Origin: Octopus sinensis
Lineage: Eukaryota
NCBI RefSeq assembly: GCF_006345805.1
Contig: NC_043020.1
Location: 13,268,001 to 13,332,000, forward strand
DNA: 64,000 nt
Reading direction: 5' to 3'
The notes below the pieces were generated by a model that saw nothing but the letters and a program-made list of their open reading frames with translations, did no database searches and had not been told where the DNA came from. This document shows positions 1-64,000 of the stretch, one piece after another. How positions within the stretch are numbered: the stretch's first letter is position 1; every line of letters begins with the position of its first letter. Position numbers and translations under genes: made by a program.

Positions 1-172
1 AAATTTAAAAATTTAAAAATATAAATTAAAAAATTTTAAATTTTAATAATTCAAATTTTAAATTTTATATTTTATATATATATTACATATTATATTAATT
101 ATATATCTTTTTTGTTTTTTATGTATTGGTTTATGTCTATCACTATTTGAGTTGCCTAATAGTGGTTTTATC

Positions 173-229
<57 letters not shown>

Positions 230-230
230 C
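1..230. repeat. AT-rich low-complexity sequence and (TA)n
   Basis: Nearly pure A/T; (TA)n run at about 178-225. Confidence 0.9.
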
Positions 231-619
231 TGCATTAAAAACTGTGATGAGTGAAAATTTTGTAAATGATAATTATAGGCTTTAAGCTTTAATACACTGT
301 GAATGCTTATATATATATCCAAAAGTTAGGGAATGGAGTAGATAACTCTTCAGGCCAAGGATACCTTGATTACATGAAGTTTGTATGTGTATATGAGTTT
401 TTATGCAAGCTGGAGTTGATCACTATCTTATGTGGCAGACTTGAATAATTATTGAGAGATATCTCTCTGAACATGAAACCAATAGTCTGGTTGTGTCATG
501 AATAAAGAATATTTATCCACCAAAGTGGTTTTGTACATTCATTCTTACTGTTCAGTATTAACGTGTGTGTCTGTGTGTAGATAGAAATATTGATATATAT
601 GCAATACATGCAAAGGGTA

Positions 620-825
620 TTTGTTTGTGCCTCCTTGTCTTGACATGGCATTACTGTTGTAAATGAGTGTCACCGTCGTACAAGCAGTGTCATTCATTTC
701 CGATATTCTGTGGGAACAAGGCCATGGAGAAGCAGATACCTTACTTGTAACTGGGTAAGGGTTGGCGACAGGAAGAGCATCCAACCCATGCAAGTATTGA
801 AAGGTAGACGTTAAAATGATGTGAT
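620..825 (+). mobile_element. Degenerate SINE-like 3' part ending in an RTE-type tail
   Basis: Ends ggttggcgacaggaagagcatccaacccatgc...gacgttaaaatgatg, resembling the RTE 3' end seen across the window. Confidence 0.45.
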
Positions 826-1249
826 GGCCATCATATACAAAGAAATAATTTCAGTTATTCCCCCTGATCTCCTGTGTTCCTTTCCTGGTGTAGTAGTGTA
901 CCGCATCTTATGGGTTAACAGTCTTATTATTCCACAATATATTAATATAGTATTTATTTCACATAGCTACAAGAAATAGTCCAAAAGACATTGTCTTTTA
1001 ATTAATTCATTAATTAATTAGTTTCATATTCAGCTACATGTACTTTTATTTGAAAATAATATTTGTTGTTGTTGTTGTTCTTATTAGCTTACTTCTCAGA
1101 GCTTTCAGTCATACTTGCTCTGGTTGATTCTGTGAGAGTGGACAGCAACCTGTTGTCAGAGGTCTCTTAGGGTCGCTTTATGCAAATTATAAGCTCTGGT
1201 ACTTGGATGTTAACTTATCATAGATATTATTATTATTATTATTATTGTT

Positions 1250-1462
1250 AATGTCGCAAACTGGCAGAATTGTTAACATGCCGGGCAAAATGCTTTGCAG
1301 TATTTCATCTGCTGTTATGTTCTGAGTTCAAATTCCACCGAGGTCGACTTTGCCTCTCATCCTTTCAGGATCAATAAATTAAATATCAGTGAAATACTTG
1401 GGTCGATGAAATTGACACATCCCCTTCCCCAAAATGGTTGCCCTTGTGGAAAAATTTGAAAC
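1250..1462 (+). mobile_element. SINE-B copy
   Basis: ctggcagaattgttaac...gagttcaaattcc (B-box-like)...gtcgactttgcctctcatcctttc core, repeated many times in the window. Confidence 0.8.
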
Positions 1463-1465
1463 CAC

Positions 1466-1471
<6 letters not shown>

Positions 1472-1499
<28 letters not shown>

Positions 1500-2043
1500 G
1501 AGTGAGAGAGCAGTTCATGCCATCAAAGTGACACTGGGGTAAAATATACGAAGCCCAATATACCCATCACGACTACCCGTCTGATAAAGGTACACCAGGC
1601 ACATGCATCACAACCATATGTGCGCGACATGGTGATCTCATATCAAGATAAACAGCACATGACCTTGCAGGTGGGGCCCAGTTAGAATTTTCTTCAGGTT
1701 GAGTAGCCCATCCCGCTCAAACGGTCCCTGAATAAGGGTTGTTTAAGGATGTTGAAAGAACCACCCATGTTTCCAGAGGTGAACTATTCAAACCCCAAAG
1801 AATCCCTCTCAACACATGGCTATGATGCTCCCCCACTACTTCTGCTCGTGATCAGAGATGCACATATCGTCAGCCACTAAGGGACATGCTCAACTGGTTA
1901 AGGTCAAACAACTGACAAGCAAATCTGTGGTATTGAGCAGAATATTTGCTGTAGCCCATCTTTTATACCAAGACAAAACAATGTACATGATAACACTTCC
2001 AATCAGTTAAGATCAGAAGCCATGAGAGCCACTGCCTGGTACT
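1472..2043 (-). mobile_element. Putative ~550-bp retroposon with (AAT)n tail, possibly 5S-derived head
   Basis: Higher-GC block; minus-strand 3' end runs into (AAT)n; 5' end has order-conserved 5S-like blocks. Single copy here. Confidence 0.4.
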
Positions 2044-2048
2044 TCATC

Positions 2049-2147
2049 TATTATTATTATTATTATTATTGATATTATTATTATTATTATTGATATTATT
2101 ATTATTATTATTGATATTATTATTATTGATATTATTATTATTATTAT
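2049..2147. repeat. (TAT)n microsatellite with TGA interruptions
   Basis: Direct reading. Confidence 0.95.
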
Positions 2148-2290
2148 GGCAGTGAGTTGGCAGAATTGTTACCATGCCGAGCGAAATACTTAGCTGTATT
2201 TTGTCTCCCACTGATCTGAGTTCAGATTTCGCCAAAGCCAACTTTGCCTTTCATCCTTTTGGGGTCGTTAAATTAAGTACCAGTGAAATT
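2148..2290 (+). mobile_element. SINE-B partial
   Basis: Head plus ctttgcctttcatcctttt ggggtcg core. Confidence 0.75.
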
Positions 2291-2454
2291 AAGTACCTCA
2301 TGATTGTAAGCTCTATGCTCTAACCACTGAGCCATGCGCCTTGTATGTATATATATATATATATATAATTATACACACATACAACAGACTTCTTTCTGTT
2401 TCCATCTACCAAATCCACTCACAAGGCTTTGGGTCAGTGAATGTAATGTGTTGG

Positions 2455-2645
2455 GGAGTACCTGGCATTCTATCTGCTATAATAATGAGGGTTCCAGTTG
2501 ATCCAATTAATGGAACAGTCTGCTCATGAAATTAATGGGCAAGTGGTTGAGCACTTGATGGACATGTCCCCTTAACATAGCTCTGGGGGAGATTCAGCGT
2601 GATACAGAATCTGACAAGGCTGGCCCTTTGAATTACTGGTACAAA
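2455..2645 (-). mobile_element. SINE-E 3' fragment
   Basis: Reverse complement matches the tail at 29070-29230. Confidence 0.7.
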
Positions 2646-2770
2646 TTATTTTTGCCAGTTCAGTGAACTGGAGCAACATAAAATAGAGTACCTTGCTCAA
2701 GGGCACAGCACATCACCAGAAATCCTTACACTCATGAGCTGAATACCCTAACCACTGAACCATGTACTTC
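2645..2770 (-). mobile_element. SINE-C/D head fragment (tRNA-like plus CORE-like)
   Basis: cagtgaactggagcaac...ttgctcaag...cctaaccactga. Confidence 0.6.
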
Positions 2771-2791
2771 ACACATTGGGGAATAAACGTC

Positions 2792-3215
2792 ATCATCATC
2801 ATCATCGTTTAACGTCCGCTTTCCATGCTAGCATGGGTTGGACGGTTCTACCTGGGTCTGGAAAGCCAGAAGGCTGCACCAGGATCCAGTCTAATCTGGC
2901 AGTGTTTCTACAGCTGGATGCCCTTCCTAACGCCAACCACTCCGTGAGTGTAGTGGGTGCTTTTTACGTGCCACCGGCACAGGTGCCAGACGAGACTGGC
3001 ATACGGCCATGATTGGATGGTGCTTTTTACGTGCCACCGGCACAGGGGCCATGGGGGGCTGGCAACGGCCACGATCGGATGGTGCTTTTTACGTGCCACT
3101 GGCATGGGGGCCATGCGGGGCTGGCAAACGGCCACGATCGGATGGTGCTTTTTACGTGCCACCAGCACAGGGGCCATGCGGGGCTGGCAACGGCCACGGT
3201 CGGATGGTGCTTTTA
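2792..3215 (-). mobile_element. RTE LINE 3'-UTR fragment with several gtgcc-ggcac subunits
   Basis: (CAT)n tail, ccatgctagcatgg palindrome, ggatgcccttcctaacgccaaccac; matches 56656-57241. Confidence 0.85.
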
Positions 3216-3595
3216 AAGCAACCCACCCTCTTATTTGTGGGCCTTGGTTGAAGTAATTTTCAGCAAGTACTCCACATGTTGTTAACAGTGGGAGTGAAAT
3301 ACAGAGATACATGTGATCTTGATTTGAAACCCCTAACTCCAGCACCTGCCCACCCGAGTTACACCTCTTTTATTTTATCCCCCTTTCTCTCCCCCTTTCT
3401 CTCCCCCTTTCTCTCCCCCTTTTCACATCTGTAAACCATACCTTTAAGATCCATTATAAAGTCTTCATCCAGTTGCATATTAATTAATAGCAGAGCAAGA
3501 AGCCTTATGTTTGTAAATATATTTATAATTTCATGATTAAACAAATATGATATGCATATTTTCCTTAATCAAGGTATATTTTCTCGTTATTTCAG

Positions 3596-3753
3596 CCCAT
3601 AGACATTTTAGACTAGTAATTAATATTACCAATAGTGCTCTACAGGAAAATGAGAAACATTTGGTGCTTCGTTATCAGATGTTGGTGCTGCCGCTTCTGA
3701 AAGTCCTGAATCATTTACAAGTCACCGCCAAGTCATGTTACCCAATACCTTAG
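3596..3753 (+). CDS. Candidate exon, product unknown (AHRHFRLVINITNSALQENEKHLVLRYQMLVLPLL...)
   Basis: Strong acceptor ttttctcgttatttcag at 3595; one open frame of ~52 codons in unique sequence; no strong donor; no recognisable homology. Confidence 0.2.
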
Positions 3754-3839
3754 CGTTTTGTTTATTTATTTAATAACCATTTTTACATTAACCCAAACTG
3801 CCTTCAGAATTTGGTATAAGTTTTCTTTTTTTTATTCAT

Positions 3840-3948
3840 TTATATATAATATATATATATATATTATATATATATATATATACATACATACGTACGTAAA
3901 TGTCAAATGATGAAAATGAGTGAAAACTTATATATACATATATATATA

Positions 3949-4026
<78 letters not shown>

Positions 4027-4239
4027 ACATATGCATATATATATGCATATATTACATATATGCATATATATATATACATATATAATATATATATACATAT
4101 ATGCATATATATAACATATATATACATATATGCATATATATACATATATATACATATATGCATATATATACATATATATACATATATGCATATATATATA
4201 TATATACATACATATGCAAATATATATACATATATATAC

Positions 4240-4270
<31 letters not shown>

Positions 4271-4306
4271 CATATATATATACACATATAGATATACACA
4301 CACACA

Positions 4307-4337
<31 letters not shown>

Positions 4338-4338
4338 C
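3840..4338. repeat. Compound (TA)n/(TACA)n/(CA)n microsatellite field
   Basis: Direct reading; source of the YI/HT-rich ORFs. Confidence 0.95.
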
Positions 4339-4832
4339 TTTTGATACCATGTTTAAACCAGTTCTTAGGTGTTTCGCAAGGAAATGGTCTGCAGCAATTT
4401 CCAAATTCCAGTCTTCTGTCTTTTTTTTTTTTTTTTTTTTTTTAAGCTGAACTAATTATTAAACGAAGTTCGAGAGTTAATTACCAGTTTGGAAGAATTT
4501 CGAGCTTAAAATGTTGGTCTTCTGCAAGTTAATTTGACGAAGAACAGAATTAATGGTAGAGAACCATCTCAGAGACTAACAAATTGTAAATGAACCAGAA
4601 TGAAAGAGCTTCTATATGGGTTGCAGAACATGCTAGAAATAACAACTAAGTCTCCCTCATATCAACTTTTTGAAAAGGAAACACGTCAATCTGTTGTCTC
4701 TGATCCCTTTTCATTCCAATATAACTACTTACTTTGTGTGTGTGTGTGGGGGGTGTAATAGTATGACAAGAGAAATAGTGTACACTTTTACTCTTCTACT
4801 TCAGTCATTTGACTGCGGCCATGCTGGAGCAC

Positions 4833-5010
4833 GTGAAAAGCACCCACTACACTCTCGGTGTGGTTGGCGTTAGGAAGGGCGTCCAGCTGTAGAAATTCTG
4901 CCAAATCAAGACTGGAGCCTGGTGCAGCCATCTGGTTCGCCAGCCCTCAGTCAAAATCGTCCAACCCATGCTAGCATGGAAAGCGGACGTTAAATGATGA
5001 TGATGATGAT
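4833..5010 (+). mobile_element. RTE 3'-UTR fragment
   Basis: aagcacccactacactc...ccatgctagcatgg...(GAT)n. Confidence 0.85.
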
Positions 5011-5084
5011 TAACCCCGGAAATAATTCAAGAGAATATCAATTTAGAGGCATCAGCAACACATCTTCTGGGGAGAAACTAGTCT

Positions 5085-5457
5085 TTAACCCTTTAGTGTT
5101 CGCATTATTCTACCAAAATTAATCCTTTTTTATCCACATTGTTTTGAACTAATCCTGCATTATCTTGTAGCTATGAGATTTTGATGAGGCAGCTGTTTAT
5201 TTTTCAAACGATATTGTAGGGTTGGTGTGAGAGACCAGATCTGGCCAGTTTGAACATAAAACAGGCAGAATACTTTTGGCCGGATATGGCCGGTTTAAAT
5301 GCATTATCTTGTAACTATGAGAATTTGATGAGGCAGCTGTTAATTTTTCAAACGATATTGTAGGGCTGGTGTGAGAGACCAGATCTGGCCAGTTTGAACA
5401 TAAAACAGGCGGAATACTTTTGGCCGGATATGGCCAGTTTAAATGCTTAAGGGTTAA
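5085..5457. mobile_element. piggyBac-type MITE family 1 with internal 144-bp tandem duplication
   Basis: TTAA|CCCTTT...AGGG|TTAA ends; 5157-5300 repeated at 5301-5444. Confidence 0.8.
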
Positions 5458-5798
5458 AGGTAAACCTCAATATAAGAAGACAATAATAGCTGAAAACTGG
5501 AAAATTTCTTGGTGATTCTGATGGAATAGTAAATGGAAAATCCCATTAGCCTGTACATCAGGAAATCCATATAATAATAATAATAATAATAATAATGATG
5601 ATGATCATAATAATAATAGTAATAATAATAATAATAATATGAACGTTATTTGGCACCGTACCTAACGAGGTTCTATTTATTTCTGAAAGTTAAGGGAAAA
5701 AGATGTTATTTATAGTTTAGCCAAATTTTGCCAAAGTATTGGTAACTTACAGAATTAATTTAGAAATTGATGAGAAAAAAACACCTGCTTCTCTGCAG

Positions 5799-5897
5799 AA
5801 GTTCCAAAAATAGTCTCTGAAGTAATAAAAGAACTTTTCCAGGAACTGATTGGATTCGGCGAGGTTTCCAGAAACAAAGTCTTAATTTATAATATTG
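5799..5897 (+). CDS. Candidate 99-nt symmetric exon (VPKIVSEVIKELFQELIGFGEVSRNKVLIYNI)
   Basis: Acceptor cctgcttctctgcag, donor G|gttaag, open frame; a competing exon model exists on the minus strand. Confidence 0.2.
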
Positions 5898-6094
5898 GTT
5901 AAGCTTCCGTATTACCATTCCATGAGATATTACTCAGTACCGTTCTACCAGATGTGTCTGCATACATGCGTTCTTGTCAAAAAAAATTATAATTTGATGT
6001 AGGGTCTCTCTGATCTCTGCTCACCAAACATAGCTTTCTCAATAAAAGCATCTCTTGTTTGTCCCTGCTATTATTATTATTGTTATGATGATGA

Positions 6095-6242
6095 TCGTCA
6101 TCATCGTTTAGCGTCCGCTTTCCATGCTAGCATGGGTTGGACGGTTCAACTGGGGTCTGGGAAGCCAGAAGGCTGCACCAGGCCCAGTCTAATCTGGCAA
6201 TGTTTCTACAGCTGGATGCCCTTCCTAACGCCAACCACTCTG
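6095..6242 (-). mobile_element. RTE 3'-UTR fragment
   Basis: Same diagnostic motifs as the other copies. Confidence 0.85.
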
Positions 6243-6279
6243 TGATGATGATGATAATAATAATAATAATAATAATAAT

Positions 6280-6440
6280 TTATTTACTACCCACAGTGGG
6301 GTAAACATAGAGGGGACAAACAAGGACCGAAAAAGGGTTTAAGTCGACTACATCAACCCCAGTGTGTTACTGGTACTTATTTAATCGACCCCGAAAGGAT
6401 GAAAGGCAAAGTCGACCTTGGCGGAATTTGAACTCACAAA
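6280..6440 (-). mobile_element. SINE-B partial
   Basis: atcgaccccgaaaggatgaaaggcaaagtcgacc...atttgaactc. Confidence 0.8.
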
Positions 6441-6714
6441 TAGGAGGATATAGATGGATATAGGGTACTATTTGTACTGCATACACTCACTATACAGACA
6501 TGAATATGTAGGTATGAAGGTGCAGGAGTGGCTGTGTGGTAAGTAACTTGATTACCAACCACATGGTTCCGGGTTCTGTCCCACTGTGGCACCTTGGGCA
6601 AGTGTCTTCTACTATAGCCTCAGGCCAACCAATGCCTTGTTAGTGGATTTGGTAGATGGAAACTGAAAGAAGCCCGTCGTATATATGTATACACATATAT
6701 ATATATATATACAC

Positions 6715-6950
6715 TTTATTTAAAAGTAGCAGAAATTCAACAAAACCCGTTACTTAGAGTTTCACGTCCCCGTTCGTCGGACAGTTTTGTTAAAATATTT
6801 TAACATTACTGTCTGACAAACGTGAACGTGAAACTCCAAGTAACAGGTTTTGTTGAATTTCTGTTGCTTTCAAATAAAGCATATTACTCTACCCCTGGTA
6901 TTTGAGTACTCTTTTTTCCACCTTGTTTCACATTTATGTGTTTACTCCAG
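6715..6950. mobile_element. Fold-back element with hammerhead-like motifs, possibly Penelope-like
   Basis: Inverted arms 6715-6785 and 6808-6878, palindromic centre, unique tail to ~6950; second copy at 58647-58845. Confidence 0.6.
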
Positions 6951-6954
6951 TATA

Positions 6955-7130
6955 TCATCATCATCATCATCATCATCGTCGTTTAACGTCCGTTCTCCAT
7001 GCTAGCATGGGTTGGACGGTTCGACCGGGGATCTGGGAAGCCAGGAGGCTGCACCAGGCTCCAGTCTTGATCTGGCAATGTTTCTACAGCTGGATGCCCT
7101 TCCTAATGCCAACCACTCTGTAAGTGTAGT
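6955..7130 (-). mobile_element. RTE 3'-UTR fragment nested in SINE-A
   Basis: (CAT)n, ccatgctagcatgg, ggatgcccttcctaatgccaacc. Confidence 0.85.
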
Positions 7131-7181
7131 AATAATAATAATTATAATAATAATAATAATGATAATTAATAAACAAATAAA

Positions 7182-7221
<40 letters not shown>

Positions 7222-7689
7222 ATATGTTTGTGTGTCTGTGTTTGTCCCCCTAGCATTGCTTGACAACCAATGCTGGCGTGTATGCGTTCCCATAACTTAG
7301 TAGTTCGGCAAAAGAGACCGATAGAATAAGTACTAGGCTTACAAAGAATAAGTCTTGGGGTCGATTTACTCGACTAAAGGCAGTGCTCCAGCATGGCCAC
7401 AGTCAAATGACTGAAACAAGTAAAAGAGTAAAAGAGACTCTCCTGTTGAAGACAACATTTAAGTACTCAGCTTTTTGCCGACTGACCTGCACAAATAATT
7501 TGTGTTTAGTGATTAGATGTTTGTGCTGAACAGGTGCTTGGTATGCCATGCGCCAAGTGTCAAAGTAATTACATAGCAAAATAAGATGAAGTGTTTTGCT
7601 CAAGAACACGATGCATCACCCAGTCTAGGAATTGAAATCATGATTGCTAGGTTGTGACACCCTAACCACTGAGCTAAAGACCTGGCAAA

Positions 7690-8172
7690 CCAAGTGAGAC
7701 CATAACCTCATGGCCTATGCCAGGGGTATAACCAGCCCATTTATGCATATCTTTCCTTCATTGGACACTAAACTCTGCTTGCGAACACTTGTTGAGGCAA
7801 GTGAAATCAAAATCAAAACCAAATACAATGACTGCATCCATGCTAGTGGAGTGCTAAGATCACCATCCGAACATGATCGTTGCCAGAGCAGCAAACTGGC
7901 TCCTGTGCAGGTGGCATGTAAAGAACACCATTTGAGCCTGGCCGTTGCTAGTACCGCTTGACTGGCCCTCGTCACAGTGGCACGTAAAAGCACCCACTAC
8001 ACTATTGGAGTGGTTGGCGTTAGGAAGGGCATCCAGCAGTAGAAACTCTGCCAGTTCAGATTGGAGCCTGGTGCAGCCATCTTGTTCGTCAGACCTCAGT
8101 CAAATCATCCAACCCATGCCAGCATGGAAAGCAGACGTTAAACAATGATGAAACGACAACAACAATGATGAT
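7690..8172 (+). mobile_element. RTE 3'-UTR fragment starting near the ORF2 stop
   Basis: caagtgagaccataacc...gttgaggcaagtg... matches 56650 onward. Confidence 0.8.
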
Positions 8173-8180
8173 GATATATA

Positions 8181-8383
8181 TACTCTTTTACTCGTTTCAG
8201 TCATTTGACTGCAGCCATGCTGGAGCACCGCCTTTAATCGAGCAACTCGACCCCGGGACTTATTCTTTGTAAGCCCAGTACTTATTCTATCGGTCTCTTT
8301 TGCCGAACCGCTAAGTTACGGGGACGCAAACACACCAGCATCGGTTGTCAAGCAATGCTAGGGGGACAAACACAGACACACAA

Positions 8384-8414
<31 letters not shown>

Positions 8415-8815
8415 CATATATACGACAGGCTTCTTTCAGTTTCCGTCTACCAAATCTACTCACAAGGGGCTATAGCAGAAGACACTTGCCCAAGATGCCA
8501 CGCAGTGGGACTGAACCCGGAACCATGAGGTTGGTAAGCAAGCTACTTACCACACAGCCACTCCTGCACCTTATATATATATATATATATATAGTAAGCC
8601 TACTCTTAATTCTATAGATATACGACAGGCTTCTTTCAGTTTCCATCTACCAAATCCACTCACAAGGGGCTATAGCAGAAGACACTTGCCCAAGATGCCA
8701 CGCAGTGGGACTGAACCCGGAACCATGTGGTTGGTAAGCAAGCTACTTACCACACAGCCACTCCTGCGCCTTATATATATATATATATAGTAAGCCTACT
8801 CTTAATTCTATAGAT
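8181..8815 (-). mobile_element. SINE-A with 200-bp tandem duplication of head plus flank
   Basis: 8421-8620 repeated at 8621-8815; both copies share the same internal deletion. Confidence 0.85.
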
Positions 8816-9307
8816 TTTTTTTTTTCTATTTCGCAGACTCGATAGTAACAACATTCAATAGAAGTCTAAGTGCCATATTGTAAACTAGTTGCAATCCGCA
8901 CTGCTGTTGTAGTTGCTGTTCTATATCTCTGTAGCTGATGGTTCTCTGATAATTGTATAAATTTGTCAGCAACAAACGAAAATAGTATCAGAGCAAAATA
9001 TTCTCATTTAATAAGCAGTAGAAAGTTGAAGACTCTAATAGCTACCTACTTGTTGCAAAGCCATATTGGACTGTCAGCTGCCTCTGTTAGAGTGAGTTCT
9101 TCATTGATTTCCTTCATTGATTACCACGTTCCTTACTTTTGTCTTGCAGCTTTTAATAACTCCATTATTTTCCTTTGTTAGTCTTCTTCATTTTCTTCTG
9201 TGAATCTTCTGTCTTTCTCCGTTCTCTAATCTTAACTCCATTAAAGTTCAACATCTTTCATGGTTGCTTGTCTTAACCCTGTTCTTACATTTCCACCATT
9301 AACTTAC

Positions 9308-9361
9308 CGTTCTTATCAAATCGGCGCCAACACTGTCACCTGTCAACATCATCTTGGGTTT
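9308..9361 (-). CDS. Candidate 54-nt exon (KPKMMLTGDSVGADLIRT)
   Basis: Perfect donor ACG|gtaagt, weak acceptor, one open frame; unsupported otherwise. Confidence 0.15.
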
Positions 9362-9384
9362 CTTATGACAAATCTTTTATCTTT

Positions 9385-10265
9385 TATTCTTTTAATTGTT
9401 TCAGGCATTTTTGACTGCAGCCATGCTGGAGCACCCCCTTGAAGGATTTTATTCGAACCATAAAATTATTAACCATCTTACAAACAATAACTCTGAGCAC
9501 CTTTTCAAACTCCACCCGTCTAACACCCGTGGACATATTTACAAAGTCAGAAAACAGCACAGCTCCCATGACTTTAGGAAACATTTTTTCATGCTGAGAT
9601 TTGCTGAAGCATGGAACAAACTGCTGGCATCAGTTGTTAGTTGTCGGAGCACTGCATCCTTCAAAACTTCCATGCTTTCTGAGATTCGCCATGCTGGAGC
9701 ACCTCCTTGAAGGATTTTATTCGAACCATAAAATTAGTAACCATTTTACAAACAATAACTCTGAGCACCTTTTCAAACTCCACCCGTCTAACACCCGTGG
9801 ACATGTTTACAAAGTCAGAAAACAGCACAGCTCCCATGACTTTAGGAAACATTTTTTCACACTGAGAGTTGCTGAAGCACGGAACAAACTGCCCGCATCA
9901 GTTGTTAGTTGTCGGAGCTCTGCATCCTTCAAAACTTCCATGCTTTCTGAGATTCGCCAACACTACACCTGATTTTCTCCCCTCCATACACACACACAAG
10001 CATGTATCTGACTCGTACATTGTTCGCTTTCCAGACATTTGTACATTACTGCATATGCTTTATACACACTTTCTGACAAGTTGTGGTGCACCTGAGCACT
10101 GTATACAATAATCTCATTATTATTAAATCGACCCCAGGACTTATTTTTTAAAGCCTGGTACATATTCTATTGGTGTCTTTTGCTGAACTGCTAAGTTACA
10201 GATTTATACATACCAACACTGGTTGTCAAGCAGTGATGGGTGACAAACACAGACCCAAAGACAGA
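9385..10265 (-). mobile_element. SINE-A tail split by a CR1 insertion
   Basis: gccatgctggagcacc...attcgaac [insert] aaatcgaccccaggacttat resumes at ~10125. Confidence 0.75.
9459..10124 (+). mobile_element. CR1-clade LINE 3' fragment (ORF2 C-terminus and 3' UTR), partly duplicated
   Basis: Translation SNTRGHVYKVRK...FRKHFFTLRVAEA(W/R)NKLPASVV...FK is the typical CR1 ORF2 C-terminal motif; ends in (ATT)n. Confidence 0.8.
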
Positions 10266-10800
10266 TGTACATATATTTAAATATAATAGTGTAGATTTAT
10301 TATATGCTAGAAAGGGCAGTCAAACCCAAAACCACGCAAAAACATTCTTACATTAAAGCACATTGTTTGTACATGAGCAAGATAATTGAGTGAATAAAAA
10401 TTTCTGTTAACCTTATAACCATGTGTTGCACCATTAATAACCAAATAAATCAACTAAGTTAATTAATTGATTAAATAGTCATCTGTAGCTCGTCAGTAAG
10501 GTCACTGTAAAATGCATAAATATGAGACTACAATACATGCCAAAAGCACAAAGTAAACAAATTCAGTTCTATCTTTATACATCTAGGATTCAGATCGAAT
10601 GCCCTCAAGTCAATGTGCGAAACCAGAGTAATAGAGCAGTGAATAAATTCAAATGGATTCTATCCGGCTGAAGAATTTAAGTATTTAACTTAATAAATAC
10701 AAGGGTAAAAATTAGTTATTAATTTATACCAGTGGTTAGCATGTGTAATAAATGTAAGAAAATAGATATTTTAAAATCTGAAAGTGTATGAAATATGGAA

Positions 10801-11207
10801 TTTTCTCAGTTTGAACGGCAGTTTTTTCTAGCGGTGTCATATGAAATTGTCACCCATAATAAAACCCTAGTATCGATCTATTGCATTTCAATCTGTTTTA
10901 GGGTTAGGGGTGGGGGAAGGGTATCTATATTTCTTCACAAATGTAAATAAACCCAATCTGTTTCTTAAATGAGGGACATATTCATACAGCACAGAATATT
11001 TATTTTTACCTCAATAGACGGCACTGATCGGTTGAAATTGCAGAAATTGAAGGAAAAAAAACAACAAATATCTTACAAACTATAGAATTTTCTCAATAAA
11101 GCCAAGAGAAAAAGATGTTTTATAAACACATTCTACCAGTATACGAAGTTAAAAATTTTTTAGTTACCTGGAAATTATGTTAAAAACTGCCGTTCAAACC
11201 GAAAAGA
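10801..11207. mobile_element. MITE with ~25-bp TIRs
   Basis: Left ttttctcagtttgaacggcagttttt, right aaaaactgccgttcaaaccgaaaaga. Confidence 0.8.
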
Positions 11208-11711
11208 CACTTTCCCAAGGTACCACACAGTGGGACTGAACCTGGGACTATATGTTTGAGAAGCAAGCTTCTTACCACACAGCCACACATTCAACCAGAA
11301 TGGTAGACAAGAACTTGTAGAGATTCAGTGTGGTGGTGGTGGTGGTAGCAACAGCGGTGGCTCAACTCATATTACTGGTACTTCAATTCTATGACGGAGT
11401 CTCTCTATACAGTTTGCTGACCTTCCAGAAATAGCAGCTAAATTTCCTTCATATCACATTTCTAATTTCTTTTTTTTTTGTTGGAAGAGGACAGATGGTC
11501 ATATCTGGAAGGTATCTTGATCATAGATCTTGATAAGAATTAAATAGTTAGATATTTAAAATAGATCAGTGAAGTTAGTGCTGTAGGAATCAACTTTACA
11601 ATTATTCAATGTAGAGGTACATAACTATGGACCATAGGATAGTGGGTTCACTTTCTATCTGAGTGCACGCACGCACACACACACACACACACACCACACA
11701 CACACACTTAC

Positions 11712-11869
11712 GTATTGACTGTATGGTAAGAAGATTGCTTCCCAATCTCGTGGTTCTGGGTTCAGTTCCACTGTGTGGTACCTTGGACAAGTGTCTTCTG
11801 TTATAGCTTCAGGTTGACCAAAGCCCTGTGATTTGGTAGATGGAAACTGAAAGAAGCCTGTTATATGTG

Positions 11870-11914
<45 letters not shown>

Positions 11915-12120
11915 TACCATCGCTTGACAACTGGTGTTGGTGTGTTTATGTCCCCTGTAACTTAGCGGTTTGGTAAAAGTGACTGATAGAATAAGTACCA
12001 GGACTTTGAAAAAAAAAAAAAAGAGGAAAATGTACTTGGGTTGATTTAGTTGACTAAGATTTTTCGAAGAGGTGCTCCAGCATGGCCACAGTCTAATGAC
12101 AGAAACAAGTAAAAGATTAA
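11712..12120 (+). mobile_element. SINE-A, older copy
   Basis: Head, (GT)n and tail present. Confidence 0.8.
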
Positions 12121-12419
12121 GGATATGTGTGCTTGTGTGTGTATACACATACCATCCAATCCATACCAGCATGAAAAACAGACATTAAAAAATGATGATG
12201 ATCACACACACACACACACACACACACACCACACACACACACACACACATTTAGAGAAATAATATAATTCTTCTCTATTTCTAATTCTTCTGAAGTTGAA
12301 TGCATCATTTGAGGTTTGAATAAGAAACCTCTCTGCTAACATATCTGGGACAAATTCTCTATAAACAGACAGATCTATGGTATTATAGCACCATCGTTGG
12401 AAATATTAACACCATTTTC

Positions 12420-13165
12420 AGTATGTGTGTGTGTGTGTGTTTGTATGTTAGTGTGTGTATGTGTGTACATGTTCGTGTGTATATATTTGTATGTTTGTGA
12501 GTGTTAGTGTGTGTGTTTGTGAGTGTGTGTATGTAAGTGTATATGTTTGTGTGTGTGTGTGTATTAGTGTTTGTGTTTGTATGTTAGTGTGTGTATGTGT
12601 GTACATGTTCGTGTGTATATATGTGTATGTTTGTGAGTGTTAGTGTGTGTGTTTGTGAGTGTGTGTATGTAAGTGTATATGTTTGTGTGTGTGTGTGTAT
12701 TAGTGTTTGTGTATGTATGTTAGTGTGTGTATGTGTGTACATGTTCGTGTGTATATATGTGTATGTTTGTGAGTGTTAGTATGTATGTAAGTGTATATGT
12801 TTGTGTATGTTAGTGTTTGTGTGTGTCTATGTGTTTGTGTGTGTGCATGTTACTGTTTGTGTGTGTGTGTGTATTAGTGTTTGTGTTTGTATGTTCGCTT
12901 GTGTATGTATGTTAGAGTGTGTATGTGTGTACATGTTCGTGTGTATATATGTGTATGTTTGTGTGTGTATGTAAGTTATATGTTTGTGTATGTTAGTGTT
13001 AGTGTGTGTGTGTGTATGTTAGTGTTTGTGTGTGTGCATGTTACTGTTTGTGGTGTGTGTGTATGTATTAGTGTTTGTGTGTATGTGTGTGTGTGTGTGT
13101 GCATGTTACTGTTTGTGTGTGTGTGTGTAGGAGTGCATGTCAGTGTGTTCGTGTGTGTGTGTTTT
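12420..13165. repeat. GT-rich minisatellite with 136-bp higher-order period
   Basis: ORF-track peptides at 12455 and 12591 are near-identical, offset 136. Confidence 0.85.
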
Positions 13166-13734
13166 CAAAGACGAATTACGTCGGAGTTCCTGCGGCTTTT
13201 AGGCAATAAATTTAAAATTAGGGTGTAAAGATATTTCGGGGGTGGGTGGGTTATTTCAGGGTTTATTTACCAGTGTCCTTATTCTCTGCCAAAAGAAGTC
13301 ATCAGCACCAGTGTGCTTTAAATGTCAGCCGGTCGTTAAGTGATATCTCAAATCTCAGTTCCATTCTGCTAGTAGATTTGGTTTAATTTGATTACTACTG
13401 GGACATCATCAAACTGCTATTATATTCAGCTCCTTCCAAATTGACACTTCACCGTTTTACTGTCTTTTAGTTGAGACAAATGAGAAGGAAATATCTTTGA
13501 CTCCATGCTTTCTTTGTTTGTTTATTTATTTATTTATTTATTGCTCTTCCCCACCCCTTTCATCGTACTGTTTGTGTGTGTGTGTAGGTGGAGGCATGGC
13601 TGTGTGGTTAAGAAGTTAACTTTGTAACCACGTGGTTTTTAAGTTCAGCCCCACTGTACGGAACTTTGTTTTCTACTACGGCTCCAGGCGATCCGTTGCC
13701 TAGTGAGCGAATTTGGTCGGCAGAAACTGTATAG

Positions 13735-14215
13735 AAGGCGGCAAGCTGGCAGAATCGTTAGCAAGCCGGGCGAAATGCTTACGATATTCTGTCTGAAGGT
13801 GGCGAGCTGGCAGAAACGTTAGCACGCCGGGCGAAATGCCTAGCCGTATTTCATCTGTCCATTACGTTGTGAGTCCAAATTCCGCCGAGGTCAACTTTGC
13901 CTTTCATCCTTTTGGGGTCGATTAAATAAGTACCAGTTATGCACTGGGGTTGATATAATTGACTTAATACCTATGTCTGTCCTTGTTTGACCCCTCTATG
14001 TTTAGCCCCTTGTGGGTAATAAAGAGATAGGTATTTTGTCTGCCGTTATGTTCTGAGTTCAAATTCTGCCGAGGTCGACTTTGCCTTTCATCCTTTCGGG
14101 GTCGATTAAATAAGTACCAGTTACGCACTGGGGTCGATGTAATCGACTTAATCCATTTGTCTGTCCTTGTTTTCCCCCTCTGTGTGTCGCCCCTTGTGGG
14201 TAGTAAAGAAATAAG
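13735..14215 (+). mobile_element. SINE-B nested in SINE-B, same orientation
   Basis: Outer head to ...atattctgtctg, inner copy ~13796-14030, outer resumes gtattttgtctg. Confidence 0.75.
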
Positions 14216-14249
14216 AAACTGTATGGAAGCTTGTTTGTGTGTGTGTGTG

Positions 14250-14690
14250 TGTGTGTGTGAGAGACCATCACTTGGCAACTAGTGTTGGTTTGTTTATGTC
14301 CCCATAACTCAATGGCTTCTCAAAAGAGACTGATAAAGTAAGTACCAGACTTAAAAAATAAGTACTAAGATTGATTTCTTTTTTTTTTGTATCAAAACCT
14401 TTCAAGGCAGTGCTACAGCTTGGCCACAGTTCAATGACTGAAGCTAGAAAAAGATAAAAGATATTCTTTTATTCTTTTACCTGTTTCAGTCATTTGACTG
14501 CAGCCATGCTGGAGCACTGCCTTTACTCGAGAAAATTGACCCCAGGACTTATTCTTTGTAAGCCTAGTACTTATTTTATTGGTCTCTTCTGCTGAACCGC
14601 TAAGTTAAGGGCTTGTAAACACACCAGCATCAGTTGTCAAGCAATGTTGGGAGGACAAACATATGCACACACATACATGCATATATATAT
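14250..14690. mobile_element. Two SINE-A tails abutting tail-to-tail
   Basis: + tail ends ~14462; - tail starts ~14463. Confidence 0.75.
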
Positions 14691-14693
14691 ATA

Positions 14694-15077
14694 CTAGCAG
14701 TATCGCCCGGCGTTGCTCGGGTTTGTAAGGGAAATAGCTATAAAGCATTTTTAGAGAGTTATAACCAAAAAATAGCCAAAAAATGGAAAAAAATTATGGT
14801 AAATTTTTGTTTGAGAGTTAAAAAGGTGGAGTTGCGCCCCCTAGACAGTCTGTGGTTTGTGTTTCTGATTCTCGACCCCATATCGAATTTATCGATTTTT
14901 TTCAGAACTGGGGGAACTTTTCTAAATTTTCGCTGTGTTAGTTTTGAATTATGACATTGGGCTATGTGTGTGTCAAGTTTCATCAGAATCGGTTGAAAGC
15001 TGTGGTCAGGGTGAGGGTACAACCTAACAGACACACAGAAACACACACAGACAAACTGCCGTTTATATATAGAGAGA
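14694..15077 (-). mobile_element. Non-autonomous Helitron
   Basis: Minus strand: A|TC 5' end, subterminal hairpin cccgagcaacgccggg, CTAG|T 3' end, no TSD. Confidence 0.8.
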
Positions 15078-15120
15078 TATATATATTAGCTTTTGGCATT
15101 TATGTATAGTAATGCCCTCA

Positions 15121-15152
<32 letters not shown>

Positions 15153-15639
15153 ATATATATATAGAGAGAGAGAGAGAAAGAGAGAGATAGGTTTAAGAGA
15201 CAGAACCACCTTCAAGCAACTCAAACAACTCTATCTATGATAGAGATATATATGATTAAATTTTATCAAATTAATATCTACAATTACTATTCTGAGTCAT
15301 ATATTAAATTATATAGACAACGCGTGTTTCATGATAATATATCTATCGGTATTCCTGAAATGGAAATTCAATACCATATCAATCCGACTATATTGCCAAT
15401 CTTAAGGTTTGGATTATATAAAACTAATTTAATATTTATTTACATCCTATATAAAGACATGACAATCAAAAGTATATAACTAGAAATCGTTGAAATAATT
15501 ATTCATTACTAAATAAAACGCAAAAATGCGGAATAAAAAATGAGAAAAATAAAAAATAGAAATATTAACTTATCTTTTTGATAAATTTGCGATTAAACAT
15601 TGTTCTCCTGGAAACCATGATTGATTCACGAAGAGAGAA

Positions 15640-15830
15640 TTTTCAAAAAAAATAAGTTAATATTTCTGTTTCAAAGAATTTAGTAAAATAACTTAATTAT
15701 CATCAAGCTAGTATTAGGAACATTGTGACTAAGTTTTGGTGGAAGATTTTAATTCAAAACTTATGACAGCAAGACATTTGTACTACAGAGCCAGAGCCGG
15801 TTTCAGCCAGGTTGGTCACGAAAGGGTTAA
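15640..15830. mobile_element. piggyBac-type MITE family 2, partial
   Basis: Matches 51620-51848; ends gtcacgaaagggttaa. Confidence 0.7.
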
Positions 15831-15957
15831 AGATTTCCACAGAATCTGTGTTCTTTCAATCCTTATTAACTCAGTAACAAATTGTAACACTGTTCACTCA
15901 CTCGCAGCAATATCTGATTGCTGTATACATACATACATACATACATACATATTTTTT

Positions 15958-16350
15958 TTCTTTTACTTGTTTCAGTCATTTGACTGTGGCCATGCTGGAG
16001 CACCGCCTTTAGTCGAGCAAATTGACCCCGGGACTTATTCTTTGTAAGCCCACTACTTATTCTATCGGTCTCTTTTGCCGAACCGCTATGTGACGGGACG
16101 TAAACACACCAGCATCGGTTGTCAAGCAATGCTAGGGGGACAAACACAGACACACACACACACACATATATATATATACATATATATGACAGGCTTCTTT
16201 CAGTTTCCGTCTACCAAATCCACTCACAAGGCATTGGTCGGCCCGGGGCTATAGCAGAAGACACTTGCCCAAGATGCCACGCAGTGGGACTGAACCCGGA
16301 ACCATGTGGTTGGTTAGCAAGCTACTTACCACACAGCCACTCCTGCGCCT
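15958..16350 (-). mobile_element. SINE-A full length
   Basis: Complete head, microsatellite and tail. Confidence 0.9.
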
Positions 16351-16519
16351 ATATATATATGCCTACTTTTTTCAGAACCTTGTTTCTTCTGTACCAGAAA
16401 TTTCTATATTTTGGCCCAGGGACATGAGCTGTGATGCTCTTCATTCATTTTGTGATAGACTTGTTTGAAAGAGATGGCCTTAGGACAATTATTATCTATT
16501 CACCATGGTTTCACATTGA

Positions 16520-17090
16520 TGTGTGTGTGTTTGTTTGTCTGTGTGTGCTTGTTTGTATATGTATACCTGTGCCCGTGTGCCTGTGTGTGTGTATATACTT
16601 GTTTCCATGTATGCTTGTGTGAGTGTGTGTTTCTGCTTGTCTCCATGTATATTTATGTGTGTGTGTGTGTTGTGTGTGTGTGTGTGCATGTGTGCTTGTG
16701 TGTGTGTGCATGTGTGTGTGTGCTTGTGTGTGTGTGCTTGTGTGTGTGTGTGCTTGTGTGTGTGTGCTTGTGTGTGCATGTGTGTGTGTGCTTGTGTGTA
16801 TGTGTATGTGTGCTTGTGTGTATGTGTATGTGTGTTTGTGTGCTTGTGCGTGTGTGCTGTGTGTGTGTGTGTGCATGTGTGTGTGTGCTTGTGTGTGTGT
16901 GTGTGTGTGCTTGTGTGTGTGTGCTTGTGTGTGCATGTGTGTGTGTGCTTGTGTGTATGTGTATGTGTGTTTGTGTGTGTGCCTGTGTGTGTGAGTGAGA
17001 GAGAGCTTTATGTGTGTGTATGTTTCCTTGTGTGTTTGTGCTTGTGTGTGTGTGTGTGTGTGTGTGCATTTATTTCTATGTGTGTGTGTA
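16520..17090. repeat. (GT)n field with recurring gtgcttgt/gtgcatgt units
   Basis: Direct reading. Confidence 0.9.
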
Positions 17091-17269
17091 ATCACTGTAG
17101 ATTTTCTCCTAAATATAAATATGGCCATTACATGCTTCCATATATGTTTCAACATAAGGACAAAGTTTACATATATGTATGGAAGATCAACATAGTCATT
17201 AAATCTACCACCCCACCCATCCCATCCTACCTGTATTTGACCAGTCCTTACTTAACTCCTGGAAAAACA

Positions 17270-17443
17270 ATGTAAAATCAATTACATTGACTCCAGTGTT
17301 CAACTGGTACTTATTTTATCGACCCCGATAAAGATGAATGGTAAAGTCAACCTTGGCGGAATTTGAACTTGGGACATAGCGATGGGTAAAATACCACTAA
17401 GCATTTTGTCCAGCATGCTAACGATTCTGCCAGGTTGCCACCT

Positions 17444-17474
<31 letters not shown>

Positions 17475-18475
17475 AATTCAAAATTTTGGCGGAAGGCCAG
17501 CAATTTTTTTTTTTTTTTTTGTGGTGGGGTAAGTTGATGACATCAACCCCAATGTGCAACTGGTACTTATTTTATTGACTCCAAAAGGATGAAAGGCAAA
17601 GTCGACCTTGGAGGAATTTGATATCAGAATGTGAAGGCAGACAAAATGCTGCTAAACATTTTGCCTGCCACGCTAACGATTCTGCCAGCTCACAGCCTTC
17701 AGTTTCAAATTTTTAACACAAGGCCTGCAATTTCAGGGGCAGAGATAAGTCACTTGCATTGACTCCAAAAGGATGAAAAGCAAAGTGAACCTCGGCAGAA
17801 TTTGAACTCAGAACGTCAAGATGAACAAAATGCCACTGGCAGAATCATTAGCACGCTGGACGAAATGCTTAGCGGTATTTCGCCCGTTGCTATGTTCTGA
17901 GTTCAAATCCCGCTGAGGTCAACTTTGCCTTTCATCATTTCGGGGTCGATAAATTAAGTACCTATTTCTTTACTACCCACAAGGGGCTAAACACAGAGAG
18001 GACAGACAAACGGATTAAGTTGATTATATCGACCCCTGTGCGTAACTGGTACTTAATTTATCGACCCCGAAAAGATGAAAGGCAAAGTCGACCTCGGTGA
18101 AATTGGAACTCAGAACGTAGCAGCAGACGAAATACCGCTCAGCATTTCACCCTGCGTGCTAATGCTTCTGCCAGCTCGCCACCTTTAAATTAAGTACCAG
18201 TTACGCACTGGGGTGGATGTAATGGACTTTTCCCCACCCCCAAAATTTCAGGCCTTGTGCCTATAGTAACAGAAATTGTTAGCATGGTCGGTGAAAGGCT
18301 TAGCAGTATTTCATCTGTTTTCACATTCTGAGTTCAAATTCTGCTGAGGCCCACTTTGCCTGTCATTCTTTTGGGGTTGATAAAATAAGCACCAGTTGAG
18401 CACTGGGGTTGATCTAATTGATTTGACTCCTTCCCTGAAATTTCTAGCCTCGTGCCAAAAATTTGAAACCATTAT
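17270..18475. mobile_element. SINE-B cluster including an antisense self-insertion
   Basis: Several copies on both strands; minus copy 17963-18185 flanked by taaattaagtacc. Confidence 0.8.
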
Positions 18476-18779
18476 CATTATTGTCATGCTATCGTAGAAT
18501 TTCTTTTTTTTTCCATTGATACCCAACAAAAATCGTACATGATAAATTTGTATTTGTTATGTCAACAATATATTTTGTCTCTTCTATACGTCTTATCTAA
18601 AACAACATTTTCTACATTAATAGCTCTGACATTTATTAAGATTTTTGGATTTTTTAAACAAAGATTCTGAGAAAAAGACAAGCACATTTTTATCTTTTAC
18701 ATTCAATTTCTCACAAACATGATTATTTTTTTTTCTTCCTTAACAGCTTCATGGCTTTTTTCTTTAAAACTCCAACTCT

Positions 18780-19171
18780 CTCTCTTTACTCTTTTACTTG
18801 TTTCAGTCATTTGACTGCGGCCATGCTGGAGCACCGCCTTTAATCGAGCAACTCGACCCCGGGACTTATTCTTTGTAAGCCCAGTACTTATTCTATTGGT
18901 CTCTTTTGCTGAGCCGCTAAGTAACAGGGACATAAACACACCAGCATCGGTTGTCAAGCAATGCTAGGGGGACAAACATAGACACACAAACACACACACG
19001 CATATATATATATCATCATCATCATCATCTCATGTCCATTGTCCATGCTGGCATGGGTTGGACGGTTTGACTAGGGCTGGCATGCTGGAAGGCTGCACCA
19101 GACTCCAGTCTGATTTGGCATGGTTTCTATGGCTGGATGCCCTTCCTAACGCCAACCACTCCGAGAGTGTA

Positions 19172-19228
<57 letters not shown>

Positions 19229-19390
19229 CGACGGGCTTCTTTCAGTTTCCGTCTGCCAAATCCACTCACAAGGCTTTGGTCGGCCCGAAGCTATAGTAGA
19301 AGACACTTGCCCAAGATGCCACGCAGTGGGACTGAACCCGGAACCATGTGGTTGGTAAACAAGCTACTTACCACACAGCTACGTCTGCGC
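18780..19390 (-). mobile_element. SINE-A with RTE 3' fragment nested in its microsatellite
   Basis: RTE piece at ~19015-19170. Confidence 0.85.
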
Positions 19391-19974
19391 CTAGATCTTT
19401 CATTAACTTAGAATCTTTCATTAAGATTCATTATTTTAGTTTTTTATTTCTTTAAGTTTCAAAGTTATTGGTGTTACCATTCAACCTCTCTTCTTCCCTA
19501 ATTTGTCCCTCAGCTAAGAGCGGGCTGCAATGAGATATAAATTAATATTTTATTCAATATGTGTGTTTCAAAAGATATTTCTTACTTTTGATTGCATGCC
19601 TTCATTTTTGGAAATTAAATCTGTCTCTAGTCAGAGCTAATGAGTAATTATTATTCATATGTAAATCTTAAAACGACTTAATTTACTTTATGCCACCCTA
19701 TCTCTGGAATATCTAGATAGAACTGACAATATTTATTTAGTCACAGATATGTTTCATCGGGGATTAAAAACACACTTAAATAAACCACATTTCGGGTAGA
19801 ATTCTTTGAAAAAAAAAACTAATGTATTTTTGATTTTATTTCCTCATCATTGCGGAGCTTCTCTTCCTGATAAATAAACTCCAGAACTATTTTTAGAAAT
19901 AATCAGCTGATATTTTATGTCAGTTTTATAGTAATATATCATATTACAATTTTATTTTAATATTTTATATCCAT

Positions 19975-20340
19975 AAAATGCACCATCTGAATTGTGGCCG
20001 ATGCCAGCGCCACCTCGACTGGTTTCCGTGTCGGTGGCACGTAAAAAGCACCATCCGAATCGTAGCCGAAGCCGGTGCCGCCTTGACTGGCTTCCATAAA
20101 ATGCACCAATCCAACCGTGGCCGATGCCAGCCTCGCCTGGCACCAGTGCAGGTGGCACGTAAAAAGCATCCACTACACTCATGGAGTGGTTGGCGTTAGG
20201 AAGGGCATCCAGCTGTAGAAACTTTGCCAGATAAGACCGGAGCCTGGTGCAGCCGTCTGAATTCCCAGATCCCCGGTCGAACCGTCCAACCCATGCTAGC
20301 ATGGAGAACGGACGTTTAAACGATGATGATGATGATGATT
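19975..20340 (+). mobile_element. RTE 3'-UTR fragment
   Basis: Diagnostic motifs and (GAT)n tail. Confidence 0.85.
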
Positions 20341-20544
20341 AAGCAATCAGAGTTTTGATAGGGGACAGGACAAAGTATGGGAAATAAGAATGTGAATTTA
20401 ACGAGGAGAAACGAATAATTATCATAGAGAACGAACAAATTATCATCAGAGAGAAAAGGACAAATTATCATCAGAGAGAGACGAATAATTATAATTATCA
20501 TAATAAACTTTACGAGATAGGACTAAAATTAAATAGTAGTTGTG

Positions 20545-20858
20545 ATACCTGTGCCGGTGGCACGTAAAAAGCACCATCCGAACGTGGCTGGTGCCAGCGC
20601 CGCCTTGACTGGCTTCTGTGCTGGTGGCACATAAAAAGCACCAACCGATCGTGGCCACTGCCAGCCACTCCTGGCACGTAAAAAGCACCCACTACACTCT
20701 TGGAGAGGTTGGCGTTAGGAAGGGCATCCAGCTGTCGAAACACTGCCAGATCAGACTGGAGCCTGGTGCAGCCTCCTGGCTTCCCAGACCCCGGTCGAAC
20801 CGGTTCCAACCCGTACTAGCAGGGAAAACGGATGTTAAACGATGATGATGATGATGAT
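20545..20858 (+). mobile_element. RTE 3'-UTR fragment
   Basis: Diagnostic motifs and (GAT)n tail. Confidence 0.85.
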
Positions 20859-20879
20859 TTTATACTAATATATGATATT

Positions 20880-21095
20880 GACTTCAAATTTTGGCATAAG
20901 GCCAAAACTTTTTTGGGGAGGGCCTAAGTTGATTGCATTCACCCCAGTGCTCAACCGGTACTTATTTTATTGACCCCAATAAGAGGAAAATAAAGTTGAC
21001 CTTGGCAGAATTTGAACTCAGAACATAGACAAACAAAATACCACTAAGCATTTTGTCCAGAGTGCTAACGATTCTGTCAGCTCGCTGCCTTCCTA
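20880..21095 (-). mobile_element. SINE-B, older copy
   Basis: Degenerate core and head. Confidence 0.65.
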
Positions 21096-21174
21096 ATAAT
21101 AATAAATCATCTTAAAATTTTATGCTATCATTTAATACTGTTATATGATATTGATTTCAAATTGTGCCATAAGG

Positions 21175-21351
21175 CGCAGAAGTGGGTGTGTGGTAAATTA
21201 CTTGCTTATGAACCACATGGTTCCAGGTTCAGTCTCACTGCGTGGTACCTTGGGCAAGTGTCTTCTGCTATAGCCTCGGGCCGACCAAAGTCTTGTGAGT
21301 GGATTTTGTAGACGGAACTGAAAGAAGCCTGTTGTATATATGTATATATAT

Positions 21352-21397
<46 letters not shown>

Positions 21398-21637
21398 GTG
21401 TGTGTGGTGTGTGTGTGTGTGTGTGTTTGTGTGTCTGTGTTTGTCCCGCCAACATCGCTTGACAACCGATGCTGGTGTGTTTACGTCCCTGTAACGTAGC
21501 GGTTCGGCAAAAGAGACCGATAGAATAAGTACTAGGCTTACAAAGAATAAGTTCTGGGGGGTCAATTTGCTCGACTAAAGGTGGTGCTCCAGCATGGCCA
21601 CAGTCATATGACTGAAACAAGTAAAAGAGTAAAGAGT
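21175..21637 (+). mobile_element. SINE-A full length
   Basis: Complete structure. Confidence 0.85.
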
Positions 21638-22179
21638 ATAAGGCCAGCAATTTGGAGGGGGTTAAGTCAATTACATTGACCCCCCCCCCCCAGTGCTCAA
21701 CTGGTTCTTGTTTTATTGACCCCCTCGAAAGGATGACAGGCAAAGTTAACATTGGTGGAATTTGAACTCAGAATGTAAAGACAAACAAAATACCACCAAA
21801 TATTTTGCCCAGTGTGCTCACAATTCTGCCAGCTTGCTGCCTAATAGTAATAAATAATCTTAAAATTTTATTTTATCATTTTATACTAATATATGTGGAG
21901 GCAGGTGGCTTAGTGGTTAGGGTGTTGGACTCATGATCGTAAGGTTGTGGTTTCGATTCCTGGACCGGGCGATGCTTTGTGTTCTTGAACAAAACACATT
22001 GTTTCACATTGCTCCAGGCCACTCAGCAGGCAAAAGTGAGTAATTCTGTGATGGACTGGCATCCCATCCAGGTGGGGGGAATATATATGCCATGAAACTG
22101 AAAACCAGCCCTTGTGAGTTGGCATGACTCATACAAAGTGATGGTTACTATAACCTGTAGGAGATTCCAGTGGGATGAT
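21581..22179 (+). repeat. Left arm of a ~600-bp inverted duplication
   Basis: Reverse complement of 24460-25061, including unique linkers between three SINE types. Confidence 0.9.
21895..22115 (+). mobile_element. SINE-D (tRNA-like head, CORE-like and V-like blocks)
   Basis: tggcttagtggttag...ggtttcgattcc; ctgtgatggactggcatcccatccagg resembles the V domain (from memory, needs alignment). Confidence 0.65.
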
Positions 22180-22479
22180 TTCATGTTGCTCCAGTCCACT
22201 CAACTGGCAAAATTGAGTAATCCTGCGATGGACCGGCGTCCCGTCCAGGTGGAGAATTTCTATGCCACTAAAACCAGGAAACCGACCCCTATGAGGCTGG
22301 CATGGCTCAGGAAGGAACATTTATTTTTTCATTTATATGCTAATATATAGCATTGATTTTAAATTTTGAAACAAGGCCAGTAGTTTGGAAGGAAGGGGTT
22401 AAGGCGGCGAGCTGGCAGAATTGTTAGCACGCCAGGCGAAATGCTCAGCAGTATTTCGTCTGCCGCTACGTCCTGAGTG

Positions 22480-23023
22480 CATGGAATTGTGGTGGAAGGT
22501 TATAAATCATTTTAAAACATGGTACCACAGGGTACCATATTTTTGTTGAAACGCACTGCTTTTGTTTCAAGTAATTTTGAGAATCATGAAGAATTTAGTC
22601 AAAATAAATTTGTCATTATTAAGTTTGTGTTTCAAACAGAATTTAACATGGAATTGTGATGGAAGGTTATTAATCATTTTTAATCATGGTACCATAGGGT
22701 ACCATATTTCTATTAAAATACACTGCTTTTGTTTCAAGTAATTTTGAGAATCATGAAGAATTTAGTCAAAATAAATTTGTCATTATTAAGTTTGTGTTTC
22801 AAACAGAACTTAACGTGGAATTGTGGTGGAAGGTTATAAATCATTTTAAAACATGGTACCACAGGGTACCATATTTCTGTTGAAATACACTGCTTTTGTT
22901 TCAAGTAATTTTGAGAATCATGAAGAATTAAGTCAAAATAAACTTGTCATTATTAAGTTCGTCTTTCAAACAGAAATTAACGTTGAATTATGATGGAAGG
23001 TTATTAATCATTTTAAAACATGG
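22480..23023. repeat. ~167-bp tandem repeat, about 3.2 copies, MITE-related
   Basis: Unit starts at 22480, 22647, 22813 and 22981. Confidence 0.9.
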
Positions 23024-23134
23024 AGCTTGTATGAAGACAAAAAGGAGTTGCGAGTGAAGTGGATTAATGAAGAGTTTTAATGGTCAGATATAATTTGTCC
23101 TTCGGCTGTAAATTCTGTTTATCTCTCATCACAG

Positions 23135-23192
23135 GTGATAAACCGTTTTTGGAACAAATGGCCCCTGCTCTATTTCCTTTGCGACATAACAG
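23135..23192 (+). CDS. Candidate 58-nt exon (VINRFWNKWPLLYFLCDIT or DKPFLEQMAPALFPLRHN)
   Basis: Acceptor tttatctctcatcacag, donor ACAG|gtaacg, two open frames, unique sequence. Confidence 0.4.
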
Positions 23193-23769
23193 GTAACGAG
23201 GCAGAGGGAGAAAGAGAGTGGTCAGAATAAAGCATCACCATTTATATATATATATATATGTATATATATGATGGATGAGAAATTAAGTTAGTGGCATGCA
23301 AGGAACTAATAGAATTCTCTCATGTGAGAACTGAAGAAATTAAGTTCAATTAAATCTCCAGTGAAACTTTGTCTAATTACAATATTATGTAATTAAGTTA
23401 TTAAGATAAGTTAATTGGATTTATGAGTCCTACAATAAACTAACAGCTGATAGTGTCAGATTGTGTGTGTGTGTGTGTGTGTCATAATGGAAGTATACCA
23501 ATTTATGCCTCTAAAAGACTTGAGTGACACCATGCAAACTAAGGAACCATTATCCAGAGTAAAACCGAAAGCCAGGTCCTAAGCTACGACACACTTTGAA
23601 CATCCTGGATTGCATCCGGAGAAGGTCAATTCCTTCAGCCGGTTGGTACTCCTTTGCTAACAGACACCCTTCCAACCTCTGACCCACAGTGGGGTGTGCT
23701 GTCTTCTCTCTCTGTCATTCCTCTCACTACTACTACTACTACTACTACTACTAATAATAATAATAATAA

Positions 23770-24270
23770 TAATAATCATTTAACGTCCGTTTTCCATGCT
23801 AGCATGAGTTGGACGGTTTTGACTGAGGACTGGTGAACCAGATGGCTGCACCGGGCTCCAGTCTTGATCTGGCAGAGTTTCTACAGCTGGATGCCCTTCC
23901 TAACGCCAACCACTTTGAGAGTGTAGTGGATGCTTTTTACGTGCCACATGCACAGGGGCCAGTCAGGCGGTACTGGCAATGACTTCGCTCGAATCTTTTT
24001 ACACGTGCCAGTGAAGAGATGTTGGTAATGATCACGCTCGAATGGTGCCCTTTTACGTGCCACGGGTACGTAAGCCAGTTGGCTGCTCTGGCAACAATCA
24101 CGCTCGGATGGTGTTCTTGACACCCTACTAGCACAGGCATAAGTGCCAGTAAGGCGAGGCTGTTAACGATCATACTCAAATAGCCGCTCTGTCAACGATC
24201 ACACTCATATGGGGCTCTTTGCACCCCGCTAGCACGGATGCCAGTCATCGAAATGATTTTGATTTGATTA
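23770..24270 (-). mobile_element. RTE 3'-UTR fragment, variant subfamily
   Basis: Diagnostic tail plus a longer variant body. Confidence 0.8.
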
Positions 24271-24459
24271 TAATAATAATAATAGCCGCCTCTGCTCCTC
24301 AGAGCCAACTATTCTCATAGGTTCACCATTCCAGCGTTCCCCAACCCCCTCATCATATCTCCACTCTTCTACCCTCTTAGTGTGTCCATCCCCCTTTTCC
24401 CCTCCCTCACCAACCACTATGTCCAAACCTTCATCTCCAGTACACCATACCCCCAGTAT

Positions 24460-25061
24460 ATCATCCCACTGGAATCTCCTACAGGTTATAGTAACCATCA
24501 CTTTGTATGAGTCATGCCAACTCACAAGGGCTGGTTTTCAGTTTCATGGCATATATATTCCTCCCCACCTGGATGGGATGCCAGTCCATCACAGAATTAC
24601 TCGCTTTTGCCTGCTGAGTGGCCTGGAGCAATGTGGAACAAAGTGTTTTGCTAAAGAACACAACACATTGCCCGGTCCAGGAATCGAAACCACAACCTTA
24701 CGATCATGAGTCCAACACCCTAACCACTAAGCCACCTGCCTCCACATATATTAGTATAAAATGATAAAATAAAATTTTAAGATTATTTATTACTATTTAG
24801 GCAGCAAGCTGGCAGAATTGTGAGCACACTGGGCAAAATATTTGGTGGTATTTTGTTTGTCTTTACATTCTGAGTTCAAATTCCACCAATGTTAACTTTG
24901 CCTGTCATCCTTTCGAGGGGTCAATAAAACAAGAACCAGTTGAGCACTGGGGGGGGGGGGGCTCAATGTAATTGACTTAACCCCCTCCAAATTGCTGGCC
25001 TTATACTCTTTACTCTTCTACTTGTTTCAATCATATGACTGCGGCCATGCTGGAGCACCAC
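24460..25061 (-). repeat. Right arm of the ~600-bp inverted duplication
   Basis: Reverse complement of 21581-22179. Confidence 0.9.
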
Positions 25062-25239
25062 ATGAGTCCAACACCCTAACCACTAAGCCACGTGCCTCCA
25101 CCACAGGTATTGACAGAGCATCAAGATTTTCAACCTCACTAGTGCTGGACAACTTTAAAAAGTCAAGGGCCCTGCTCCTTCCTTCAGGAGCAGCAAAAAT
25201 ATTAAAGAAAAAAGACTACAGAAAAACGGACAACAGATT

Positions 25240-25468
25240 TTAACTCTTTAGTGTTCAGATTACTCTGTTAAATGTCATACTTTTCCACTCAAATCGTTTT
25301 GAATTAATCCTGGATCATCTTACAGCTTTGAGGTTTCAATGATGTGATTACTTATTTTTAGAATGGCATTGTAGGTTAGGTGTGAGAGGCTAGATATAGT
25401 CAGTTTGAATATAAAATATGTAGAATATATTGGGCCGGATTTGGCCAGTTTAAACACTAAAGGGTTAA
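25240..25468. mobile_element. piggyBac-type MITE family 1
   Basis: TTAA flanks, AGGG|TTAA right end, body matches 5085-5457. Confidence 0.75.
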
Positions 25469-25549
25469 AGGAATGATGATTGATTGTAAAGAGGGCTCCA
25501 GATGTAAATTCGTAACATAATTAAATTGGCTGGTGAAAGTATTGAGGTT

Positions 25550-25950
25550 TATCTTTCCTTCTTGGGACACAAAACTCTACTTGTGAAGACCTGTTGAGGC
25601 AAGTGAAAATCAAAATCGAAATCGATCAACATTAATGGAAATTGTAGTTGTGATACCAGTGCCGGTGGTATGTAAGAGAACCATCCAAACGTGGCCATTG
25701 CCAGTGCTGCTCCAACTGGCCTCCGTGCAGGTGGCACGTAAAAAGGACCATCCGATCGTGGCCGTTGCTAGCCTCGTCTGGCACCTGTGCTGGTGGCACG
25801 TAAAAAGCACCCACTACACTCACGGAGTGGTTGGCGTTAGAAACATTGCCAGATCAGACTGGGCCTGGTGCAGCCTTCTGGCTTCTCAGACCCCAATTGA
25901 ACCGTCCAACCCATGCTAGCATGGAAAGCAGACGCTAAACAATGATGATG
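25550..25950 (+). mobile_element. RTE 3'-UTR fragment
   Basis: Matches 56705-57241. Confidence 0.85.
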
Positions 25951-26346
25951 AAAATGAATGGGGGCTTAGATTAATTGATGGAATAAAGGTGGATTTAACA
26001 ATGTAATTAAGTGTCTTAATTCACTGACATAATAAATCTTGATTTCATTTAATCTTCGCTGATTTTATTGATGCCATATTGCAGTCAGTATGTTTCTCTT
26101 TGTGTGTTTATTTTTAAGTGTCTATGTTTACCTTGGGGTCAAGACATTTGCCTTAGCTGGGTGTTGGTGTGTATAGGAGGACAAGGGGCCAGGACAGGAC
26201 GGTAATGGTCAGTCAGTTGGTGCTCTGTAAAGGAGGACATTGAAAATAAAAGTTTTACAATAAAGGCTTGTCACTTTGTTCATAGTTCAAGGTGTGTAAC
26301 CCTTTAGCATTCTGAAGTACACAACGGGAGCACCACAAAAGATAGG

Positions 26347-27077
26347 TTAACCCTTTAGCGTTTAAACTGGTCATATCTGGCCAAAATATTCCACCTGTTT
26401 TAGGTTCAAACTGGCCAGATCTGGCCTCTCACACCAACCCGACAATATCATTGTAAAAATTAATAGTTATAGGCGCAGGAGTGGCTGTGTGGTAAGTAGC
26501 TTGTCTACCAACCACATGGTTCCGGGTTCAGTCCCACTGCGTGGCTCCTTGGGCAAGTGTCTTCTACTATAGCCTCGGGCCGACCAAAGCCTTGTGAGTG
26601 GATTTGGTAGACGGAAACTGAAAGAAGCCCGTCGTATATATATATATGTATGTTTGTGTATATGTTTGTGTGTCTGTGTTTGTCCCCCCAACATCGCTTG
26701 ACAACCGATGCTGGCGTGTTTACGTCCCCTTAACTTAGCAGTTCGGCAAAAGAGACTGATAGAATAAGAACTAGGCTTACGAAGAATAAGTCCTGGTGTC
26801 GATTTGCTTGACTAAAGGCGGTGCTCCAGCATGGCCGCAGTCAAATGACTGAAACCAGTAAAAGAGTAAAGAGTTACCTCATTGAAATCTCATAGCTACA
26901 AGATAATACATGATTAATTCAAAAGCAATGTAATCTGGCGAGATCTGGCCTCTCACACCAACCCTACAATGTCATGGTAAAAATTAATAGTTACCTCATC
27001 AGAATCTACAAGATTATAAATGATTAATTCAAAACAATTATATTTAACAGAGTAACCTGAATGTTAAAGAGGGTTAA
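26347..27077. mobile_element. MITE family 1 interrupted by SINE-A
   Basis: TTAA|CCCTTT...GGG|TTAA; SINE-A at 26470-26872. Confidence 0.75.
26470..26872 (+). mobile_element. SINE-A full length, young
   Basis: Complete and CpG-rich. Confidence 0.9.
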
Positions 27078-27184
27078 ATATTCCGATTAGTTTTTAATCC
27101 TCTATTAAAACTCTGTCTGAGGCTTTTATCTCCTGTCCAGTCGAAAAAGAATTAACTGCTGTAATATATGTAGGTCACTCTCCC

Positions 27185-27515
27185 CACGCATGGCTCAGTG
27201 GTTAGAGCGGCGAGCTTACAATCGTGAGGTTCTGAGTTCGAATCCCGGACCGGGCTGCGTGTTGTGTTCTTGAGCAAGACACTTTATTTCACGTTGCTTC
27301 AGTTCACTCAGCTGTAGAAATGAGTTGCAACATCATTGGTACCAAGCTGTATCGGCCCCTTTGCCTTTCCCTTGGATAACACTGGTGGCATGGAGAGGGG
27401 AGGCCGGTATGCACGGGCGACTGCTGGTCTCCCATAAAACAACCTTGCCCTGACTTGTGACTAGGAGGGTAACTTTCTAGGTGCAAACCCATGGTCAGTC
27501 ATGACCGAAGGGGGT
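27185..27515 (+). mobile_element. SINE-C (tRNA-like head, CORE-like centre, hairpin tail)
   Basis: tggctcagtggttagag (A box), gagttcgaatccc (B box), ggtcagtcatgaccgaagggggt tail. Confidence 0.85.
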
Positions 27516-27679
27516 CCCGACCCCTGACCGACTCTCCCCACCCCAAACTGACGAAGTAGGTGGAGTCAATGTTTGTTGCCATCTGCTGTAGGAAGAACAT
27601 GGGCAAGGGGGACATCCCAGAGGTGTTTCGTTTTAGGGTGGAAGGATTGGTCTTCGTATTAAGTGTTGGGTGAGGCCAA

Positions 27680-28290
27680 TGAAGGCACCTGGCTCTGTGG
27701 TTAGAGTTTTGGGATCACAATCATGAGGTAGGAAGTTCACTTCCCAAACTGGGCTGCGTGTTGTGTTCTTGAGCAAGAGACTTTATTCCACATGGCTCCA
27801 GTTCACTCAGCTGTGGAAATGAGTTGTGACGTCACTGGTGCCAAGCTGTATCAGCCTTTGCCTTTCCCTTGGATAATTTTGATGGCATAAGGGGAGGTTG
27901 GTATGCATGGGCAACTGCTGGTCTTCCATAAACAACCTTGCCTGGACTTGTGCCTCAGCGAACTTGCTAGGCGCAGTCCCATGGTCATTCATGACCGAAG
28001 AGGGTTATGGAGGTGGGAGGCTGGTATAAATGGGTGACTGCTGGTCTTCCATAAATATCTTTGCTTGGACTTGTACTTCAGAAGGGAACTTTCTAGGTGC
28101 AATTCCATGGTCATTCACGACTGAAGGGGGTTTTACCTTATGTACATATAATAGCATGGAGGTGGGAGACTGGTATATATGGGTGACTGCTGGTCTTCCA
28201 TAAATAACCCTGCTTGGACTTGTGCCTCGGAATGGAACATTCTAGGTGTAATCCCATGGTCATTCATGACTGAAGGGGGTCTTTACCATT
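27680..28290 (+). mobile_element. SINE-C with triplicated 3' tail
   Basis: Tail module ends at about 27985, 28135 and 28285. Confidence 0.75.
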
Positions 28291-28321
28291 TTGCAGGTGA
28301 AGCCAAGGTGTTAGAAATGAA

Positions 28322-28555
28322 AGGCGGCTAGCTGTCAGAACCGTTAGCACGCCGGGCGAAATGCTTAGCGGTATTTCGCCTGCCATTACGTTCTGAGTTC
28401 AAATTCTGCCGAGGTTGACTTTACCTTTCATCCTTTCGGGGTCAATTAAATAAGTACCAGTTACGCACTGGGGTCGATATGATCGACTTAATCCATTTGT
28501 CTGTCCTTGTTTGTCCTCTCTGTGTTTAGCCCCTTGTGGGTAGTAAAGAAATGGG
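28322..28555 (+). mobile_element. SINE-B full length
   Basis: Complete structure. Confidence 0.85.
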
Positions 28556-28868
28556 ATAAAGGGAGAGGGGTGCAAGTTCATCAGATGAGCTAGGTGGTAA
28601 ATAACTTTTTCCAATTGAGAGAAGTAGACTCTGTTGTAGGGGTAGAATTGGGTGGAGAGGACACAGCACTTAAATGTTTATAGCCACAAATGATTAATTA
28701 TTCTTAGTTATGGTGGGCCTGGGATGGATGTGTCTGACAGTAGCAGCCACATAGGTGTAGTTCTGTAGCGTGGGGTCACAGCTGGATTGTGCAGAGGGTC
28801 GACCACTGATCAGATGTAAAGGATTTCAATGAAAGTAGTTTTGGCAGTGTTCTATATATTTGTGTGGT

Positions 28869-29251
28869 GGAGGCGCAGTGGCCCAGTAGTTAGGGCAGCG
28901 GACTCGCGGTCGTGGGATCGCGGTTTCAATTCCCAGACAGGGCATTGTGAGTGTTTATTGAGCGAAAACACCTAAAGCTCCACAAGGCTCCTGCAGGGGG
29001 TGGTGGTGAACCCTGTTGTACTCTTTCACCACAACTTTCTCTCTTTCTTCCTGTTTCTGTTGTACCTGTATTTCAAAGGGCCAGCCTTGTCACACTCTGT
29101 GTCACGCTGAATCTCCTTGAGAACTACGTTAAGGGTACACGTGTCTGTGGAATGCTCAGCCACTTGCACGTTAATTCCACGAGCAAGCTGTTCCGTTGAT
29201 TCGTATCAACCGGAACCCTCATCGTCGTAACCGACGGAGTGCTTCCACCAC
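28869..29251 (+). mobile_element. SINE-E full length, flanked by a 173-bp direct repeat
   Basis: tRNA-like head ggaggcgcagtggcccagtagttaggg...ggtttcaattccc; flanks 28696-28868 and 29252-29424. Confidence 0.8.
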
Positions 29252-30346
29252 AATTATTCTTAATTATGGTGGGCCTGGGATGGGTGTGTCGGACAGTAGC
29301 AGCCACATAGGTGTAGTTCTGTAGCGTGGGGTCACAGCTGGATTGTGCAGAGGGTCGACCACTGATCAGATGTAAAGGATTTCAATGAAAGTAGTTTTGG
29401 CAGTGTTCTATATATTCGTGTGGTTGGTATGAGAGATTTGTTTTATACACCCTGCTGATAGCAGCGAGATATCGGTGTCGAGAGAAAGACAGGATGCCTA
29501 AATATTCCGTTGAAAGAAAACAAGGAAGTGAAAAGCCAAAATAAAACAAATTTTGGTTTGAAGAATTTCTCCAACTGTTCTACAGATGCTGGGTTGAAAA
29601 GGTGACTGTGGAGTGAAATAAATAAGAGCTAAAACCTTGCTTCTATTTGTATGAAAATAGTTAAGTTAGTATTGGAAATATTTACTGTTTGCTCTATAAA
29701 TATTTATTATGGTAAATCTCTTAGTCATTCCACCCATAGCCACCACCTCCCACATTGGTTTGATGAGAAAATTGCTAGAGACTTTATATTCTTATAGTGT
29801 ATCTTCAACAAGTACCATCTCTCTCTCTCTCTCTCTCTCTCGCTCTCTTTCTCTCGCTCTCTCTCTCTCTCTCTTTCTCTCGCTCCCCTCCTCCCTCTCC
29901 CACTCTCCCTGTCCCATCTTACTCCCCATAGAAAGAGATAAAGTCACCCACTGCAAGTTGATAAAACACTCCTCAATGTTTATAGTGCTCCCACTGCTTA
30001 CAGCTCTGCTCTCTCACACCCTGTAGTTGCAGGTTGTTGAGAATCAAGAGCCTTTGGTTTGTAGACACTGTTAGAGGTAGAGTTTGAACCATGATCTTTT
30101 GTCATGTAATTTGGAACCAGCACCACCATCACATCATCATCATTTAATGTCTGTTTTCCATGCTGGCATGTTTTAGATGGTTTGAGCAGAGCTGGAGTGG
30201 TTTCTACAGTGGGATGTCCTTCCTAGCACCAACAACTTTACAGAACGTGCTGGGTGCCTTTTACGTGTCATCGGCATGATTGCCTGTCATTTCTTGGTCT
30301 TATTAAAGACTTTTATATTAATATGTGAAGGCACATGGCTCAGTGT

Positions 30347-30680
30347 GAAGGCGCATGGCTCAGTGGTTAGAGCGTCGAGCTTACGATCGTGAGGTTGTGA
30401 GCTCGAATCCCGGACCGGGCTGCGTGTTGTGTTCTTGAGCAAGGCACTTTATTTCACGTTGCTCCAGTTCACTCAGCTGTAGAAATGAGTTGCGACGTCA
30501 CTGGTGCCAAGCTGTATCGACCTTTGTCTTTCCCTTGGATAACACTGGTGGCGTGGAGAGGGGAGGCTGGTATGCACGGGCGACTGCTGGTCTTCCATAA
30601 ACAACCTTGCCCGGACTTGTGTCTAGGAGGGTAACTTTCTAGGTGCAATCCCATGGTCATTCATGACCGAAGGGGGTCTC
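30347..30680 (+). mobile_element. SINE-C full length, preceded by a ~21-bp head duplication
   Basis: gaaggcacatggctcagtgt-gaaggcgcatggctcagtggttag. Confidence 0.85.
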
Positions 30681-30829
30681 AAAAAAAAAATAGTGATATT
30701 CAAGAAATCTGAAATGTTGTTGTTGTTCTCAAAGACTGGTTCCTTAAAATAGAATTCTCCAGTCGTTGCCATTATGGAAAACAGATGTTAGATAATAATG
30801 ATGATGAATTGTTTTTATAAAGTAAAGAA

Positions 30830-31190
30830 GTATAAACTTTCTTGCTTCCCAATCACATGGTTTTGGGTTCAGTCCCACTGCATGGCACCTTGGGAAAGTG
30901 TCTTCTACCATAGCCTTGGGCTGACCAAAGCTTTGTGAGTGGATTTGGTTGACAGAAACTGAAAGAAACCCATTATGTGTGTGTTGTGTGTGTTTGTCTC
31001 CCTATCACCACTTGACAACTGGTGTTGGTGTGTTTATGTCCATGTAACTTAGAAGTTTTTTACAAAAGAGACCAATACAATAAGTACTAGGCTTAAGAAA
31101 TAAGTCCTGGGGTCCAATAGTTCAATTAAAACCCTTCAAGGTGATGCTGTAGCATGGCTGTAATCAAATGACTGAAACAAGTAAAAGAAT
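30830..31190 (+). mobile_element. SINE-A, degenerate
   Basis: Head and tail motifs recognisable. Confidence 0.7.
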
Positions 31191-31672
31191 AAATGAACTT
31201 AAATATCTCTTAACCATTATTCTACAAAATACCCACAAAACCTTAATTCTTCAACATTTGTTGATTTAACCCTTTCCGGAATTAGAGCCAAGAACTGAAT
31301 TCTCATTCTGTCTGCAATGGCATATTTGTGTGAATCTGGATTCGATTCTGTTTTGTTAATGAAGGCAGAAATCTCAGAATCACTGATTCCACAGACAGAT
31401 CCATGGATCCCAGTCAGTAGGAAAGTTCCCAGGATTTGCTGAAGTCAGAATTGAGAAACCGGAACCAAAAAGTCTTTCAATTTTAGGTTCGCAATTGTCA
31501 TGGATTTCACTGTTTTCTTTAGGTTGCTCTGCTCTCCCTCCCATCTCTCTCCCTTCCTTCCTCTGCCCCCTCTTTCCTTCCTTCTCCTGTCTGTTTCTCA
31601 TCCCCCTCCTTCTCCTCTCTGTTTCATTCATGTCCTCTCTCTCTTTCTCCTCATGTCTCTGTCTCATCTCTT

Positions 31673-31710
<38 letters not shown>

Positions 31711-31840
31711 GCCCACTTTACTAATTCTTCTATTTTAACAATTCCCAACATTTAATGGCCATTTCCACTTGAATATTCTCTCATCTATTACCATGACAAC
31801 AGTTCCTTTTGATCAATTACAATTCAGAAATTAATTCCAC

Positions 31841-31868
31841 AATTTTTCTACCTAACCTAGAGGTGAGT
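31841..31868 (+). promoter_or_regulatory. Candidate juxtaposed splice sites (ctag|AG|gtgagt)
   Basis: tttttctacctaacctag then AG then gtgagt. Confidence 0.3.
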
Positions 31869-32052
31869 ATAATACTTGATAAAAGTCATGGTAAATTGTA
31901 ACCATATTGGCAAGGCATGAATGTCACAAAATCGCTCCAAATTTCTCAATTTGTTTCATTATTCTTTTAATTAGTTCTACCATAAAAGTAAGAATTGGTT
32001 ACATTCATGCTTATCCAAACAGAATAATCCAAGCATTAAAAGTTGCTTCCAC

Positions 32053-32470
32053 AGGTGCAGGCATGGCTGTGTGGTAAGAAGCTTGCTTCCCGATTGCATG
32101 GTTCCAGGTTCAGCCCCACTGCATGGCACCTTAGGTTAGGGTCTTCTACTGTAGCCTTGCGCTAACCAAAGCCTTGTGAGTGGATTTGGTAGACAGAAAC
32201 TAGAAAAAGCCTGTTGTGTGTGTGTGTGTGTGTGTATATATACACACACACTCTTTTACTTGTTTCAGTCATTTGACTGCAGCCATGCTGGAGCACCGCC
32301 TTTAGTCGAGCAAATCGACCCCAGGACTTATTCTTTGTAAGCCTAGTACTTATTCTATCGGCCTTTTTTGTCGAACTGCTAAGTTACAGGGATGTAAACA
32401 CACTAGCATCGGTTGTCAAGCGATATTGGGGAGAAAAACACAGACACACAAACATATACTCATGCACACA

Positions 32471-32512
<42 letters not shown>

Positions 32513-32665
32513 CGACGGGCTTCTTTCAGTTTCCGTCTACTAAATCCAGTCACAAGGCTTTGGTCGGCCCGAGGCTACAGTAGAAGACACTTACCCAAGT
32601 TGCCACGCAGTGGGACTGAACCCAGAACCATGTGGTTGGTAAGTAAGCTACTTACCACACAGCCA
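32053..32665. mobile_element. SINE-A head (+) followed by full SINE-A (-)
   Basis: + head 32053-32220; - copy ~32250-32665. Confidence 0.8.
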
Positions 32666-33054
32666 CTCCTATGCCCAGTCTACTTCTCTAAACTAGGGGG
32701 TCGGGGCTGTCAAGGACTTGGTGTTAGAAAGCCTGAGCAATGACATTGCCTCAGTCTTGAAGATAAAACAGAGAAACTTTCGGTCGCCATCAGTGATTTT
32801 GCCTTTGAGTCATAGGTCAACAGTAAGTCCGACTACCAGAAGCCCTTCTTGTTGAGGTTTTTAATCTACAGTTTGAAATCTGAGGTAGTCAGAGTTTACG
32901 AAATGGCTTGACTGAGGACTCAATCCAATTTCGCTAAAGACTTGATTTGCTGGAAAGTTATTTATAATTTATTGCTTTTATAAAATGATTTTGCTTAAAT
33001 GTTCATTGAAATAATATTCATGTCCGATTTCTGTTTACATTTTTATTAAATAAT

Positions 33055-33175
33055 GTCTTTTTTTTCTTTTTCGTTCTAGGTAAGTGGAAAATTTTTTATT
33101 TTCAACAATGTGCTCAAAGAGAGAAAAAAATAGTGGAAGAAACTTTTGTGTATTTCTTGGTCAAGTAGCGTGAGT
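33055..33175 (+). promoter_or_regulatory. Candidate recursive splice site (AG|GTAAGT) with 90-nt cryptic exon
   Basis: Long polypyrimidine tract, ctag at 33076-33079, gtaagt at 33080-33085, downstream gtgagt at 33170. Confidence 0.55.
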
Positions 33176-33824
33176 TTTTGGGTTTGTTTCTCGAATCTCT
33201 TTTAATGAACCTATTCAGTGCTATGCCCTTCACTGGATTCAACATATTCATCTTGTATTGGTGTTTTTTGGGGTTTTTTTTTTGCTATTGTTCCTCTTGG
33301 TTTAAACGAAAAAATTTTTCTCTATTGTCTGTGTATGAAATAATGTGTGTGTGCATGTATGTGCATTATATAGGTGTGTTTATGTATCTATGTGTATGTG
33401 TGTGTATTTGTGTATGTTGCTATTGTAATCTTGTCTTCTTAAACCAGAGTAGGAGAATTTTTCATAAAATACATAAAAAAAACAGAAAGAAAAAATGCAA
33501 ATTTAATTGTCCTTCCCATCTTAATTCCATTTTGATGTAAGACCTTGTTGAAACTTTATTTACTTCAGCTTGAAAAAGAAATTAACCATTCTATTCCAGG
33601 AGTGAAGATATTAACTCCAGTTTTTAAGGAATTTTTTATTTTTTATGAACTCATCAGGTTGTGTGAGAAAAATCTATTGTTGAAAAGTTATGTTCTCTCT
33701 TAGATTCTGCAACAGTAAGTCTGAAGCTATTGTCTAGAGTATGGAATGGTTAAAAGCAACTGAACGATTTTCTAATGGAACAGAAAATCTCATAAATCTC
33801 TTAGTAGAATTTTTTAAAGAATTT

Positions 33825-34435
33825 AACCCATTAGCTTTGGAATTACTCTGTCAAATGTAATGCTTATTTATTCATATTGTTTTGAATTAATCAAGCACTA
33901 TCGTGTAGCTTTGAAATTTCAGTGGCTTACTCTTCACTCTTTTACTTGTTTCAGTCATGTGACTGCGGCCATGCTGGAGCACCGCCTTTAGTCGAGCAGA
34001 CCGACCCCGGGACTTATTCTTTGTAAGCCTAGTACTTATCCTATCGGTCTCTTTTGCGAAACCGCTAAGTTACAGGGACGTAAACACACCAGCATCGGTT
34101 GTCAAGCAATGTTGGGGGGACAAACACAGACACATAAACACACACATATATATACATATACATATATATGACGGGCTTCTTTCAGTTTCCGTCTACGAAA
34201 TCCACTCACAAGGCTTTGGTTGGCTCGAGGCTATAGTAGAAAATACTTGCCCAAGGAACCATGTGGTTGGTAAGCAAGCTACTTACCACACAGCCACTCC
34301 TATGCCTATATTGCTTGCATATTTGTATAATGATATTGTAGGGTAGGTGTAAGAGGCAAGATCTGGCTGGTTTGGACATAAAAGAGGTAGAATATTGTGG
34401 TTGGATATGGTAAGTTTAAATGGAAAAGAATTAAG
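33825..34435. mobile_element. MITE family 1 interrupted by SINE-A (-) at 33927-34306
   Basis: MITE body resumes after the SINE head. Confidence 0.7.
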
Positions 34436-35193
34436 AAATCCTTTCAGCTTTGGAGGAATACTTCCTCCAACTTTTTTGACATAGTAGCGTTTTTTCATTA
34501 CTACTGCTGCTGTTGTTGTTGTTGTTAAGCAACAAGACGGGTAAGGGTGATTAGGTGATGGTCTAAGGCAACATTGAGCTCAGCATTGATGCCAAATAAT
34601 AGGATGATATATAGAACACTCACACTGTAAGCAAAAATGAGGTGTACCTGCTCATGGCACTTATTTACAGCAGGTGAATTCTGGCCATCATGACTTACAT
34701 TTCTCAACCAGCAATGGATTAACAGTCGGCAGTAATCCATGGTTGATATATAAATGGCAACCTGAGATTGTTTAGTCTCTTGTGCCCACTGTATTGTGGA
34801 ATAATCTTAAGACTGGTGAAATCCATGGCATACATGGACAAAATAGTTGGAACATCTCATGTTACATACATACATACATACACACACATACATACATACA
34901 TACACATACATACATACATTCATTCATTCATTCATTCAGGTTTACATCTATAATTATTGGGGCACTGAGATATGTAACACACTGCCTAAATACCAATCTT
35001 GAGAAATTAAGCTTCTCAAAACCAGAAAGGAGAAAGCTGATTCAAAGACTACAGATCCAAGCCATCACTGGAACTGTAAAAATCTGTAAAACTTTCCAGA
35101 AGTTTATCATTTAAGTATATATGTGCATGTCTAGACATGCAACTATATGCATGGGAATACATACGTAAAACAAAACATACAAATCTGCACATA

Positions 35194-35237
<44 letters not shown>

Positions 35238-35349
35238 AAAAATACCCTGTTGTTGATGTTGAAATTCCAATGAAGGAGCCTCGGATCTATGTTAGAAACT
35301 GGCTCTTTCTCTGTTGGCAAGAAATCTTGGAATAAAACTGAATAATGTC

Positions 35350-35750
35350 ATGCACAGGAGTGGCTGTGTGGTAAGTAGCTTGTTTACCAACCACATGGTT
35401 CCGGGTTCAGTTCCACTGCGTGGCACCTTGGGCAAGTGTCTTCTACTATAGCCTCGGGCCAACCAAAGCCTTGTAAGTGGATTTGGTAAACGGAAACTGA
35501 AAGAAGCTCGCTGTATATATGTATGTGTGTGTGTATGCGTGTATGTTTGTGTGTCTGTGTTTGTCCCCCTAGCATTGCTTGACAACTGATGCTGGTGTGT
35601 TTATGTCCCTGTCACTTAGCCGTTCGGCAAAAGAGACCGATAGAATAAGTAGGCTTACAAAGAATAAGTCCCGGGGTTGAGTTGCTCGATTAAAGGCGGT
35701 GCTCCAGCATGGCCACAGTCAAATGACTGAAACAAGTAAAAGAGAGAAAA
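35350..35750 (+). mobile_element. SINE-A full length
   Basis: Complete structure. Confidence 0.85.
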
Positions 35751-36487
35751 AGAGAGAGAGAGAGAGAGACATACATATAAACAAACAAATAAATAAACAA
35801 AATTCATTATCATCATCTGAACCTTGTTGACCCAAGTTCTAGTACTCAGAGAGAGAGAGCTAGTTATTTGGTTTCCATGGGGTATAAGTTACCGAGTTCA
35901 CATCTTCCCTGAACATGGTGCCAGTTCATTTCAGCATTACCTGTTTACAAGCTGAGTGAACTGGAGCAATGCAAAATGAAGTCTTTTACTCAAGAACTCA
36001 ATGCACCACCCAGACCAGGAACTGAAATCACAATCTTCCAATCACAAGTGCAACACCCTAACATCTAGGCCACATGCTTTGACCATACATATACATAGTG
36101 GAGAACAGTTCACACGTGTGCTGAGGCTGACCAAAGGATTTTATTTTTAGATATATCTGGGGTACTTATATGTACTCATGATTTTTGCTTCGGCTTTTTT
36201 CCATGGGCACATGTAAGTATCTTATTTATATCCTTTTGTATTTTCTACTGAAGAGGAAAAAAATCTATTATGAGATTAATTCCGAAATTGATTCAATACA
36301 GAAATAACGAACTTTTTAAAAAAATTCTATCGGCCGGCTTTCCTCGTTTTCAGCTCTTCGTGTTTTTCCTGTAGCGAGTAAATAATATGTGGAAATTGAC
36401 GATTTAAAAGTCTGTTATCAGCATATTGGCATAGAAATAATTTTCTTTAGCCCTTATTTATAAGTTGTTCATAAATATGTATATATA

Positions 36488-36882
36488 GACAGGCATGGCT
36501 GTGTGGTAAGAAGTTTGCTTCCCAACCACATGGTTCTGGGTTCAGTCCTTTTGTGTGGCACCTTGGGCAAGTGTACTTCATTATAGCTTTGGATCAACCA
36601 AAGCTTTGTGAGTGGGTTTGGAAGATGGAAACTTAAAGAAGCCTGTTGCATGTGTGTGTGTGTGTATATATATATGTATGTATGTATGTGTATATATATA
36701 TGTATTTATGTATGTGTATATATATATATATATATGTATGTATATATATATATATATGTATGTATGTGTATATATATATATGTATGTATGTGTATATATA
36801 TATATGTATGTATATGTGTATATATATATGTATGTTTATATATATATATATGTATGTATATATATATATATATATGTATGTT

Positions 36883-36917
<35 letters not shown>

Positions 36918-37170
36918 ATATATATATATGTATGTATTTATATATATATATGTCTGTGTGTGTATGTTTCTTTGTGTCTATCTTTGTCCACCACCACCAC
37001 CACTTGACAACTGTTATTGGTGTGTTTATGTCCCTGTAACTTAGCAGTTTGGCAAAAGACACCAATAGAATGAATATCAGGCTTTAAAAAAAGAACAAGT
37101 ACTGGGGTTGATACAGTGAATGTAGTGCTCCAGCATGGCCACAGTGTAATGACTGAAACATGTAAAAGAT
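36488..37170 (+). mobile_element. SINE-A with central microsatellite expanded to ~300 bp
   Basis: Head, (TA/TATG)n at 36650-36960, tail. Confidence 0.8.
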
Positions 37171-37439
37171 AAGATACAGACACACTCACACACAGTCACT
37201 CATCAATTACATGCATTTTCACATGCTCACTCATGCATATCGCCACGCACATTCTTCTACACACACACATGCCTACGCACTGGCAGTTGTGTGCAACTAC
37301 GCATGCACATATCTATTTTCACGTGCGTGCACTCATGCGCTAAATGTCTGCACATGCACTAGTTCACAAATGCATCTGCTGAAACAAATGCAGGCAGCTG
37401 TATACTAATTCCGCAACATGTGCAGCAACTAATGCCCAA

Positions 37440-38770
<1,331 letters not shown>

Positions 38771-39221
38771 ACTTCTATGTAATCAAATAATGTTTGCCTG
38801 TCTCCACAGACACTCTGTTATATCACTTTGAAGTGTCTTTTCTATTCTGATCTATATCTAGAATATTCAAACTTTCTGCAATTGAGACAGACAGACAGAC
38901 TGACAAAGAGAGGAATGAAAGCTTACCAGAGAGAGAGAGAGAGAGAGAGAGACAAGCTGATAAAGAAAGGAATGAAGTCCTTACCATAAATTGGTAAATG
39001 TCTGTCAAATGGCGCTGCCTTGTCCCCAGCTTTCAGTTCTGTTTATAGCTTTTCCAGTTCTTGATTCTAAAGTCATTACAGAAAGCCATAAATATCACAT
39101 TTTCTTCGTGACTCCTTCTACTCGTCTGAAATAAGGTTGGTTACCCACAGACCACAGACAAGTTCATGGGTTTAGTGGTCTCTTTTTAATTCATAAAAAT
39201 TATATATATATATATATATAA

Positions 39222-39385
39222 TAGGTGTAGGAGTGGCTGTGTGGTAAGTAGCTTGCTTACCAACCACATGGTTCCGGGTTCAGTCCCACTGCGTGGCATC
39301 TTGGGCAAGTGTCTTCTGCTATAGCCCCGGGCCGACCAACGCCTTGTGAGTGGATTTGGTAGACGGAAACTGAAAGAAGCCTGTC

Positions 39386-39427
<42 letters not shown>

Positions 39428-39990
39428 TTGTTTGTGTGTCTGTGTTTGTCCCCCTAGCATTGCTTGACAACCGATGCTGGTGTGTTTATGTCCCCGTTAC
39501 TTAGCGGTTCGGCAAAAGAGACCGATAGAATAAGGCGGTGCTCCAGCATGGCCGCAGTCAAATGACTGAAACAAGTAAAAGAGTAAATATAATAGGTGTA
39601 GGAGTGGCTGTGTGGTAAGTAGCTTGCTTACCAACCACATGGTTCCGGGTTCAGTCCCACTGCGTGGCACCTTGGGCAAGTGTCTTCTACTATGTCCTTG
39701 GGCCGACTAAAGCCTTGTGAGTGGATTTGGTAGACGGAAACTGAAAGAAGCCCGTCGTATATATGTATATATATAAATATATGTGTGTGTTTGTGTTTGT
39801 CCCCTAACATCGCTTCACAATCGATGCTGGTGTGTTTACGTCCCTGTAACTTAGCGGTTTGGCAAAAGAGACTGATAGATTAAGTACTAGGCTTACAAAG
39901 AATAAGTCCTGGGGGTCGATGTGCTCGACTAAAGGCGGTGCTCCAGCATGGCCACAGTCAAATGACTGAAACAAGTAAAAGAGTAAAAGA
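39222..39990 (+). mobile_element. Two tandem SINE-A copies sharing the 5' variant ataggtgtaggag
   Basis: Copies start at 39222 and 39591; the first has an internal deletion. Confidence 0.85.
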
Positions 39991-40114
39991 GATACATACA
40001 CAAATATACAAATAAATGCATTTGTGTGTGTGTGTGTATGTAAATGGATAGGTACACAAACACACACATATAAACCTATGTACTTACACACGCTATTTCT
40101 TAGATGCAGCACGG

Positions 40115-40270
40115 AATTTTGTCAGTGAACAGGTCGCGGTCTCAAAGCAACGAAAATATTTTGGCAAATTAGATTTAAATGTTGAAGTGAATCTAACGGT
40201 TTCTGTGTGTTTCTTAAATGGCTTATAAACACCTTCCACACTGCAATTGTTTTCGTTCCAGCACACGATT
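40115..40270 (+). other. Unclassified element starting with a hammerhead-shaped fold
   Basis: Stem I, II and III topology around GAAA at 40152; variant core GTGAACA. Confidence 0.35.
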
Positions 40271-40429
40271 TCAGATCAGGTCACTTGCTATGCAAGTACA
40301 TCTCCATAAAAATATAGTCGTACACGAATATACATGTAGACATACAAATATGTATAAGTACACACACACACACATACACATGCAAACACAAACACACTAC
40401 ACATACATATTTTAGTGCCGGTGACACAT

Positions 40430-41410
40430 AAAAGGCATCCATGCCGGTGAGACGCAAGAGGCACTTGTGCCAGTGACATGTAAGGTGCATCCGTGCCAGT
40501 GACATGCAAAAGGAAACCATGCTGGTGACACGCAAATGGCACTTGTGCTGGAGACACGCAAATGGCACTTGTGCTGGAGACACACAAATGGCACCTGTGC
40601 TGGTGACACGCAAATGGCACTTGTGCTGGTGACACGCAAATGGCACTTGTGCTGGTGACACGCAAATGGCACTTGTGCTGGTGACACGCAAATGGCACTT
40701 GTGCTGGTGACACGCAAATGGCACTTGTGCTGGTGACACGCAAATGGCACTTGTGCTGGTGACACGCAAATGGCACTTGTGCTGGTGACACGCAAATGGC
40801 ACTTGTGCTGGTGGAACGCAAATGGCACCTGTGCTGGTGGCACGCAAATGGCACTTGTGCTGGTGACACGCAAATGGCACCTGTGCTGGTGGCACGCAAA
40901 TGGCACCTGTGCTGGTGGCACGCAAATGGCACCTGTGCTGGTGGCACGCAAATGGCACTTGTGCTGGTGGCACGCAAATGGCACTTGTGCTGGTGACACG
41001 CAAATGGCACCTGTGTTGGTGACACGCAAATGGCACCTGTGCTGGTAACACGTAAATGGCACTTGTGTTGCTGACATGCAAAAGGCATTTATGCTGGTGA
41101 CACACAAAAAGCAATCATGCCGGTGACACACTATGGGCACCCATGCTGGTGACACATGAAGAGCACCCTTGCCAGTGACATGTAAGAGGTGCACATGCTT
41201 GTGACACATAAAAGGCACTTTTGCCAGTGATGCACAATATGCACCCATGTTGGTGATAACATGAAAGACACCCAGTACAATCTGTGGAGTAGTTTGTGTT
41301 ATGAAGGGCATCCGGCCATAGAAACCAAGCCTGTTGCAGCTCTCTGGTTTACCAGATCCAGCCAAACTGCCTTACCATTGAAAAATGGACGCTAAATGAT
41401 GATGATGATG
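40430..41410 (+). mobile_element. Degenerate RTE 3' UTR containing a 26-bp minisatellite
   Basis: Unit gtgctggtgacacgcaaatggcactt, about 21 copies at 40519-41075, followed by an RTE-type tail and (GAT)n. Confidence 0.85.
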
Positions 41411-41454
41411 ATAAAACTTAAATATACATCATCATCATCATCATCATCATCATT

Positions 41455-41687
41455 TTATACCCTTTTACTCTTTTTACCTGTTTGTCATTTAGCTGTGGCC
41501 ATGCTGAAGCACCTTCCTTTAGTTGAGCAAATCGACCCCAGGACTTATTCTTTGTAAGCCTAGTACTTATTCTCTCGGTCTCTTTGCTGAACTGCTAAGT
41601 TACGGGGACGTAAACACACCAGCATCAGTTGTTAAGTGATGTTCGGGGGACAAACACAGACGCACAAACATATACACACACACATGC

Positions 41688-41726
<39 letters not shown>

Positions 41727-41890
41727 GACGGGCTTCTTTCGGTTTCCATCTACTAAATCCACTCACAAGGCTTTGGTCGACCCGAGGCTATAGTAGAAGA
41801 CACATGCCCAAGGTGCCACTCAGTGGAACTGAACCCAGAACCATGTGGTTGGTAAGCAAGCTACTTACCACACAGCCACTCCTACGCCTA
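41455..41890 (-). mobile_element. SINE-A full length
   Basis: Complete structure. Confidence 0.85.
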
Positions 41891-41939
41891 TATGTACATA
41901 TCATATATATATATGTGTGTGTGTGTGTATATATATATA

Positions 41940-42155
41940 TGTGGCCGTTCGCCAGCCTCGTCTGGCACCTGTGTCGGTGGCACATAAAATCACCCACTAC
42001 ACTCTCGGAGTGGTTGGCATTAGGAAGGGCATCCAGCTGTAGAAACACTGCCAGATCTGACTGGCCTGGTGCAGCCTTCGGGCTCCCCAGACCCCAGTTG
42101 AGCCGTCCAACCCATGCTAGCATGGAAAGCGGACATTAAATGATGATGATGATGA
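41940..42155 (+). mobile_element. RTE 3'-UTR fragment
   Basis: Diagnostic motifs. Confidence 0.85.
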
Positions 42156-42164
42156 TATATATAT

Positions 42165-42199
42165 ATATATATATATGTATATCATATTAATATGCTGAT

Positions 42200-42237
<38 letters not shown>

Positions 42238-42260
42238 TATTAATATGCTGATAATAATAT

Positions 42261-42300
<40 letters not shown>

Positions 42301-42509
42301 TATTAATATGCTGATAATAATATAGATATATATTATATATATATATATAATATCATATTAATATGCTGATAATAATATTATAGATATATATAATATATAT
42401 ATATATCATATTAATATGCTGATAATAATATAGATATATATATATATATATATATATTATCTATATATATATATATATCATATTAATATGCTGATAATAA
42501 TATATAGAT

Positions 42510-42540
<31 letters not shown>

Positions 42541-42801
42541 CATATTAATATGCTGATAATAATATAGATATATAGTATATATAATATATATCATATTAAT
42601 ATGCTGATAATAATATAGATATATAATATATAGATATAATATATATATATATCATATTAATATGCTGATAATAATATAGATATATAATATATATATATAT
42701 ATATATCATATAATATGCTGATAATAATATAGATATATATATATATATATAATATATATAGATCTATTAATATGCTGATAATAATATATTATATATATAT
42801 A

Positions 42802-42860
<59 letters not shown>
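42165..42860. repeat. Minisatellite: 11 cores tcatattaatatgctgataataat separated by variable (TA)n
   Basis: Cores counted from 42182 to 42764. Confidence 0.9.
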
Positions 42861-42867
<7 letters not shown>

Positions 42868-43459
42868 GTGTGTGTCAGTATATTCTCACACAAATGCATA
42901 TACATACACAAGCCTTTCTTAATGAAGAATCTATTTTCTCAGTGTTGGCATTTCCAATTTCACAACAAATCAAAAACACTTAAACAGATGAAAGACTCTC
43001 TCTCTCTCTCTCCCTCTCTGTTGTCTCCTTAATATGCATTTTGATTAAAAGACAAAATAATCTTGCGAGTGCTTTGATTTACATAATATTCATAACAATT
43101 AATGGTAAAAGAATTTGCTAACTTCTTTTGAAGTAGCAATGAACACAATATTTAAGTGATTGCATTCAAGAGAATCAAATAGATTCTTTGTTGTTTGAAA
43201 TACCTATTGATTTCGTTGCAGATGAAGTGCCTAATTAATAGTATTGATGATATAAATACCAGCTTCACCATCTCCCCCCATATCGTTTATGAACACCAGA
43301 ACATGTGAGGTAGTATGGGTTTTTGGCTGTCCTTAGCTGGAGCCAAATTGTCCGCCTGCTTCCTTAAACATAGCTTACCTCTTACCACAGTAACACATGC
43401 GCGCACACACACACACACATGGTGGCAGTCTTGTATGGTCGACGTACGCATCCTACTTA

Positions 43460-43621
43460 GGTGCAGACGTGGCTGTGTGGTAAGAAGCTTGTTTCCCAAC
43501 TATGTGGTTCTGGGTTCAGTTTCACTGTGAGGCACTTTGATCAAGTGTCTTCTACTAAAGCCTTAGGCCAACCAAAGCCTTATGAGTAGAGTTGATAGAT
43601 GGAAACTGAAAGATGCTTGTG

Positions 43622-43655
<34 letters not shown>

Positions 43656-43931
43656 GATGTATATATATATATGTACATATATGCACAGGTGCCAGGGGAG
43701 GCTGGCACCAACTGATCGTGTCCGCTGCCAGCTTCCCCTGGCACCTGTGCTGGTGGCACATAAAAAACACCCACTACACTCACGGAGTGGTTGGCGTTAG
43801 GAAGGGCATCCAGCTGTTGAAACTCTGCCAGATCAAGATTGGAGCCTGGTTCAGCCTCCTGGCTTCCCAGACCCTGGTTGAACCGTCCAACCCATGCTAG
43901 CATGGAAAACAGATGTTAAACGATGATGATG

Positions 43932-43932
<1 letters not shown>
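43460..43932 (+). mobile_element. SINE-A head (43460-43620) followed by RTE 3'-UTR fragment (43685-43932)
   Basis: Both motif sets, separated by (CT)n(TA)n. Confidence 0.75.
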
Positions 43933-43985
<53 letters not shown>

Positions 43986-44237
43986 GTGTGCAGCTTTATG
44001 CAAGGTTCATCCACTGACATGGTCTGAAGCTTCTGACTAATCACCACTCCAAAGTAACAGTCATCAAATGGAACTTGCAATTGCGAGATGTCTATGAAGC
44101 AGAAACATGTGTTGGATGCATTTAAATCAAATACGCTGTATAATTGACTATAGAAATAAAAAATATGCAGATGTACTAATCTCCATATTCATTGTAATTG
44201 TCTTATACACATGTGTGTGTGTGTGTATATATATATA

Positions 44238-44775
44238 TCATCATCATCGTTTAACGTCCGCTTTCCATGCTAGCATGGGTTGGACGATTTGACTGAGGTC
44301 TGGCAAACCAGTAGGCTGCACCAGGCTCCAATCTGATCTGGCAGAGTTTCTACAGCTGGATGCCGTTCCTAACGCCAACCACTCCGAGAGTGTAGTGGGT
44401 GCTTTTACGTGCCACAAGCATGAGGGCCAGTCAGACCATACTGGCAGCAGCCACACTCAAATGGTGTTTTTTATGTACCACCTGCACAGGAACCAGTCCA
44501 GTGGCACTGGTAACGATCTCGCTCGAATGTTTTTTCACATGCCACCAGGCAAGTGCCAGTAAGGTGTAGTGGGCGCTTTTACGTGCCACTGGCACGAGGG
44601 CCAGTCAGGAGGTACTGGCAACGGCCACACTCAAATGGTGTTTTTTTAATGCCACCTGCACAGGAGCCACTCCAGCGGCACTGGCAACGACCTTGCTCGA
44701 ATGTTTTTGCACGTGCCAGTAAGGTGACGCTGGTAACGATCACACTCGAATGGTGCATTTTACATGCCACCAGCA
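44238..44775 (-). mobile_element. RTE 3'-UTR fragment, variant subfamily with internal duplication
   Basis: Block 44390-44560 repeated at 44565-44720. Confidence 0.8.
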
Positions 44776-45143
44776 TGGTATTTGTATACATATAATGTGT
44801 CTGTGTGTATATGTATACCATGTAGCAGTCATTTCAGATGTGGCAGACCACTCTGTAAATCATCTTTTATCCATTAAATGTGTAAAGAAATCCATGAAAG
44901 AGGAAATAGAATTGTAGGAACTTGTTAAACCATTTTTCAGTTTTTTCAACTTTTTTTTGTTTAAAAGAATCTTTATAAATGTTTTCGTTGCTATTTTTGA
45001 TTTTGTTACTATTTTTTTCCAGAGTAAATGTAAATATTACATTTGAAACTGTAAATAATTACAGAATTTGAGCCAAATGAAGCCATCTGCTTTACCTTTT
45101 GTCTTGTATTTCTGTGAAGATTCAATGTAGATTCTTCTCAATA

Positions 45144-45560
45144 TACTCTTTACTCTTTTACTCTCTTACTTGTTTCAGTCATTTGACTGCGGCCATGCTG
45201 GAGCACCGCCTTTAATCGAGCAACTCGACCCCAGGACTTATTCTTTTGTAAGCCCAGTACTTATTCTATCGGTCTCTTTTGCCGAACCGCTAGTAACGGG
45301 GACTAAACACACCAGCATCGTTGTCAAGCAATGCTAGGGGGACAAACACAGACACACAAACACACACACGCATACATATATATATATATATATATACGAC
45401 GGGCTTCTTTCAGTTTCCGTCTTCCAAATCCACTCACAAGGCTTTGGTCGGCCCGAGGCTATAGTAGAAGACACTTGCCCAAAGTGTCACGTAGTGGGAC
45501 TGAACCCGGAACCATGTGGTTGGTAAACAAGCGACTTACCTCACAGCCACTCCTGCGCCT
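45144..45560 (-). mobile_element. SINE-A full length
   Basis: Complete structure. Confidence 0.85.
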
Positions 45561-45613
45561 ATGTCGACTTGCATGTCGATTTGCATGTTGACTTGCATGT
45601 CGACTTGCATGTT
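45561..45613. repeat. 12-bp tandem repeat atgtcgacttgc, about 4 copies
   Basis: Direct reading. Confidence 0.9.
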
Positions 45614-45736
45614 GTTAAGAATGGTAGACAAAACCCTGTTGGGTCTTCTTACTTGCCAACAGCAATAAACTAATGAATAGAATGACTTAAGTATCAATAT
45701 TTTCCCATCAACAAAAATCTAGAGTCAAATCCATGA

Positions 45737-45744
<8 letters not shown>

Positions 45745-45778
<34 letters not shown>

Positions 45779-46090
45779 TTAACGTCCGTTTTCCATGCTA
45801 GCATGGGTTGGACGGTTCAAACAGGGTCTGGGAAGCCAGGAGGCTGCACCAGGCTCCAGTCTGATCTTGCAGTGTTTCTACAGCTTGATGCCCTTCCTAA
45901 TGCCAACCACTCCGTGAATGTAGTGGGTGCTCTTTATGTGCCACCGGCAGCTGGCAGCGGACACAATCGGTTGGTGCTTTTTATGTGCCACCGGCATGGA
46001 AGCCAGTCAATGCAGCGCTGGCATCGGCCACGTTCAGATGGTGCTTTTTACATGCCACCGGCACAGGTATCACAATTACAATTTCCATAT
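45745..46090 (-). mobile_element. RTE 3'-UTR fragment
   Basis: Long (CAT)n and diagnostic motifs. Confidence 0.85.
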
Positions 46091-46224
46091 GACATATGTT
46101 ATAAAATTGTTTATTTTTATTTTGGCAGAAGTTTACAATTATTCTCTCTTTTTTTTCTGTCAGTGTCACTGAAAAGTCAAATATCATCATCGTTTAGCAT
46201 CCAGTCTCCATGTTGGCATGGGTT

Positions 46225-46470
46225 ACATGGTTTGACAAGGTGCGAGCTGGCAGAAATGGTAGCACGCCGGGCGAAATGCTTAGCTGTATTTCGTCTGCCA
46301 TTAGGTTGTGAGTTCAAATTCCGCCGAGGTCGACTTTGCCTTTCATCCTTTCGGGGTCGATAAATTAAGTACCAGTTACGCACTGGGGTCGATGTAATCG
46401 ACTTAATACCTATGTCTGTCCTTGTTTGTCCTCTCTGTGTTTAGCCCCTTGTGGGTAATTAAGAAATAGG
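46225..46470 (+). mobile_element. SINE-B inserted in an old RTE 3' fragment
   Basis: ggtttgacaaggtgc on both sides (TSD-like). Confidence 0.85.
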
Positions 46471-46890
46471 TTTGACAAGGTGCTGGCTAACAGGGAGTTG
46501 TCTGGACTCCAGCTATCTGTTGCAGCATGGTATCTACATCTGGATGCCCTTCTTAATGCCAACCACTTACAAGGGTGCACTAGGTGCTTTTTACATGTCA
46601 CCATCACAGGTGCGTTTATGCATGGATGCATTACTGCAGCACCAGCACAGATTCTTTTGAAATGGCACCAACACCTGAAAGGACAACCTGTATGTGTGAA
46701 AGACAATGATTTTACTTAGCTTGATGTGTCTTAACAACTACGGCAAATTTCCCACATCTCCTGGTCCCTTGGCATTTCTTCAGTGAGGCCCAGCAGCCAA
46801 AGATCCTTTCTCACCACTTCATCTCACATCTTCCTGGATCTATCCCTTCCAAATGAAGACTCTTCTGGAGAAATTCTTGTTAATTACTCT

Positions 46891-47420
46891 TTAACCCTTT
46901 TGTTACTGTATTTATTTGGAGATGCTCTGTGTTTCTTCCAATTATTTTAAATATGAAAAAGAATTTAGTAAAATAATATTGTTATCATTGAGCTAGTGTT
47001 AGGAACATAAATTGTGACTAAGATTTGGTGGAAGATTTGAATTCAAAACTTATGAAAACAAGACATTTGTACTACAGAGCCAGAGGTGGTTTCAGCTGGG
47101 TTGGTATCAAAATGGTTAAGACGGGAAGAACTAGCAGAGGCTTAAGGTGTCTTCATACTTATGTATCATTCATTTTTACATCTGTTTTAACACTTTTGTT
47201 ACCATGTTTCTGTTGAGCGACTCTGTGTTTTTTCCTCTTCCAATTATTTTAAATATGAAAAAGAATTTAGTAAAATAACTTGGTTATCATTGAGCTAGTG
47301 TTAGGAACATAAATTGTGACTAAGATTTGGTGGAAGATTTGAATTCGAAACTCATGAAAACAAGACATTTGTACTAAGAGCCAGAGCCGGTTTCAGCCAG
47401 GTTGGTAACGAAAGGGTTAA
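46891..47420. mobile_element. Two adjacent piggyBac-type MITE family 2 copies
   Basis: TTAA|CCCTTTTGTTAC start; second copy ends gtaacgaaaggg|TTAA. Confidence 0.8.
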
Positions 47421-47831
47421 TTAGTTTCAGTTTCAGCTCAAGAGCTGCGCCATTTTATATTGAGATCTTGTTCTTGTTGTTTAAGGTCAGTATTCCATGG
47501 ACATGTGTCCCCTTAATGTTAGACAGAATCAGTGAGATGCAGTATGTAACCAGGCTGGACCTTTGAATTACAAGTGTAGTCAATATAAATGCACTTCCAT
47601 AGAGTTTTCTTTCACAGACTTCCTCACATTGATCCAGTTTCACTTGAGGTATCGGTAAAGGACGCTTGCCCAAGACGCCCTACACTGGGATTGAACCCAG
47701 GAGCAAAGTAAACTTGTTAAAAGAAAATCAGCCATGTTATGTTCAATAGAAATATTCATCTACATAATGAAAATATGGTTGCTATGATAGAAACTGAAAT
47801 AATTGTTGTATAAAGTAATAATATATATGTG

Positions 47832-47865
<34 letters not shown>

Positions 47866-48985
47866 CAGACAGAGATGTCTGAGACATTCTCAGAAGTCTG
47901 GTAATTCCAGTTGTCTATACTATTGTTTCCACAACTTTGTAGGTCGGTAAACATTTTCTGCAGAAGGTCAGAGCAATGAATATAGAATCAATATGCCTTG
48001 TTTGAAAATAAAATAACAAAAGAAGAACCATTTCTTTATTGAAAGTATTTCCTTTGTGCGAGGAATTGAAGGTCAGACAGCTTCAGCAAGAAATTATTGA
48101 AATGTTCCAAAGAAATATTGAACATGTTGGAACATCAGAACTGGAAGTGCCATTTCCCTGCTGTTCTAAAACTGTTGGACATCACAGAACTGGAATTGCT
48201 TGAGTTTAAACCGTTCTTCTATTCTTCTTCCCCCCATCCCAGTTCCAAATCTCGACAGCCCCACCCCACCACCTGCTCTAACACCACCATGCTGGCGAAT
48301 CAGAATTCAATGAAAAAACCAATATTTAAATATCTGCAGCCCCTCCTCTTACCTTACCTTCCACCCCCTCCTTCCAACGGGTGGGGTTGCAGGGAAGGTG
48401 GAATTTTCTTGGAGCTATTGTAGAATGGGAGGAATATTGCCTGCATTAAATATAGCTTAGTGTCTGATACGAACGCTGAAGATGGGTAAGGTTGTCGAAA
48501 GCATTTGAACCAAATAAGTTTATATTTAGAAAGGGAGAAAGAAAAAAAAAAAACAAACATATTTGAGAGAAAGAGAGAGAGAGAGAGAGAAATATCAGCT
48601 TTTACAGATTAACTTTCTTTGGAAAACATTTTCTGAAACCTAATTGGAAATACTGTAACTCTTAAAGACATTAAAAGGTAGAAAAAAAATAAAATACCTC
48701 GACCAAGCTTCAGTTATGGAGACAGCGTTTGATAAATAGATTTTTCTTACTTTATAGATTTAGTCATTTTCTTTTCTTATTCTAATTCTATTTTATTTTA
48801 TTTCAATTTTTTTTTCTATAAAAATCTTGTGTTGAGTTATTTTACAAATGTTGAAGTTAATAACAGTGTCTTTTTTTCTTTGTTTCTTTTTTTTTCTTTT
48901 TTTTTTTATTTTCTTTTAATACCAAATTCTGAAACTGGAAAAATATTTTCAGTTAAGTGTGTTTAAAGTCGATGATTAATGTTTC

Positions 48986-49032
<47 letters not shown>

Positions 49033-49194
49033 GTTATTATTGTTGTTATTATTATTATTGTTGTTGTTTGTTGCTTTAAATGAAGCACAAAACATCAGAA
49101 GCTCAGAAGCTTGGTGTCTTGTTTTGTAAAACAACACAACATGTGGAGACACAAACTCGCGTCTTTTCTACTCGACTGATTTAACAAACACCAA

Positions 49195-49326
49195 CATTCC
49201 GGGTTCAGTCCCACTGCGTGGCATCTTGGGCAAGTGTCTTCTGCTGTAGCCCCGGGCCGACCAATGCCTTGTGAGTGGATTTGGTAGACGGAAAATGAAA
49301 GAAGCCTGTCGTATATATGTATATAT

Positions 49327-49359
<33 letters not shown>

Positions 49360-49845
49360 GTATATGTTTGTGTGTGTGTTTGTGTGTCTGTGTTTGTCCC
49401 CCTAGCATTGCTTGACAACCGATGCTGGTGTGTTTACGTTCCCGTCACTTAGTGGTTCGGCAAAAGAGACCGATAGAATAAGTACTGGGCTTACAAAGAA
49501 TAAGTCCCGGAGTCGATTTGCTTGACTACAGGCGGTGCTCCAGCATGGCCGACCAATGCCTTGTGAGTGTATTTGGTAGACGGGAACTGAAAGAAGCCTG
49601 TCGTATATATGTATATATATATATATGTATGTGTGTGTTTGTGTGTCTGTGTTTGTCCCCCTAGCATTGCTTGACAACCAATGCTGGTGTGTTTACGTTC
49701 CTGTCACTTAGCGGTTCAACAAAAGAAACCGATAGAATAAGTACTGGGCTTACAAGAATAAGTCCTGGGGTCGATTTGCTCGACTAAAGGCGGTGCTCCA
49801 GCATGGCCACAGTCAAATGACTGAAACAAATAAAAGAGTAAAAGA
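49195..49845 (+). mobile_element. SINE-A with 292-bp internal tandem duplication
   Basis: Junction catggccg|accaatgcc at ~49547. Confidence 0.85.
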
Positions 49846-50124
49846 GTATAGCAACACTCTATAGCCTCTGGACCACAGAGGTTGTCATGCTGTGTCTCCT
49901 CCCTTTATTTTTTCGTGCACTACTACAACTGCTACTACAATTGTCTCTCTCATCATTGTCATCATCTGGTCAAGCTTGCTCAGATATTTTAACCTGCACA
50001 CACCATACGTCTCAGTCCTGCATTAGTTGATGGTGATCTTCAGGAAGGTAGCCAGTGTCTCTGGGGAGTTGATCTACATACCTTGTTTTTGAACAACCAG
50101 CTGGAGCATTGAAAATATGTAGGG

Positions 50125-50495
50125 TGATAAAAAGCACCATCCGAACGTAGCCGATGCCAGCGCCGCCCTGACTGGCTTCTGTGCCGGTGGCACATAAAAA
50201 GCACCATCCGTACGTTGCCAGCGCCGCCTTGGCTGGCTTCCGTGCCGCTGGCATGTTAAAAGCACCAACCGATCGTGGACGTTGCCGGACCCCCCCCCCC
50301 GGCACCTGTGCAGGTAGCACGTAAAAAGCACCCACTACACTCGTGGAGTGGTTGGCGTTAGGAAGGGCATCCAGCCATAGAAACTCTGCCAGATCAGACT
50401 GGAGCCTGGAGCAGTCCCTGGCTTCCCAGACCCCGGTCGAACCGTCCAACCCGTGCTAGCGCGGAAAACGGACGTTAAACGATGATGATGATGAT
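50125..50495 (+). mobile_element. RTE 3'-UTR fragment
   Basis: Diagnostic motifs. Confidence 0.85.
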
Positions 50496-50754
50496 AATAA
50501 GTTGGCCAAAAGGGGGAGATACATGTAAAAAAAAAACAACAAAATAATGAGTTAATTAAGTTAATTTTTATTTGTGAAATACAATAGTTTTGAATTTGCT
50601 GCAGAAAGTGGTCTGTGTTTGTGGTAGTGAGTAGGAGGGGTGGGACTTGGAATATGACCTGGGTGCCACAGAAACAGTAGCCTGAAAATGTTTGGGAACC
50701 ACTAGTGTAGTGTCTGTGTATGTGTGTGCCTCCTTGTTTGTCTGTTTGTCTATC

Positions 50755-50990
50755 TACCTATTTCTTAATTACCCACAAGGGGCTAAACACAGAGGGGACA
50801 AACAAGGAGAGACATAGGTATTAAGTCGATTACATCGACCCCCAGTGCTTAACTGGTACTTAATTTATCGACCCTGAAAGGTTGATAGGCAAAGTCGACC
50901 TCGACGGAATTTGAACTCACAACGTAACGCAGACGAAATACCGCTAAGCATTTCGCCCGGCGTGATAACGTTTCTGCCAGCTCGCCGCCT
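50755..50990 (-). mobile_element. SINE-B full length with TSD ctatctacct
   Basis: Direct repeat on both sides. Confidence 0.85.
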
Positions 50991-51619
50991 TTCTATCTAC
51001 CTGTGCCATAGGTCACTCAACCATATCATCTCTCCTTCCCTCTTGCTCCTTAAATTTCATCAGACCCCATAACTTGGAATTTGCCTAACTCAGACCAAAA
51101 CTTAAACCAATATCCCACTGTCTAACCTTTTAGTTCTGTTCTAGGTTTAAGGTTATAGTGGTTCTGGCCTTACTGGAGCACTGTTAAATAATATCATTAA
51201 TGTAACAGAGACATCATCATCATCATCATCGTTTTAATGTCCACTTTTTCCATGTTTGCATGGGTTAGACAGAAGTTTTGTTGAGGCAGATTTTTCTGCA
51301 GTCAAATACCTTTCCTGTCACCAACACTCACCTGTTTCAAAGTAACAGGAGGAATTACAACCGTGTTTCGTGGCCTGCTACCACAACAGCTCCTTTATAG
51401 GATCCAGTTAGCTCAAGACATCATCAGGAGGAACCACGTCCAGTTTCGGCCCCTACTCCTCTACCATTTTGATGTGGCAGGCCCCCCCCCTTTCGGAGGT
51501 GTCTTCAGCTCTGGTGTTGGGTGCATGTCTTCTTTCTTCTTTCTTCTGTTCCCTGGCCTCTTCGATGTATCATCAGCGAGTGTCAGCTGGTGACTGACTG
51601 TCTTGTCAAATTTTTCCCT

Positions 51620-51848
51620 TTAACCCTTTCGTTACCAGTCCGCCTGAAACCACCTCTGGCCCTGTAATACAAATGTCTTGTTTTCAAAAGTTCTGAATTA
51701 AAATCTTCCACCAAACCTTAGTCACAAATAATGTTCCTAACACTAGCTTAATGATAACTAAGTTATTTTACTAAATTCTTTGTTATATTTAAAGTAATTG
51801 AAAGAAACACAGAGCATCTCAAAATAAATACAGTAACGAAAGGGTTAA
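51620..51848. mobile_element. piggyBac-type MITE family 2, complete
   Basis: TTAA|ccctttcgttac...gtaacgaaaggg|TTAA; perfect 12-bp TIRs. Confidence 0.9.
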
Positions 51849-52761
51849 ATACCTGCCGCATAGGCTCCAGCAGGCATCCCCAGCAAGTTGTCACGTGGCA
51901 CTGTCTCACCTTAACTGACTAGTGAAGGCGCGTAGTTTTAGCCCGCGCTTTTTCTTGTGGTTTTCACGAAAGATTGAGAACAAAGTATACTGCTTGGAGG
52001 ACATTCATTTCCAACTATTGCATGATGTCAAAGTAAAGAGACAACAACAATACACACACACACACACATACGATGGGCTTCTTTCAGTTTCCACCTACCA
52101 AATCTTCTTGCGAGGCTTTGGTTGGCCCCTGGCACCATAGTAGAAGACTCTTTTACCCAAGGTGACATTGCAATGGAGACTGAACCCGACACCATAAAAT
52201 TTTGAGACCAAAAAAATCTGGATCAGTTCTTTGGATTTAATTGCTGGTTCATCATCTTTGTTAATTAATGAAATCCAAAGTCAAAAAATGGCCAGGTGAA
52301 ATATCGAGGATGGACAGCGCGATGAAAGGTGATAGCAAACAGAACTGCGATAAGAGAAATTTATTGCAGCGTTAGTGAGGAACTTGACGCAGTGTTTTGT
52401 AATATGAAACACTTCACACCTTTCGTTCTGTTGGTTTAAGATGTTGGCAAAGCTCCTAGTCTCTGGTACTTTTCTATGTAGGTAAACCAGAAAATAGAGA
52501 GAGAGAGAGAGAGTTCTACTTTGGTTGTAAATACAACATATCTGATTCCAATATCAAACAAACAAACAAACAAAAACGTCTTATTATTTCTTGAGTTACG
52601 AAAACTCTTCCATCACCGTAATTCTTGTTGCTTGGAGAAAACCATGTTCCGCCACCACCACCACCACCACCACCACAGATACCCCTACCCCTAGTCACTG
52701 TGGGTTTTTTTTTCTATTCAAATCAATTGTATTTTAAGCAAATCTTTCTTTTTTTTTTCAG

Positions 52762-52812
52762 GGTAGCTAGAGATGATAGCATTGGTTGTTTTTATGAACA
52801 CAAAGTTGTTAG
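52762..52812 (+). CDS. Candidate 51-nt symmetric exon (VARDDSIGCFYEHKVV)
   Basis: Strong acceptor (t)n-cag, donor AG|gtaggt, only one open frame (phase 2 to 2). Confidence 0.5.
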
Positions 52813-53263
52813 GTAGGTGGGGTGTCCTAGGTGTAGCTGCGAGGTTTAGAAATCTGTTTTGAAATGACAAGGTTGCAGGTTCAATCCCATCCTGTAATTC
52901 ATTGTGTAAACATCTTCAACTGAACTGTTTTCTTAGGGTTAATTAACGTCTTACAAGTGAACTTTGGCAGAGGGAAACTGTGCTGAAGCATGTTATGCAT
53001 ATGTGCATCTCTTTGTCATGTACACACACACACACACATATATTAGAGGTGTGGTTAAAGAGAGAGAGAGAGTAGGCTGCTATTTCTAGCTGGTCAAATG
53101 ATCCTACTTAATCCATAGCAGTTATAAAATCTTAAGATACTCCTGCCATATTTGCTGAAATTAAGTCAACGTTGTCTTTTCCTCACCACATAAGTATAAC
53201 TAATTAGATTTATGATACTCATTAACAAAATATTCTCACACTGATTTAATTATTGTTTTCCAG

Positions 53264-53280
53264 ATGGATAACATCTCTGA
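53264..53280 (+). CDS. Candidate 17-nt microexon (WITSL or MDNIS)
   Basis: Acceptor ttattgttttccag, donor TGA|gtaatt. Confidence 0.2.
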
Positions 53281-54094
53281 GTAATTAAAGCATATTGATG
53301 TAATTTTTTTTTTTTTTTTTTAAATTCCATCTCGTGAATGGATTCCTTACAACTGAGATGTTGGAATTAATGAAGGCTTCTAATTAAGTAAATGGATTTG
53401 GTAGGATTTCTTTGGTGTCTCTTATAATTAGTTTGATAGGTTTTGTACCAAAGTGCAGCACTAACAAAGTAATTCTGGCATGCCGAAGAAACTGGTACTG
53501 ACCCGAATGGTCTTTTTGGGAGAAAAATCTTTGTTTACATCAAAATAGTCCTCATCAACAAACAGTAATTTGATGTTTCGGTGTGGGGCTGCTGCATAAC
53601 AATTATGTTTCTGTTAATTGACTTTGGCTTAAGTTATTAATTTATAATGTTTAGTTATGTACTAAACCTTGTTATTCTCATTAAATTAACCACAGCTCTT
53701 CTAAATCTACTATCTGTTTCTTGGGTTGAAAGATGGAAGAGGATTTTGCTTTTAGGCTTACCTAACACTGCTTGTATATATTATGTTACTCTTTTATTTG
53801 TTTCAGTCATTTGACTGTGGCCATGCTGGAGCACTGGCTTTAGTCAAACAAATCGACTAATTGGTGAATGATTGTGTTGGTGGTTATGTTTCCAATGGAC
53901 CAATCTTAGACTCTCTGCATTTCTGGGAGTGTCTATAAGTTGATAAAAGATAAACATCCCAAGGGACTACGTTCATAAACACCAATTTTTCAGTTTTCAC
54001 ACCAATGTTTATAATCTTTACAAAGATGCCTCTGCCCCACACACACACATTGTCTCTGTCTACCGAATTCCAATCATAAAACTAACTCTGACCG

Positions 54095-54345
54095 TAGTTC
54101 CTTCTTGAGCTATGCCAGGCTCATAAGAGCCAGTTTCCTTGTTTCAGTGGCGTAGAAATTCCCCAGCTTGACGGGACGCCAGTCCGTCGCAGGATTACTC
54201 ATTTTTTGCCAGCTGAGTGGACTGGTGCAACGTGAAATGAAGTGCTTGCTCAAGAACACAACGCATCGCCCGGTCCAGGAATCAAAACCACAACCTTACG
54301 ATCATGAGTTCAACACCCTAACCACTGAGCCATGCGCCTCCACCT
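54095..54345 (-). mobile_element. SINE-D full length
   Basis: Reverse complement matches 21895-22115 and 22180-22320. Confidence 0.75.
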
Positions 54346-54824
54346 GACTGTAGTGAAAGACTCACAGTATCACACAGTGAGTTTGAACCCAGAACCAAGT
54401 GATTGCCAAATGAACTTTTTTAACTAAACAGCTATGCTTCTGCCCTTACAGCATCAGGTCAAATTTATGTGACCAGCCAGCATTAGAGGGTAGCCAAATT
54501 AATTGAAACAACATCACGATATTGTCATTCTGTTGTATTAGTGACCATCAAATGGTATGGATTGGTGCCGTTGGCAAACTTGTAGACATTTGTAGTGTTT
54601 AGTTAAATTTCTTTGTTCTGAGTTCAAATACAAGGATTTACTTTGTCCTTGCGGCCACTGGAGTAAATGCCAATTAAATACTAGGGGGTTGATATAAACC
54701 AACTTCATCCCTCTACCCCTAAAATCTGACAGTATGTCATGTTAGACATCAATGTCCTCTCTCGCTAAAACCTCTCTGTGTTTTATGCTAGACATCAATG
54801 TTATGTATATTATGGACATGGCCA

Positions 54825-55305
54825 ATGCCAGTGCCTCCTAGACTGGCTTCCTTGCCGGTGGCACGTAAAAAGCACCATCCGAATGTGGCCGATGCCAGCT
54901 CCACCTTGACTGGCTTCCGTGCCTGGTGGCACGTACAAAGCACCAATCCGATCATAGCCATTGCCAGCCTCACCTGACACCTGTGCCAGTGGCACGTAAA
55001 AAGCACCATCCTGAATGTGGCCGATGCCAGCTCCACCTTGACTGGCTTCCGTGCCGGTGGCACGTACAAAGCACCAATCCGATCATAGCCATTGCCAGCC
55101 TCGCCTGACACCTGTGCCAGTGGCACATAAAAAGCACCCACTACACTCACGGAGTGGTTGGCGTTTGGAAGGGCATCCAGCTGTAGAAACACTGCCACAT
55201 CAGACTGGAGCCTGGTGCAGCCTTCTGGCTTCCCAGATTCCCAGTCGAACCGTCCAACCCATGCTAGCATGGAGAACGGACGTTAAACGATGATGATGGT
55301 GATGA
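54825..55305 (+). mobile_element. RTE 3'-UTR fragment with internally repeated subunits
   Basis: ~125-bp block repeated; diagnostic tail. Confidence 0.85.
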
Positions 55306-55813
55306 ATATTTACTGAGTTTGTCTTCTGTGGCACTGTTATGGACCATTATTCAATTGACCCATCACTGGTGCTGCCATAATAAATTTTGGTAATAAATCT
55401 TTCATTCAATAAAATTCTGTAAGTAAATATTTTCTGCTACAAGAGAAATACTATTTATAAATAAGGGAAATGGTTCTATGTTTTGTATTTGTTCTTGATG
55501 TATCAATAATCTATTTGACCTCTTAACAAAATATTTACTTGATAAAATATCGAATGATTTAGCTGAATAAATACCATCTTCTTTTCATCTCTCTTTTCAT
55601 TTCCTTCTCTTTCTTGTCGTAATGTTTACATCTGTGATATAACTGTTTTTTCTTCTAATCAAAATACGCATTAATTAAATTATGTTTTTACCTAGATATT
55701 GATTGATTGATTTTTTTCTTTCCCATATAGTTTTCTAATTACATATTAATTAGATTAAATGTACATTAATTATATGTTTATGGCAAAACAAAATCTAGGT
55801 TATGAAATTTTTC

Positions 55814-57241
55814 AAGTCGTAATCAGTAGGAAGGCAGACAAATCACACACGCCTTCAGGTAGATGGCCCTGCTCGATCTGTAGAAAAGGTGTAGGTAGAA
55901 ACTCTATAAGATGCACCAAGTGTAAGCTATGGACACATAAGAGGTGCAGCAATGTCAAAGGAAGGCTAACTAGGAAGATGGTTTTTGTATGTGGCAGATG
56001 CTCAGGAACAATAAACACTGAAAATGCTCTGAGACCAACTTCCGTCACTTTCCAGGGAGAGAAAACTAGAAATAGTTGATAGTTTCCGTTACCTAGGTGA
56101 CCAAGTCAGCAGCGGGGGCGGGTGTGCTGAAAGTGTAACTGCTAGAGTAAGAATAGCTTGGGCAAAGTTCAGAGAGCTCTTACCCCTGCTGGTGACAAAA
56201 GGCCTCTCGCACAGAGTGAAAGGCAGACTGTATGGCGTGTGTACGAACAGCCATGCTACATGGCAGTGAAACATGGGCCGTGACTGCTGAGGATATGCGT
56301 AAGCTCGCAAGAAATGAAGCCAGTATGCTCCGATGGATGTGTAATGTCAGTGTTCATAATCGACAGAGTGTAAGTACCTTGAGAGAAAAGCTGGACCTAA
56401 GAAGCATCAGTTGTGGTGTGCAAGAGAGACGTTTGCGCTGGTATGGTCATGTGGCGAGAATGGATGAAAGATAGTTGTGTGAAAAAGTGCACACCCTAGC
56501 GGTTGAGGGAACCTGTGGAAGAGGCAGACCCAGGAAAACTGGGACGAGGTGGTGAAGCACGACCTTCGAAATTTAGGTCTCACTGAGGAAATGACTAGAG
56601 ACCGAGTCCTATGGAAGTGTGCTGTGCGCGCGAGAAGACCCGGCAGGACAAGTGAGTCCATAACCCGTGGCCTTCTACTTGGGATGGAGCCAGCCTACGT
56701 ATGCATACCTTCCTTCTTGGGACACAAAACTCTACATGTGAAGACCTGTTGAGGCAAGTGAGGATCAGAAATGAAAATCGATCAATGGAAATTGCAGATG
56801 TGTTACCAGTGCGGTGGCATGTCGAAACTCTACTTGTGAAGACCCGTTGAGGCAAGTGAGGATCAGAATGGAAATCGATCAATGGAAATTGCAGATGTGT
56901 TACCAGTGCCGGTGGGATGATAAGAGAACCTTCCGTTTCGCGGACGTTGCCAGCACGCCCCGTTTCGTGTCCGTTGCCTTCCTCGCCTGGCCCTTGTGCC
57001 GGTGGCACATAAAAAGCACCATCCGTTCGTGGCCGTTTGCCAGCTCTGTCTGGCACCTGTGCGGGTGGCACGTAAAAAGCACCCACTACACTCACGGAGT
57101 GGTTGGCGTTAGGAAGGGCATCCAGCCGTAGAAACACTGCCAGATTTGACTGGGCCTGATGAAGCCTTCTGGCTTCACAGACCCCAGTAGAACCGTCCAA
57201 CCCATGCTAGCATGGAAAACGGACGCTAAACGATGATGATG
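55814..57241 (+). mobile_element. 5'-truncated RTE-clade LINE: frameshifted ORF2 C-terminus with PHD finger, plus full 3' UTR
   Basis: Peptides FRYLGD, LLPLL, LHGSETW, RRLRWYGHVARM and GRGRPRKT are RTE-typical; stop at 56653-56655; (GAT)n tail; several frameshifts. Confidence 0.9.
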
Positions 57242-57371
57242 AACCATTAGAAAGCATAACTTGTTAAATATTGGAACGTGACAAGAATGGTTTCTGTGGG
57301 GGGGATGGAACCAGCAAGAGGCTGTTAGATAACTGGCATTGTGAAAACTATAAACTTAAGAATTTATGATG

Positions 57372-57537
57372 AGGAGTGGCTGTGTGGTAAGTAGCTTGCT
57401 AACCAACCACATAGTTCCAGGTTCAGTCCCACTGCGTGGCCTCTTGGGCAAGTGTCTTCTGCTATAGCCCCGGGCCGACCAATACCTTGTGAGTGGATTT
57501 GGTAGACGGAAACTGAAAGAAGCCTGTCGTATATATG

Positions 57538-57576
<39 letters not shown>

Positions 57577-57780
57577 TTGTGTGTCTGTGTTTGTTCCCCT
57601 AGCATTGCTTGACAACCGATGCTGGTGTGTTTACGTCCCCGTCACTTAGCGGTTCGGCAAAAAGAGACCGATAGAATAAGTACTGGGCTTACAAAAAGAA
57701 TAAGTCCTGGGGTCAAGTTGCTCGATTAAAGGCGGTGCTCCAGCATGGCCGCAGTCAAATGACTGAAACAAGTAAAAAAG
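57372..57780 (+). mobile_element. SINE-A full length
   Basis: Complete structure. Confidence 0.9.
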
Positions 57781-57820
57781 ACAGTATCACATGCACGCGC
57801 ACACACATATACATATATAT

Positions 57821-58028
57821 CTCTCTTTTACTCTCTTTTACTTGTTTCAGTCATTTGACTGCGGCCATGCTGGAGCACCGCCTTAGTCGAGCAATCAACC
57901 CCGGGACTTATTCTTTGTAAGCCCAGTACCTATTCTATCGGATCTTTTGCCAAACTGCTAAGTAACGGGGACATAAACACACCAGCATCGGTTGTCAAGT
58001 AATGTTAGGGGGACAAACACAGACACAC

Positions 58029-58069
<41 letters not shown>

Positions 58070-58222
58070 GACGGGCTTCTTTCAGTTTCCGTCTACCAAA
58101 TCCACTCACAAGGCTTTGGTTGGCCCGAGGCTATAGTAGAAGACACTTGCCCAAAGTGTCATGCAGTGGGACTGAACCCGGAACCATGTGGTTGGTAAGC
58201 AAGCTATTTACCACACAGCCAC
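57821..58222 (-). mobile_element. SINE-A full length, inverted relative to both neighbours
   Basis: Complete structure. Confidence 0.9.
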
Positions 58223-58230
58223 ATGCGTAT

Positions 58231-58617
58231 AAGGTGTGGCTGTGTGATAAGAAGCTTACTTCCCAACCTCAGGGTCCTGGGTTCAGTCCTACTGCGTGGC
58301 AGTTTGAGCAAGTGTCTTCTATTATAGCCTTGGACCGACCAAAGCCTTGTGAGTGGATTTGGTAGACAGAAAGTGAAAGAAGCCCATCATATATCTATGT
58401 GTGTGTGTGTGTGTGTGCCTTTGTGTTTGTCTCCAACCATTGCCTGACAACCAATGGTGGTATGTTTACATCTCTGTAACTTAGCAGTTCAGCAAAAAAG
58501 ATCAATAGAATAAGTACCAGTACTTGAAAAAGAAAAATGTACTGGGGTCGATTCAATCTTCAAGATGGTACCCTTGCATGGTCACAGTCTAATGACCAAA
58601 ACAGGTTAAAGATAAGA
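58231..58617 (+). mobile_element. SINE-A, older copy
   Basis: Head, microsatellite and degenerate tail. Confidence 0.75.
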
Positions 58618-58646
58618 TACACACACACACACACCACACACACACA

Positions 58647-58845
58647 GGTGAGCACATAAGTGCAAAACAAGGTGTAAAAAAAAATAGTACTCGAATACCA
58701 AAGGTAGAGCAATGTGCTGTTGTTAGAGCTGCAAAATTATCACAAAACTGTTACTCAGAGTTTCATGTTCCTGTTTGTCTGACAGTTGTGATGCAAACTC
58801 ATCACAACTGTCCAATGAATGGGAATGTGAAACTCTGAGTAACTG
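58647..58845. mobile_element. Second, older copy of the fold-back hammerhead-like element
   Basis: Tail 58647-58745 is the reverse complement of 6850-6945; arms at 58748-58845. Confidence 0.6.
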
Positions 58846-59131
58846 ATTTCAAATTTTGGCACAAGGCCGGCAAGTTTTGGGCAGGGGTAAGTTGTTTCTA
58901 TGCCTGGTTGGCTGCCTTTTACATGGAACTGGCACAGGTGCCATTCTGTGTAAATATCACCATCAATGAATAAATTGCATATATTCCAAAGGTATGAATA
59001 TCTTTCGTAGAATGGTAAAATGGTTAACTGAAATGGTAAAAAAGGGGAGGATAATAATTATGGTTTTGGAACGATTCCATTTCGTTTGTATTCTTCAGGA
59101 AAGGAAAAAATGTATTTTATGTTTCTCTAAT

Positions 59132-59231
59132 NNNNNNNNNNNNNNNNNNNNNNNNNNNNNNNNNNNNNNNNNNNNNNNNNNNNNNNNNNNNNNNNNNNNN
59201 NNNNNNNNNNNNNNNNNNNNNNNNNNNNNNN
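59132..59231. other. Assembly gap (100 N)
   Basis: Direct reading. Confidence 1.
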
Positions 59232-59640
59232 ACACACACATGCAAACACACTCACACAAATGCAAGCAAGCCACCACACACAACACATGCAAACACTCAG
59301 CACCCTCACACACAGCCACACACACACACATGCAAACACACACACATACACACACACACATCCAAGCACACTCACCACACACACACACACACACATGCAA
59401 CCACACACACACATGCAATCACTCATTGCACACATGCAAGCACACTCACACACATGCAAATACACTCACATACACATGCAAACACACATGCACGCACACA
59501 CGCATGCACATGCACACACACACACTCATTGACATGTACACACATGGGCACAGGCACATGCACACACACATACATACACACACACCTACAAACACACATA
59601 CACCAATACACACACAAACACATACACACAAGCACACATT

Positions 59641-59680
<40 letters not shown>

Positions 59681-59720
59681 CAAATACACAATCACAGAGA
59701 CACACACACACACACACACC
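59232..59720. repeat. (CA)n/(CACATG)n field
   Basis: Direct reading. Confidence 0.9.
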
Positions 59721-60459
59721 ATTGATATGTTTATAATATGGTTTAATTGAAATATTCAACTTTCTTCTATTTCATGGGGGAGCAACCATTCTGTCCCCTA
59801 AACAGGAACCTAAAGATTACCGAAAAGCCTTGTTGCCACATGTCAAATATGACAGCAGGAAACCAGCTCAGATGGCGGCTCCGATGGCTACAACATCGTG
59901 GCTTTCTCCTCATTAGCTGCTCGTTTTCTATTTATGAGATGTTGCTCTCACTACCTACAATGATTCCAGCTTGCCAAACATGAAGTTTCTTGGGAATTTA
60001 GACTATAACTGATGTTCTCAACACCATTTGGGACTCTTAATCTACCCCAGATGTCTGATCCAGTGATATTTTGTTTTACTTGTTGGGTTCTTTTTGTGCT
60101 GGCCAATGCCGTGTTCTTCCTGGCATTGTCTCGCGTGAGGTGTGAGGGTTTTCGTTTACAGCTTCTGTCGTCAGGCTGGTTGCAGATATGAAATGATCAG
60201 GGTTACAAAGTCATCATAAAGGAAAACCAGGAGGGTGGAAATACTAAAGAATTTTTGCTCATTTAACTGCTGCCGACATGAATTAATGGGCAAGTGGCTG
60301 AATATTCCTCGGGCACATGTACCTGTAATATGGCTTTAATTTTTGGCACACGGGTAGCAAGTTCAGGATAGAGGGTAAGTTGATTACATCAACCCCCATT
60401 ACTCAACTGGTACTGCTTTTATTGATTCCAAAATTATGAAAGGCAAAGTCCACCTTGGT

Positions 60460-60840
60460 GAGCTGGCAGAAATGTTAGCACGCTGGGCGAAATGCTCAGC
60501 GGTATTTTGTCTACCGCTACGTTCTGAGTTCAAATTCCGCCAAGGTCAACTTTGCCTTTCATCCTTTCGGGGTCGATTAAATAAGTACCACTTACGCACT
60601 GGGGTCGATATAATCGACTTAATCCGTTTGTCTGTCCTTGTTTGTCCCCTTTGTGTTTAGCCCCTTGTGGGTAGTAAAGAAATAGGTATTTCGTCTGTCT
60701 TTACGTTCTGAGTTCAAATTCTGCCATGGTCAACTTTGCCTTTCATCCTTTTGGAGTTGATAAATTAAGGGCTGGAGTCAATCAAATCGACTACCCACCC
60801 CCTCCCCCAAAATTTCGGGCCTTGCGCCTAGAGTAGAAAA
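60460..60840 (+). mobile_element. SINE-B followed by a head-truncated second SINE-B
   Basis: gtagtaaagaaatag|gtatttcgtctg junction. Confidence 0.8.
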
Positions 60841-60933
60841 GAATAATGATAATAGTAATGAGAAAAATATCCGGTGGATAAATCCTGGGTTCACTTCACT
60901 GGATTAGGAATGTTTTTAGAAGTATAAATCAAA

Positions 60934-61092
60934 AACAATTACAAAGAATATGAAGACTGGTACATTTTTTCTGTTAATTTTTCCAGTTAGTTTTACAGCA
61001 TAATTGGTTAACCAATTAGGCTGTATAATTAACTGGAAAAATTAACAGAAAACTTTGAAGATGTACCAGTTTCCATATTCTTTGTAATTGTT
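60934..61092. repeat. ~160-bp near-perfect palindrome with no spacer
   Basis: Dyad between 61009 and 61010 (taattggtt|aaccaatta). Confidence 0.85.
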
Positions 61093-61101
61093 ATATATAT
61101 C

Positions 61102-61132
<31 letters not shown>

Positions 61133-61139
61133 TATGTTG

Positions 61140-61520
61140 TACTGTTATTAGTCATAAGACACCTGCTGTTTTTCGTCCTGTTTTTACCATTATTGCTTTT
61201 TGTATTTCATTTTTGTATTTCATTATTGTTTTTTGTATTTTATATTCGTGTGGCATAGTCCGTTTTTCTGTCCCTATTTCGTATACATTCGATCCTTCTT
61301 CCAAGAAATCTAATGCTCGTAGCTTAGTTTTTCTAATGCTCGTAGCTTAGTTTTTCCTGGGGGCTGGCCGGATCGGAGCGATCTCAAGATTAATCAGCCG
61401 AAATTGCAAAGATGATCCGGTTCTTGACTGAAGATTGAGGGCTTCGAATGTCCCGTCCGTGTTTTTTGTATCGTCGTCTAAGTGTTTTTGCGTTCTTGTC
61501 CAGTTTGTATTTTTCACATA
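61140..61520. other. Unclassified CpG-rich block between (TA)n tracts
   Basis: CpG-rich island with an internal ~23-bp tandem duplication ctaatgctcgtagcttagttttt. Confidence 0.35.
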
Positions 61521-61589
61521 TAATATAATAATAATATATTAGTATTTATATATATATATATATTATATATATTATATATATATATATAT

Positions 61590-61890
61590 ATGGAGGTGCA
61601 TGGCTTAGTGGTTAGGGTGTTGGACTCCCAATCATAAGATTGTGGTTTCAATTCCTGGACTGGGTGTGATGCCTTGTGCTCTTGCAAAACACTTCACTTC
61701 ATGTTGCTTTAGTCAACTCAGCTGTAGAAAGAGTACCACTAGTGGAGGCATGTTGCTTTGTGGTTAGGATGTCAGATTCATGACCGCAAGATTGTGATTT
61801 CAATCCCTGGACTGGGCAATTTGTTGTATTCTTGAGCAAAACACTTCATTTCACTTTGATACTGTCGACTTAGCTGTAGAAATGAGTTTA
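61590..61890 (+). mobile_element. Two tandem SINE-C/D heads
   Basis: tggcttagtggttagg...cttgagcaaaacac...cagctgtagaaa occurs twice. Confidence 0.7.
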
Positions 61891-61999
61891 GCCTGGAGAG
61901 GAATGGGTTCTACCAGGCTTTCTTGGTCAAGATATGCTGCATGGCTACTGTGCCTGAACGACCCCCAAGGAGTTAAGGGACTTGTCTATATATATATAT

Positions 62000-62385
62000 A
62001 TACTCTTTTACTCTTTTACTTGTTTCAGTCATTTGACTGCGGCCATGCTGGAGCACCGCCTTTAATCGAGCAATTCGACCCCGGGACTTATTCTTTTGTA
62101 AGCCCAGTACTTATTCTATCGGTCTCTTTTTGCCGAACCATTAAGTAAACACACCAGCATTGGTTGTCAAGCAATGCTAGGGGGACAAACACAGACACAC
62201 AAACACACGCATATATATATATATACATATATACGACGGGCTTCTTTCAGTTTCCGTCTACCAAATCCACTCACAAAGCTTTGGTCGGCCCGAGGCTCTA
62301 GTAGAAGACACTTGCCCTAGATGTCACGCAGTTGGACTGAACCCAGAACCATGTGGTTGGTAAACAAGCTACTTACCACACATAT
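62000..62385 (-). mobile_element. SINE-A full length
   Basis: Complete structure. Confidence 0.85.
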
Positions 62386-62502
62386 ATTGTGTGTGTGTGA
62401 TGTGAGATTGTTGGGAGCTGTCTCCTCCTCTATTATTGTATATCAGTTGTACATTGTTTGTGCATCAGAATATATAAAAAATGTAAACTGTTGTTTGACT
62501 AG

Positions 62503-62850
62503 AAAGAGATTGGCTTTGGCACTGTGTCAGAAAGTTCTTGGAAGTAGAGGCTATTGGAATAGCAGGAGCAAAACAGACAATAAATTCTATAGACACTTGA
62601 TCTGTCAATCAATTCTGCTCGACTGGTTTTTTAACCAATATACTGGCAACTTCTCTAAAGAGTGTCTTACATAAATTCACATCGTTTGTGTGTCAGAAAC
62701 ATTAGGAAACTTGTGTCTGTTTCTTTCCTAAATTGGTAAAATATAAGCGATGATAAAAGAATAACATTCAAATTTATTGCATGTTTGAATTTATTTTGTA
62801 ACTCAGTGTATTAAACTGTGACTTGCTGAACATTTTATTGCACAAATAAA
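62503..62850 (+). CDS. Candidate terminal exon (RDWLWHCVRKFLEVEAIGIAGAKQTINSIDT*, stop 62600) with AU-rich UTR
   Basis: Modest acceptor ttgtttgactag; unique AT-rich downstream sequence; ATTAAA at 62810 and AATAAA at 62845. Reading frame ambiguous. Confidence 0.25.
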
Positions 62851-63044
62851 ATTTGAAAAGTTTTTATGTGTAAATCTTTCTGATTTTCAGTTCTAACAAG
62901 TGTCTGATAGGAATCTGAAATAAAATTAGCTTAAATTACAAAAAAATAATTCAGTTTAATTTTAGAATCATAAGTTGAGTTTTTGAAGAATCTATCTTAC
63001 AGGAAATGGATGATGAATCTGCTGTGTTCCAATGTGTTACATCA

Positions 63045-63620
63045 AATTTAACCTTCTAGTATCTAGATTACTCTGTCAGATGTACTGAGATCCCCTTTGG
63101 TGATGACTGACCATAGGATTGCACCTAGAATGTTACCCTCCCAGGCACAAATCCGGGCAAGGTTGTTTACGGAAGAGCAGCAGTCGCCCATGCATACCGG
63201 CCTCCTCTCTCCACGCCACCAGTGTTATCCAAGGGAAAGGCAAAGGGCCGATACAGCTTGGCACCTGTGACATTGCAACTCATTTCTACAGCTGAGTGAA
63301 CTGGAGCAACATGAAATAAAGTGTCTTGCTCTAGAACACAACATGCATCCCGGTCTGAGATTCGAACTCACAACCTCATGATCGGAAGCTCAACACTCTA
63401 ACCACTGAGCTATGCGCCTTCTGTCAGATGTAATACCTATTTATTCACATTATTTTCAATTAATTATGTATTATCTTATAGCTTTGAGATTTCGATGATG
63501 TGATTGCATATTTTTAGAATGACATTGTAGGGCAAGTGTGAAAGGCCAGATCTGGTCAGTTTCAACTTTTATTTATTCACATTATTTTCTATCAGTCATG
63601 TATTATCGTGTGCTTTGAGA
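63045..63620. mobile_element. MITE family 1 interrupted by SINE-C (-) at 63085-63420
   Basis: 12-bp TSD ctgtcagatgta at 63073-63084 and 63421-63432. Confidence 0.85.
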
Positions 63621-63624
63621 TTTC

Positions 63625-63965
63625 AATGATGTGATTGGCCAGAGCGGCTAACTGGCTTCCATGCCGGTGGCACATAAAAGGCATGATCATTACCAGCGTC
63701 GCCTTACTGGCACTTGTGCCGGTGGCATGTGTAAAAACATTCGAGCGAGATCGTTGCCAGTACCGCCTGACTGGCCCCCGTGCCAGTGGCACATAAAAGC
63801 CCCCTATACACTCTCGGAGTGGTTGGCGTTAGGAAGGGCATCCAGCTGTGGAAACTCTGCCAGATCAAGGTTGGAGCCTGGTGCAGCCATCTGGTTCGCC
63901 AGCCCTCAGTCAAATCGTCCAACCCATGCTAGCATGGAAAGCAGATCTTAAGCGATGATGATGAT
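63625..63965 (+). mobile_element. RTE 3'-UTR fragment
   Basis: Diagnostic motifs and (GAT)n. Confidence 0.85.
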
Positions 63966-64000
63966 GAGAATTATGTTGTGTGGTGTGAAAGGCCAGATCT

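What the first reader, a model, noticed from the sequence alone, without database searches (positions are those of the whole stretch)
21581..25061. ~600-bp composite inverted duplication enclosing a candidate exon
Seen: 21581-22179 and 24460-25061 are reverse complements across a SINE-A tail, SINE-B, a unique AT linker, SINE-D and further unique sequence. This makes it a local duplication, not two independent insertions. Identity looks above 90% by eye. The 2.28-kb loop holds the well-formed candidate exon 23135-23192. Known: long intronic inverted repeats promote exon skipping or back-splicing and are ADAR substrates, and coleoids edit RNA heavily. Inference: a structural switch for this exon or an editing hotspot.
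Basis: partly seen in the sequence, partly recalled or inferred. Interest (0 to 1): 0.7.

Follow-up and report, generated by a model that had tools for sequence, protein, structure and literature searches.

The report
Young local inverted duplication in octopus DNA
A 600-base stretch of SINE-rich octopus DNA was copied in reverse orientation 2.3 kb away, most likely as a scar of DNA-break repair; it is an ordinary kind of rearrangement, it would form a long RNA hairpin if transcribed, and the "exon" it encloses has no support.

Summary
21581-22179 and 24460-25061 are reverse complements (587/603 columns, 97.3%), 2280 nt apart. This is the longest high-identity repeat pair in the window; other repeat pairs have a median identity of 83%.

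The arms share several repeat elements in the same order plus about 40 nt of non-repeat flank, so this is a segmental duplication. Both arm ends cut through older elements that are complete only on the left, so the left arm is the source.

The right copy has no target-site duplication and shows 0-1 nt of junction overlap. It abuts a 41-nt SINE-D head that is probably the remnant of an older SINE at the target site. This fits break repair or template switching, not transposition.

Divergence is patchy. All 11 substitutions lie in two SINE patches, with none in the other 506 nt.

The candidate exon 23135-23192 has reasonable splice sites. Such intervals are expected by chance about 0.4 times per strand, and neither open frame matches any protein, although octopus proteins are in the collection.

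Either transcript would form a duplex of about 590 bp, a strong ADAR substrate. Transcription could not be tested.

Verdict: real, ordinary, probably neutral.

The parts
21168..21641 (+). Full-length 'SINE-A' copy with internal (TA)n(TG)n microsatellite (21335-21444). Only its last ~50 nt (21581-21630) lie in the left arm.
   Evidence: 21168-21641 matches 41894-41455 over 479 nt at 80%; 24 copies match 21440-21580 and continue through 21583-21630; microsatellites.
21581..22179 (.). Left arm, the source copy of the inverted duplication (599 nt).
   Evidence: alignment. Polarity: both ends cut older elements that are complete only here.
21631..21845 (-). 'SINE-B' copy in minus orientation. 21701-21845 is well conserved in the family; 21631-21700 is poorly conserved.
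   Evidence: ~20 copies at 72-80% for 21701-21845, and only short weak hits for 21631-21700.
21846..21894 (.). It is not unique: it is part of a recurrent motif next to SINE-B heads, and the first copy of a ~28-nt direct repeat.
   Evidence: copies at 21100-21146 (87%), 19930-19969 (85%) and 20854-20873 (95%); 21867-21894 vs 22320-22348, 26/29.
21895..22135 (+). 'SINE-D' copy. By eye it has A-box-like (TGGCTTAGTGG) and B-box-like (GGTTTCGATTCC) motifs. It contains the divergent patch 21971-22037.
   Evidence: family homology starts at 21895 and ends near 22135-22140. No tRNA call from ARAGORN or Rfam, so the tRNA-like head is a reading, not a test.
22140..22179 (.). Non-repeat sequence at the inner end of the left arm, 100% identical in the right arm (24460-24499).
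   Evidence: the only hit is the partner arm; other SINE-D copies diverge here.
22180..22319 (+). 5'-truncated SINE-D fragment, the first element of the loop. It is absent from the right locus.
   Evidence: 85.7% to 54236-54097 and 78% to 22003-22131; the right inner flank shows no similarity.
22480..23023 (.). Tandem repeat in the loop, 167-nt unit x 3.3 copies, 92% matches.
   Evidence: (D1).
23135..23192 (+). Not supported as an exon.
   Evidence: chance expectation 0.4 per strand; no protein match; no unusual local RNA structure, z = -1.5.
23769..24170 (-). Another SINE-type repeat in the loop (17-21 copies in the window), preceded by (ACT)n(TAA)n at 23726-23776.
   Evidence: I5, I8, I11.
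24171..24459 (.). Non-repeat flank of the right copy (inner side). Junction J1 at 24459|24460 has no overlap with the source context.
   Evidence: no other copy; junction sequences.
24460..25061 (.). Right arm, the derived inverted copy (602 nt).
   Evidence: It truncates SINE-A on one side and the SINE-D + 49 nt + fragment unit on the other.
25061..25101 (-). 41-nt SINE-D head abutting the right arm, sharing 1 nt with it at 25061. Most likely the remnant of an older SINE-D at the target site.
   Evidence: 40/41 identical to both arms' SINE-D heads; its one difference is the family-consensus base where both arms share a private base, and it ends exactly at the family's 5' terminus.

Best explanation
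This is a young, local, inverted segmental duplication in a SINE-dense, apparently non-coding stretch of an octopod genome.

Shown:
- A 599-nt piece of the left locus (21581-22179) is present again, reverse-complemented, at 24460-25061.
- The piece comprises a SINE-A tail, a SINE-B, an AT stretch, a SINE-D and about 40 nt of non-repeat flank.
- The left copy is the source, because both of its ends run on into older elements that the right copy truncates.
- The right copy has no target-site duplication.
- Its junctions show 0 and 1 nt of overlap.

Inferred origin:
- A DNA break occurred in or beside an older, oppositely oriented SINE-D at the right-hand site. Nucleotides 1-41 of that SINE survive at 25061-25101.
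- The break was repaired by copying about 600 nt from the nearby left locus, by microhomology-primed or template-switch synthesis.
- The displaced new strand was then end-joined.

Inferred later history: the copies are either very young or kept alike by arm-to-arm conversion, since there are no substitutions in 506 nt. Two short SINE patches (21600-24 and 21971-22037, 8-12% divergent) carry sequence of other ancestry. The likely cause is short ectopic conversion from other SINE copies, or switching to another SINE template during repair synthesis.

Inferred consequence: if one transcript spans both arms, on either strand, it folds into a near-perfect duplex of about 590 bp that ADAR would hyper-edit. 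I see no evidence of any selected function and none for an enclosed exon.
For: - Exact arms and 97.3% identity.
- Best pair in the window, against a median of 83%, and the only complex inverted pair of at least 95% within 5 kb.
- Composite content, including non-repeat flank shared at 100%.
- Polarity, outer side: SINE-A is full-length on the left only.
- Polarity, inner side: SINE-D + 49 nt + truncated SINE-D is flanked by a ~28-nt direct repeat on the left only, and the right flank is unrelated.
- Junctions show 0 and 1 nt of overlap, and there is no TSD of 6 nt or more.
- The 41-nt head ends at the SINE 5' terminus and carries the consensus base where both arms share a private one.
- Patchy divergence: all 11 substitutions lie in SINE-A/D segments (P=3e-4) and the longest substitution-free run is 347 nt (P=7e-4). 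The probability of no substitution in the other 506 nt under a uniform rate is 8e-5, and all indels are in homopolymer runs.
- L-R divergence across SINE-D and the 49-nt flank is 0/76, 8/67, 0/93 and 0/49.
- Arm cofold is -1135 kcal/mol, with 589 intermolecular pairs and perfect runs up to 128 bp.
- Octopod origin.
- Literature: hyper-editing in octopus and other animals targets long near-perfect duplexes formed by nearby inverted repeats (PMC5625713, PMC9989829). Templated and inverted insertions at breaks show 0-4 nt of junction microhomology (PMC11724301).
Against: - No independent reads, second haplotype or sister-species locus could be obtained. The 'empty' right site is therefore inferred, not seen.
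- The direction of repair synthesis and the role of the old SINE-D cannot be determined from one sequence.
- The 41-nt head is 40/41 identical to the arms, against 82-92% for other copies in the window. That would also fit a second template switch back into the source.
- Genome-wide copy number of the 'unique' arm parts is unknown, because only 64 kb were visible.
- The two divergent patches need an extra event under any model.
- Neutrality is a default, not a result.
Confidence: 0.7

Rival explanations
1. One reading: the inverted arms sit in the introns flanking a real cassette exon (23135-23192) and act as an RNA-structure switch, looping the exon out for skipping or driving back-splicing into a circular RNA.
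For: AG|GT borders with a good polypyrimidine tract and two open frames. Only 2 intervals on the + strand and 0 on the - strand score as well, against 0.4 expected per strand. A second exon-like interval on the same strand (52762-52812) is phase-compatible with frame 2. The arms would pair strongly. That flanking inverted repeats promote circularisation and skipping is established knowledge from Alu-flanked circRNAs (my own knowledge).
Against: One such interval by chance is expected in about a third of 64-kb strands, and it was picked by eye from the whole window. No protein shares three 5-mers with either frame or with the joined peptide, while octopus proteins are in the collection. There is no Pfam domain or long ORF in the loop and no convincing coding exon anywhere in the window. 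The donor lacks the consensus +5 G. Nothing shows the region is transcribed.
Confidence: 0.05
2. Assembly artefact: one arm does not exist in the animal, through a chimeric or fold-back read or a mis-merged haplotype.
For: Inverted duplications are a known assembly error mode. All 4 indels between the arms lie in homopolymer runs, where consensus errors are common. The window contains a scaffold gap (59132-59231).
Against: Fold-back read artefacts give adjacent, near-100% palindromes. Here the arms are 2280 nt apart with non-repeat sequence in the loop. Each arm joins different unique flanks. The arms differ at 11 substitutions concentrated in two patches. The gap is 34 kb away.
Confidence: 0.05
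3. The two arms are separate insertions of a mobile composite element that is repeated genome-wide, or the terminal inverted repeats of a foldback-type DNA transposon spanning 21581-25061.
For: Only 64 kb could be searched, so the genome-wide copy number of the 'unique' parts is unknown. Long terminal inverted repeats exist in foldback elements (my own knowledge).
Against: There is no target-site duplication around either the right copy or the whole unit. The left arm's outer end lies in the middle of a full SINE-A, and its inner end lies inside an older unit with its own flanking direct repeat, so the arm ends are not element termini. No other copy of the junction-specific or non-repeat parts occurs among the ~24, ~20 and ~12 copies of the three SINE families in the window. 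There is no transposase-like ORF in the loop.
Confidence: 0.05
4. A hairpin-RNA locus: the transcript's 590-bp stem is diced into endogenous small interfering RNAs directed against the three SINE families, as at Drosophila hpRNA loci.
For: The stem is long and near-perfect and consists largely of SINE sequence with many genomic targets. Inverted duplication is the known birth route of hpRNA loci and young plant MIRNA genes (my own knowledge).
Against: There is no evidence of transcription or small RNAs. The 2.3-kb loop is much longer than the short loops the hyper-editing paper associates with elevated editing (PMC5625713). Heavy ADAR editing in octopus (PMC5625713) would be expected to unwind such a stem.
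Confidence: 0.04

Closest known systems
Templated or inverted insertions at DNA breaks and microhomology-mediated template switching (FoSTeS/MMBIR-type events; yeast break-repair insertions in PMC11724301; short-range template switches in apes in PMC7954356)
   Same: A nearby sequence is copied in reverse orientation and creates an inverted repeat. Junctions have 0-4 nt of overlap and there is no target-site duplication. The copy may contain more than one piece from the same locus.
   Different: Size. Short-range template switches have a median of 12 nt and a maximum of 128 nt (PMC7954356), and yeast foldback insertions are mostly under 14 bp and reach about 150 bp (PMC11724301). This copy is 599 nt, taken 2.3-3.5 kb away. 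It lies between those events and the kb-to-Mb rearrangements of human genomic disorders. The enzymology is unknown in cephalopods.
Inverted SINE pairs (such as inverted Alu pairs) that form dsRNA and are hyper-edited by ADAR (PMC526178, PMC5625713, PMC9989829)
   Same: Two nearby reverse-oriented copies of repeat sequence could pair within one transcript. Octopus is reported to have exceptionally high hyper-editing.
   Different: Ordinary pairs arise from independent insertions and are diverged: 70-87% for the other 92 pairs within 5 kb in this window. This pair arose by duplicating a composite segment, is 97-100% identical over 600 nt, and includes non-repeat sequence. Its arms are more than 2 kb apart, so the ±2 kb criterion of PMC5625713 would not count it.
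Palindromes and inverted segmental duplications kept alike by arm-to-arm gene conversion, which can flip the spacer by recombination (my own knowledge, e.g. human sex-chromosome palindromes)
   Same: Inverted arms around a unique spacer, with long stretches of no divergence next to divergent patches.
   Different: Those arms are tens of kb to Mb long and carry genes. Here the arms are 0.6 kb of SINE-rich DNA. Neither conversion nor spacer inversion has been shown.
Inverted-repeat-flanked exons that circularise or are skipped (my own knowledge)
   Same: Complementary sequences on either side of an AG...GT interval.
   Different: Neither the exon nor the transcript is established here.

Membership tests
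Local inverted segmental duplication made by break repair or template switching | Two nearby copies in opposite orientation that share several unrelated elements in the same order, plus non-repeat sequence | tested here: met
   SINE-A tail, SINE-B, AT stretch, SINE-D and ~40 nt of non-repeat flank, colinear, 97.3% identical.
Local inverted segmental duplication made by break repair or template switching | Breakpoints without extended homology (0 to a few nt of microhomology) and no target-site duplication | tested here: met
   J1 0 nt, J2 1 nt, no direct repeat of 6 nt or more around the copy. The breakpoints lie in different, non-homologous elements.
Local inverted segmental duplication made by break repair or template switching | A source copy and a derived copy can be told apart | tested here: met
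   SINE-A, and the unit SINE-D + 49 nt + fragment with its flanking ~28-nt repeat, are complete only in the left locus.
Local inverted segmental duplication made by break repair or template switching | An ancestral 'empty' target site exists in a haplotype or related species | not testable with these tools
   No octopus genomic DNA collection is available. Exact-product look-ups and a homology search with junction ORFs found nothing.
Foldback / long-TIR DNA transposon | Target-site duplication flanking the whole element | tested here: not met
   only a 5-nt chance match within 25-nt flanks, not adjacent to the ends.
Foldback / long-TIR DNA transposon | Arm ends are element termini, shared by other copies | tested here: not met
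   the left arm's ends fall inside older elements, and there are no other copies of the composite in the window. Whole-genome copy number was not testable.
ADAR hyper-editing substrate (long intramolecular dsRNA) | Nearby inverted sequences able to form a long, near-perfect duplex | tested here: met
   589 intermolecular pairs, -1135 kcal/mol on either strand, perfect runs up to 128 bp.
ADAR hyper-editing substrate (long intramolecular dsRNA) | Both arms lie on one transcript, and A-to-G clusters are seen in RNA reads | not testable with these tools
   No RNA-seq data or annotation was available. The DNA differences between arms show no one-directional A>G excess, so there is no sign of an edited RNA intermediate.
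Inverted-repeat-flanked cassette or circular-RNA exon | A real exon with used splice sites between the arms | tested here: inconclusive
   site quality is only modestly above chance (2 on the + strand against 0.4 expected); no protein match; no domain. Use of the sites in RNA was not testable.
Inverted-repeat-flanked cassette or circular-RNA exon | Skipping or back-splice junction reads | not testable with these tools
   No transcript data.

The most novel reading that the evidence does not exclude
In octopus genomes, the long, complex, near-perfect dsRNA-forming structures may arise mainly from local inverted duplications made during break repair, like this one, rather than from pairs of independently inserted SINEs, which are too diverged. 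In this window no SINE pair reaches 95%. The only sequences meeting the published '95% inverted partner within 2 kb' criterion are (TA)n microsatellites. If so, break-repair scars, not transposition, would supply the strongest ADAR (or Dicer) substrates. This locus would then be a heavily edited or small-RNA-producing hairpin whenever it is transcribed.
Probability: 0.15. Interest if true: 0.45.

Novelty: new member of a known kind. Interest (0 to 1): 0.2.

Why it matters
On its own it matters little. It is a clean, well-resolved example of a small inverted segmental duplication with a readable junction history, in a genome where such events are seldom described base by base.

It does bear on one open point. 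Octopus shows exceptionally high RNA hyper-editing and an unusually high load of near-perfect local inverted repeats (PMC5625713), and the passages I read from that paper explain the frog's excess but not the octopus's.

This window suggests two components worth separating genome-wide. One is self-complementary microsatellites. The other is rare break-repair duplications that give much longer and more perfect duplexes than SINE pairs do.

The pair could also mediate inversion of the 2.3-kb spacer, which is a source of structural polymorphism and of assembly trouble.

Tried and rejected
1. Protein search with both open frames of the candidate exon, joined to the phase-compatible interval 52762-52812: no candidate at all.
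2. Exact-product look-ups of five window ORFs spanning the arm junctions or the exon: none on record. A Logan run (SRR11869391) does hold octopus-like contigs, but nothing from this locus.
3. Homology search with the junction-spanning 85-aa ORF, hoping for allelic or orthologous ORFs, including an empty site: nothing.
4. Rfam at gathering threshold on the whole window and at E≤1 on 21100-25200: only microsatellite noise, and no tRNA match to the SINE-D head. ARAGORN found none.
5. Model rejected: the right-hand SINE-D plus 49 nt was an independent insertion, and only 355 nt were copied by homology-primed synthesis. This would neatly explain the duplicated 41-nt head. I rejected it as the main model because the 49 nt lie beyond the end of SINE-D family homology, and in the left locus they are internal to an older unit with its own flanking repeat.
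6. SINE-SINE homologous recombination as the origin: rejected, because the breakpoints lie in non-homologous elements.
7. Retro-copy of an edited RNA: rejected. There is no poly(A) or tail, no target-site duplication, and no directional A>G excess.
8. A shortlist of exon-like intervals in non-repeat sequence gave only five weak candidates. I ran no further search on them.
9. I did not scan the metagenome, viral or prokaryotic genome collections for this locus, because they cannot be expected to hold octopus DNA.
Full report
**Observation**

21581-22179 (599 nt) is the reverse complement of 24460-25061 (602 nt). There are 587 identical columns out of 603 (97.3%), with 11 substitutions and 5 indel columns. 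The repeat finder reports the same relationship as five abutting pieces. The spacer 22180-24459 is 2280 nt.

In an all-against-all comparison of the window, this pair is the longest match at 93% identity or more. For the 832 repeat pairs found, the median identity of pairs of at least 100 nt is 82.8% and the 99th percentile is 94.7%. Of 93 inverted pairs separated by 5 kb or less, the other 92 are ordinary SINE pairs at about 70-87%.

**Organism and setting**

The window is 59% repeated within itself and rich in microsatellites. It has no long host-gene ORF. A PHD-finger ORF at 55759-56079 finds named relatives only in *Octopus bimaculoides*, some annotated as reverse-transcriptase-domain proteins, at 59-90% identity. 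The window is therefore octopod DNA. The species cannot be fixed from a transposon-derived ORF. Rfam finds nothing at gathering threshold.

**Anatomy of the arms**

Copy-number profiling and family alignments give the following, left arm from outside to inside.

| Range | Content | Copies in window |
|---|---|---|
| 21581-21630 | Last ~50 nt of a ~470-nt SINE ('A', whole copy 21168-21641) | ~24-27 |
| 21631-21845 | A second SINE ('B'), minus orientation; 21701-21845 conserved | ~20, at 72-80% |
| 21846-21894 | AT-rich stretch, not unique | 3 partial copies, 85-95% |
| 21895 to ~22135 | A third SINE ('D') | ~12, at 71-87% |
| ~22140-22179 | Non-repeat sequence | Partner arm only, at 100% |

The arms share several unrelated elements in the same order. 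They also share their private junctions and non-repeat flank, at an identity far above that within any of the families.

**Which copy is the source**

- On the outer side, the left arm starts in the middle of a full-length SINE-A that runs on for about 410 nt upstream. The right arm carries only the tail.
- On the inner side, the left arm ends inside an older unit: SINE-D + 49 nt + a 5'-truncated SINE-D (21895-22319). That unit is flanked by a direct repeat of about 28 nt (21867-21894 and 22320-22348, 26/29 identical).
- The right copy stops after the 49 nt, and its flank is unrelated to what follows on the left.

Both ends thus truncate elements that are complete only on the left. The left arm is the source and the right arm is the derived copy.

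**Junctions of the derived copy**

- At the inner junction (24459|24460) the source context and the target flank share no bases.
- At the outer end, the arm abuts a 41-nt SINE-D head (25061-25101) and shares one base with it.
- There is no target-site duplication of 6 nt or more around the copy or around the whole 21581-25101 unit.

The 41-nt head is 40/41 identical to the SINE-D heads inside both arms. Two facts argue that it is the remnant of a separate, older SINE-D at the target site, not a second piece copied from the source:

1. It ends exactly at the family's 5' terminus.
2. At its one difference it carries the family-consensus base, where both arms share a private base.

The alternative is a second template switch back into the source, with a later arm mutation spread by arm-to-arm conversion. 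I cannot exclude it.

Either way, the absence of a target-site duplication, the minimal junction overlap and the breakpoints in non-homologous elements exclude transposition and SINE-SINE homologous recombination. They fit repair of a break by copying from a nearby template followed by end joining. Such events are described at smaller scale in yeast (PMC11724301) and apes (PMC7954356) and at larger scale in human rearrangements.

**Divergence is a mosaic**

All 11 substitutions fall in the SINE-A tail (21600, 21612, 21624) or in SINE-D (eight between 21971 and 22037).

- The probability that all 11 fall in those segments by chance is 3e-4.
- The longest substitution-free run is 347 nt (P = 7e-4).
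- Outside the two patches there is no substitution in 506 nt (P = 8e-5 under a uniform rate; 95% upper bound on divergence 0.6%).
- Across SINE-D and the 49-nt flank, the arm-to-arm differences run 0/76, 8/67, 0/93 and 0/49.
- Within the 67-nt patch, each arm has private, non-consensus states.

That patch differs by 12%, which is what two different family members show. The four indels are all in homopolymer runs and could be slippage or consensus error.

I read the patches as sequence of other ancestry. Short ectopic conversion from other SINE copies would explain why only SINE segments are affected. Transient use of another SINE template during repair synthesis is the alternative.

The rest is either very young or homogenised between the arms. 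The overall distance of 1.9% therefore cannot be used for dating. The substitutions show no one-directional A>G excess, so nothing points to an edited RNA intermediate.

**The candidate exon**

23135-23192 has a good polypyrimidine tract and CAG|G acceptor. Its donor is CAG|gtaacg, which lacks the consensus G at +5. Two frames are open.

- With a rough splice-site scoring matrix of my own, intervals at least as good in both sites and with an open frame number two on the + strand (this one and 52762-52812) and none on the - strand.
- Random sequence of the same first-order composition gives 0.4 per strand. That is suggestive at best, given that the interval was chosen by eye from 64 kb.
- A protein search with both frames, including the phase-compatible join to 52762-52812, found no protein sharing even three 5-residue words. 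The collection does hold *O. bimaculoides* proteins.
- The loop has no Pfam-bearing or long ORF. The local RNA fold is unremarkable (z = -1.5).
- A relaxed scan of non-repeat sequence found only five weak exon-like intervals in the whole window.

The exon is unsupported. A non-coding or unannotated exon cannot be excluded without RNA data.

**What the structure would do**

Cofolding the arms as RNA gives 589 intermolecular base pairs and about -1135 kcal/mol on either strand, with perfect runs up to 128 bp. Long, near-perfect duplexes formed by nearby inverted repeats are the main targets of ADAR hyper-editing across animals. *O. bimaculoides* is reported to have an exceptionally high hyper-editing rate (PMC5625713; see also PMC9989829). 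SINE fragments are common in octopus brain transcripts and lncRNAs (PMC9115989).

If one transcript spans both arms, heavy editing is the expected passive outcome. Whether the region is transcribed could not be tested. At the DNA level, the arms could also mediate inversion of the spacer and arm-to-arm conversion.

**How unusual is it**

PMC5625713 reports that 0.44% of random octopus 50-mers have a >95% inverted partner within ±2 kb. Applying a similar criterion to this window gives 0.47%, but every qualifying site is a self-complementary (TA)n-type microsatellite. No SINE pair qualifies. The present pair, with arms 2.28 kb apart, would not be counted by that criterion.

The kind of object, a dsRNA-capable local inverted repeat, is well known. 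This instance is stronger than anything else in the window, and it arose by duplication rather than by paired insertions. One window cannot say how common such duplications are.

**Attempts to obtain independent evidence failed**

- Exact look-ups of five ORFs spanning the junctions or the exon: nothing on record.
- A homology search with a junction-spanning ORF: nothing.

The structure therefore rests on a single assembly. An artefact is unlikely. The arms are separated by non-repeat sequence, join different unique flanks, and differ in a structured way. Only long reads can close the point.

**Verdict**

The 'exon' is unsupported, the 'switch' is speculative, and the 'editing hotspot' is plausible but conditional and passive.

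This is a new, nicely resolved member of a known kind: a small inverted segmental duplication left by break repair in repeat-rich DNA. It is of modest interest.

Noticed in passing
window 177-229, 32471-32512, 35194-35233, 41688-41726, 42257-42296, 42434-42472, 61547-61590: With a criterion like that of PMC5625713 (inverted partner at least 95% identical, at least 40 nt, within 2 kb), 0.47% of the window qualifies. That is close to the published genome-wide 0.44% for octopus, but every qualifying site is a self-complementary (TA)n-type microsatellite and none is a SINE pair. The published 'near-perfect dsRNA potential' of octopus may be driven largely by such microsatellites.
   Followed up: partly
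window 57376-58398: A cluster of inverted SINE-derived arms with short spacers: 58060-58223 / 58235-58398 (164 nt, 86%, only 11 nt apart), 57376-57567 / 58031-58222 (192 nt, 88%) and 57579-57662 / 57945-58028 (84 nt, 92%). This is a tighter hairpin geometry than the finding, though more diverged.
   Followed up: partly
window 21867-21894 and 22320-22348: A direct repeat of about 28 nt (26/29 identical) flanks SINE-D + 49 nt + a 5'-truncated SINE-D (21895-22319). It looks like the long target-site duplication of one older composite or dimer-like insertion into an AT-rich SINE-B-associated motif.
   Followed up: partly
TAG|gtaggt). One frame is open, it lies in a 1.6-kb non-repeat block, and it is phase-compatible with frame 2 of 23135-23192. 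No protein match.
   Followed up: partly
window 40281-41365: A minisatellite of about 1 kb whose self-matches are offset by multiples of 26 nt. It produces spurious ORFs of 266-317 aa on the minus strand.
   Followed up: no
window 9396-9972 (+): A tandem duplication (9420-9691 / 9688-9959, 96%) of a segment whose ORFs resemble, by eye, the C-terminal tail of a non-LTR retrotransposon protein. There was no Pfam hit.
   Followed up: no
window 55759-56079 (+): A 106-aa ORF with a PHD finger (Pfam E = 5.8e-6). Its relatives are Octopus bimaculoides proteins, some named reverse-transcriptase-domain proteins, so it is probably a retroelement-derived fragment. It served as the taxonomic anchor.
   Followed up: yes
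window 27187-27516 / 30352-30678 and 28696-28868 / 29252-29424: Two further local direct duplications at unusually high identity for this window (93.3% over 330 nt, and 97.7% over 173 nt). Local segmental copying may be recurrent in this region.
   Followed up: no
window 22480-23023: A 167-nt unit repeated 3.3 times (92% matches) in the loop, 112 nt upstream of the candidate exon. It has no other copy in the window.
   Followed up: no
window 59132-59231: A run of 100 N (a scaffold gap) inside a microsatellite-rich stretch. It is 34 kb from the finding and does not bear on it.
   Followed up: no

What the first reader, a model, noticed from the sequence alone, without database searches (positions are those of the whole stretch)
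33055..33175. Textbook recursive-splice site with a stop-filled 90-nt cryptic exon
Seen: a ~25-nt polypyrimidine tract ending ctag, followed directly by a perfect donor GTAAGT (33080), in unique sequence. A second donor GTGAGT lies 90 nt downstream (33170). The enclosed 33080-33169 has stops in all three frames. Known: Drosophila ratchet points and vertebrate recursive sites have this AG|GT junction, defined by a downstream cryptic exon that often contains premature stops. Inference: a recursive site in a very long cephalopod intron; I am not aware of such sites being characterised in this lineage. It could instead be an ordinary non-coding exon that begins with GTAAGT.
Basis: partly seen in the sequence, partly recalled or inferred. 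Interest (0 to 1): 0.7.

Follow-up and report, generated by a model that had tools for sequence, protein, structure and literature searches.

The report
Candidate recursive splice site, unverified
A near-perfect "splice acceptor joined to splice donor" motif sits in repeat-rich, exon-free Octopus DNA; it could let a very long intron be removed in steps, but nothing available here shows that it is transcribed, used or conserved.

Summary
The letters are as described. A 22-nt pyrimidine tract (one G) ends in TAG, followed directly by GTAAGT at 33080. GTGAGT lies at 33170, and the 90 nt between them have stops in all three frames.

The acceptor|donor junction is far above chance. It scores 23.1 bits, against 13.2 (+) and 15.3 (-) for the next best sites in the window. 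The expected number is about 0.0001-0.002 per window, or roughly 10-90 per 2.7-Gb genome.

The other two features add nothing. 219 donors on the + strand score as well as the downstream one. A stop in every frame is the usual state of 90 nt of AT-rich DNA.

The lineage is Octopus, shown by shared SINE and LINE families and the best named protein hits. No coding exon was detectable in the 64 kb. The + strand shows T>A skew, excess T-runs and more acceptor-like sites. These hints fit a + sense intron but do not prove one.

No orthologous DNA or RNA data could be reached, so use and conservation remain untested.

Estimates: recursive site about 0.4, unused chance motif about 0.35, ordinary exon about 0.2. 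If real, it is a new member of a known kind in an unstudied lineage.

The parts
32958..33077 (+). AG-free zone upstream of the acceptor. The previous AG is at 32956-32957, a gap of 122 nt.
   Evidence: Only 0.5% of AG-to-AG gaps in the window are this long. This is compatible with a protected 3' splice site, but the stretch is also simply T-rich and G-poor (14 G in 130 nt).
33034..33046 (+). Candidate branch points: TTTAC with A at 33037 (42 nt before the junction) and TTTAT with A at 33045 (34 nt before it).
   Evidence: YTNAY matches. Such matches are common in AT-rich DNA, so this is inference only.
33056..33077 (+). Polypyrimidine tract of 22 nt with one G at 33073.
   Evidence: 19 of the 20 bases before the AG are pyrimidines. 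Only 4 of 7170 AG dinucleotides in the window (both strands) reach that level.
33078..33079 (+). Acceptor AG, in the context cTAG.
   Evidence: The acceptor part scores 14.1 bits. Six sites on the + strand and none on the - strand score as high.
33080..33085 (+). Donor GTAAGT directly after the acceptor. After the first splicing step it would be rebuilt as [upstream exon end]|GTAAGT.
   Evidence: The rebuilt 9-mer scores 8.6-12.9 bits, depending on the last three bases of the unknown upstream exon.
33080..33169 (+). Putative 90-nt cryptic exon (recursive-splice exon) that would be used for exon definition and then skipped.
   Evidence: It has stops in all three frames and no protein homolog. 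Its existence is inferred from the model only.
33116..33142 (+). Purine-rich stretch AAAGAGAGAAAAAAATAGTGGAAGAAA inside the putative exon, resembling GAA-type splicing enhancers.
   Evidence: sequence. The enhancer reading rests on general knowledge and was not tested.
33170..33175 (+). Downstream donor, AGC|GTGAGT.
   Evidence: It scores 5.4 bits, weaker than the rebuilt donor. 219 sites on the + strand are as good, so its presence is not significant.

Best explanation
The site is a recursive splice site (a "ratchet point") on the + strand, inside a long intron of an unidentified Octopus gene.

Proposed mechanism:
1. The spliceosome recognises the strong acceptor (pyrimidine tract 33056-33077, AG at 33078-33079, branch point near 33037-33045). 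The downstream donor at 33170 helps by exon definition.
2. The upstream exon is ligated to base 33080, which rebuilds a near-consensus donor, NNN|GTAAGT.
3. That rebuilt donor (8.6-12.9 bits) outcompetes the weaker AGC|GTGAGT donor (5.4 bits). In a second step the rest of the intron is removed from 33080 onward.
4. The 90-nt exon never reaches the mRNA. If it did, its stop codons would mark the transcript for decay.

Shown here: the sequence anatomy, its rarity, the relative donor strengths and the Octopus origin.
Inferred: that the + strand is transcribed, that the window is intronic, and every splicing step.
For: - The juxtaposed motif scores 23.1 of a possible 27.0 bits, 8-10 bits above every other site in the window.
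- The expected count is about 0.0001 (independent bases) to 0.002 (empirical) per window, or about 10-90 per 2.7-Gb genome (genome size is from my own knowledge).
- It matches the published consensus. Recursive sites in mouse are enriched for AGGTAAGT and a pyrimidine tract (PMC8797253). Fly ratchet points are acceptor|donor pairs with a short cryptic exon (PMC8605326).
- The rebuilt donor is stronger than the downstream donor. In flies this is the condition for exon skipping.
- There is a 122-nt AG-free zone with branch-point candidates.
- Context fits a long + sense intron. More than 60 window-unique ORFs of 55 aa or more have no protein homolog.
- T>A skew is +4.35% (z = 5.6) and positive in all eight 8-kb blocks of unique DNA. 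T8 runs number 72 against 28 A8 runs.
- Strong acceptor-like sites number 6 on + and 0 on -.
- T>A is the general rule on the coding strand of introns (PMC5786239).
Against: - There is no evidence of transcription, junction reads, lariats or conservation. None could be obtained.
- The host gene and its strand are unknown. An exon-free, 58% repetitive 64-kb window is equally what an intergenic desert looks like.
- The T>A skew is not calibrated for Octopus. The 21 kb of O. vulgaris DNA fetched gave no usable calibration.
- The downstream donor and the stop codons are at chance level.
- Tens of equally good motifs are expected by chance in a genome of this size.
- It is not known whether cephalopods use recursive splicing, or how often.
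Confidence: 0.4

Rival explanations
1. It is a chance motif with no function. A T-rich run that happens to end in TAG lies next to a chance GTAAGT, in DNA that is intergenic, untranscribed or antisense to its host gene. It is never seen by the spliceosome.
For: - About 10-90 equally good motifs are expected by chance per genome, and the first-stage scan selects for exactly such outliers.
- T-runs are abundant on this strand (72 T8 runs), and six acceptor parts as strong as this one occur on it.
- The window has no detectable exon and is 58% repeats, as expected for a gene desert.
- The corroborating features, the second donor and the stop codons, are at chance level.
Against: - The per-window probability is only about 1e-4 to 2e-3.
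- The consistent T>A skew and the acceptor asymmetry favour + strand transcription.
- If the strand is transcribed within an intron, signals this close to consensus would be hard for the spliceosome to ignore (inference).
Confidence: 0.35
2. It is an ordinary exon that happens to begin with GTAAGT. This could be a non-coding exon (5' UTR or lncRNA) or an alternative "poison" cassette exon covering 33080-33169, or ending at another donor. It would be included in some mature transcripts.
For: - A strong acceptor is followed by usable donors at +90 (5.4 bits) and +294 (TAG|GTGTGT, 7.6 bits).
- The interior contains a purine-rich, enhancer-like stretch.
- In mouse brain, 46 of 84 AGGT sites supported by junction reads turned out to be unannotated exons, against 19 recursive sites (PMC8797253).
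- Stops in every frame fit a non-coding or poison exon.
Against: - With a consensus GTAAGT at its first base, the rebuilt donor should outcompete the weaker downstream donor, so the exon would be skipped (the donor-competition rule).
- It has no protein homolog and no coding frame.
- There is no transcript evidence.
Confidence: 0.2
3. The pyrimidine tract is the antisense A-rich tail of an unrecognised retroposon on the - strand, and the motif is a by-product of that insertion, as with exons that arise from antisense Alu elements in primates.
For: - The - strand reads GAACGAAAAAGAAAAAAAAGA at 33056-33076.
- The window is full of SINE and LINE copies, with one ending at about 32692-32750, just upstream.
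Against: - 32750-33330 has no second copy in this repeat-dense window or in 21 kb of O. vulgaris DNA, even with 7-nt seeds.
- On the - strand the AATAAA lies after the A-run, not before it.
- This explanation concerns origin only and does not exclude use as a splice site.
Confidence: 0.05

Closest known systems
Drosophila intronic ratchet points (Ubx, kuz, Bx; more than 500 sites)
   Same: - A juxtaposed acceptor and donor with a long pyrimidine tract and AG|GTAAGT.
- A short downstream cryptic exon with a weaker donor and no coding frame.
- Expected location deep in a long intron (PMC8605326; PMC6110457).
   Different: - The cryptic exon would be 90 nt, against about 50 nt in flies.
- The acceptor is TAG rather than the commoner CAG.
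- Fly sites are ultraconserved and supported by junction reads, lariats and saw-tooth coverage. None of these has been shown here.
- The lineage is a cephalopod.
Vertebrate recursive sites in long, brain-expressed genes (for example Lsamp and Ank3 in mouse)
   Same: - AGGTAAGT complementary to U1 snRNA, with an enriched pyrimidine tract.
- Recognition by exon definition through a recursive-splice exon.
- Introns over 51 kb in genes over 294 kb (PMC8797253). The genome size is similar to that of Octopus.
   Different: - Vertebrate sites are few (19-20 in mouse brain) and deeply conserved.
- Here the host gene, the intron length and conservation are all unknown.
Poison or cryptic cassette exons and unannotated exons that start with GT
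   Same: An acceptor, a short stop-containing segment and a donor. In mouse these outnumber true recursive sites among AGGT sites supported by junction reads.
   Different: A consensus GTAAGT at the first exon base predicts skipping by donor competition. Inclusion in mRNA has not been tested.

Membership tests
Recursive splice site / ratchet point | [quoted passage not shown] | tested here: met
   ttttttctttttcgttctag|GTAAGT scores 23.1 of 27.0 bits and ranks first among 128,000 positions.
Recursive splice site / ratchet point | Location inside a long intron, on the sense strand of a transcribed gene | tested here: inconclusive
   - No coding exon was detectable in 64 kb.
- T>A skew of +4.35% in all eight blocks, 72 T8 against 28 A8 runs, and 6 against 0 strong acceptor-like sites all favour + as the sense strand.
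- The same picture fits intergenic DNA, and the skew is not calibrated for Octopus.
Recursive splice site / ratchet point | A downstream donor that defines a short cryptic exon and is weaker than the rebuilt donor | tested here: met
   AGC|GTGAGT at +90 scores 5.4 bits, against 8.6-12.9 bits for the rebuilt donor. This is not above chance: 219 equally good donors lie on the strand.
Recursive splice site / ratchet point | A cryptic exon that is non-coding, out of frame or carries stop codons | tested here: met
   There are stops in all three frames. This is uninformative, because about 70% of random 90-mers of this composition show the same. The length of 90 nt is a multiple of three.
Recursive splice site / ratchet point | Splicing intermediates: reads joining the upstream exon to the site, lariats, and saw-tooth coverage in nascent RNA | not testable with these tools
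   No RNA-seq data are accessible.
Recursive splice site / ratchet point | Evolutionary conservation of the core motif above that of the flanks | not testable with these tools
   No orthologous DNA could be reached.
- ORFs next to the site are absent from the protein and contig collections.
- An exact-pattern scan of metagenome contigs found nothing.
Ordinary or poison cassette exon | Presence of the segment in mature transcripts | not testable with these tools
   No transcript data are available. No protein matches the region.
Structured non-coding RNA | A match to a known RNA family, or a fold more stable than shuffled sequence | tested here: not met
   - Rfam gave 0 hits at gathering score.
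- Sub-threshold hits fall almost entirely on the adjacent AT-rich and microsatellite repeats; the one overlapping the site (RUF21, E = 0.6) is a chance-level match.
- The fold of 33020-33200 has a z-score of +0.76.

The most novel reading that the evidence does not exclude
Cephalopods, with genomes of mammalian size and very long introns in neural genes, use fly-style zero-nucleotide recursive splicing at hard-wired consensus sites. This site would be one of many. That would put the mechanism in a third major bilaterian lineage (Lophotrochozoa) and suggest it is ancestral to bilaterians rather than evolved twice.
Probability: 0.35. Interest if true: 0.5.

Novelty: new member of a known kind. 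Interest (0 to 1): 0.3.

Why it matters
Recursive splicing has been characterised in insects and vertebrates. No paper in the searchable library links it to cephalopods.

Octopus combines very long introns with a large nervous system, which is the setting where the mechanism matters in flies and mammals. A validated site would extend the mechanism to lophotrochozoans. It would also give a concrete locus for asking whether long-intron removal in cephalopods follows the fly pattern (many hard-wired sites) or the vertebrate pattern (few sites).

As it stands, this is one strong motif match. Its value is as a pointer to a cheap genome-wide test, not as a discovery.

Tried and rejected
1. Reaching orthologous or transcript contigs through ORFs next to the site.
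- The ORF at 33169-33537 has no homolog among 5.8 billion proteins.
- Exact look-ups of four window ORFs found nothing on record.

2. Finding a host-gene exon.
- A 4607-aa concatenation of more than 60 window-unique ORFs of 55 aa or more gave no hit at E<=1e-5.
- Exons hidden in ORFs under 55 aa, or inside repeats, remain untested.

3. An exact 27-mer scan of metagenome contigs gave 0 matches. This says little, because those collections are not expected to hold Octopus DNA.

4. Calibrating the T>A skew on Octopus genes. The only reachable Octopus locus (L001, 21 kb) was too small and gave no clear signal.

5. A structured-RNA or miRNA reading was rejected.

6. A coding-exon reading of 33080-33169 was rejected. 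Stops are present in all frames, and Pfam finds nothing in the adjacent ORF.

7. SINE orientation bias as a strand indicator was uninformative: 9 copies on + and 12 on -.

Full report
**Observation.**
The + strand at 33056-33085 reads tcttttttttctttttcgttctag|GTAAGT.
- The pyrimidine tract is 22 nt with one G. 19 of the 20 bases before the AG are pyrimidines.
- GTGAGT follows at 33170.
- The 90 nt in between contain a stop in each frame.
- 32686-33324 has no second copy in a window that is 58% internally repeated.

The small caveats are these: the tract is 22 nt rather than about 25; one stop is the TAA inside GTAAGT; and another stop is the very last codon.

**Is it more than chance?**
I scored every position on both strands with a generic metazoan acceptor-plus-donor weight matrix. 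The frequencies come from general knowledge and are not Octopus-specific.
- The site scores 23.1 of a possible 27.0 bits. The runners-up score 13.2 (+ strand, 23135) and 15.3 (- strand, 51331).
- With independent bases, the probability of reaching 23.1 bits is 1.5-2e-9 per position, about 1e-4 per 64-kb strand.
- Real DNA clusters pyrimidines, so I also multiplied observed frequencies. Six + strand positions have an acceptor part this good, and GTAAGT occurs 24 times per 64,000 positions. That gives about 0.002 per window. A cruder count gave 0.0013.
- A 20-Mb order-3 Markov simulation produced no site at 21 bits or above.

Scaled to a genome of about 2.7 Gb (size from my own knowledge), chance gives roughly 10-90 such sites. 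The junction is therefore a real outlier locally, but it is not unique in a genome.

The two supporting features do not survive testing.
- The downstream donor AGC|GTGAGT scores 5.4 bits. 219 positions on the + strand score as well, about one per 290 nt, and a better one (TAG|GTGTGT, 7.6 bits) lies at +294.
- Stops in all three frames are the default for 90 nt of 37% G+C DNA.

**Surroundings.**
- The window is Octopus DNA. A degraded LINE at about 55759-56781 (PHD finger plus reverse-transcriptase tail) has its best named relatives in O. vulgaris (78% identity) and O. bimaculoides.
- A 21-kb O. vulgaris locus shares the window's SINE and LINE families in 260 alignments, including 90% identity over 970 bp.
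- A SINE of about 410 bp occurs about 21 times, 9 on + and 12 on -. One copy ends just upstream of the site.
- No coding exon was found. More than 60 window-unique ORFs of 55 aa or more, searched together, have no homolog, and neither does the ORF next to the site.
- Rfam finds nothing at gathering score, and sub-threshold hits fall almost entirely on the adjacent AT-rich and microsatellite repeats; the one that overlaps the site (RUF21, E = 0.6) is a chance-level match.
- The local RNA fold is no more stable than shuffled sequence, z = +0.76.

**Strand hints.**
- In window-unique DNA, T exceeds A by 4.35% (z = 5.6), and the sign is positive in all eight 8-kb blocks.
- T8 runs outnumber A8 runs 72 to 28.
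- Acceptor-like sites as strong as the one here number 6 on + and 0 on -.
- T>A on the coding strand of introns is described as general in eukaryotes (PMC5786239).

These hints favour + as the sense strand of a long transcription unit. I could not calibrate them on Octopus genes, and the three measures are not independent of one another.

**Mechanism proposed.**
If the + strand is intronic RNA, the sequence has what published recursive sites have.
- A strong acceptor with a 122-nt AG-free zone and branch-point candidates 34 and 42 nt before the junction.
- A donor that is rebuilt as NNN|GTAAGT after the first ligation, scoring 8.6-12.9 bits.
- A weaker donor downstream (5.4 bits) to support exon definition.

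In flies, when the rebuilt donor is the stronger one the cryptic exon is skipped, and weakening it forces inclusion (PMC8605326). The prediction here is zero-nucleotide recursion, with the 90-nt segment seen only in intermediates. Only the anatomy and the relative strengths are shown. Every splicing step is inferred.

**Weighing the readings.**
The odds depend on how many true high-scoring sites cephalopods have, set against about 10-90 chance sites.
- Fly-like usage (more than 500 sites) would make a real site the better bet.
- Mouse-like usage (about 20 sites) would make chance the better bet.
- Nothing is published for cephalopods.
- In mouse, AGGT sites with junction reads are more often unannotated exons than recursive sites, 46 against 19. 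The ordinary-exon rival is therefore real, although a consensus GTAAGT at the first base argues against stable inclusion.

My estimates are: recursive site 0.4, unused chance motif 0.35, ordinary or poison exon 0.2, retroposon by-product 0.05.

**Comparison and novelty.**
The site meets the sequence-level criteria of the recursive-site family. The criteria that actually define membership could not be tested: an intronic sense location, splicing intermediates and conservation. If real, it is a new member of a known kind in a lineage where the mechanism has not been described. It would be neither a new mechanism nor a new variant.

**Verdict.**
This is a good candidate resting on a single strong motif. 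Interest is modest at 0.3. The most useful follow-up is the genome-wide count of such motifs on the sense and antisense strands of long Octopus introns.

Noticed in passing
window, about 21 copies, e.g. 32250-32692, 8181-8580, 35352-35758, 45153-45561: A SINE-like repeat of about 410 bp with an AT or TG microsatellite tail. Its reverse strand holds a tRNA B-box-like GGTTCCGGGTTCAGTCCC. There are 9 copies on + and 12 on -. The family is shared with O. vulgaris at 72-88% identity. It produces the recurring spurious ORF ...RLPNPLTRLWSARGYSRRHLPKMPRSGTEPGTMWLVSKLLTTQPLL.
   Followed up: partly
window, 22 sites, e.g. + strand 15961, 57836; - strand 35741, 49835: A repeat-borne motif (ttttacttgtttcag|TCATTTGA) resembling a good splice acceptor (10.7-13.0 bits) recurs 11 times on each strand, mostly at the edges of the SINE copies. 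Scattered through introns, it could seed new exons.
   Followed up: no
window 55759-56781 (+): A degraded LINE fragment. It has a 106-aa ORF with a PHD finger (Pfam E = 5.8e-6), followed by frame-shifted pieces of a reverse-transcriptase tail. It is 90% identical over 970 bp to an O. vulgaris copy annotated as a hypothetical protein. Relatives carry RVT_1 plus PHD and also occur in Hydractinia, oyster and amphioxus.
   Followed up: partly
window 40415-41155: A minisatellite with a 26-bp unit (78-bp higher order), about 28 copies at 87-92% identity. It creates mechanical ORFs of up to 317 aa on the - strand that are not genes.
   Followed up: no
window 51331 (- strand): The second-best juxtaposed acceptor|donor motif in the window: ctcctgttactttgaaacag|GTGAGT, 15.3 bits. 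It is much weaker than the site at 33080 and lies on the opposite strand.
   Followed up: no
whole window, unique fraction: A uniform strand asymmetry. T>A is +3 to +6% in every 8-kb block, T8 runs number 72 against 28 A8 runs, and strong acceptor-like sites number 6 on + and 0 on -. C slightly exceeds G in 6 of 8 blocks. This is the pattern reported for the coding strand of invertebrate introns, but it is uncalibrated for Octopus.
   Followed up: partly
window 59132-59231: A run of 100 N, an assembly gap, lies immediately upstream of a CA/TG microsatellite region (TRF 59275-59719), so the local sequence there is incomplete.
   Followed up: no
window 9420-9959; 22480-23023; 8418-8815; 5156-5446: Several tandem duplications with long units (268 bp x2, 167 bp x3.3, 200 bp x2, 144 bp x2) at 92-96% identity, which suggests recent local duplication.
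   Followed up: no
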